From assembly GCF_003334305.1 (NCBI RefSeq), contig NZ_QOWS01000056.1: a stretch of 2,216 bases of DNA; one strand, written 5' to 3'. Below, piece by piece: positions 1 to 2,216 of the stretch. How positions within the stretch are numbered: position 1 is the stretch's first letter; the number at the start of each line of letters is the position of its first letter. The notes under the pieces were generated by a model. It ran no database searches. It was not told the DNA's origin and saw only the letters and a program-made list of their open reading frames with translations. Made by a program: the position numbers and the translations under genes. This DNA comes from Escherichia coli (GTDB taxonomy: Bacteria; Pseudomonadota; Gammaproteobacteria; Enterobacterales; Enterobacteriaceae).

Positions 1-33
1 AGAAATATGTTCCATCAATTTTTTAAGTTCCAT
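1..33 (-). CDS. First 11 codons ([11 protein letters not shown]) of a further H-rpt transposase ORF that runs leftward out of the window; unknown whether it is full-length or another truncated copy
   Basis: Positions 1..44 are identical to 381..424 and 761..804, including the ATG (31-33) and the Shine-Dalgarno (38-44). Confidence 0.4.
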   Translation of the reverse strand, partial: MELKKLMEHIS

Positions 34-158
34 TTGTTCACCTTATTTATGTAAGGAGTATTTGATCATGTATAAGCAATAAAAAACAGCTTCAGGTAAT
101 GAGGAATATCTCAATTTTTAAACATAAAATGCGAATTATTTAGTACAAAAAAGTAGCG

Positions 159-413
159 TTACGTGATCTTTCCCTGGGATACAACTCTGGCAATGGTATC
201 GTGAACAGGAATACCATTTTCAAAATCACCATATTGCTTCAAAAAATCGAGATGTGTTTCCCCGAAATCCTCTATATCTTCCCAACCTTCTGCACCAGAA
301 ATAACGGCACAAATAGTCAACAGTAGAATATCTGACAATTTATGCACCACTTTCCAGGCTTGTCTGTAATCGGGGGTAATAGAAATATGTTCCATCAATT
401 TTTTAAGTTCCAT
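159..413 (-). CDS. Truncated ISAs1-family (H-repeat-associated) transposase, N-terminal fragment, 84 aa; second identical copy created by the tandem duplication
   Basis: Nucleotide sequence identical to 539..793 (the 380-bp unit is repeated exactly). Same Shine-Dalgarno and start context. Confidence 0.8.
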
Positions 414-417
414 TTGT

Positions 418-424
418 TCACCTT
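418..424 (-). promoter_or_regulatory. Shine-Dalgarno (AAGGTGA) for the H-rpt ORF starting at 413
   Basis: Identical to 798-804; 4-nt spacer to the ATG. Confidence 0.5.
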
Positions 425-538
425 ATTTATGTAAGGAGTATTTGATCATGTATAAGCAATAAAAAACAGCTTCAGGTAATGAGGAATATCTCAATTTTTA
501 AACATAAAATGCGAATTATTTAGTACAAAAAAGTAGCG

Positions 539-793
539 TTACGTGATCTTTCCCTGGGATACAACTCTGGCAATGGTATCGTGAACAGGAATACCATTTT
601 CAAAATCACCATATTGCTTCAAAAAATCGAGATGTGTTTCCCCGAAATCCTCTATATCTTCCCAACCTTCTGCACCAGAAATAACGGCACAAATAGTCAA
701 CAGTAGAATATCTGACAATTTATGCACCACTTTCCAGGCTTGTCTGTAATCGGGGGTAATAGAAATATGTTCCATCAATTTTTTAAGTTCCAT
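539..793 (-). CDS. Truncated ISAs1-family (H-repeat-associated, H-rpt) transposase, N-terminal fragment only, 84 aa; probably non-functional as a transposase
   Basis: Residues 1-79 ([79 protein letters not shown]) match, from memory, the N-terminus of E. coli H-repeat proteins (YhhI/YdcC-like, about 378 aa). The ORF then ends after 5 unrelated codons (QGKIT-stop), so the DDE catalytic region is absent. An AAGGTGA Shine-Dalgarno lies 4 nt upstream of the ATG. It resembles my recollection of the 84-aa YbfQ (unverified). Confidence 0.8.
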
Positions 794-797
794 TTGT

Positions 798-804
798 TCA
801 CCTT
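798..804 (-). promoter_or_regulatory. Shine-Dalgarno (AAGGTGA) for the H-rpt ORF starting at 793
   Basis: Minus strand reads ataAAGGTGAacaaATG. Identical elements at 418-424 and 38-44. Confidence 0.5.
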
Positions 805-1018
805 ATTTATGTAAGGAGTATTTGATCATGTATAAGCTATGAAAAACAGCTTTAGACAATAAGTAGTATCTCAATTGTTGAACTTAAAATTCGAATTATT
901 TAGTACAAAAAAGTAGCGTTACGTGATCTTTCCCTGCAAATGGAACGCAAAATAAACACCTATTCCATGAGTTATATAATTTTTCACAATGATTAATTTG
1001 TTTTCTCAGGAAGAGATT

Positions 1019-1588
1019 TTATTTCTCTTCACTACGAATTAGTTCATGCTGTATCTTTATTAAACATTCGTAAGACTCATTTTTGTTCGGGAGATGTGCT
1101 GTCATTCGAGCATAAGTTGGTTTCTCATCTTTAAAATATTTTACCATGATTGAATTATCAAGGACTGCCAACAACTGAACTGGATCACTGCTCTTTTTTT
1201 GATAGATACCCGCTCTTATATAACTTCTAAACCGATCGCCGAGAAACGCCGTTTTTTCTGCTGTATTTATCAACTCCTGCAACGTTCCTTTGATGGCATG
1301 ATTTTCATTAAGGCGTAGTGACCCGACGCGAATTAAGAGTCTCGCCCCGCTTGGTGTGAATTTATTATTTTTACATGTACCCAGTTCTGTTTGCCAATAA
1401 TACTCACCGATGTCCTCATTCTGATACCATCTCCACATGGCTTTATTATTTAAGACAGGAAACGCGGAAAAAATAGTACCCTTAGCGAAAATAGTAAAAC
1501 AATCATGATCTTTAGCTTGTATTTCGCAATCAGCTATAACACCAAAACTAACAAATATCATCAGCAAAAAGAACAAAACTCTTTTCAT
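1019..1588 (-). CDS. Candidate Rhs immunity protein, secreted/periplasmic (N-terminal signal peptide), 189 aa
   Basis: Intact 189-aa ORF whose ATG (1586-1588) overlaps the toxin stop TGA (1585-1587) as ATGA. A GAGG Shine-Dalgarno lies 9 nt upstream. The N-terminus [24 protein letters not shown] has basic residues, a hydrophobic core and a small-residue cleavage region. The gene is AT-rich (about 30 percent GC in a sampled stretch). Immunity role is inferred from position and coupling only. Length and signal peptide resemble my recollection of E. coli YbfC (unverified). Confidence 0.7.
1532..1588 (-). other. Predicted Sec signal peptide (residues 1-19) of the 189-aa ORF
   Basis: [19 protein letters not shown] followed by DCEIQ. 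No canonical lipobox (Asp precedes the Cys), so signal peptidase I cleavage is more likely than lipoprotein processing. Confidence 0.55.
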
Positions 1589-2216
1589 TTTCTTATTCCT
1601 CTCGATGTTCTCTGTTTCATTTTAGCTAAAATTTCACCCAAATCATCTATCCCTGCTGTTGCTGGCCCATCGGGTTTATTAATGTCTGGGAATAAATAGG
1701 GTTCTGCACAAGTATATCCTGGTGGTAATTGAGTTGTTGGCCAATTTGTCTGTGGCAGGTAATCACTTGCTGTCTTTGTATCCATCCCTGGATACTGGGA
1801 ATCATCCTGTGGCGTACAAGTCAGATTTGGTTTTACCCACTTCCTGCAATACAGTGTGTAGTCGTAAGGGCTTAATACTCTGAAGAATGTTTTGAAAACA
1901 TTAGGCGCACTACTGGCCTGGTCAATAGGATATGGCAGTCTTAATTGTTTCGCTATGTCCGGCAATTTACTTGGATCGGGCGTAGGCGGTTTGTTGGGTC
2001 TCGCTCCATATCCGCCATTATTTAAGTGTCCATATTTTGATGCCAGTCCCATTGAATCTATATACTGAACCGGATTCAGCGGATACTGATAAAAATTCCA
2101 TCCCCCCTTCAGCCCAATCGGATCCTGAGTGATATACCTCCCCTGCAGCGGGTCATAATAGCGGTGGCGGTTGTAATACAGGCCGGACTCCTCATCATAC
2201 TGCTGCCCCGGCAGCC
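1585..2216 (-). CDS. Rhs-family polymorphic toxin, 3' portion: end of the conserved Rhs core fused to a variable C-terminal (toxin) domain; 5' end lies beyond the window
   Basis: Minus-strand translation of 2214..2044 gives [57 protein letters not shown] with no stop codon back to the window edge. This is the hallmark C-terminal end of Rhs/YD-repeat cores (established knowledge). The frame continues uninterrupted to TGA at 1585-1587. The supplied ORF (1585..2052) begins at an internal Met only because the true start is outside the window. Confidence 0.85.
1588..2043 (-). other. Variable Rhs C-terminal domain (Rhs-CT, candidate toxin), 152 aa, activity unassigned
   Basis: Sequence immediately after the demarcation motif: [50 protein letters not shown]...[22 protein letters not shown]. 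Pro-rich with 3 Cys. I see no recognisable nuclease, deaminase or other catalytic motif by eye. Position after the core demarcation is where polymorphic toxin domains sit (established knowledge). Confidence 0.6.
1597..1602 (-). promoter_or_regulatory. Shine-Dalgarno (AGAGGA) for the 189-aa ORF, embedded in the 3' end of the toxin CDS
   Basis: Minus strand reads cgAGAGGAataagaaaATG, with 9-nt spacing from GAGG to the ATG. Confidence 0.5.
2044..2216 (-). other. Conserved C-terminal segment of the Rhs core, including the core/CT demarcation motif region
   Basis: Contains DPIGL followed 21 residues later by [10 protein letters not shown], a PxxxxD-x-GL demarcation motif. The segment is markedly GC-rich (about 59 percent by hand count of 2101-2216) compared with everything downstream. 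Confidence 0.8.

Follow-up and report, generated by a model that had tools for sequence, protein, structure and literature searches.

An extra 380-bp unit in the defective H-rpt cluster of the Escherichia coli RhsC locus

The RhsC neighbourhood and its H-rpt array

The window, by which we mean the whole stretch of 2,216 nucleotides analysed here (E. coli assembly GCF_003334305.1, contig NZ_QOWS01000056.1), can be aligned from end to end with the RhsC locus of E. coli (rhsC-ybfB-ybfO-ybfC-ybfQ-ybfL-ybfD). Read along the minus strand of the window, the order is rhsC, ybfB, ybfO, ybfC, ybfQ/ybfL/ybfD, ybgA and phrB, and RefSeq annotates ybfQ, ybfL and ybfD as ISAs1 family transposase pseudogenes. 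The features of the window are collected in Table 1.

The genes to the right of the repeats provide the context. The first 57 residues of the ybfO fragment match positions 1205-1261 of the 1261 positions of the NCBIfam model RHS_core (E=7.7e-32), and TIGR03696 is matched as well. The arrangement is that of an Rhs element, in which the end of the core (the DPxGL region) is followed by a variable tip and then by a small ORF, here ybfC, which overlaps the ybfO stop codon by 4 nt (ATGA). Searches of Pfam and NCBIfam gave no family for either the ybfO tip (1585-2043, minus strand) or YbfC. The N-terminus of YbfC is a hydrophobic, signal-peptide-like segment of 19 residues; if YbfC were the cognate immunity protein, it would sit outside the cytoplasm.

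Table 1. Features of the window; coordinates are those of the window, and element positions count from the H-rpt left end.
Feature	Position	Strand	Remarks
H-rpt copy a (C1 / ybfQ type), element positions 1-380	557..936	-	left terminal repeat at 936
H-rpt copy b, the extra unit, a chimera	177..556	-	differs from copy a at 12 sites, element positions 46-99
H-rpt copy c, first 176 nt, cut by the window edge	1..176	-	left end at 176
Junction 1, copy a position 380 / copy b position 1	547..566		between 557 and 556; minus strand ...GTTGTATCC / CAGGGAAAG...
Junction 2, copy b position 380 / copy c position 1	167..186		between 177 and 176; rare feature
84-aa ORF (YbfQ-type), copy a	539..793	-	from the ORF list; ATG at 793
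Second 84-aa ORF, identical translation	159..413	-	from the ORF list; ATG at 413
Third identical start and first 11 codons, running off the window	1..33	-	1-176 equals 381-556
Sigma-70 promoter element TTTTCA-17-AATACT, copy a leader	817..845	-	pattern match
Promoter variants TTTTTA-17-AATACT, copies b and c	437-465, 57-85	-	pattern match
12 substitutions, copy a leader against b/c leaders	838..891		plus-strand coordinates
ybfC, 189 aa	1019..1588	-	context, outside the repeat; WP_000832338.1 in homologous records
Orphan Rhs fragment ybfO, 3' end	1585..2216	-	context; last 57 Rhs-core residues (DPIGL...) and a variable tip of ~152 aa

In the window, Tandem Repeats Finder detects one array, at 1-936, with a period of 380, 2.5 copies, 97% matches and 0 indels. 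By direct string comparison, and by the repeat finder, 381-760 is base-for-base identical to 1-380; this perfect 380-bp repeat is real and far beyond chance. The third, partial stretch is less alike, with 12 substitutions between 1-176 and 761-936 (93.2% identity), and the similarity stops at 936/937. The left terminal repeat of H-rpt, CAGGGAAAGATCACG, lies on the minus strand at 936, 556 and 176, at a spacing of 380 bp. The natural units, each beginning at this terminal repeat, run from 936 to 557, from 556 to 177, and from 176 off the edge, and each consists of element positions 1-380, that is, a 143-nt leader with promoter and Shine-Dalgarno sequence followed by 79 codons. The window holds left ends of H-rpt only.

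Copies a and b both end at element position 380, where each adjoins the left end of the copy that follows. Apart from one synonymous site, copy a has the alleles of the first H-rpt copy of MG1655 (C1, described below), and in homologous records copies of its type are annotated as ybfQ, or as an ISAs1 family transposase missing the C-terminus. Copy b is made of two parts: its positions 1-99 carry the leader allele of the downstream copy, and its positions 100-380 are those of copy a. The leader of copy a differs from those of b and c at plus-strand 891, 884, 880, 877, 866, 864, 861, 857, 856, 853, 841 and 838. Between positions 1-176 of copy b and copy c, on the other hand, there are 0 differences over 176 nt. 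Copy c comprises the left terminal repeat, the leader, the ATG at 33 and 11 codons, and what follows beyond the window edge is probably the remainder of a longer element of the ybfL or ybfD type, judging from the maximum of two junctions in any complete genome.

The 84-aa ORF consists of the 79 N-terminal codons of H-rpt and five more (QGKIT), followed by a stop, which come from the terminal repeat of the next copy. Residues 8-80 match the Pfam domain DDE_Tnp_1_assoc (PF13808, E=4.4e-27), so that the N-terminal DDE_Tnp_1-associated domain of the ISAs1 family is present. With the NCBIfam model transpos_ISAs1 (E=5.7e-18) the score of 65.1 bits does not reach the cut-off of 70, since only 79 codons of the transposase are left. 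Neither copy a nor copy b of the window encodes a complete DDE catalytic domain or a full-length transposase. Like the full-length K-12 copy (ybfL) with its internal stop, they are defective fragments of the ISAs1 family rather than active members.

Signals for expression accompany each of these starts. A Shine-Dalgarno sequence, AAGGTG, is located 5 nt upstream of each ATG, and the pattern matches to sigma-70 promoter elements in the three leaders are given in Table 1. Shimada et al. (2014) listed a constitutive ybfQ promoter in the ybfC-ybfQ spacer with the same hexamers as copy a, and RNA polymerase holoenzyme binds this promoter between ybfC and ybfQ (PMC3946193). A generic promoter scan returned 0 minus-strand promoters in the H-rpt leaders. 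Within the coding part of the unit, at 627-645 and 247-265 on the minus strand, there is a terminator-like hairpin with a T-run (TCGGGGAAACACATCTCGA TTTTTTGAAG); it probably matches by chance and appears twice owing to the duplication of the unit.

A preliminary description of this DNA had reported a perfect 380-bp tandem duplication of the 5' part of an H-rpt transposase gene beside an Rhs element, with three identical translation starts, each with Shine-Dalgarno sequence and ATG, and 79 codons to the unit. The string comparison and the repeat finder bear out the duplication, the PF13808 match and the RefSeq annotation bear out the nature of the gene, and the three identical starts exist. Its strand for the transposase has to be corrected, since the Shine-Dalgarno sequences, the ATGs and the N-terminus lie on the minus strand. 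Likewise, its unit of 1-380 has an arbitrary phase, natural units beginning at 936, 556 and 176. The identity that it gave to the copies holds for b and c, but not for the copy on the ybfC side, copy a, with its 12 leader differences.

The cluster in K-12 and in other E. coli genomes

Three tandem, partly defective H-repeats were reportedly found at K-12 RhsC by Zhao, Sandt, Feulner, Vlazny, Gray and Hill, in J Bacteriol in 1993, and the RefSeq annotation of ybfQ, ybfL and ybfD records such a structure as well. In the literature searched, H-rpt or the H-repeat otherwise receives passing mentions only. The MG1655 cluster consists of C1 (element positions 1-380), C2 (ybfL) and C3 (ybfD), with one junction between a position 380 and a left end. 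C2 is the full-length element of 1,290 bp, with terminal inverted repeats of 16-18 bp (left end CAGGGAAAGATCACGTAACGC; right end, as reverse complement, CAGGGAAAGATTACGAAAGCC) and an internal stop codon in ybfL; it is in size and ends an element of ~1.3 kb with short terminal inverted repeats. C3 is without the first ~25 nt and without positions 911-1223. C1 is 94.5% identical to the first 380 bp of C2, with 21 differences, and the longest uninterrupted identity between C1 and C2 in K-12 is only about 99 bp.

The MG1655 C2 (5683-6972 in the locus) abuts position 380 of C1 on one side and approximately position 25 of C3 on the other. No target-site duplication is present at its flanks, AGAGTTGTATCC and (C)TTTTTGTACTAA, which is consistent with H-rpt copies that have been rearranged rather than freshly inserted. 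Because the ends of C2 abut internal positions of its neighbours in the absence of a target duplication, these ancient junctions look transposase-made. This suggests that the C1/C2 and C2/C3 junctions arose by an old transposase-mediated rearrangement, by adjacent deletions, or by nested insertion followed by loss.

The window resembles the K-12 cluster in locus, flanking genes, truncation at position 380, terminal repeat and the 84-aa YbfQ, at 98-99.5% nucleotide identity. It differs from K-12 in having one additional 380-bp unit, and hence two junctions rather than one, and in that its copies b and c carry a different leader allele.

How common these junctions are was determined with a junction probe of 40 nt, 20 nt from each side, so that no 28-nt seed could match without crossing the junction. 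Of 5,426 complete E. coli genomes, 2,363 (~44%), MG1655 among them, contain a match, and the 2,370 matching places include at most two in any one genome. It follows that exactly 7 records have a double junction, and we confirmed this state individually in GM4792 and ECCTRSRTH03. No genome with more than two junctions is found among the 5,426 complete E. coli genomes. The ybfO-tip/ybfC region is present in about 3,188 complete genomes, roughly one-quarter of which are junction-free. In GE3, which is one of these, and in many other genomes, a single fused H-rpt copy adjoins ybfC; the fused copy of GE3 is a deletion-type recombinant, reciprocal to the gain. A laboratory-evolved K-12 derivative has been reported to carry a deletion of ~1,300 bp that fuses ybfL to ybfD (PMC10044804).

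These comparisons alter two statements of the preliminary description. Tandem repetition at this place had been considered atypical, yet MG1655 and the other genomes matched by the junction probe have as their standard arrangement a 380-bp stub with another H-rpt copy behind it. The array had also been considered open-ended, perhaps amplifying; the maximum in complete genomes is the two junctions already contained in the window, and neither three or more identical units nor upward variation in copy number is seen. The comparison with related genomes that it recommended shows that a single junction is common and that a second one occurs in just the 7 genomes.

A longer probe of 461 nt (window 140-600), which extends across both junctions, gave its best match in the complete E. 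coli set with GM4792, at 99.0%. Overlapping pieces were joined in this comparison, and the probe did not separate the double-junction genomes. Three genomes taken at first for double-junction genomes, ET745, N10 and XH989, proved to owe their longer spans to IS1 or IS5 insertions and not to extra units. Such insertions have occurred independently in DA33133, ET745, N10 and XH989, where they lie between ybfQ and ybfL/ybfD, within the first H-rpt stub or directly behind it, and the dead H-rpt cluster is a sink for further IS insertions. XL1-Blue was also set aside as a close match, since its match lies outside the RhsC locus, among pieced-together repeat fragments. This patchwork of short fragments (NZ_CP081007.1, 4646702-4654180), near the end of the record, contains RHS pieces in both orientations, tRNA-Val/Lys/Ile/Ala, an H-rpt stub, IS1, IS2 and phage fragments, and it looks like leftover repeat contigs that were concatenated rather than real sequence.

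An exact 125-nt probe comprising the variant leader and the junction had 0 matches in GTDB representatives and one in a metagenome, OGFB01008973.1 (1.46 kb). This contig has an ordinary single junction and the b/c leader allele. Its full-length H-rpt (47-1337) is 96.3% identical to MG1655 C2, is preceded by the end of a C1, and begins with 130 nt that equal the leaders of window copies b and c. It is plausible that the contig is related to the parental, single-junction arrangement in the lineage of the window.

Origin of the extra unit

Very similar to the window at this locus is GM4792 (NZ_CP011342.2), in which ybfC, C1, a chimeric extra unit and another H-rpt copy follow in the same order. 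Over its entire length the window aligns to it in a single piece at 99.5%, and the 11 substitutions that distinguish the two are mostly leader alleles. As far as position 81 its middle copy is C2-type at 8/8 informative sites, and from position 181 it is C1-type at 13/13, with one clean switch. The extra unit is in record CP011342.2 of GM4792 and is absent from the sister record CP011343.2 and from MG1655; a single 380-bp H-rpt unit is thus exactly what separates the two GM4792 genome records. Since the sister record lacks the unit, either the gain is very recent and took place in laboratory time, or the records differ in their assembly. The GM4792 event is independent of that in the window because its parent lineage (MG1655, CP011343.2) is single-junction. 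ECCTRSRTH03 also has three left ends, and the switch there lies between positions 248 and 269; because the breakpoint differs, this event too is independent.

The extra 380-bp unit is a copy with its own internal seam, and we consider it probable, with good confidence, that it arose from a single unequal homologous recombination between two older copies. The ancestral state would have been [C1 = 1-380], [C2 = the full 1,290-bp element, ybfL] and [C3 = a 5'- and internally deleted element, ybfD], with C1 and the corresponding 380 bp of C2 forming the direct repeat that served as substrate for the exchange. C2 on one sister chromosome would have paired with C1 on the other, and one unequal exchange, presumably of the RecA type, would then yield [C1], [a chimera of C2 leader and C1 body] and [C2...], that is, one more 380-bp unit. 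The outermost leader (761-936) would retain the older C1 allele. The equality of 1-380 and 381-760 would follow because a single contiguous stretch of 380 bp was copied once. The three-copy state would be rare because a perfect repeat of 760 bp collapses easily. The two signs of unequal crossing-over, a chimera with a single switch and reciprocal deletion alleles, are both found, and the H-rpt cluster probably gains and loses whole units through homologous exchange.

The perfect identity had been attributed in the preliminary description to a very recent amplification, to ongoing homogenisation or to an assembly artefact. A recent event agrees with the present analysis, and an artefact keeps some probability, as discussed below. 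A single unequal crossover makes both amplification and homogenisation superfluous as explanations. Homogenisation or gene conversion was therefore discarded as unneeded: copy a keeps its own leader allele, the middle copy is chimeric, and the identity follows from a single duplication.

Could the extra unit be a product of assembly? The genome would then truly be [C1][C2], and the assembler would have looped through the 380-bp repeat once too often. The double junction is very rare (7/5,426 genomes), the two GM4792 records are distinguished by precisely this unit, and some assemblies labelled complete, such as that of XL1-Blue, are visibly faulty at Rhs/H-rpt repeats. Against this, copy b requires that a C2-type leader be joined to a C1-type body. 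If C1 and C2 diverge as they do in K-12, reads or k-mers exceeding the ~99 bp of unbroken identity resolve the path, and reads longer than ~100-200 bp would contradict the chimeric one. Moreover, at least two other independent assemblies have the double-junction state with different breakpoints. We regard an artefact as unlikely, while granting it more than a token probability.

Slipped misalignment contributes to tandem-repeat instability in E. coli at such repeat lengths, and the repeats here adjoin and are just 380 bp long. In this way the extra unit might have been made independently of RecA, by replication slippage or by template switching from one direct repeat to the other. The same chimera is predicted by slippage and by unequal sister-chromatid exchange, so sequence alone cannot separate the two; we hold slippage to be very unlikely as the source.

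What is the transposase's part in the gain, if any? Every unit starts exactly at the left terminal repeat, and the original C1/C2 and C2/C3 junctions fall precisely at the ends of C2 with no target duplication and could be transposase-made, for instance by adjacent deletions. A new H-rpt insertion, or an IS tandem dimer, might on this ground be proposed as the origin of the extra copy. Nevertheless, the extra unit ends at position 380, as C1 does, and combines the alleles of its two neighbours; an insertion reproduces neither feature. The resident full-length copy of K-12 is a pseudogene with an internal stop. At the extra unit there are neither target-site duplications nor a junction of right end to left end. 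In addition, the E. coli W genome paper, which describes H-repeats as accompanying Rhs tips, states that no transposition of these repeats has been observed (PMC3032704).

The dimer form of this proposal can be compared with known elements. IS21, IS30 and IS911 form tandem dimers with an active junction of right end and left end. The window has in common with them IS sequences arranged head to tail. In the window, in contrast, no right repeat abuts a left repeat: the junction joins the internal truncation point to the left end, and the copies are truncated or pseudogenes. The window is not an IS dimer, because its junction joins the internal position 380 to a left end. An origin of the extra copy by transposase action is extremely improbable.

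Homologous exchange, the preferred origin, is familiar from direct IS repeats. Unequal recombination between such repeats shares with the window the tandem repeats, the chimeric copy, the reciprocal deletions and the change in copy number by whole units. Compared with IS-repeat recombination in general, the repeat of the window, at 380 bp, is unusually short, and it occurs within a dead IS cluster instead of on the flanks of a selectable gene.

The YbfQ stub and the length polymorphism of the cluster

It might be asked whether the duplicated stub has a function. One could propose that YbfQ, which consists of the DNA-binding-type N-terminal domain of the ISAs1 transposase and has a promoter of its own, is a domesticated regulator, either a trans-inhibitor of H-rpt transposition or a regulator of the host, and that the duplication is a selected gain in dosage. 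Such a reading is hinted at by the RNA polymerase binding at the ybfQ promoter (PMC3946193) and by the phenotype of a ybfQ deletion: a 2025 paper reports that C. elegans fed an E. coli ybfQ deletion strain show altered UV-B tolerance (PMC12655312). This phenotype is odd for an 84-aa transposase stub. In the present analysis we found no evidence for selection, or for a selected function, of the stub, and we think that there is only a very slight chance that it is a functional regulator. If it were, the duplication of the unit would not be neutral recombination noise.

The window is the known defective H-rpt cluster (ISAs1-family, ISEc1-like) between ybfC and ybgA with one recombinational unit added. 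The extra unit is a rare but ordinary length polymorphism of a well-known defective-IS cluster, and it reveals no new mobile-element behaviour and no new Rhs biology. The H-rpt cluster of RhsC is a length-polymorphic site with 0, 1 or, rarely, 2 stub junctions, in which the number of units changes by whole steps of 380 bp, and this appears to happen even among laboratory sublines of K-12. The polymorphism is worth knowing for variant calling and for checking assemblies, in which spurious "intergenic ybfQ/ybfL mutations" and gains or losses of units are to be expected at this locus.

Follow-up and report, generated by a model that had tools for sequence, protein, structure and literature searches.

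How does a transposase gene that breaks off after its 79th codon come to encode a complete, stop-terminated protein, and why is that protein encoded twice in succession? The question is raised by a stretch of 2,216 nucleotides of Escherichia coli DNA (the window, hereafter), in which two tandem open reading frames of 84 codons begin like the transposase of an H-rpt element and finish with five residues, QGKIT, that lie beyond the end of the homology. An initial annotation, made from the DNA letters and their translations, attributed frame and tail to a duplication breakpoint within the transposase gene, and speculated that the product could regulate full-length H-rpt transposases elsewhere.

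Genomic Context and Layout of the Window

In a megablast search of 5,426 complete E. coli genomes, the window was matched collinearly and in one piece, at 99.5% identity, by K-12 substr. GM4792. Read against that genome, the window represents the E. coli RhsC locus on its reverse strand. In GM4792 the annotated genes run rhsC, ybfB, ybfO (an orphan Rhs tip), ybfC, a pair of truncated pseudogenes labelled "ISAs1 family transposase" (one of them ybfQ), ybfL (a full-length H-rpt pseudogene), ybfD and ybgA. Unique DNA beside the H-rpt array was 98–99% identical between strains by megablast. The features of the window are as follows.

1..176, minus strand: start of the full-length H-rpt copy C2 (ybfL in K-12), comprising its first 176 nt with left inverted repeat, leader and codons 1–11 (window 33 to 1), collinear with GM4792 and with MG1655 ybfL
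177..556, minus strand: H-rpt partial copy C1b, the extra copy and a hybrid, with a leader of C2 type and a coding part of C1 type
557..936, minus strand: H-rpt partial copy C1a, element nt 1–381 (380 bp here), with left inverted repeat, 143-nt leader and transposase codons 1–79
157..176, minus strand: left terminal inverted repeat of C2, from which ybfQ copy 2 takes its tail and its stop; junction at 176/177
537..556, minus strand: left terminal inverted repeat of C1b (CAGGGAAAGATCACGTAACG), in frame the Q G K I T stop of ybfQ copy 1; junction at 556/557, H-rpt nt 1 to nt 381
917..936, minus strand: left terminal inverted repeat of C1a, where the H-rpt array ends on its outer side; ybfC-side flank from 937
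539..793, minus strand: ybfQ copy 1, an 84-aa frame of 79 transposase codons plus QGKIT and stop
159..413, minus strand: ybfQ copy 2, an 84-aa frame identical to copy 1
817..845, minus strand: sigma-70 promoter TTTTCA-17-AATACT in the outer leader, an exact match in the window
799..804, and also 419–424 and 39–44, minus strand: Shine-Dalgarno sequence AAGGTG, 5 nt before ATG
1019..1588, minus strand: ybfC, 189 aa, a context gene downstream of the orphan Rhs tip
1585..2216, minus strand: 3′ part of the orphan Rhs core-extension/tip (ybfO in K-12), which contains a DPIGLKGG motif and runs off the window

TRF detected a single tandem array (window 1–936, period 380 bp, 2.5 copies, 97% matches). 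Positions 1–380 and 381–760 are identical units placed head-to-tail, and the outer partial unit (761–936) departs from the inner ones at 12 positions, all of them within window 838–891, that is, element nt 46–99. Beyond these differences, the 45 nt at 892–936 are identical to 132–176 and to 512–556, and homology between inner and outer copies ends exactly at 176/177, 556/557 and 936/937. The outermost copy, C1a, is 92% identical to nt 1–381 of H-rptB and has one difference from H-rptC1 of MG1655, with an unrelated flank from position 937 onward. RhsC-linked tandem copies named H-rptC1, C2 and C3 were reportedly described by Zhao et al. in 1993.

On the side of the array that faces the Rhs genes, the DPIGLKGG motif of the orphan tip is taken by us to mark the end of the Rhs core. 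The tip has a unique tail of about 175 aa, and its stop codon overlaps the start of ybfC by 4 nt (ATGA). YbfC (189 aa) has a hydrophobic N-terminus and no NCBIfam family match, and the ybfO tip and ybfC together look like a toxin-tip/immunity-type pair. A sigma-70-like match, TAAACA-16-TATAAT (10/12; window 953–980, plus strand), lies in the spacer between ybfC and H-rpt, faces the 3′ end of ybfC in antisense and is a match by consensus only. No RNA family was found when the whole window was scanned against Rfam at E ≤ 0.1.

Identity of the 84-Residue Frame

Both frames, which begin with MELKK, agree residue-for-residue, QGKIT tail included, with the translation of MG1655 b4514 (ybfQ), which is annotated as "inactive transposase YbfQ" and occupies, as a single copy, the same position after ybfC in the RhsC locus. 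An exact-sequence look-up placed the 84-aa protein on at least 998 contigs, with "Inactive transposase YbfQ" and the Swiss-Prot entry YBFQ_ECOLI among its names. By this identity, the frame is the known E. coli gene ybfQ, downstream of rhsC, ybfO and ybfC and already catalogued. The tail, which had been called novel, is the annotated end of the K-12 protein. The difference from MG1655 is one of number: a single ybfQ is present there, whereas the window has two in tandem, as GM4792 does, and its inner leaders carry strain-specific SNPs.

What the initial annotation stated about the missing part was accurate. It placed the end of transposase homology at VVS and gave CISPAKF as the continuation in H-rpt proteins; YhhI, an intact K-12 paralogue, reads VVSCISPAKF and runs on to 378 aa, and the homology of YbfQ to it ends after Ser79. 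Full-length H-rpt proteins therefore continue past residue 79, and full-length relatives among the best 150 of 29,902 representatives at E ≤ 0.001 measure about 363–404 aa. The search for complete copies elsewhere in the genome, which had been proposed as a check, yielded intact 378-aa transposase genes in K-12, namely yhhI at RhsB and ydcC at RhsE. The frame was also correctly described as intact and provided with a ribosome binding site, since AAGGTG lies 5 nt before the ATG in both copies.

At about codons 50–60, both ybfQ copies contain a hairpin with a trailing T-run (TCGGGGAAACACATCTCGA TTTTTTGAAG) that resembles a terminator (window 247–265 and 627–645, minus strand). These hairpins were considered as terminators and rejected: the stem is weak (6 pairs, 3 of them G-C) and lies within coding sequence, and the match is probably due to chance.

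Source of the C-Terminal Tail

The bounds of the H-rpt element were set by comparing the RhsB-linked (yhhI), RhsE-linked (ydcC) and RhsC copies and noting where matching stops. The RhsB and RhsE copies have exactly 1291 bp in common, at 97.9% identity, between flanks that are unrelated to each other. The element so delimited starts with CAGGGAAAGATCA, ends with TAATCTT(G/T)CCCTG and has imperfect terminal inverted repeats; in C2, the left and right terminal repeats (CAGGGAAAGAT.ACG) match at 14 of the first 15 positions. Relatives carry the PGAP name "ISAs1-like element ISEc1 family transposase".

Window positions 936, 556 and 176 each coincide with nt 1 of the left terminal inverted repeat of this element. 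The repeat unit thus corresponds to H-rpt nt 1–381, reduced to 380 bp in the window by a 1-nt deletion in the leader, and the units are 92–95% identical to nt 1–381 of H-rptB. They have the same terminal repeat, leader, ribosome binding site and N-terminal coding region as the Rhs-linked H-rpt/ISEc1 elements of the ISAs1 family. However, complete elements are about 1291 bp long with both terminal repeats, whereas the window units are fragments of the first 380 bp, without the DDE catalytic domain, and the third copy runs off the window.

At the junction, H-rpt nt 381 (codon 79) is joined to nt 1 of a neighboring copy (GTTGTATCC/CAGGGAAAGATCACGTAA), where intact copies read GTATCC/TGTATCAGTCC. 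The neighboring unit contributes the final five codons and the stop, CAG GGA AAG ATC ACG TAA (window 176 to 159). Judged by the bounds set above, the next H-rpt/ISEc1 element (ISAs1 family) provides QGKIT and the stop from its left terminal inverted repeat (CAGGGAAAGATCACGTAA), the supposed "leader". It had been rightly stated that the breakpoint lies within the transposase coding sequence and that tail and stop are supplied by the next unit, identity ending at the three boundaries given above. The description of the donated DNA as upstream non-coding sequence holds for its origin in the neighboring unit and needs revision for its nature, which is that of the left terminal inverted repeat of a 1291-bp element. 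No target-site duplication or other direct footprint of transposition was visible at the junction, and H-rpt transposition has not been observed experimentally (PMC3032704).

Age and Distribution of the Junction

An 80-nt probe across the junction (window 137–216) was compared with the 5426 complete E. coli genomes. The junction was present in 2440 of them (45%), at 2447 places, with 2330 records at 99% identity or more, and was absent from the other 55%. It occurred once per genome, except in at most seven genomes with two places each. One of the 2447 matches sits on a plasmid and not on a chromosome. A query of 1100 nt for two-copy genomes was matched collinearly in one piece in GM4792 only, its coverage being undiagnostic for copy number because overlapping pieces get joined.

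The K-12 array consists of C1 (nt 1–381), C2 (complete) and C3 (nt 25–913 plus 1225–1291, with an internal deletion of nt 914–1224). C1 and C2 differ at 21 of 380 positions (5.5%), and each of them differs from C3 at 24 positions over nt 25–381. The distance of C1 and of C2 from the RhsB copy (31 differences in 381 for each) is in a range similar to that between C1 and C2 themselves. Since the junction links copies that are 5.5% apart and is present as a single copy in 45% of genomes, it predates the extra copy found in the window. Taken across these copies and genomes, the join of nt 381 to nt 1 is an old, widespread one between long-diverged copies, located at a precise IS terminus.

These observations bear directly on the explanation that was offered first, in which a local tandem duplication of 380 bp, with random breakpoints in the transposase gene and in its upstream leader, made both the frame and the tail. 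Such a duplication would account for the array, which is a perfect head-to-tail repeat of 380 bp, and the second stub in the window truly is a duplication product. However, the copies joined at the junction differ at 21/380 positions, and the occurrence of the junction as a single copy in 45% of genomes makes it older than the duplication in the window. In addition, the supposed leader breakpoint falls exactly on nt 1 of an IS terminal repeat, for which the chance would be roughly 1 in several hundred. The tandem duplication thus did not create the breakpoint, and a random duplication, which we regard as very improbable, is largely refuted as the origin of the primary junction.

The opposite end of C2 is also informative. 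In MG1655 (locus positions 9972/9973), and in the same array of GM4792, the right end of C2 (CCCTG) adjoins nt 25 of C3 (ybfD). With its right end on nt 25 of C3 and its left end on nt 381 of C1, C2 therefore has both ends in the form of precise IS termini joined to the interiors of neighboring copies. Strain GE3 has no ybfQ and carries a single H-rpt after ybfC (nt 1–913 plus 1225–1291; positions 5279–6255 of the reverse-complemented locus), the first 381 nt of which are of C1 type with one difference from MG1655 C1. This arrangement is either the ancestral state or the result of a recombinational deletion between C1 and C3, with the exchange in nt 309–381.

Another head-to-tail pair of H-rpt-type elements is found in the RhsE region of MG1655. 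Here, yncI (5587–6640), a far more diverged ISAs1-type pseudogene with 74–84% identity in patches, lies upstream of ydcC and about 33 nt from the left end of H-rptE.

Proposed Origin of the Junction

We consider it quite probable that ybfQ is a dead-end H-rpt transposase stub, in which C1 was cut at nt 381 and fused to the C2 terminus by a transposase-type end event, and that the second stub was added by unequal crossing-over. C1 is cut after element nt 381 (codon 79) and fused straight to C2 (ybfL) at nt 1 of its left terminal inverted repeat, and this repeat, read in the frame of C1, gives QGKIT and the stop. The precise IS terminus at the join, together with the 5.5% distance between the copies, makes an IS-end event the most likely source, rather than a random local duplication. 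Two candidate events can be envisaged: the end of one copy may have been inserted into a neighboring copy, or an IS end may have mediated an adjacent deletion in a tandem array. In view of the flanks of C2 (nt 1–381 on one side and nt 25–913 on the other), a simple insertion would not suffice and several steps would be needed. As the join has no target duplication and H-rpt transposition is unobserved (PMC3032704), we infer the transposase-mediated origin from the coincidence with the IS terminus.

A simple insertion of C2 into one ancestral H-rpt was examined as a candidate and rejected. The right flank starts at nt 25 and not at nt ~382, there is no short direct repeat, and C1 and C3 differ at 24 positions.

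Once joined, C1 and the first 380 bp of C2 form a direct repeat of 380 bp. Unequal homologous crossing-over within that repeat, between element nt ~100 and ~182, then added the second stub, a step that is shown by the middle copy being a hybrid.

Origin of the Second Stub

Copy C1b of the window differs from C1a at 12 positions, confined to element nt 46–99, and from the C2 leader (window 1–176) at none, whereas its coding part is of C1 type at the sites that separate C1 from C2 in K-12. The middle copy of GM4792 differs from C1 only at nt 46–81 and from C2 only at nt 182–363. Both middle copies can thus be described by a single switch point within a shared identical stretch. The extra copy is a left-C2/right-C1 hybrid, the expected product of unequal homologous crossing-over with an exchange between nt ~100 and ~182, an interval for which K-12 C2 serves as proxy in the source strain because its own C2 lies outside the window beyond nt 176. 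As a case of copy-number change in a tandem repeat by unequal homologous crossing-over, the middle copy is as predicted and has nothing unusual.

The hybrids of GM4792 and of the window carry strain-specific leader SNPs (element positions 76, 84, 96 and 99), which points either to independent events or to concerted evolution of the copies. The event that generates the second stub is rare and seems to have happened more than once. Of two laboratory derivatives of K-12, GM4792 has two copies of ybfQ and MG1655 has one; the 380-bp repeat can therefore change in number on laboratory time-scales, or else one of the two assemblies is wrong.

The latter option has a counterpart for the window, where the second stub could be an assembly artifact produced by a cycle in the repeat graph, running through the ~80 bp common to C1 and C2 and traversed once too often. 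Two junctions are found in only about 7 of the 2440 junction-bearing genomes. No difference separates C1 from C2 in the stretch from element nt ~100 to ~182, enough for a cycle in a short-read graph, and such a path would yield exactly this hybrid copy. However, the same hybrid is predicted by unequal crossover, the same architecture is present in the finished K-12 genome GM4792, and the hybrid of each strain carries its own leader SNPs. An artifact is on balance unlikely, and unequal crossing-over is our preferred explanation of the second stub.

Domain Content and Predicted Structure

Pfam assigns residues 8–80 of YbfQ to DDE_Tnp_1_assoc with E = 4.4e-27, so that YbfQ is not a chance open reading frame. 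The match covers model positions 2–74 of 88, compared to 2–88 in YhhI. The frame had been described as the N-terminal DDE_Tnp_1_assoc part of the transposase, which is borne out by the Pfam hit with the reservation that the domain is incomplete. The catalytic domain DDE_Tnp_1 was not found in YbfQ by Pfam. YhhI has all the attributes of an ISAs1-family transposase (about 378 aa, an N-terminal and a DDE domain, and a score at or above the cut-off), with 412 bits for NCBIfam NF033564 (ISAs1 family). YbfQ falls outside the family so defined, reaching 65.1 bits, below the cut-off of 70, over profile positions 1–51 of 314.

When the N-terminal 119 aa were used in a word-indexed search, the homologues returned were all close fragments from E. 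coli, E. fergusonii and Salmonella (84–100% identity), too shallow a set for a deep alignment; the search of representatives was used instead. The AlphaFold2 model of YhhI, built with a 104-sequence alignment, had a pLDDT of 94.7 and a pTM of 0.92. Its N-terminal helices comprise residues 3–10, 26–38, 44–53, 55–59, 71–79 and 83–97, and the catalytic fold begins at residue 105. The best structural match of the model was Tn5 transposase (Foldseek E = 1e-9, TM ~0.5), and a PDB sequence search with YhhI found no relatives.

The break in YbfQ at residue 79/80 lies inside the Pfam domain and removes predicted helix 83–97, in which W93 is nearly invariant among the 104 aligned relatives. YbfQ therefore has neither the catalytic domain nor any C-terminal multimerization region, and is missing part of the N-terminal domain.

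Expression and Possible Function

The promoter TTTTCA-17-AATACT (window 845 to 817) was listed by Shimada et al. (PMC3946193) as a constitutive RpoD promoter directed at ybfQ. The stub thus keeps the element's own promoter and ribosome binding site and may therefore be expressed. The inner leaders (437–465 and 57–85, minus strand) read TTTTTA-17-AATACT, with a weaker −35, whereas the K-12 C2 leader keeps the C. Transcription of the second stub and of ybfL may differ from that of the first stub. It was recently reported that C. elegans fed on a Keio ΔybfQ strain shows altered radiotolerance, an effect that could be complemented with a plasmid (PMC12655312, 2025). That report is silent on the transposase nature of ybfQ, and it is given little weight here.

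The initial annotation's suggestion that the fragment could act on full-length transposases invites comparison with IS1 InsA, IS911 OrfA and Tn5 Inh. Like these, YbfQ is a short protein with a transposase N-terminus and the element's own expression signals. InsA, OrfA and Inh are made by active elements through frameshifting or alternative starts, have a complete binding/dimerization domain and are demonstrated inhibitors. IS1 InsA and IS911 OrfA retain intact binding domains, and the natural Tn5 inhibitor is an N-terminally deleted form that retains the dimerization domain. In contrast, YbfQ is the product of a rearrangement and has a truncated domain. Where a regulator of the InsA/OrfA/Inh type has a complete DNA-binding/multimerization domain, the Pfam match of YbfQ is cut at 74 of 88 and helix 83–97 is predicted to be lost, five helices remaining; a regulatory role is speculative.

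Stated in full, such a role would make YbfQ a functional trans-acting regulator that binds H-rpt ends or the promoter, and represses or competes with YhhI and YdcC in the way of InsA or OrfA. Several observations are consistent with it. At least 998 contigs carry the ybfQ frame intact, and 2440 genomes have the junction at its 3′ end in near-identical form; alongside ybfQ, K-12 encodes intact H-rpt transposases of 378 aa; ybfQ has a ribosome binding site and a promoter bound by RpoD holoenzyme in vitro (PMC3946193); and a ΔybfQ phenotype has been reported (PMC12655312). However, the idea is weakened by the break, which cuts inside the N-terminal domain and takes away helix 83–97 and the conserved W93. 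The fold is Tn5-like, and the natural inhibitor of that system is an N-terminally deleted form and not an N-terminal fragment. Conservation of ybfQ is not above that of the neighboring DNA (98–99%), which gives no sign of selection, and the junction is missing in 55% of genomes. Moreover, H-rpt transposition has never been detected (PMC3032704). A literature search found no report of YbfQ inhibiting or repressing its cognate transposase in trans; searches gave irrelevant matches only for b4514 and none for ISAs1 with H-repeat.

We regard the regulator as highly improbable. A related proposition is that YbfQ is produced and has effects in trans, whether by competing with YhhI and YdcC for H-rpt ends or repressing them, or by an unrelated cellular route of the kind hinted at by the ΔybfQ phenotype, its dose being tuned by the copy number that unequal crossover sets; we regard this, too, as highly improbable. 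YbfQ is most likely an inactive by-product, "inactive" being the term used by Swiss-Prot and in the annotation.

Implications

The window is an ordinary ybfQ locus with a rare second copy, and its reading frame and tail were already known. For annotation, such stubs are best recorded as fragmentary pseudogenes of ISAs1-family transposases, and any tandem copies call for a check for misassembly. If YbfQ did regulate H-rpt transposases, this might help explain why H-rpt transposition goes unseen, but nothing here points in that direction. YbfQ owes its odd C-terminal tail to the neighboring H-rpt copy, whose terminal inverted repeat is read in frame, and this tidies the reading of a long-annotated K-12 locus. 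The 380-bp repeat that the proposed IS-end join would have created appears to expand occasionally via unequal crossover.

Follow-up and report, generated by a model that had tools for sequence, protein, structure and literature searches.

Tandem H-rpt heads at the Escherichia coli RhsC locus: a 54-bp leader patch distinguishing neighbouring copies and a rare additional head

The window analysed here, a stretch of 2,216 nucleotides of Escherichia coli DNA (contig NZ_QOWS01000056.1 of assembly GCF_003334305.1), carries a tandem repeat whose period of 380 bp was returned both by TRF and by a separate repeat search. Alignment within the window revealed no differences between the first two units (1-380 and 381-760), and 12 mismatches with no indels between the 380-bp unit and the third, partial copy (761-936). 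All of these mismatches (positions 838, 841, 853, 856, 857, 861, 864, 866, 877, 880, 884, and 891) lie between 838 and 891, where identity to the unit is 42/54 (77.8%), and the sequence on either side is perfectly conserved over 77 bp (761-837) and 45 bp (892-936). The question raised by this arrangement is where so sharply bounded a patch in the outermost copy comes from, and whether it has any consequence for the minus-strand ORF whose ATG is located at 793, the patch lying 45-98 nt upstream of it.

The 12 substitutions, comprising 7 transitions and 5 transversions, are not clustered by chance, the probability that 12 random differences would all fall within 54 nt being ~2e-5 over 176 nt and ~5e-9 over 380 nt. 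On re-alignment, the patch coordinates, substitution count, flank lengths, and distance to the ATG given in a preliminary description of this DNA all proved correct. Sequencing error, named there as a possible source of the differences, was ruled out because both versions of the patch recur exactly in thousands of finished genomes: the outer version (patch A, 838-891, minus strand) is found 100% identical in >2600 complete genomes and the inner version (patch B) in ~4000.

The window corresponds to the 3' portion of RhsC in E. coli and was matched in 3188 complete genomes of this species. Read along the minus strand, on which its genes and heads lie, it is the downstream end of that locus, with ybfO followed by ybfC and then by tandem H-rpt heads. 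The ybfO homologue (1585-2216), an orphan comprising the 3' end of the Rhs core and a C-terminal tip, exits the window at 2216; its translation (1585-2214) matches NCBIfam RHS_core and TIGR03696 over residues 1-57. At matching loci this position is labelled by RefSeq as 'RHS repeat-associated core domain-containing protein', and MG1655 has ybfO there. The ybfC ORF (1019-1588, 189 aa) is labelled 'protein YbfC' in all matching loci, and the profile scan assigned it to no NCBIfam family. Its start codon shares 4 nt with the ybfO stop in an ATGA overlap (1585-1588). The layout of an Rhs orphan tip and immunity module, that is, core end, variable tip, and small downstream ORF, is thus present, and YbfC is presumed to be the immunity partner of the orphan Rhs tip, both the toxin and the immunity functions being predicted. 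ATGA coupling of the kind seen between ybfO and ybfC is typical of toxin-immunity pairs.

Downstream of ybfC, the tandem repeat is best read as a series of insertion sequence (IS) front ends, here called heads, of which the first two are cut at 380 bp by the next. The left inverted repeat (IRL), CAGGGAAAGATCACG, starts at 936, 556, and 176, and the repeat ends at 936 because the element's IRL starts there; beyond the 936/937 boundary homology stops, and identity is 26%. The first head, H-rptC1 (557-936), is the front 380 bp of an element of the ISAs1 family, with a leader (794-936) in which patch A occupies element positions 46-99 as a locus-specific variant. Its ybfQ-type ORF (539-793, 84 aa), a transposase N-terminal fragment, starts at the ATG at 793 and reads through the head junction, its stop codon lying within the next head's inverted repeat. 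At this junction (552-561), C1 position 380 meets the next IRL (GTATCC/CAGGGA, between 557 and 556), and the same junction recurs at 177/176. The middle head (177-556) is a hybrid of patch B (458-511), a family-consensus H-rpt leader segment, and the truncated C1 ORF (159-413). Of the third head only the first 176 bp (1-176) lie in the window, with the ATG at 33 and patch B at 78-131. It is presumed from its relatives to be H-rptC2 (ybfL), the rest of its ORF lying beyond the window: its patch is identical to that of C2 in strain WCHEC020031, and alignment to GM4792 places window base 1 at the start of a full-length pseudogene. The earlier, generic tandem-repeat view of this region overlooked the succession of IS heads, each beginning at an inverted repeat. 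A short inverted repeat (781-796/937-952) was dismissed as a chance match.

Both truncated heads carry ISAs1-family features and are remnants rather than complete elements. The 84-aa ORF matches Pfam DDE_Tnp_1_assoc (E=4e-27), and of the 314 positions of the NCBIfam transpos_ISAs1 profile only 1-51 are matched, with a score (65.1 bits) that falls short of the 70-bit cut-off. A complete ISAs1-type DDE transposase is absent from the C1 and middle heads, which encode only the N-terminal 84 aa, without the catalytic domain, and have no right ends within the window; in MG1655 and GM4792, ybfL has an inverted counterpart of the IRL, CAGGGAAAGATTACG, at its right end. With ISEc1/ISAs1-family elements such as H-rptB (yhhI) and H-rptE (ydcC), the heads have in common the terminal inverted repeat CAGGGAAAGATC, a leader of ~143 bp, and the DDE_Tnp_1_assoc transposase N-terminus, and the inner patch of the window is within 1-2 bases of the leader of these elements. 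Unlike them, the window's heads end at 380 bp and are unable to encode a transposase, and C1 and C2 are set apart from H-rptB, H-rptE, and C3 by a different sub-terminal inverted repeat and by a spacer before the ATG that is 1 nt shorter. The family is dispersed: E. coli genomes carry its consensus leader at up to 10 places (median, 4), and the same leader was seen in E. albertii, in an Escherichia sp., and in Pseudocitrobacter.

The two versions of the patch differ sharply in their distribution. Of the 5426 complete E. coli genomes searched, 2669 carry patch A, usually once (median, one place), and in ~2627 of these carriers it is 100% identical. Exact copies of patch B were counted in ~4036 genomes (median, 4 places per genome), and its sequence is the consensus shared by E. 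coli, E. albertii relatives, and Pseudocitrobacter; patch B differs by one base from the yhhI (H-rptB) and ybfD (C3) leaders and by two from both ydcC (H-rptE) and the Pseudocitrobacter copy. Patch A differs at 8-14 positions from every other sampled variant, and 7 of its states are unique to it. A sensitive blastn search of the 5426 E. coli genomes found no relative of patch A between 100% and ~87% identity, and a scan of one genome per species, which required conserved flanks, found no A-like patch outside E. coli-derived contigs. Because patch A is unlike all sampled H-rpt leaders and patch B is the family consensus, the outer head is the outlier of the family and the 380-bp unit the bearer of an ordinary leader. 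The remark in the preliminary description that the inner units are no simple copies of the outer one agrees with this, the inner patch being the common H-rpt consensus leader; its suggestion that the array was seeded from another copy was also essentially right, since the repeated head has the patch of H-rptC2 (ybfL) and not that of C1.

Arrays of this kind are not new. Zhao et al. are said to have described, in 1993, three tandem defective H-rpts (H-rptC1, C2, and C3) in RhsC of E. coli K-12, which we take to be the genes ybfQ, ybfL, and ybfD. In the literature that was searched, H-rpts are mentioned in passing only. The K-12 array agrees with the window in locus, order, junction, and patch A. 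MG1655 has C1, C2, and C3 (ybfQ, ybfL, and ybfD) and no middle head, and its C1 head differs from that of the window by one base in 380; the C1 head of the window likewise equals C1 of GE3, WCHEC, and ECCRA but for one site, and window 557-2214 is 100% identical to strain GE3. Two things distinguish the window from the K-12 array. It has one 380-bp head beyond the usual K-12 number, which is why it contains two identical 380-bp units, and its C2-type patch follows the consensus (B) throughout, where that of MG1655, termed variant B', has A-like states at element positions 84, 96, and 99. Counts of B against B' sought with 90- and 139-nt queries were confounded by joined pieces and by partial matches.

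The number of heads varies between strains: there is one in GE3, there are two in MG1655, WCHEC, and ECCRA, and there are three in GM4792 and in the window. The C1-C2 junction was found in 2363 genomes and occurs twice in only 7 of them, and no complete genome has the exact form of the window, in which three heads occur together with patch B; GM4792 matches best (99.5%). In both three-head arrays the middle head combines the C2 patch of its own genome (B in the window, B' in GM4792) with the C1 ORF, which points to two independent duplications, each probably having copied its own C2 patch. Such a head could have arisen by unequal crossover, or by slippage duplication, between C2 and C1 in the 380-bp register. 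The exchange point would lie between element positions 99 and ~180, and the product would be C1, then a hybrid head with the C2 patch and the truncated C1 ORF, and then C2. What is expected of unequal crossover, a hybrid unit in exact register together with copy-number polymorphism (1, 2, and 3 heads), is what we found.

Other products of exchange are represented among finished genomes. GE3 has a single head fused to ybfD, and further arrays have two heads without ybfD or without ybfL. In PSS-13 (L024, 3955-4500), the head adjoining ybfC carries a B' patch and the C1 ORF. In G4/9 (L022, 2304-4616), RhsB harbours a ybfC and H-rptC1 module, with yhhI and yhhJ next in line, and this genome has two copies of patch A; the second head there is C2-like to element position 32 and H-rptB-like from 84, with the switch falling between 33 and 83. 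The G4/9 arrangement is a product of inter-locus Rhs/H-rpt recombination. Two further arrangements were observed in passing. The C2 head that follows in PSS-13 has lost a ~114-bp stretch of its leader that starts near element position 42 and extends slightly beyond the ATG. BL21 (L023, 508-4857) has no C1 head, and more orphan modules (an NTF2-fold immunity protein, a DUF6258 protein, and an Rhs fragment) lie between ybfC and a consensus-type ISEc1, whose left end directly abuts the Rhs fragment.

The extra 380-bp unit could also be an assembly artefact, in which a C1/C2 repeat cycle was walked twice and the true locus has two heads, as in MG1655. The identical stretches of C1 and C2 (element positions 1-45 and 100-180) would create a graph cycle yielding a C2 patch followed by a C1 tail, and the sequence predicted for such an artefact is identical to the one observed; the window is, moreover, bounded on both sides by repeated DNA (an H-rpt head and the Rhs core), and the rarity of double junctions and the lack of a complete genome with its exact form fit this explanation as well. 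We nevertheless regard it as unlikely: the finished genome of K-12 GM4792 also has three heads, PSS-13 and G4/9 carry related exchange products in finished genomes, the head number genuinely varies between 1 and 2 across thousands of genomes, and the window starts at element position 176 and not at the C1/C2 fork (181). An artefact would touch the reality of the third head only; the patch difference between C1 and C2 stays real.

That difference bears the marks of recombination. When the middle head was compared with C1 and H-rptB as parents in a triplet test, the informative sites formed three blocks, 9 C1-like, 11 B-like (element positions 46-99), and 11 C1-like, and a single run of B-like sites would arise by chance with P = 2.5e-7. 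The end of the consensus-like tract of C2 differs between strains, since it stops at element position 81 in MG1655 and GM4792 and at 99 in the window and WCHEC. In one further contig (L017), an E-type inverted repeat is joined to a C-type spacer region, and leader segments reassort across the family. A mosaic with variable tract ends is the mark left by gene conversion between IS copies, dispersed as well as tandem, and the preliminary proposal of recombination or gene conversion among H-rpt copies gains from the single contiguous run of informative sites, from the strain-variable tract end, and from the C2/H-rptB hybrid head of G4/9.

Outside the patch, the C1 and C2 leaders are identical and share the states that distinguish them from the other H-rpts; one of the two must therefore have had a short tract replaced. 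We infer gene conversion of one leader, in either direction. C2 may have acquired its tract from a consensus-type H-rpt, for example the adjacent C3, or C1 may have acquired its tract from an unsampled divergent donor. In favour of a converted C2 are the many potential donors of patch B and the divergence of the patch (11/54), which is close to that between C-type and B/E-type leaders in the rest of the leader (9/45, positions 1-45). In favour of an altered C1 are its flanks, which differ by ~4% from their closest relatives (L016) when the patch alone differs by 20%, and the lack of a patch A donor in the collections searched (5426 E. coli genomes and one genome per species).

The same two observations on C1 fit the proposal that clustered point mutations, for instance from error-prone repair, created patch A within C1 itself, with C2 having kept the ancestral consensus, as do the 7 states of A seen in no other sampled variant and the absence of a donor or intermediate among the 5426 genomes, in which identity falls from 100% directly to 87% or less. 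However, the mixture of transitions and transversions carries no mutational signature, and the A states 57C, 84A, and 96C occur also in E. albertii or cryptic-clade leaders, which suggests a real lineage. Furthermore, the rest of the leader separates C-type from B/E-type copies at a similar rate, so that A could be the unconverted original, and the donor search had its own bounds, being flank-anchored outside E. coli and covering one genome per species there. Mutation in place is in our view quite improbable. We consider it probable, and the best explanation of the data taken jointly, that the window holds RhsC heads in which the patch difference between C1 and C2 stems from gene conversion and the extra head from a later unequal exchange.

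A more speculative thought, to which we give very little credence, is that an H-rpt lineage, extinct or otherwise unsampled, survives only as patch A at the array's edge, where the patch perhaps serves ybfO-ybfC as a 3' end or a regulatory site. If true, it would account for A being single-copy, near-invariant in ~2600 genomes, and un-homogenised by a consensus copy only 380 bp away.

Conversion followed by unequal exchange, our preferred reading, places the array in familiar company. Tandem arrays undergo concerted evolution, with an edge effect, through unequal crossover and gene conversion. Such arrays likewise show identical inner copies, a divergent outermost copy, polymorphic copy number, and hybrid units. 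In contrast to typical examples, there are only two or three units here, each of them an IS head, and the divergence is limited to one 54-bp tract instead of being spread over the edge copy. The patch is thus an ordinary and already known thing, a long-known difference between neighbouring defective H-rpt copies, accompanied in this window by a rare extra unit. Both the K-12 sequence and the literature have contained the defective H-rpt series of RhsC for decades. The finding matters little and makes no open question testable. It offers a clean, small example of homologous recombination among IS remnants beside Rhs loci, through which short tracts are swapped and units are added or lost.

The preliminary description had further proposed that the patch, lying in a probable promoter or leader region, may make the copies differ in expression, and this idea found no support. 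The promoter scan found no sigma-70 consensus on the coding strand of either the A or the B variant, and a lenient scan gave only weak 8/12 matches that differ between the variants. Leader folds were no more stable than those of shuffled sequences (z -0.55 to +0.82), and neither leader nor patch matched any Rfam family, even at E<=1. We thus found no evidence for a regulatory role of the patch, which has no demonstrated function, and the downstream products of the first two heads, 84-aa fragments, would be inert anyway. In Br_190_kylling (L025, 3037-3876), an IS1A copy interrupts patch A near element position 82. That a selected difference in promoter or leader RNA causes the heads to be expressed differently is therefore barely credible: its position upstream of the ATG, the invariance of A among its carriers, and a 7-bp hairpin that is possible in A and B' and not in B speak for it, but at the divergence seen within a species a 54-bp stretch is expected to be invariant, one strain tolerates IS1 within the patch, and the promoter, folding, and ORF results above all count against it. 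A partial 37-nt match in Br_190, taken up as a candidate reciprocal A/B hybrid allele, is really this IS1 insertion.

Several minor features of the leaders and ORFs were recorded. In every folded H-rpt leader variant, the Shine-Dalgarno sequence (AAGGTG or AAGGAG) pairs with an upstream CTCCTTA in a small hairpin before the ATG (799-820, 419-440, and 39-60 on the minus strand of the window), which by analogy may resemble the translational damping of read-through transcripts in other insertion sequences. A terminator-like hairpin with a T-run (TCGGGGAAACACATCTCGA TTTTTTGAAG) lies within both truncated ORFs (627-645 and 247-265, minus strand); two such sites were seen against 0.5 expected, both being the same repeated sequence. 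The sole promoter-like site in the first 1100 bases (953-980, plus strand; TAAACA, a 16-nt spacer, and TATAAT, 10/12) is located in the spacer between ybfC and the H-rpt heads, antisense into ybfC, and is probably due to chance because the promoter scan gave fewer sites than did shuffled sequences.

Repeat units of this kind can be miscounted in short-read assemblies or metagenome bins, for which the present locus may serve as a warning. E. coli RhsC/H-rpt sequence, 98-99.9% identical to the window, was also found on short contigs (L010-L014 and L017-L020) in metagenome bins named Nanosynbacter, Sporosarcina, Collinsella, Planococcaceae, Bacillota, and Flavobacterium, where it almost certainly represents contamination with Escherichia DNA.

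Follow-up and report, generated by a model that had tools for sequence, protein, structure and literature searches.

The Rhs tips constitute a store of antibacterial activities, in which every newly described family has tended to expose a further vulnerable target. Two genes of the most studied bacterium, b0703 (ybfO) and b0704 (ybfC) of Escherichia coli, are still labelled 'pseudogene' and 'uncharacterized protein', respectively. They correspond to the C-terminal tail of an Rhs protein and to the small open reading frame beside it, both of which lie in the window analysed here (the whole stretch of DNA, 2216 nucleotides from E. coli). About two thirds of complete E. coli genomes contain the tail, in which no catalytic motif can be recognised. 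Unusually for an Rhs tip, the predicted location of its partner is the periplasm. The question raised by this locus is whether the two genes encode a toxin and its immunity protein and, if so, in which compartment the toxin acts. Should the toxin be active, two orphan genes of K-12 would gain a function, and the toxin could also point to a new target in the cell envelope. Should it be inactive, the locus is ordinary Rhs debris.

Identity and genomic context of the locus

The window matches the RhsC element of E. coli, which lies between kdp/ybfA and ybgA. The region of interest is the ybfO(rhsO)-CT/ybfC cassette of this element, that is, an Rhs polymorphic-toxin tip with its adjoining partner gene. 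The ybfO/ybfC locus has long been annotated in K-12 and is already known as such, and it is not presented here as a discovery. The gene order in K-12 is rhsC–ybfB–ybfO–ybfC–ybfQ/ybfL/ybfD, where ybfO of MG1655 is an rhs fragment that lacks its N-terminal part. Strain GE3 differs from this order only in the H-repeat remnants downstream of ybfC. Over positions 1019–2052, which cover the tail and ybfC, identity is 100% with GE3 and 99.8% with K-12 MG1655. GC content is 59–64% in the core and 39–43% in the tail and ybfC (values for the K-12 locus), and this fall is the classic Rhs core/extension structure.

The initial annotation had asked whether the sequence upstream of the tail belongs to a full-length rhs gene or to an orphan fragment of the core. 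In the nearest genomes it is an orphan, and other strains carry the tail on a complete rhs gene. The orphan module of the closest genomes has the order rhsC, ybfB, a 1521-nt fragment that keeps homology to the core, and ybfC; this order is known from those genomes, the window itself ending short of the junction between ybfB and the fragment. The cassette is present at a coverage of at least 80% in 3518 of 5426 complete E. coli genomes (~65%). The junction of ybfB with the orphan was counted in 2646 genomes, so that about three quarters of the carriers have the orphan arrangement. The remaining E. coli carriers, between about a quarter and a third of the total, have this tail at the end of a full-length Rhs protein of ~1400 amino acids, annotated as 'RHS element core protein'. 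Examples within the species are Ec40743 and O157:H7 EDL933 (1399 amino acids each), and full-length proteins with this tail also occur in Kluyvera (1384 amino acids), Salmonella salamae (1394 amino acids) and Phytobacter (1383 amino acids). In EDL933, a primer of a published PCR check falls inside the tail, at window positions 1981–2000 (PMC7216683). An intact reading frame for the tail, with an identity of at least 99%, occurs in 2737 genomes.

Downstream of ybfC, positions 1–1018 (minus strand) consist of AT-rich debris of H-repeats (ISAs1 family), identified with a repeat finder, by a match to NF033564 and from annotation. Two identical tandem units of 380 bp (1–380 and 381–760) are accompanied by a diverged partial unit (761–~937). 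Each 380-bp unit bears an 84-amino-acid fragment of the ybfQ transposase (159–413 and 539–793). This debris is part of the context and lies outside the toxin pair.

The Rhs core terminus and its extension

A single open frame runs along the minus strand from position 2214 to position 1585 and encodes 57 residues of Rhs core followed by 152 further residues and a TGA stop codon. The initial annotation had drawn this feature as 1585–2216. The open frame is real and starts at 2214, the last two bases of the window being a cut-off codon. The Rhs reading frame continues past the right edge, and the window thus reaches 57 codons into the core (2044–2214, minus strand; ~60% GC), within the RHS repeat-associated core domain. 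Residues 1–57 match two NCBIfam models, RHS_core (NF041261, E-value 8e-32, profile positions 1205–1261 of 1261) and Rhs_assc_core (TIGR03696, 72.7 bits against a cut-off of 32.5). Because these curated models match at their 3' ends, the terminus of the Rhs core is real and ends exactly at DSMGL, and the core ending that had been read from the 39 residues closing this stretch is confirmed. The last ten of these residues form the demarcation motif, PxxxxD[P/S]xGL.

The extension had been described as an in-frame, Pro-rich and Cys-containing tail of 152 amino acids, and translation and composition agree with that description. The whole tail (1585–2043, minus strand) contains 13.8% proline, three cysteines and one histidine, and it is basic (pI 9.1) with an Arg/Lys-rich C-terminus. 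Its first 38 residues (1930–2043, minus strand) form a Pro-rich and poorly conserved linker, characterised by alignment gaps and by AlphaFold pLDDT values below 50. Residues 39–152 (1588–1929, minus strand) form a conserved toxin-like core, as judged from alignments, composition, the model and dN/dS. The conserved motifs of this core are SPYDYxxYCxKW, LxC, DY-P, LPxGYxC, (T/A)A(G/D)xDD and a C-terminal RGxRK. In an alignment of 20 family members C112, P107, A130 and D134 are invariant, and C66, C76, W69, D94, G109, F118 and R151 are kept in at least 90% of the sequences.

Several features that might have indicated an activity were looked for in this region. The family alignments contain no conserved histidine, and the toxin-like core of E. 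coli has none at all, so a Cys-His hydrolase was rejected. A pore-former was rejected as well, since the tail has no hydrophobic or transmembrane-like segment (maximum KD15 0.56). There is also no GxSxG motif in the toxin-like core.

The family is small. Among 1.84 billion representative proteins, an exhaustive HMMER scan identified only 28 relatives of the tail, and word-indexed searches yielded a few more. A profile scan of genome contigs, based on a 12-sequence alignment of the core and a single peptide pattern, gave 6 loci. Members occur in the Enterobacteriaceae (E. coli, Salmonella salamae, Kluyvera, Citrobacter, Pseudocitrobacter and Phytobacter) and in the Betaproteobacteria (Acidovorax, Paracidovorax, Ralstonia and Delftia), as well as in several metagenomes; this range is a lower bound, because a single peptide pattern underlay the genome scan. 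In every member with available N-terminal sequence, the domain comes after an Rhs core end. A profile search for other types of carrier (CdiA, PAAR-only or colicin-like proteins) returned short fragments only and no new architecture. Across the genera of the Enterobacteriaceae dN/dS is 0.19–0.31 for the tail and 0.10–0.20 for YbfC, and both are under purifying selection.

Searches for known families and folds

The view that the tail is of an unrecognised type holds across Pfam, NCBIfam, PADLOC, PHROGs and the PDB. Pfam contains no match for the tail or for any of 20 family members, and in an NCBIfam search of the window the Rhs core end and an ISAs1 fragment were the sole matches. Neither protein of the pair has a match in PADLOC or PHROGs. 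PDB sequences compared with the tail by phmmer and by the family profile gave a best E-value of 0.88, and no E-value below 0.4 was obtained when they were compared with single sequences and the toxin family profile. For YbfC there is no match in Pfam, NCBIfam or the PDB sequences, and Pfam is also blank for every member of the YbfC alignment.

Searches with predicted structures gave a similar picture. For both the tail and YbfC, fold searches of AlphaFold models against the PDB and AFDB50 recovered only their own uncharacterised relatives. A Foldseek search of the toxin model against the PDB had a best E-value of 4.1, which is meaningless. For the tail this absence of a fold match is weak evidence, because the toxin-only model is itself of low confidence (pLDDT 59.6). 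Co-folding with YbfC raised the pLDDT of the toxin core from ~53–78 to 73–85 (beta-core), with YbfC at 76–92 in the same model. Profile-HMM and fold searches of the kind proposed in the initial annotation therefore matched no characterised toxin family, and the tail and its partner belong to no described family.

The partner with predicted export and its probable coupling to the tail

The gene ybfC (1019–1588, minus strand; annotated 'protein YbfC' in E. coli) encodes a beta-rich protein of 189 amino acids with four cysteines that is predicted to be exported by the Sec pathway. Its N-terminus consists of MKR and a hydrophobic run of 15 residues, with a Kyte-Doolittle maximum of 3.46 over 10 residues. 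The predicted signal peptide comprises 19 residues (1532–1588, minus strand), and cleavage probably occurs before DCEIQ; the assignment was made by eye and from hydropathy, on the sequence only.

The tail and ybfC overlap by four nucleotides, ATGA (1585–1588, minus strand), which combine the TGA stop of the Rhs tail with the ATG start of ybfC. The same overlap is found in 10 of 12 related loci, and this arrangement suggests translational coupling of the two genes. A GAGGA Shine-Dalgarno sequence for ybfC (1597–1601, minus strand) is located 8 nt upstream of the ATG, inside the codons that specify the conserved R-G at the C-terminal end of the toxin. Most of the related junctions likewise show a purine-rich element of the GGAG/AGGA type, equally far from the start. 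The RGxRK motif is encoded by AGA-GGA-nnn-AGA-AAA-TGA, which is the Shine-Dalgarno sequence and ATGA of the downstream gene. Because its codons double in this way as the ribosome-binding site and the start/stop overlap, the conservation of RGxRK may reflect a constraint of translational coupling and not a property of the toxin itself. On the same grounds RGxRK was given less weight as a functional motif of the toxin.

In the 12 loci where both genes are readable, a YbfC homologue with a predicted signal peptide follows the tail without exception, over a range of 37–100% toxin identity, which upholds the earlier proposal that the tail is paired with the adjacent secreted reading frame. The homologues are 188–201 amino acids long and 20–78% identical to E. 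coli YbfC, and each of the 12 has an N-terminal lysine or arginine followed by a hydrophobic run (KD10 2.4–3.7). The predicted mature proteins contain either two or four cysteines, of which C30 and C175 are nearly invariant. Divergence of the toxin and of its partner are strongly correlated over 66 pairs (r = 0.93), with r = 0.38 among the distant pairs only. Where cassettes occur in arrays, exactly one small open reading frame comes after each tip and before the next cassette. This pairing, divergence and array layout are the behaviour expected of a toxin-immunity pair, and YbfC is a candidate periplasmic immunity protein. One locus (L007) has an extra YbfC paralogue without a toxin.

The ybfC gene of EDL933 departs from this pattern. 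A T-run in codons 5–7 contains one additional T, which shifts the frame, and the gene lies beside an intact full-length Rhs gene with the tail. An in-frame methionine at residue 10 could start a shortened product. A frameshifted ybfC is unexpected for an actively delivered toxin, unless the downstream start rescues the gene.

Proposed delivery and mode of action

The full-length carriers have a DUF6531/YD-shell architecture, and in several genomes they are linked to components of a type VI secretion system (T6SS). In Phytobacter a VgrG gene (TIGR03361, E-value 6e-181) is located directly upstream of the tail-bearing Rhs gene. In Citrobacter and Pseudocitrobacter the array with the orphan cassette is headed by a full-length Rhs gene, with a VgrG gene immediately before it, and in a further locus (L004) genes for VgrG, DUF2169 and PAAR-like proteins adjoin the array. 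At the kdp–ybgA locus of E. coli no vgrG is found within the 7–9 kb inspected on either side. To our knowledge K-12 has no T6SS.

Based on sequence comparison and predicted features, it seems fairly likely that the tail represents a new family of Rhs toxin, delivered by the T6SS and acting in the periplasm, with YbfC as its periplasmic immunity protein. The fusion of the tail to the PxxxxD[P/S]xGL end of the core is observed directly. From established Rhs biology, the aspartyl autoprotease of the core would cut the tail off after the …GL of a full-length protein, and the released tail would be enclosed in the YD-repeat shell and delivered by the T6SS on the VgrG spike. The toxin's site of action would then be the periplasm or the envelope of the recipient cell. 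This site is suggested because YbfC and all of its homologues have predicted Sec signal peptides and an even number of cysteines, and the three conserved cysteines of the toxin could be oxidised in the periplasm. YbfC, a predicted beta-sandwich protein, would bind and block the toxin there.

In K-12-like genomes the cassette is, from its context, an orphan behind rhsC–ybfB. It probably serves as standing immunity and as a spare tip, which recombination in the ~1.2 kb of shared core could move onto rhsC. The arrangement expected from such recombination, with the tail on a full-length Rhs protein, is the one found in other strains.

What the toxin would do in the envelope can be suggested only with low confidence. 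The usual signatures of periplasmic effectors (Cys-His, GxSxG, a lysozyme fold or transmembrane helices) are missing, which favours a small disulfide-stabilised domain that may bind or cleave an envelope component. Peptidoglycan, a lipid-linked precursor or a periplasmic protein are conceivable targets, perhaps engaged through the conserved cysteines, aspartates and aromatic residues. The literature searched contains no experiments on toxicity, neutralisation or localisation of the tail or YbfC.

Alternative explanations

Cytoplasmic nucleases, ADP-ribosyltransferases and NADases make up most of the characterised Rhs tips, and a periplasmic site of action would run counter to this usual pattern. 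The tail might instead be a conventional toxin of the cytoplasm, such as a divergent nuclease or an NAD-consuming enzyme, in which case YbfC would not be its direct inhibitor and would either intercept the toxin during its transit through the periplasm or have an unrelated function. Such a toxin would fit the precedent of the characterised tips, the basic character of the tail with its Arg/Lys-rich C-terminus, and the way EDL933 tolerates a frameshift in ybfC, with an intact full-length Rhs gene beside it. However, the basic C-terminus is at least partly explained by the overlapping Shine-Dalgarno sequence and start codon of ybfC. Moreover, in no locus does a cytoplasmic reading frame separate the toxin from YbfC or from the following cassette, the predicted signal peptide of YbfC is kept in all 12 loci, and no nuclease, ADP-ribosyltransferase or NADase motif and no Pfam match was found for any member of the family. 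A toxin acting in the cytoplasm is thus considered unlikely. About equally improbable is that the E. coli cassette is a decaying relic, in which ybfO is an inactive pseudogene and ybfC a leftover or an independently useful periplasmic protein. The intact and nearly uniform frame of the tail in 2737 genomes argues against decay, as do the low dN/dS values of both genes and the presence of the same tail on intact full-length Rhs proteins in several species, and orphan Rhs and CdiA tips are functional in other systems (PMC3150448). These observations have to be set against the annotation of ybfO as a pseudogene in MG1655, its N-terminal truncation in ~75% of carriers and the IS and H-repeat debris around the cassette; K-12 is also, as far as we know, a strain without a T6SS.

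An effector directed at eukaryotic cells or involved in interaction with the host, with YbfC as a secreted accessory factor, appears very improbable. Tight coupling of the toxin to a downstream gene, with the two diverging in step, is the signature of self-protection, the family is common to soil- and plant-associated Betaproteobacteria and to commensals, and arrays of orphan tips with partner cassettes are typical of interbacterial systems. In favour of a role in the host, the toxin fold has no precedent with a bacterial target, and in a transcriptome of non-O157 STEC the ybfC and rhsC gene families are more highly expressed in HUS-associated isolates (PMC6033998). An in-silico survey of EHEC touches on the pair with a weak threading match, and a promoter catalogue also mentions it; beyond this survey, this catalogue and the STEC transcriptome, no literature on the pair was found.

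The preferred reading remains a toxin of the periplasm that is neutralised by YbfC. A stronger form of it can be put forward tentatively, and is somewhat doubtful as it stands: the ~115-amino-acid core may be a new toxin fold that kills from the periplasm through a cell-envelope target unexploited by known T6SS and Rhs effectors, and YbfC may represent a new family of beta-sandwich periplasmic immunity proteins, the pair being hidden in ~65% of E. coli genomes including K-12.

Comparison with known systems

Several known systems resemble parts of this proposal. Colicin M-type toxins, which are lipid II phosphatases, attack from the periplasmic side, and their immunity protein faces the periplasm, as is proposed here. 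Their motif is DxYDx5HR, and a YD-x5-(R/K) stretch within a 12-residue segment of the tail superficially recalls it. However, the first Asp and the His of the motif are absent from the tail, the position after the cysteine is variable in the family (R/K/N/D/Q/H/F), and there is no match to colicin M in sequence or fold. The motif was rejected on residue conservation in the 20-sequence alignment, and with it membership of this group. The beta-sandwich proteins of the DOMON/CBM9-like type also count among the closest known systems, with the gamma subunit of ethylbenzene dehydrogenase (2ivf_C), NxrC (7b04_C) and CBM9 (1i82_A) as representatives.

The T6SS effectors with periplasmic targets, namely the Tae/Tai amidases, Tge/Tgi muramidases and Tle/Tli lipases, likewise have a partner that is predicted to be periplasmic, and they share with the tail a link to VgrG, which here is found next to its carrier in several genomes. 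In contrast to these effectors, the tail has none of their catalytic signatures (a Cys-His dyad, a catalytic Glu in a lysozyme fold, or GxSxG) and no match to them in sequence or fold. The mode of delivery also differs, the tail being an Rhs-encapsulated tip and the others free cargo of Hcp or VgrG.

The closest likeness in organisation is to other Rhs elements, whose characterised immunity proteins, among those known to us, are cytoplasmic or membrane proteins. E. coli RhsA–E and the orphan rhs-CT/rhsI modules of Dickeya dadantii and Salmonella Typhimurium (PMC3150448, PMC7043789) have the same GC-rich core ending in PxxxxD[P/S]xGL, followed by an AT-rich variable tip and a small downstream reading frame. 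As in the cassette described here, the orphan copy of those modules stands behind the main gene with a shared core, and H-repeat or IS debris is nearby. The difference is that the present tip falls in no described toxin family and that its partner has a predicted signal peptide. The architecture of the locus is the usual one for an Rhs tip with its immunity gene and, in K-12-like genomes, for an orphan module; what sets the locus apart is that neither tip nor partner falls in a described family and that export of the partner is predicted.

At the junction between the toxin and its candidate immunity gene ybfC, the sequence AGAGGAnnnAGAAAATGA (window 1585-1604) encodes the conserved toxin C-terminus R-G-x-R-K, and it doubles as the Shine-Dalgarno sequence of the immunity gene together with the ATGA start/stop overlap. 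Equivalent junctions occur in nine of the related loci (L004, L007, L014-L016, L018, L020, L022 and L025). Since the R-G-x-R-K codons also supply the ribosome binding site and the overlap, this stretch is under a dual coding constraint common to Gamma- and Betaproteobacteria.

In E. coli O157:H7 EDL933, ybfC (L027 6001-6571) has gained one T (+1) in the run of Ts that spans codons 5-7, within the signal peptide. The adjacent full-length Rhs bearing the tail is intact. The same search returned a second strain, ERL06-2497, with the same 1-base length difference. Translation could start instead at an in-frame Met at residue 10, which would shorten the signal peptide of the product.

Downstream of ybfC, the window contains two tandem H-repeat units of 380 bp (1-380 and 381-760) that are 100% identical, followed by a partial third unit (761-~937). 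An 84-aa N-terminal fragment of a ybfQ-type ISAs1/H-repeat transposase is encoded on the minus strand at 159-413, in the first unit, and a second copy, also on the minus strand, at 539-793, in the second. MG1655 has one unit and K-12 GM4792 has two. Five positions distinguish the window from GM4792 and are the same in both units, so either the copies are being kept identical, or the repeat was duplicated recently or arose in the assembly as an artefact.

The scan of genome contigs also recovered two short contigs (L012 and L013) whose match to the E. coli toxin core is 97-99% identical. They belong to MAGs labelled Flavobacterium psychrophilum and Candidatus Nanosynbacter, but almost certainly represent E. 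coli contamination or mis-binning and not true hosts.

When the YbfC half of the AlphaFold co-fold (model mecc8048c6101) is searched against AFDB50, uncharacterised ~185-aa proteins match at 10-18% identity with Foldseek E-values of 1e-6 to 3e-10. These derive from Planctomycetes (Roseiconus, Stieleria), Lentisphaera and Delftia, so the predicted fold may be wider than the toxin family.

At L007, a second YbfC paralogue (5404-5973), 31% identical to E. coli YbfC, directly follows the toxin/YbfC pair. No toxin gene accompanies this paralogue, which is probably an orphan immunity gene. In EDL933, additional small genes annotated as 'NTF2 fold immunity protein' and 'DUF6258 family protein' lie downstream of ybfC (L027 4674-5730), between it and an ISEc1 remnant. 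In K-12, ybfQ takes the place of these genes, which suggests that O157:H7 and K-12 differ in the set of orphan immunity genes downstream of ybfC.

What the first reader, a model, noticed from the sequence alone, without database searches (positions are those of the whole stretch)
1019..1588. Signal-peptide-bearing candidate immunity gene coupled to the toxin by an ATGA overlap
The 189-aa ORF starts on ATGA overlapping the toxin stop and has its Shine-Dalgarno inside the toxin coding sequence, the typical tight toxin-immunity arrangement. It carries a Sec-type signal peptide and 4 Cys, and the toxin domain has 3 Cys. An exported immunity protein implies the toxin acts in the periplasm or on the envelope (cell wall, membrane or periplasmic substrate) rather than on cytoplasmic nucleic acids. 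The compartment and target are inference.
Basis: inference. Interest (0 to 1): 0.55.

Follow-up and report, generated by a model that had tools for sequence, protein, structure and literature searches.

The report
Exported immunity gene ybfC of Rhs toxin

Summary
A 189-aa ORF lies on the minus strand at 1588..1019. It starts in an ATGA that overlaps the stop of an Rhs C-terminal toxin ORF, and a GAGG Shine-Dalgarno sits 9 nt upstream. It has an N-terminal signal peptide and 4 Cys; the toxin tip has 3 Cys.

The window is the E. coli K-12 RhsC element: the orphan Rhs tip ybfO, then ybfC, then ISAs1 fragments.

Neither protein matches Pfam, NCBIfam or PDB sequences. The pairing is nevertheless very well supported. 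At every locus examined that carries this toxin-tip family, a YbfC-family gene follows immediately. These loci come from E. coli, Citrobacter, Kluyvera, Phytobacter, Acidovorax, Ralstonia, Paracidovorax and several metagenome contigs. The gene's start overlaps or closely abuts the toxin's stop, usually by 4 nt.

Toxin and YbfC identities change together and independently of the Rhs core. All homologues keep a signal peptide. Cys30 and Cys175 are invariant, and Cys21 and Cys72 are gained or lost together, which implies two periplasmic disulfides and SPase I processing rather than lipidation.

The best reading is a periplasmic beta-sandwich immunity protein for a periplasm-acting toxin, which is predicted to be uncommon among Rhs effectors. 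The gene is already annotated ("putative secreted protein"), and its O157 counterpart appears to have been called an Rhs immunity gene in silico. The toxin's biochemistry remains unknown. Interest is moderate.

The parts
1019..1588 (-). ybfC ORF (189 codons plus TAA stop at 1021..1019), the candidate periplasmic Rhs immunity protein
   Evidence: ORF list. Identical to WP_000832338.1 'protein YbfC' in K-12 and other E. coli. The family alignment has 45 invariant columns among 21 Enterobacteriaceae sequences.
1532..1588 (-). Signal peptide codons 1-19 ([19 protein letters not shown]), predicted SPase I cleavage after V-I-A
   Evidence: Heuristic analysis. An N-terminal signal peptide is present in all homologues, including Burkholderiales ones. 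The lipobox pattern is not met: D is at position -1, and the Cys is absent in remote members.
1022..1531 (-). Mature domain (residues 20-189), a predicted beta-sandwich with two helices. Cys codons: C21 1528..1526, C30 1501..1499, C72 1375..1373, C175 1066..1064.
1585..1588 (-). ATGA: the ybfC start codon overlapping the toxin stop codon (translational coupling)
   Evidence: The same AAATGA junction is found in E. coli, Citrobacter, Kluyvera, Phytobacter and Acidovorax loci and in metagenome and draft-genome loci L011, L014 and L019. Ralstonia L025 has CGATGA.
1597..1602 (-). Shine-Dalgarno AGAGGA for ybfC, inside the toxin's codons R-G (of the C-terminal R-G-I-R-K)
   Evidence: A GGAG/AGGA-like element lies at the same distance in nearly all homologous loci.
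1585..2043 (-). 152-aa polymorphic Rhs C-terminal toxin tip (ybfO-CT) plus TGA stop. Uncharacterised family with 3 invariant Cys, no conserved His and no hydrophobic segment.
   Evidence: Translation. No Pfam, NCBIfam or PDB match. An exhaustive HMM search found 27 representatives; every one that retains sequence upstream of the toxin domain shows the Rhs core end. Family invariants are listed.
2044..2214 (-). End of the conserved Rhs core, running off the window, with the demarcation motif [10 protein letters not shown] at 2073..2044
   Evidence: NCBIfam RHS_core and Rhs_assc_core hits on residues 1-57. Annotated 'RHS repeat-associated core domain-containing protein, missing N-terminus' in K-12.

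Best explanation

Proposed mechanism:
1. ybfC is translated by coupling to the toxin ORF. Its SD lies in the toxin's last codons and its ATG overlaps the toxin's TGA.
2. The product is exported by Sec and cleaved by signal peptidase I after V-I-A19.
3. It folds in the periplasm into an about 170-aa beta-sandwich held by two disulfides (C21-C72 and C30-C175).
4. There it binds and neutralises toxin tips injected by neighbouring cells.

It follows that the toxin acts in the periplasm or on the envelope. The toxin has three invariant Cys of its own, no membrane-spanning segment and no conserved His. Its biochemical activity is unknown.

In K-12 the pair is an orphan. A different tip (followed by ybfB) has displaced it from the main rhsC gene, leaving a non-deliverable toxin fragment (ybfO) and an intact ybfC that can still be expressed. 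The likely role of that ybfC is to protect against attack by the many E. coli strains whose full-length RhsC carries this tip.

Shown here: the anatomy, the conserved linkage, the co-variation, and the conservation of the signal peptide and cysteines. Inferred: export, the disulfides, binding and neutralisation, and the toxin's compartment.
For: (1) Identity. The window is the K-12 RhsC element: rhsC-ybfB-[orphan Rhs fragment]-ybfC-ISAs1 fragments.

(2) Full-length context. The identical ybfC follows a full-length 1399-aa Rhs protein with a 4-nt overlap in strain Ec40743. Homologues follow full-length 1379-1384-aa Rhs proteins in Citrobacter and Kluyvera at different chromosomal sites, some next to vgrG.

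(3) Remote toxin relatives. An exhaustive profile search with the toxin tip found only 27 representatives. Each remote one that retains sequence upstream of the toxin domain has an Rhs core end. Every remote locus retrieved has a YbfC-family ORF directly downstream: L011 (and the identical L012/L013), L014, L015/L016, L017/L018, L019 and L020. Scores against the YbfC HMM are 33-132 bits.

(4) Other genera. The same arrangement holds in Phytobacter, Acidovorax, Ralstonia and Paracidovorax (73-379 bits).

(5) Negative control. In L019 the main Rhs protein has an unrelated tip and an unrelated downstream protein.

(6) Co-variation. Tip/YbfC identities are 100/100, 99/100, 82/82 and 71/70. Core identity is unlinked: 90% core with 71/70, and 63% core with 82/82.

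(7) Coupling. The SD plus AAATGA junction is conserved.

(8) Export signals. All homologues have a signal peptide. C30 and C175 are invariant. C21 and C72 are present together or absent together.

(9) Immunity retention. In L005 the immunity ORF is intact next to a frameshifted orphan tip. L019 has an extra stand-alone paralogue. The module is in 3518 of 5426 complete E. coli genomes.

(10) Fold. The model is a confident-enough beta-sandwich. Foldseek independently finds relatives in Paracidovorax valerianellae and Delftia. P. valerianellae is an organism in which the toxin search also found the tip.

(11) Literature. ybfC is listed as a 'putative secreted protein' co-upregulated with rhsC (PMC6033998). 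ybfOC is listed as one operon (PMC3946193).
Against: - There is no experimental evidence for toxicity, protection, binding or export.
- The signal peptide was judged by heuristics and conservation only; SignalP and LipoP were not available.
- The toxin tip gave no usable structure (pLDDT 37) and matches no family, so its target is unknown. The 'periplasmic target' rests on the immunity protein's predicted location and the conserved cysteines.
- In O157:H7 strain FRIK2455 the full-length RhsC toxin is intact but ybfC is frameshifted within the signal-peptide codons. Producers can therefore live without it. This is compatible with a toxin that is harmless in the producer's cytoplasm, but it also shows the gene is dispensable when the T6SS is silent.
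- K-12 has only a truncated toxin fragment and, from general knowledge rather than any test here, no T6SS. In this genome the pair is not a working weapon.
Confidence: 0.75

Rival explanations
1. YbfC is an immunity protein but a membrane-anchored one. It would be either a lipoprotein acylated on Cys21 or a type II protein retained by an uncleaved signal anchor, rather than a soluble periplasmic protein.
For: Cys21 lies directly after the hydrophobic segment and is invariant in Enterobacteriaceae. Several homologues read (L/I/M)-(A/S/G)-(A/S)-C, which resembles a lipobox core. L011 and L014 read S-A-L-A-C.
Against: The PROSITE-style pattern gives no match at Cys21 in any family member; the single hit, in P0023, falls on a different Cys (C15). 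Remote homologues lack this Cys altogether and end their signal peptides in AxA-type sites. C21 is lost only together with C72, which points to a C21-C72 disulfide. That is incompatible with a lipid-modified thiol.
Confidence: 0.12
2. YbfC is not an immunity protein. It would be an exported accessory factor of the Rhs tip (for example an activator, receptor-like partner or co-effector), or an unrelated secreted protein that merely travels with the tip.
For: No protection assay exists. O157:H7 keeps the toxin with a frameshifted ybfC. PMC7216683 notes that putative Rhs immunity proteins might have other roles.
Against: Strict adjacency and joint divergence with the tip across two proteobacterial classes are the signatures of immunity genes of polymorphic toxins. 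So are the conserved translational coupling, the retention of intact copies next to decayed or absent toxins, and the stand-alone extra paralogues. A periplasmic protein cannot chaperone a cytoplasmically loaded T6SS effector. Known Rhs chaperones (EagR) are encoded upstream, per the literature cited.
Confidence: 0.07
3. The hydrophobic N-terminus is not a functional export signal. YbfC would stay in the cytoplasm and neutralise a cytoplasm-acting toxin, as for most Rhs tips.
For: [quoted passage not shown] No export prediction program was run.
Against: The n-h-c architecture with an AxA-type site is kept in every homologue although its sequence is not conserved. Paired, co-varying cysteines are typical of proteins that fold in an oxidising compartment. 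The toxin also has three invariant Cys. An intact toxin with a disrupted ybfC in O157:H7 would be hard to tolerate for a cytoplasm-acting toxin.
Confidence: 0.05

Closest known systems
Rhs-CT / RhsI toxin-immunity modules and their orphan arrays (Poole et al. 2011, PMC3150448; Koskiniemi et al. 2013/2014 as cited therein)
   Same: The tip begins right after the PxxxxDPxGL-type motif of the Rhs core. A small gene follows it directly. Tip and downstream gene are swapped as a unit. There is an orphan copy lacking the N-terminal delivery region but with an intact immunity gene capable of expression.
   Different: The characterised RhsI proteins are cytoplasmic and block nucleases or other intracellular toxins. 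YbfC carries a signal peptide and disulfide-type cysteines. Neither YbfC nor the tip shows sequence similarity to any characterised pair.
Periplasmic immunity proteins of periplasm-acting T6SS effectors (Tai/Tsi for Tae amidases, Tgi for Tge, Tli for Tle lipases, Tldi1 for Tlde1)
   Same: An exported or lipid-anchored small protein is encoded next to the effector. The producer is protected only against incoming toxin. A disulfide requirement of periplasmic effectors is known (PMC5792426, listed). Inferring the target compartment from an immunity signal peptide is standard in the field.
'RhsCI' (locus z0853) of EHEC EDL933, proposed in silico (PMC7216683)
   Same: It is at the same chromosomal locus. 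The paper's rhsC-specific primer matches window 1981-2000. The paper states that RhsC in the corrected EDL933 genome is z0847 fused to z0851, and it names the small ORF downstream of it as the putative immunity gene. A full-length RhsC carrying this tip was seen directly in another O157:H7 strain, FRIK2455.
   Different: That paper reports no signal peptide, compartment or family for RhsCI, only a non-significant TPR hit. I could not verify that z0853 is exactly ybfC. In O157:H7 FRIK2455 ybfC is frameshifted.

Membership tests
Rhs polymorphic toxin / immunity module | The toxin tip starts after the conserved Rhs core end (PxxxxDPxGL-type motif) | tested here: met
   The Rhs_assc_core hit ends at residue 57. 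The motif [10 protein letters not shown] is followed by the 152-aa tip.
Rhs polymorphic toxin / immunity module | A small gene lies immediately downstream of the tip, linked to it wherever the tip occurs | tested here: met
   All loci examined with this tip family carry a YbfC-family ORF whose start overlaps or closely abuts the toxin stop. In L019 an unrelated tip has an unrelated partner.
Rhs polymorphic toxin / immunity module | Tip and immunity gene diverge or exchange as one unit, independently of the core | tested here: met
   Pairwise identities, for example core 90% with tip 71% and YbfC 70%, and core 63% with tip 82% and YbfC 82%.
Rhs polymorphic toxin / immunity module | The tip is toxic, and the downstream protein specifically binds and neutralises it | not testable with these tools
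   This needs expression, rescue and pull-down experiments. No multimer prediction was available.
Rhs polymorphic toxin / immunity module | Association with a delivery system (vgrG / T6SS genes) | tested here: met
   vgrG (Phage_GPD/Gp5) lies directly upstream of the Rhs array in L002/L003. VgrG, DUF2169 and PAAR-like genes are next to L011. This was not shown for K-12 itself.
Exported (periplasmic) T6SS immunity proteins | N-terminal Sec signal peptide | tested here: met
   n-h-c architecture with V-I-A before the cleavage site, conserved in every homologue. The test was heuristic only; SignalP was not available.
Exported (periplasmic) T6SS immunity proteins | Demonstrated periplasmic localisation | not testable with these tools
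   Indirect support only, from conserved and co-varying Cys pairs.
Exported (periplasmic) T6SS immunity proteins | Homology to a described immunity family (Tai, Tsi, Tli, Tgi, Pfam Imm*/SUKH etc.) | tested here: not met
Bacterial lipoproteins | Lipobox [LVI][ASTVI][GAS]-C at the end of the signal peptide, with the Cys conserved | tested here: not met
   K-12 has I-A-D-C. The PROSITE-like pattern fails at Cys21. The Cys is absent in remote homologues and co-varies with C72.

The most novel reading that the evidence does not exclude
The ybfO-CT / YbfC pair would define a previously undescribed family of periplasm-acting Rhs toxins with a new biochemical activity. The toxin is small, Pro-rich and probably disulfide-dependent, with three invariant Cys, no catalytic His, no membrane segment, and no similarity to amidase, muramidase, lipase or pore-forming effectors. 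The family is present in about two thirds of E. coli genomes, including K-12 and O157:H7, and reaches Burkholderiales. Rhs cages would then also deliver envelope-targeting cargo, and a new envelope target could be found with K-12 genetics.
Probability: 0.3. Interest if true: 0.6.

Novelty: new member of a known kind. Interest (0 to 1): 0.35.

Why it matters
[quoted passage not shown] A tip whose immunity protein is exported marks a rarer, envelope-acting class.

This pair sits in the best-studied bacterium, is carried by 65% of complete E. coli genomes, and belongs to toxin and immunity families with no Pfam model or solved structure. It is therefore a cheap, well-defined entry point for finding a new antibacterial activity or envelope target. 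It could also explain why toxin-less strains keep ybfC, as orphan immunity.

The gene and its likely role are not new ideas, however, and nothing about the arrangement departs from the standard logic of polymorphic toxins.

Tried and rejected
- Pfam, NCBIfam and PDB sequence searches gave nothing significant for YbfC or the tip, as single sequences or as narrow and broad profiles.
- AlphaFold2 on the toxin tip with an 8-sequence alignment failed (pLDDT 36.9), so no fold search was run on it.
- Word-index searches with YbfC, alone and as a profile, stayed within Enterobacteriaceae. Remote homologues were reached only indirectly: through the toxin profile and then the neighbouring genes, and by Foldseek.
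- Literature searches for ybfC and ybfO found no functional study.
- The lipoprotein reading was considered and rejected.
- A papain/NlpC-type Cys-His amidase reading for the toxin was considered and rejected, because no His is conserved in the family.
- A pore-forming reading is made unlikely by the lack of any hydrophobic segment in the tip (maximum 19-residue Kyte-Doolittle mean 0.27) and by a soluble rather than integral-membrane immunity protein.
- The promoter/terminator scan gave counts at chance level.

Full report
**What is in the window.**

The window matches the E. coli K-12 chromosome at 99.5% over its full length (strain GM4792). At least 80% of it is present in 3188 of 5426 complete E. 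coli genomes. The annotation of that record, read on the window's minus strand, is as follows:
- rhsC (full length) and ybfB;
- an 'RHS repeat-associated core domain-containing protein, missing N-terminus' (the K-12 gene ybfO);
- ybfC;
- truncated ISAs1 (H-repeat) transposase fragments (ybfQ, ybfD).

The finding's coordinates, 1019-1588, are exactly ybfC on the minus strand.

**Check of the observation.**

The ORF runs 1588..1019 and encodes 189 aa. The upstream ORF leaves the window at 2214. Its first 57 residues are the end of the Rhs core (NCBIfam RHS_core E 7.7e-32; Rhs_assc_core E 2.5e-20), ending in [11 protein letters not shown] 152-residue tip follows, ending R-G-I-R-K-stop.

The junction reads ...AGAGGAATAAGAAAATGAAAAGA. 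The ybfC ATG overlaps the toxin's TGA (ATGA, 1588..1585), and GAGG lies 9 nt upstream.

YbfC starts [19 protein letters not shown]|DCE. It has a basic n-region and a 15-residue hydrophobic core (12-residue Kyte-Doolittle mean 3.05). Small residues sit at -3 and -1, and there is no further hydrophobic segment. It has four Cys (21, 30, 72, 175); the tip has three. The only missing detail was the strand.

**No family assignment.**

Neither protein matches Pfam-A or NCBIfam beyond the Rhs core, and neither matches any PDB sequence, even with family profiles at E<=10.

The toxin tip could not be modelled (pLDDT 36.9).

**Is ybfC really tied to this toxin tip?** This is the core of the interpretation, and it holds on five counts.

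(i) Within E. coli, the tip plus ybfC is a single-copy module in 3518 of 5426 complete genomes. In strain Ec40743 the identical YbfC follows a full-length 1399-aa Rhs protein with the same 4-nt overlap at the same kdp-ybfA...ybgA locus. K-12 ybfO/ybfC is therefore a tip displaced from the main gene by a newer tip (followed by ybfB). This is the classical orphan arrangement described for Rhs and CDI loci (PMC3150448).

(ii) YbfC homologues of 58-65% identity in Citrobacter and Kluyvera follow full-length 1379-1384-aa Rhs proteins. These are at other chromosomal sites, or in an orphan array behind vgrG, and they carry tips homologous to the window's tip.

(iii) An exhaustive HMM search of 1.84 billion representatives with the tip profile found only 27 proteins. 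Each remote one that retains sequence upstream of the toxin domain has an Rhs core end; the shorter ones are tip-only fragments. I retrieved contigs for six of them. In every case the next gene is a YbfC-family member, scoring 33-132 bits against the Enterobacteriaceae YbfC HMM.

(iv) A scan of one genome per species with the tip motif found the tip in Phytobacter, Acidovorax, Ralstonia and Paracidovorax. Each again has a YbfC-family ORF overlapping the toxin's stop (73-379 bits). Foldseek with the YbfC model had independently picked uncharacterised proteins of about 190 aa from Paracidovorax valerianellae and Delftia.

(v) L019 is a natural control. Its main Rhs protein has an unrelated Gly-rich tip followed by an unrelated membrane protein. 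The orphan copy of our tip in the same array is followed by a YbfC homologue plus one extra stand-alone paralogue.

**Co-variation.**

Tip and YbfC identities move together and are uncoupled from the core:

| Comparison | Rhs core identity | Tip identity | YbfC identity |
|---|---|---|---|
| Two Citrobacter alleles (L004 vs L005a) | 90% | 71% | 70% |
| Citrobacter L005a vs Kluyvera L006 | 63% | 82% | 82% |

Identical tips go with identical YbfC (100/100, 99/100). This is the behaviour expected of a toxin and its specific immunity protein.

**Translational coupling is conserved.**

An SD-like GGAG/AGGA element followed by AAATGA recurs at nearly all loci, including the beta-proteobacterial ones. 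One side effect is that the toxin's nearly invariant C-terminal G-x-R-K is encoded by the same bases as the immunity gene's ribosome-binding site and start. Its conservation may therefore reflect the RNA signal rather than the protein.

**Export.**

All homologues, down to 21% identity, begin with a signal peptide whose sequence is not conserved but whose architecture is.

In the broad alignment C30 and C175 are invariant. C21 and C72 are both present in Enterobacteriaceae, L011 and L014, and both absent in L015, L017 and the two L019 copies. They are also absent in L020, L024, L025 and L026. The simplest reading is two disulfides, C21-C72 and C30-C175, that is, a protein that folds in the oxidising periplasm.

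This also argues against lipidation of C21. K-12 has D at -1, and the lipobox pattern does not match at C21 in any family member. Remote members end their signal peptides in AxA-type sites several residues before the first Cys.

SignalP and LipoP were not available, so export remains a prediction. It agrees with the existing label 'putative secreted protein' for ybfC (PMC6033998).

**What this says about the toxin.**

The family has three invariant Cys and several invariant aromatic, Pro and acidic positions (S58 P59 Y62 Y65 C66 W69 C76 D94 P107 G109 C112 P115 F118 A130 D134). It has no conserved His and no hydrophobic segment.

These features fit a soluble, disulfide-containing periplasmic effector. 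They do not fit a Cys-His amidase or a pore former. Its activity cannot be inferred with the present tools.

The O157:H7 lineage offers an indirect hint. In strain FRIK2455 the full-length RhsC carrying this tip is intact, while ybfC has a +1 T insertion in the T-run at codons 5-6, inside the signal peptide. A second O157:H7 assembly shows the same 1029-nt match length. A producer that tolerates the toxin without immunity is easier to understand if the toxin is harmless in the cytoplasm. The same fact shows that ybfC is dispensable when no sibling attack occurs.

**Comparison with what is known.**

Functionally this is a standard Rhs-CT/RhsI module with an orphan copy (PMC3150448). The exported immunity protein resembles the Tai/Tsi/Tgi/Tli logic of periplasm-acting T6SS effectors, but there is no homology to any of them.

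The gene is long annotated. ybfOC is listed as an operon (PMC3946193). An in-silico study of EHEC named the ORF downstream of the corresponding full-length RhsC as 'RhsCI', without noting a signal peptide or finding any homologue (PMC7216683). I found no experimental work on ybfC or ybfO in the searchable literature.

A bioinformatic survey predicts that Rhs effectors act almost exclusively intracellularly, with about 20% of VgrG-linked ones acting periplasmically (bioRxiv 10.1101/2024.02.26.582050). This pair would therefore belong to a minority class.

**Verdict.**

ybfC is best explained as a Sec-exported, disulfide-bonded periplasmic immunity protein for an uncharacterised, periplasm-acting Rhs toxin tip (confidence about 0.75). 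In K-12 it is an orphan module.

It is a new, unmodelled member of a known kind of system, not a new kind. Interest is moderate at 0.35. The toxin's unknown activity is the part worth pursuing.

Noticed in passing
window 1-936: A 380-bp unit is repeated in tandem 2.5 times at 97% identity. Each copy carries an 84-codon ORF on the minus strand (159..413, 539..793) that is the N-terminal fragment of an ISAs1/H-repeat transposase (ybfQ). K-12 BW25113 has one ybfQ copy and K-12 GM4792 has two, so the window shows a local tandem amplification that differs between K-12 sublines.
   Followed up: partly
L028 5001-5571 (E. coli O157:H7 FRIK2455); corresponds to window about 1571-1574: ybfC is frameshifted by a +1 T, plus a C>T change that creates a T9 run, at codons 5-6 inside the signal peptide. 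The upstream full-length 1399-aa RhsC with this toxin tip is intact. A second O157:H7 genome shows the same 1029-nt match length. A homopolymer tract at this position could also make expression phase-variable.
   Followed up: partly
window 1585-1602 and the equivalent junctions in L004, L006, L011, L019, L023-L025: The toxin family's conserved C-terminal G-x-R-K-stop is encoded by the same bases as the immunity gene's Shine-Dalgarno and ATGA start. The conservation of these toxin residues may be an RNA-level rather than a protein-level constraint.
   Followed up: partly
L005 7175-8004: In Citrobacter portucalensis a full-length Rhs protein with its YbfC-type gene (194 aa) is followed by a second, orphan tip of a different allele. 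That tip is broken by a frameshift, but its own YbfC-type gene (193 aa) is intact. This looks like immunity retention after toxin decay.
   Followed up: partly
L019 1-5976: One Rhs array (NCBI assembly GCA_024809975.1) combines two parts. The first is a main Rhs protein with an unrelated Gly-rich tip and a membrane-protein partner. The second is an orphan copy of the ybfO-type tip with a YbfC homologue and a further stand-alone YbfC paralogue (108 bits) that has no toxin in front.
   Followed up: partly
L021, L022: Short contigs in MAGs labelled 'Candidatus Nanosynbacter sp.' and 'Flavobacterium psychrophilum' encode the tip at 98-99% identity to E. coli. They are almost certainly E. coli contamination of those bins.
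   Followed up: no
window 1000-1700: ybfC and the toxin tip are AT-rich (33-42% G+C), rising to about 47% only towards the Rhs core at the window's end. This is the usual sign that Rhs tips and their partners are imported modules.
   Followed up: no

Follow-up and report, generated by a model that had tools for sequence, protein, structure and literature searches.

Locus Identity and Gene Organization

The window, by which the whole analysed stretch of 2,216 nt of Escherichia coli DNA is meant, was placed by megablast in the distal part of an E. coli RhsC element, with its genes read on the minus strand. It matches the locus of K-12 substr. GM4792 with 99.5% nucleotide identity over 2214 nt, including the gene order and a 380-bp duplication. 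The two sequences differ by 12 substitutions, ten of which represent the same five sites altered in both repeat copies, the other two being located in the C-terminal toxin domain (CT). The annotation of GM4792 lists at this locus an N-terminally truncated RHS protein (ybfO), ybfC, and ybfQ-type ISAs1 fragments, and the position in K-12 is downstream of rhsC-ybfB, between ybfA and ybgA. Apart from the 12 substitutions, the order of the K-12 RhsC element (ybfO, ybfC, and the ybfQ/ybfL/ybfD H-rpt/ISAs1 genes) is that of the window. The following features were delimited, with the evidence for each given in parentheses:

2110–2216, minus strand: Rhs core end of the orphan fragment ybfO, up to the first motif, DPIGL (translation, RHS_core/TIGR03696)
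2044–2109, minus strand: 22-codon linker with the second protease motif, DSMGL (translation, GC content, alignment to rhsC)
1585–2043, minus strand: CT of YbfO, 152 aa, with the stop codon at 1585–1587 (translation)
1019–1588, minus strand: ybfC, presumed cognate immunity gene, 189 aa (ORF, annotation as protein YbfC)
1532–1588, minus strand: codons 1–19 of ybfC, a segment resembling a Sec signal peptide (read from the sequence)
968–1018, no strand assigned: short 3' flank travelling with the cassette (blastn end-points)
1–936, no strand assigned: 380-bp tandem repeat in 2.5 copies, outside the cassette (period 380, 97% matches)
159–413 and 539–793, minus strand: ybfQ-type ISAs1 (H-rpt) transposase fragments (NCBIfam transpos_ISAs1, GM4792 annotation)

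In minus-strand frame 3, 57 residues of core and linker are followed by a tail of 152 residues that ends at the stop codon at 1585–1587. The Rhs core domain was recognized by TIGR03696 (72.7 bits, cut-off 32.5), with residues 1–57 matched up to MGL, and the NCBIfam model NF041261 (RHS_core) was matched at positions 1205–1261 of its 1261, likewise ending at residue 57. A full-length Rhs shell is not encoded, the K-12-type ybfO comprising 332 core codons and being annotated without an N-terminus. The copy in the window is an orphan module, not a complete toxin, and it differs from the Rhs effectors of type VI secretion systems (T6SS) in having neither the N-terminal part of the shell nor a vgrG neighbour. 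We know of no T6SS in K-12, and because of this, together with the lack of the N-terminal Rhs part in ybfO, the ybfO/ybfC module is probably silent in this strain. A Rfam scan of the window returned nothing, and promoter-like sites were not enriched in it (5 found, 7.9 expected).

GC Composition Along the Window

The end of the core is GC-rich, with an exact count of 59.5% for positions 2101–2216, in agreement with the value of about 59% given in the first-pass annotation of this DNA. Up to the first motif, the core (2110–2216) has 58.9% GC and a GC content at third codon positions (GC3) of 0.74, and in the linker (2044–2109) the GC content has already fallen to 42.4%. The whole CT (1585–2043) has 42.7% GC and a GC3 of 0.34, its 100-nt windows ranging from 0.39 to 0.50. 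For the whole of ybfC (1019–1588), the GC content is 36.7% and GC3 is again 0.34, and its 100-nt windows (0.29–0.46) overlap those of the CT. The downstream repeats (1–1018) have 33.1% GC and do not differ significantly from ybfC in this respect (p = 0.15). The step from core to CT is significant when 2110–2216 is compared with 1589–2109 (Fisher p = 0.003). An unsupervised likelihood search of 1019–2216 placed the best change point after 2097–2101, at a level reached by 0 of 300 permutations.

Only 107 nt of core lie inside the window, and the high-GC level is based partly on the near-identical K-12 locus. There, the ybfO core has 61.6% GC (GC3 0.75) and the rhsC core 61.8% (GC3 0.72), and the rhsC tip and ybfB have 41.3% and 31.2% GC, respectively. 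The core-to-tip step is also seen with the 996 nt and the 3675 nt of core available at this locus, and it recurs in six other loci. At the loci of Kluyvera, Citrobacter, and Pseudocitrobacter, the core has 59–62% GC (GC3 0.72–0.76), the CT 45–50%, and the immunity gene 37–40%. The higher GC content of the CT relative to the immunity gene is thus small but reproducible, being found in these three other genera as well.

The difference between CT and ybfC in the window (42.9 vs. 36.7% GC, Fisher p = 0.046) is of another kind than the step at the core. When the main step was removed, the best remaining break fell at 1650, not at the gene boundary at 1588, and it was not significant (permutation p = 0.12–0.17). 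The 6 points that separate the two genes are confined to codon positions 1 and 2 and are found in GC2 (0.49 in the CT vs. 0.34 in ybfC), and since GC3 is about 0.34 in both, the gap is one of amino-acid composition. The higher GC2 of the CT reflects its proline- and glycine-rich toxin sequence.

The first-pass annotation had described a stepwise drop over core, toxin domain, and immunity gene, with about 48% GC in samples of the CT and about 30% in the immunity gene. The CT samples are close to the exact values of 46.7% (1741–1800) and 43.3% (1861–1920), and the sample of ybfC (1021–1080) has indeed 30.0% GC, but it is not representative of the gene, which has 36.7% as a whole. The drop from core to CT is real and sharp, but the second step is marginal and non-synonymous. 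After a single sharp step, the GC content stays low along an extended AT-rich trough, and the pattern is no three-level gradient.

Codon Usage Relative to the Host

Codon usage was scored against a host reference of 13 flanking K-12 genes, not the whole genome, for which the leave-one-out synonymous-codon score was 0.145 ± 0.047. These genes have 50–58% GC and a GC3 of 0.52–0.65. By this score, the Rhs cores resemble the host genes (z = +0.2 to +0.7), whereas the CT (z = −9.3) and ybfC (z = −6.6) deviate strongly from them. The linker has a z score of −3.8, and the neighbouring rhsC-CT/ybfB cassette shows values of −7.6 and −11.3. Although its GC content is higher than that of ybfC, the CT deviates more in codon usage, which argues against a gradient of “foreignness”. 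With a GC3 of 0.34 and these z scores against the 13 flanking genes, the cassette has the composition of horizontally acquired DNA. The proposal that 1019–2043 is a cassette distinct from the core, already put forward in the first-pass annotation, is therefore supported by codon usage as well as by its portability across loci and genera: the composition is not uniform in windowed and change-point analyses, and the cassette does not match the codon usage of its host.

Position of the Junction

The drop in composition starts at about 2097–2110, directly after the first motif DPIGL, and not at 2043. The equivalent linker is also low in GC in rhsC (34.8%) and in most of the other loci examined. 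At the DNA level, ybfO and rhsC are 97% identical over 2110–2216 and 95% identical over 2072–2109, and identity falls to 61% over 2044–2071 and to 43% beyond, which locates the break in homology near 2071, between the two motifs. The two genes therefore carry different tips after the motif on otherwise near-identical cores.

In the frame-3 translation, exactly 17 residues separate DPIGL from DSMGL, in which S replaces P, and the arrangement agrees with the PxxxxDPxGL demarcation of Rhs (YD-repeat) polymorphic toxins. Characterized Rhs proteins have two DPLGL motifs 17 residues apart, with the catalytic aspartate in the second and the toxin beginning at the next residue (PMC8636562). The T6SS effector Rhs1 of Photorhabdus laumondii (PMC8636562) shares with the window two DPxGL-type motifs at this distance, located where the shell ends, and a toxin that begins with the alanine after the second motif, which is DPLGL in Rhs1 and DSMGL in the window, where cleavage is predicted. 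By analogy, autocleavage is predicted after the L at 2044, and the toxin would start at Ala (2043–2041). The boundary at 2043 adopted in the first-pass annotation coincides with this predicted cleavage point, but not with the composition break at about 2100 or the homology break at about 2071. Together, the two breaks and the predicted cleavage point at 2044 span a junction zone of about 60 nt.

Distribution and Mobility of the Cassette

Of 5426 complete E. coli genomes, 3615 (67%) carry the 1025-nt segment 1019–2043, nearly always with at least 95% identity, and a third lack it. It is chromosomal and usually present in a single copy, with a median of one and a maximum of two places per genome. 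The same cassette, with 96–100% nucleotide identity, occurs in E. coli either as an orphan or as a primary tip. K-12-like strains carry it as an orphan behind rhsC-ybfB, and in Ec40743 and O157:H7 strain 8368 it forms the tip of a full-length Rhs of 1399 aa at the RhsC locus. A copy with 96.3% identity is the tip of a full-length Rhs in AR_0015, located between nikR and yhhJ (RhsB locus), an interval that we take to be the rhsB position of K-12. Taken over Ec40743, O157:H7, and AR_0015, the full-length genes bearing this tip encode 1395–1399 aa. These copies show directly that the cassette changes locus within E. coli.

Outside E. coli, YbfC homologues with 59–90% identity were found in Salmonella, E. 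albertii, Pseudocitrobacter, Kluyvera, and Citrobacter. In Kluyvera intermedia, a full-length Rhs at an unrelated locus terminates in the CT/YbfC pair, and the copies of Citrobacter and Pseudocitrobacter are orphans that lie behind vgrG-rhs, an arrangement also seen in T6SS-associated Rhs effectors. The blastn comparisons placed the downstream limit of homology at 976 for AR_0015, 980 for O157, 968 for Pseudocitrobacter, 1001 for Citrobacter, and 1018 for Kluyvera, so that homology between contexts stops 1–50 nt beyond the stop codon of ybfC. The comparison with Rhs tips elsewhere, proposed in the first-pass annotation, thus reveals a discrete portable unit at the RhsC and RhsB loci and in other genera.

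No genuine plasmid copy of the cassette was found in the plasmid collection searched, which gave five hits, all from E. coli and typed as non-mobilizable. The three longest of these were considered as transfer vehicles and rejected, as records of 1.2–4.8 Mb are too long and are presumably mislabelled chromosomes. None of the five hits thus points to a transfer vehicle. The phage collection searched gave no hits, and no donor emerged from the comparisons made.

The synonymous divergence (dS) between the E. coli cassette and the homologues of other genera is 0.5–1.6. These homologues keep a GC3 of 0.33–0.45, compared with about 0.6 in the flanking genes of their hosts. As homologues this divergent are still low in GC3, the low GC content is a long-standing property, and the composition cannot be taken as a sign of a recent import from a low-GC donor. 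A single old import is expected to drift toward the composition of its host. Either ongoing exchange through an AT-rich pool renews the AT-richness, or it is kept up locally, for instance by mutation bias acting under weak codon selection or by silencing. Composition alone neither dates nor sources the cassette.

Origin of the Composition Step

That Rhs elements combine a GC-rich core with an AT-rich tip has been on record for decades, and both the phenomenon and the locus analysed here are already known. The contrast appears as a background statement in both PMC2935791 and PMC8636562, and the C-terminal displacement model, with its orphan (“dissociated”) tips, was described by Jackson et al. 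2009 (PMC2935791). The locus has in common with the displaced tips of that study the GC-rich core, the AT-rich variable tip, and a trough that continues past the gene, as well as an orphan in which a partial core is joined to a hyperconserved end and a tip, and it differs in nothing essential. What is refined relative to PMC2935791 is the position of the GC drop, which begins at the first DPxGL motif, about 22 codons before the cleavage site, and of the homology break, which lies between the two motifs. The present analysis places the junction within a zone of about 60 nt, substitutes a single step for the three-level gradient, and documents the change of locus within E. coli directly.

The drop in GC content very probably marks the meeting point of two DNA segments that have had separate histories, with the core on one side and the cassette of CT and immunity gene of the RhsC element on the other. 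The orphan ybfO ends with GC-rich core, and according to this model the toxin would be cut free after the second aspartyl-protease motif. The core, with its host-like codons, would recombine among Rhs loci, and the unit of CT and immunity gene, of about 1.1 kb (roughly 970–2071), AT-rich and atypical in its codons, would move as one block. Homologous recombination at the conserved end of the core would attach new cassettes (C-terminal displacement) and shift the older tips downstream, where they would persist as orphans with some core still attached. Later core-to-core recombination could fuse an orphan back to a full-length gene. Given that no plasmid or phage copy was found in the collections searched, homologous recombination at the core end is the simplest explanation for the exchange. 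For K-12, we infer displacement or deletion as the direction of events.

A different explanation, which we consider unlikely, holds that the low GC content is not a foreign mark but is kept locally by AT-biased mutation, weak codon selection in rarely expressed genes, or selection for silenced AT-rich DNA. Gene conversion among core copies would then keep the core GC-rich, and the cassette could be old and largely vertical within Escherichia. Its presence in 67% of the complete E. coli genomes with at least 95% identity, usually as one chromosomal copy, fits this explanation, as do the low GC3 (0.33–0.45, with flanking genes at about 0.6) of homologues that have diverged to a dS of 0.5–1.6 in other genera and the negative result for plasmid and phage copies in the collections searched. 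Against it stand the different chromosomal positions of the cassette in E. coli (the RhsC and the RhsB locus) and its occurrence in other genera, its absence from a third of the E. coli genomes, and a composition break that lies within about 30–60 nt of the break in DNA homology. Local maintenance covers the composition of the cassette, not its mobility, and is compatible with the account of cassette exchange.

A true three-level gradient, in which core, toxin domain, and immunity gene would each have a separate origin and composition, is very improbable. The order of total GC content, with the core above the CT and the CT above the immunity gene, is in line with it both here and in three other genera, and the comparison of CT and ybfC is nominally significant (p = 0.046). 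Nevertheless, the two genes share a GC3 of about 0.34 and differ in GC2 (0.49 vs. 0.34), the unsupervised change point between them is not significant (p = 0.12–0.17), and the CT is the more codon-atypical of the two, not the less. Moreover, the CT and YbfC families occur together at every locus examined, usually with a 4-nt overlap, and the figure of 30% came from one unrepresentative sample of 60 nt. Chance fluctuation within a short AT-rich window, to which the core segment of just 107 nt might lend itself, has a negligible probability in view of the permutation result for the main change point (p < 1/300) and the same step with 996 and 3675 nt of core at the K-12 locus and at six other loci.

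Putative Toxin and Immunity Protein

The ATG of ybfC overlaps the stop codon of ybfO (ATGA), which suggests translational coupling of the two genes. The same 4-nt overlap is present in the loci of Kluyvera, Citrobacter, and Pseudocitrobacter. An ORF of the YbfC family follows every CT homologue examined, usually with this overlap, and in three loci of distant relatives the ORF next to the CT matches the YbfC profile with hmmsearch E values of 4e-42 to 5e-12. A small downstream gene is thus co-inherited with the CT, as in toxin/immunity cassettes, and the pairing of the two families in all loci examined indicates that the toxin and its partner travel together. On this basis YbfC is presumed to be the immunity protein of the CT, and the toxicity of the CT and the protection conferred by YbfC are both putative, read from the sequence. 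The two genes are under purifying selection, with dN/dS values of 0.16–0.31 for the CT and 0.13–0.26 for ybfC.

For the CT, no family was found in Pfam, NCBIfam, PADLOC, PHROGs, or the PDB sequence profile, and a profile search of 1.84 billion representative proteins retrieved only 30 relatives. The sequences of eight of the more distant relatives (27–41% identity) were inspected, and each of them comes after an Rhs core end. A further relative is located on an Rhs fragment in the betaproteobacterium Paracidovorax. The domain has three conserved cysteines. Its structural model is moderately confident only at residues 61–120, where a three-stranded sheet and helices are predicted, and the model has no structural neighbours outside its own family. 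The same tip appears in an in-silico EHEC study (primer rhsCR corresponds to 1982–2001 of the window), with a weak structural guess and no function assigned, and a search of the literature for ybfO and ybfC retrieved no functional study.

The N-terminus of YbfC consists of MKR, a hydrophobic stretch of 15 residues, and the sequence VIA followed by D, and looks like a Sec signal peptide. This n-h-c layout is kept in homologues with 27–40% identity, where the AxA-type ends are ALA, ASA, AFA, or AIA. Four cysteines are invariant in YbfC. The possibility that YbfC is a lipoprotein, with the invariant Cys21 as its anchor, was considered and is unlikely, because E. coli has D at residue −1, the cysteine is missing from this site in several homologues, and the four conserved cysteines fit two disulfides better. 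The AF2 model of YbfC is a beta-sandwich (pLDDT 78) that matches only generic Ig-like folds, and no family was found for the protein in Pfam, NCBIfam, PADLOC, PHROGs, or the PDB sequence profile.

These features suggest that YbfC may be exported, and a target of the toxin in the periplasm or envelope would follow from such an export. The signal-peptide-like N-terminus and the conserved cysteines of YbfC resemble those of periplasm-acting T6SS pairs such as the Tae/Tai amidases, and no similarity in sequence or fold was found between CT/YbfC and described effector/immunity families. We tentatively propose, as a possibility that falls somewhat short of probable, that the CT and YbfC form an undescribed and very rare family, composed of a toxin without a known fold and a Sec-exported, disulfide-bonded immunity protein of the beta-sandwich type. 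If so, this Rhs toxin would act in the periplasm or at the envelope. The pair is carried by two thirds of E. coli strains, K-12 and O157:H7 among them, and this common toxin tip and its putatively exported partner match no described family.

Downstream Repeats and ISAs1 Fragments

In each full copy of the 380-bp repeat, an ISAs1 (H-rpt) transposase is represented by its 5' end and first 84 codons. The match to NF033564 (65.1 bits, below the cut-off of 70) covers model positions 1–51 of 314, which corresponds to a fragment and not to an intact ISAs1 transposase. In the GM4792-type locus, these ISAs1 copies carry a partial-pseudogene annotation.

Linker Composition and the Boundary of the Cassette

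The 22-codon linker between the two protease motifs DPIGL and DSMGL (window 2044-2109) is conserved in protein sequence among the window, rhsC of the K-12 locus, and the loci of Citrobacter and Pseudocitrobacter (L003 and L007) and Kluyvera (L005). In these five enterobacterial loci, the GC content of the linker is 35-45%, and it is thus already AT-rich despite its conserved product; therefore, the composition break comes before the functional end of the core.

Organization and Divergence of the Toxin and Presumed Immunity Genes

The stop codon of ybfO overlaps the start codon of ybfC as ATGA, with a Shine-Dalgarno-like motif, GAGAGGAA, located approximately 8 nt upstream (window 1585-1610). 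The retention of this type of 4-nt overlap in three further genera suggests that the translation of both genes is coupled. Between the RhsC-locus allele and the RhsB-locus allele of strain AR_0015 (window 1019-2043 versus L014:8001-9025), 14 amino acid changes were found in YbfC and four in the toxin domain. However, the comparison across genera gave the opposite order, with a dN/dS of approximately 0.13 for ybfC versus 0.2-0.3 for the C-terminal toxin domain. In E. coli O157:H7 strain 8368, the annotation marks a frameshift in ybfC (L015:8001-8571), and the full-length Rhs carrying this toxin tip upstream of it is intact, so that an intact toxin gene adjoins a broken presumed immunity gene.

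At the locus of one distant homologue of the toxin domain (L011), two YbfC-family genes follow in succession:

L011:4735-5301, YbfC-family gene (E 1.5e-30)
L011:5404-5976, YbfC-family gene (E 1.4e-34)

The arrangement reflects either duplication of the immunity gene or the remains of another cassette.

Genomic Neighborhood

In Citrobacter and Pseudocitrobacter (L003:1-6389 and L007:1-6288), vgrG is directly followed by a full-length rhs and then by a downstream orphan cassette, and this position of rhs provides a link to type VI secretion; no vgrG neighbor is present at the RhsC locus of E. coli. The ybfC gene was also present in three plasmid-collection records (H56-H58) labelled as E. coli plasmids, which, given their size of 1.2-4.8 Mb, are probably mislabelled chromosomal records.

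ISAs1 Tandem Repeat

The window also contains a repeated ISAs1 segment:

Window 1-936, tandem repeat of 380 bp, 2.5 copies, holding the ISAs1 5' end and first 84 codons

No difference between copies 1 and 2 was found across the 300 nt that the repeat finder aligned. Compared with K-12 GM4792, both copies differ at the same five matching sites (78/458, 81/461, 93/473, 101/481, and 375/755), which suggests concerted change or an independent recent duplication. The copy number of the repeat varies from strain to strain, with a single copy in Ec40743.

Follow-up and report, generated by a model that had tools for sequence, protein, structure and literature searches.

A serine-for-proline variant of the terminal Rhs core motif in the orphan ybfO module at the rhsC locus of Escherichia coli

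The rhsC locus and its orphan ybfO/ybfC module

The window analysed here, a stretch of 2,216 nucleotides from E. coli (contig NZ_QOWS01000056.1 of RefSeq assembly GCF_003334305.1), is the rhsC locus of E. coli K-12. In a search of complete genomes it was matched by E. coli K-12 GM4792 at 99.5% identity across 100% of its length, and at least 80% of the window was covered in 3188 complete genomes. The RefSeq gene order in GM4792 is rhsC (full length), ybfB, a 5'-truncated ybfO, ybfC, truncated ISAs1 copies (ybfQ) and ybfD. The ybfO gene of that annotation comprises 507 codons and is labelled as an RHS repeat-associated core domain-containing protein with a missing N-terminus. Compared with the full-length RhsC, K-12 ybfO is devoid of the N-terminal roughly 900 codons, and the K-12-type copy has no complete YD-repeat cocoon upstream of the plug.

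The features of the window are collected in Table 1. The ybfO gene extends past the right edge of the window, and its stop codon (1587-1585, minus strand) is overlapped by the ATG of ybfC by 4 nt (ATGA). Window positions 1-380 and 381-760 are 380-bp tandem copies that are 100% identical to each other, followed by a partial, diverged third copy (761 to ~936). The tandem ybfQ layout of GM4792 is the same as that of the window, with only a few SNPs between them. Most other genomes match the window over a shorter stretch (~1.66-1.88 kb as against 2.2 kb), so that they apparently have fewer of the 380-bp copies.

Table 1. Genes, domains and motif codons in the 2,216-nt window
Feature	Position	Strand	Basis or remark
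ybfO core end, last 57 codons (C-terminal plug / aspartyl autoprotease domain)	2044..2214	minus	translation, TIGR03696, NF041261
YbfO C-terminal tip, putative toxin domain, 152 aa + stop	1585..2043	minus	translation; no family match
ybfC, putative cognate immunity gene, 189 aa	1019..1588	minus	ORF list, annotation 'protein YbfC'
ybfQ, 84-aa ISAs1 (H-repeat) transposase fragments	159-413 and 539-793	minus	one per full 380-bp copy
First half-motif DPIGL	2124-2110	minus	translation; Asp 2124-2122 is the first dyad residue
Pro codon of PxxxxD	2073-2071	minus	codon reading
Second catalytic Asp (predicted by alignment)	2058-2056	minus	codon reading
Ser (TCA) at the usual Pro position	2055-2053	minus	codon reading
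Met of DSMGL	2052-2050	minus	codon reading
Gly of DSMGL	2049-2047	minus	codon reading
Leu of DSMGL, predicted scissile bond after it	2046-2044	minus	codon reading

The ybfO/ybfC arrangement agrees with how orphan rhs-CT/rhsI modules have been described (PMC3150448): ybfO lies downstream of full-length rhsC and ybfB, it has its core sequence in common with rhsC up to the demarcation motif, and the pair formed by the ybfO tip and ybfC also occurs at two loci as part of full-length Rhs genes. The ybfO/ybfC pair is a known and annotated orphan Rhs module of E. coli K-12.

Neither the YbfO tip nor YbfC had a family match in Pfam, NCBIfam or PADLOC. Homologues of the tip are found in Salmonella, Phytobacter and metagenomes, and the family is marked by a SPYDYT.YC.KW block, a basic C-terminus (RGxRK) and eight invariant positions (P59, D61, Y62, T63, C66, W69, C76 and C112). 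An AlphaFold2 model of the tip, based on an alignment of 13 sequences, was poor (mean pLDDT 59.7), and a Foldseek search of the PDB with this low-confidence model returned nothing below E = 2.8. The tip is accompanied throughout by ybfC, including at a second chromosomal locus. The N-terminus of YbfC looks like a cleavable signal peptide with the site before DC, which, together with the conserved Cys residues of the tip, suggests a periplasmic target. We infer that the YbfO tip is a toxin and that YbfC is its immunity protein, which would be exported. No paper on the function of ybfO or ybfC was found in the literature searched.

The terminal core motif and its counterpart in rhsC

Translation of the minus strand (1585-2214) places the terminal motif of the ybfO core at 2073..2044, with DSMGL 22 codons after DPIGL. 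The codons bear out the preliminary description, in which the first copy of the motif was canonical and the terminal one had Ser for Pro. The range that it gave for the motif, 2044-2080, is exact at the start but takes in two extra codons and one base beyond the motif at the end. Two NCBIfam core models cover this region: TIGR03696 (Rhs_assc_core) scores 72.7 bits against a cutoff of 32.5, with model positions 20-76 of 76 on residues 2-57, and NF041261 (RHS_core, an equivalog model) has positions 1205-1261 of 1261 on residues 1-57. In both alignments the final model position falls precisely on the L of DSMGL, which therefore marks the boundary between core and toxin, as was also implied by the initial assignment of DSMGL to the Rhs core/CT demarcation motif. 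Sequencing error or chance as the source of DSMGL can be ruled out, as the sequence recurs in thousands of genomes.

Rhs and TcC proteins shed their C-terminal tip by means of an internal aspartyl protease with the signature DPxG-(17/18)-DPxG[LWF]. The catalytic dyad of Rhs autoproteolysis consists of the Asp of each DPxG (PMC8765631, PMC7170923, PMC8636562), and the boundary was defined by Jackson et al. as DPXG-(18)-DPXG (PMC2935791). Cleavage is abolished by D1324N or D1346N in Pseudomonas protegens RhsA, which is cut after W1350 (PMC8765631), by D1407A and by D1429A in Aeromonas dhakensis TseI (PMC7170923), and by D1338N in Photorhabdus laumondii Rhs1 (PMC8636562). The proposal that this region takes part in C-terminal processing is thus well founded in the relatives, where the processing is autoproteolysis by the Asp dyad.

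In YbfO, the Asp residues of DPIGL and DSMGL are 22 residues apart, the spacing of the catalytic dyad, and G-L at +3/+4 after the second Asp is kept, with Ala as the next residue. The Asp of DPIGL corresponds to D1324 in P. protegens RhsA and to D1407 in TseI (PMC8765631, PMC7170923). The only departure from the signature is the Ser that occupies the Pro position after the second Asp of the DPxG[LWF] consensus. The chain would accordingly be predicted to be cut between DSMGL and ASKYGH.

The Pro after the second Asp is a consensus position rather than a shown catalytic residue; the literature searched held no report of this Pro being mutated or taking part in catalysis, and no mention of DSMGL, DSLGL or DSxGL in Rhs proteins. 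The core end of YbfO matches the solved chains of T6SS Rhs effectors in phmmer searches (E 1e-14 to 1e-17), and all three distinct solved Rhs proteins that were inspected (Salmonella bongori Rhs, Vibrio parahaemolyticus RhsP and P. protegens RhsA) have Pro at the position equivalent to the Ser. The same holds for the cleavage-tested Rhs proteins whose motif is quoted, TseI and Rhs1 (PMC7170923, PMC8636562). This consistent presence of Pro in solved and cleavage-tested Rhs proteins of known motif lends some weight to the view that the Ser cripples the autoprotease, leaves the tip unreleased and makes the module a toxin in decay or already disarmed, retained chiefly for the sake of its immunity gene. 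The catalytic Asp, the spacing and the G-L pair of YbfO are all untouched, which speaks against it; the genomic evidence on the same question is given below.

A more drastic variant is the RhsA of E. coli EDL933, flagged by Pei et al. (2020) as having no conserved cleavage residues (supplementary file 6 of PMC7170923). We considered whether this exception might be YbfO itself; it is not, as the terminal motif is missing altogether from that protein, which has no terminal DxxGL.

The source of the Ser can be read from the DNA of rhsC aligned with that of ybfO in one genome. Across about 1020 nt, the two genes have 55-60 identical bases in each full 60-base interval, and this identity collapses directly after AATCCG, at the Pro codon of PxxxxD. 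Beyond the break, AATCCG is followed by ATCTCAAATATAGATCCATTAGGA in rhsC and by GTTCAGTATATAGATTCAATGGGA in ybfO; the codon after the second Asp is CCA in the former and TCA in the latter, a difference of one base. The position of the break means that the last 9-10 residues of the motif belong to the exchangeable tip module and lie outside the shared core. Other E. coli Rhs proteins with an identical 13-residue spacer likewise have differing xxxxDxxGL segments, each with its own tip. Hence, the last 9-10 residues of what is regarded as a 'conserved' motif are inherited together with the toxin tip. RhsC and YbfO have in common the first motif DPIGL, the 17-residue spacer and the arrangement of tip and immunity gene (tip/ybfB in the case of rhsC), but RhsC ends with NPISNIDPLGL/ETLKC, with the canonical Pro, and YbfO with DSMGL/ASKYGH.

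The Met of DSMGL deserves separate consideration, as its ATG opens a minus-strand ORF (1585-2052), in frame at the core/tip boundary. Used as an internal translation start, it would yield a free 155-aa product beginning with MGLASKYGH from the orphan gene, and in Salmonella Typhimurium active toxin does arise from internal promoters and start sites close to the sequence that encodes the motif (PMC7043789). However, there is no Shine-Dalgarno-like sequence upstream of this ATG, the number of promoter-like sites (5, as against 3.7 +/- 1.8 expected from shuffled sequences) is not above background, and Met is common at the same position in other Rhs proteins (DPMGL). Nor is cytoplasmic action obvious for a toxin whose immunity protein looks exported. 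We regard an internal start as extremely improbable.

Distribution of the Ser variant

The residue that follows the second Asp was tabulated in three samples, the first two of which, like the tip-type counts derived from them, consist of close enterobacterial relatives throughout. The first sample comprised the best 120 representatives of 90%-identity clusters, found with the core end and tip as the query, and yielded 101 readable motifs, with P in 84, S in 12, A in 2 and Q in 2. The second was drawn from 1.84 billion 50%-identity representatives with a query of the 48 residues upstream of the motif, the motif itself being left out to avoid bias. This search had 50,865 matches at E <= 0.001, of which the best 150 gave 119 new readable motifs: P in 98, S in 16 (13%), and V, F, L and A in one each. 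When distinct tip types are counted among the fetched proteins, there are about 114 with P, 5 with S, 3 with A, 2 with Q and one each with V, F and L. Counted in this way, Ser accounts for only about 4%, and about 10% of the enterobacterial tip types have S, A, Q, V, F or L in the place of Pro. The five tip families that go with Ser are unrelated to each other and begin with ASKYGH, CVEDLCIIEGG, KFHVNGDPSDF, AANQQCTIDP and VNSNLYPNDTE.

For the third sample, the DNA of one genome per species was scanned for the pattern YxYxxNPxxxxD[P/S/A/T]xG[L/F], and the listed motifs came mostly from Pseudomonas (the dominant genus), Photorhabdus, Streptomyces, Halomonas and Pelistega. Among the 139 motifs listed, 137 had DP, one DA and one DT. 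Ser was found in 0 of the 139 listed matches, a figure that is a rough bound and no frequency, since the scan needed YxYxxNP and an NCN codon and Ser encoded by AGY was invisible to it. The sole two non-Pro motifs listed are DALGL in Massilia glaciei (L077, 10655-10701) and DTHGL in L115 (around 5396). A profile search with four diverse core ends added little, as it listed fragments of at most 83 aa alone, seemingly only matches near the query length.

By these counts, Ser is a recurrent minority variant in the Rhs clade of E. coli and Salmonella and is rare elsewhere. How common DSxGL is among Rhs proteins had been named at the outset as the check on the significance of the substitution, and the answer differs with the range considered: it is a fairly common variant in Enterobacteriaceae (16/119, five CT families), which largely settles the matter for that family, but it is absent from the 139 listed motifs of the broad scan. 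The first half of the signature can undergo the same replacement: DSIGL followed by DPFGL is found in the E. coli-like Rhs fragments P0032-P0034, so that both Pro positions of the signature vary in nature.

Within the YbfO tip family, DSMGL is retained in homologues at 70-76% identity, namely a Salmonella-labelled cluster (P0012), an ENA sequence (P0011), a Phytobacter sequence (P0015) and P0017, and a further homologue (P0016) reads DSLGL. Others have DPMGL (S. salamae, P0009), DPKGL (P0010) or DALGL (P0013), and more distant relatives have DAVGL (P0024) or DPLGL (P0023 and P0026). Such interchange of P, S and A within one tip family is the pattern of a weakly constrained position.

In E. coli, the YbfO tip and the DSMGL motif are present (at >=95% identity) in 3537 of the 5426 complete genomes, and the 152-aa tip ORF is intact in all of these carriers. 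The ybfB/ybfO junction that is specific to the orphan was found in only 2656 complete genomes, which means that in roughly a quarter of the carriers the module is arranged otherwise. The annotation 'RHS element core protein', a name reserved for near-full-length matches, lies over the match in 6 of 20 listed rows for the whole window and in 3 of 11 listed rows for the tip. At the rhsC locus of strains Ec40743 (WP_144114349.1) and O157:H7 8368, intact Rhs proteins of 1399 aa that contain DSMGL and the YbfO tip were verified by sequence; a 1399-aa gene at the rhsC locus of EC0430 is known from its annotation alone. In WP5-S18-ESBL-07, a full-length Rhs with DSMGL, also verified by sequence, is encoded at a locus adjacent to nikR; it is a more divergent allele and is accompanied by an intact ybfC homologue. 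The presence of the YbfO-tip/YbfC module there indicates that the module moves between rhs loci. At this nikR-adjacent locus the module is followed by further orphan fragments, NTF2-fold immunity proteins, DUF6258, yibA and a sel1-repeat protein. Judged from this wide distribution, the Ser is no defect peculiar to one decaying pseudogene.

In O157:H7 8368 (4934-5504 of the locus), ybfC has a +1 frameshift, owing to one T too many in a T homopolymer around codon 6, next to the intact 1399-aa Rhs gene. The toxin could be harmless to its producer, the frameshift could be a homopolymer sequencing error, or the gene could be unexpressed. An intact DSMGL Rhs beside a frameshifted putative immunity gene would also be in keeping with a toxin that never gets released, and thus counts against the reading of Ser as a tolerated variant. 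So does the strong preference for Pro outside the E. coli/Salmonella clade, where it is near-invariant (137/139, with no Ser among the listed motifs). A crippled autoprotease would further agree with the state of the K-12 ybfO copy, which is a 5'-truncated pseudogene. On the other hand, the tip ORF is preserved at >=95% identity in thousands of genomes, homologues from other genera keep the Ser despite being only 70-76% identical, DSMGL occurs on intact 1399-aa Rhs proteins at two loci together with intact ybfC, and Ser recurs with five unrelated tips. The O157 frameshift, for its part, could be an artefact of its homopolymer. Taken together, these observations make it unlikely, in our judgement, that the Ser disables the protease.

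One could also envisage that the Ser is adaptive and was selected along with certain enterobacterial tips, for example those of toxins that must act in the periplasm; by setting how fast autoproteolysis runs or what triggers it, the Ser would make release of these tips slower or dependent on conditions. Of the non-Pro residues Ser is indeed the most frequent, with an enrichment in the clade of E. coli and Salmonella, the motif segment passes on together with the tip and could co-adapt with it, and both the signal-peptide-like N-terminus of YbfC and the invariant Cys residues of the tip would suit a toxin of this kind. Yet the occurrence of P, S and A in a single tip family looks like near-neutral drift, and tuning is not mentioned in the literature searched. 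Adaptive tuning therefore seems distinctly improbable. Were it true, the demarcation motif would be a part of the delivery programme of the tip, beyond its role in marking the boundary.

Interpretation and comparison with known systems

The reading that we favour, with a probability of roughly three in four, is that DSMGL is the terminal half of the Rhs autoprotease signature in the orphan ybfO module at the rhsC locus and that its Ser is a tolerated natural variant. In a full-length Rhs protein, the Asp of DPIGL and the Asp of DSMGL would together cut the chain after the Leu, and inside the YD-repeat cocoon the cut would set free, ready for delivery, a tip starting with ASKYGH. The Ser would be a natural one-base variant (TCA instead of CCA) that moves with the toxin tip in the module-specific 9-10 codons. 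In the source genome, the ybfO copy is a 5'-truncated orphan, so that there is no cocoon in which cleavage could take place, and the motif would remain silent unless recombination with rhsC puts the module on a full-length gene.

Most likely, the Ser does not prevent cleavage. We infer that DSMGL proteins are cleaved from the conservation of the motif, the existence of intact full-length genes and the intact catalytic residues. The preliminary description had allowed both for impaired processing and for tolerated variation; the finding of Ser on intact full-length Rhs proteins favours the latter and makes impairment the less attractive of the two. The substitution is best read, from sequence comparison, as ordinary, naturally recurring and tolerated variation.

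It follows that the Pro of the second DPxG represents a strong preference and no requirement in natural Rhs sequences. This has a practical side, as in-silico cutting of Rhs proteins with a strict DPxG[LWF] pattern misses the module of two thirds of the complete E. coli genomes. If the Ser did alter the kinetics of cleavage, it would offer a natural handle on the control of toxin release; nothing found here points that way.

Besides RhsC, the close systems that have been described include the orphan rhs-CT/rhsI modules (Poole et al., 2011; Koskiniemi et al., 2014; Starsta et al., 2020). Like these, ybfO is a piece of core with homology to the main rhs gene upstream of it, keeps the demarcation motif, has its own tip and is followed by a small ORF, with insertion-sequence debris nearby. 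It differs from the published modules in having Ser in the demarcation motif, and the toxin and immunity roles of ybfO and ybfC are putative.

The layout of the YbfO core end is also that of the T6SS effectors TseI, Rhs1, RhsA and Pseudomonas aeruginosa Tse5 (PMC7170923, PMC8636562, PMC8765631, PMC9637101), which have the signature, the 22-residue dyad and the cut at +4. In RhsA, the spacing of D1324 and D1346 is the same as that of the YbfO Asp pair, and the chain is cut 4 residues after the second Asp (PMC8765631). Unlike YbfO, all four of these proteins have Pro after the second Asp, and their tips are different. More distant kin are the TcC subunits of ABC/Tc toxins (TccC3 and YenC2), which contain a homologous aspartyl protease plug and are cut after DPxGL inside the YD-repeat cocoon (bioRxiv 10.1101/2024.02.26.582050). 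The TcC structures 4o9x and 4igl match the YbfO core end at E values of about 1e-5, although these proteins rely on a different delivery machine, the TcA pore, and have Pro in the place of the Ser.
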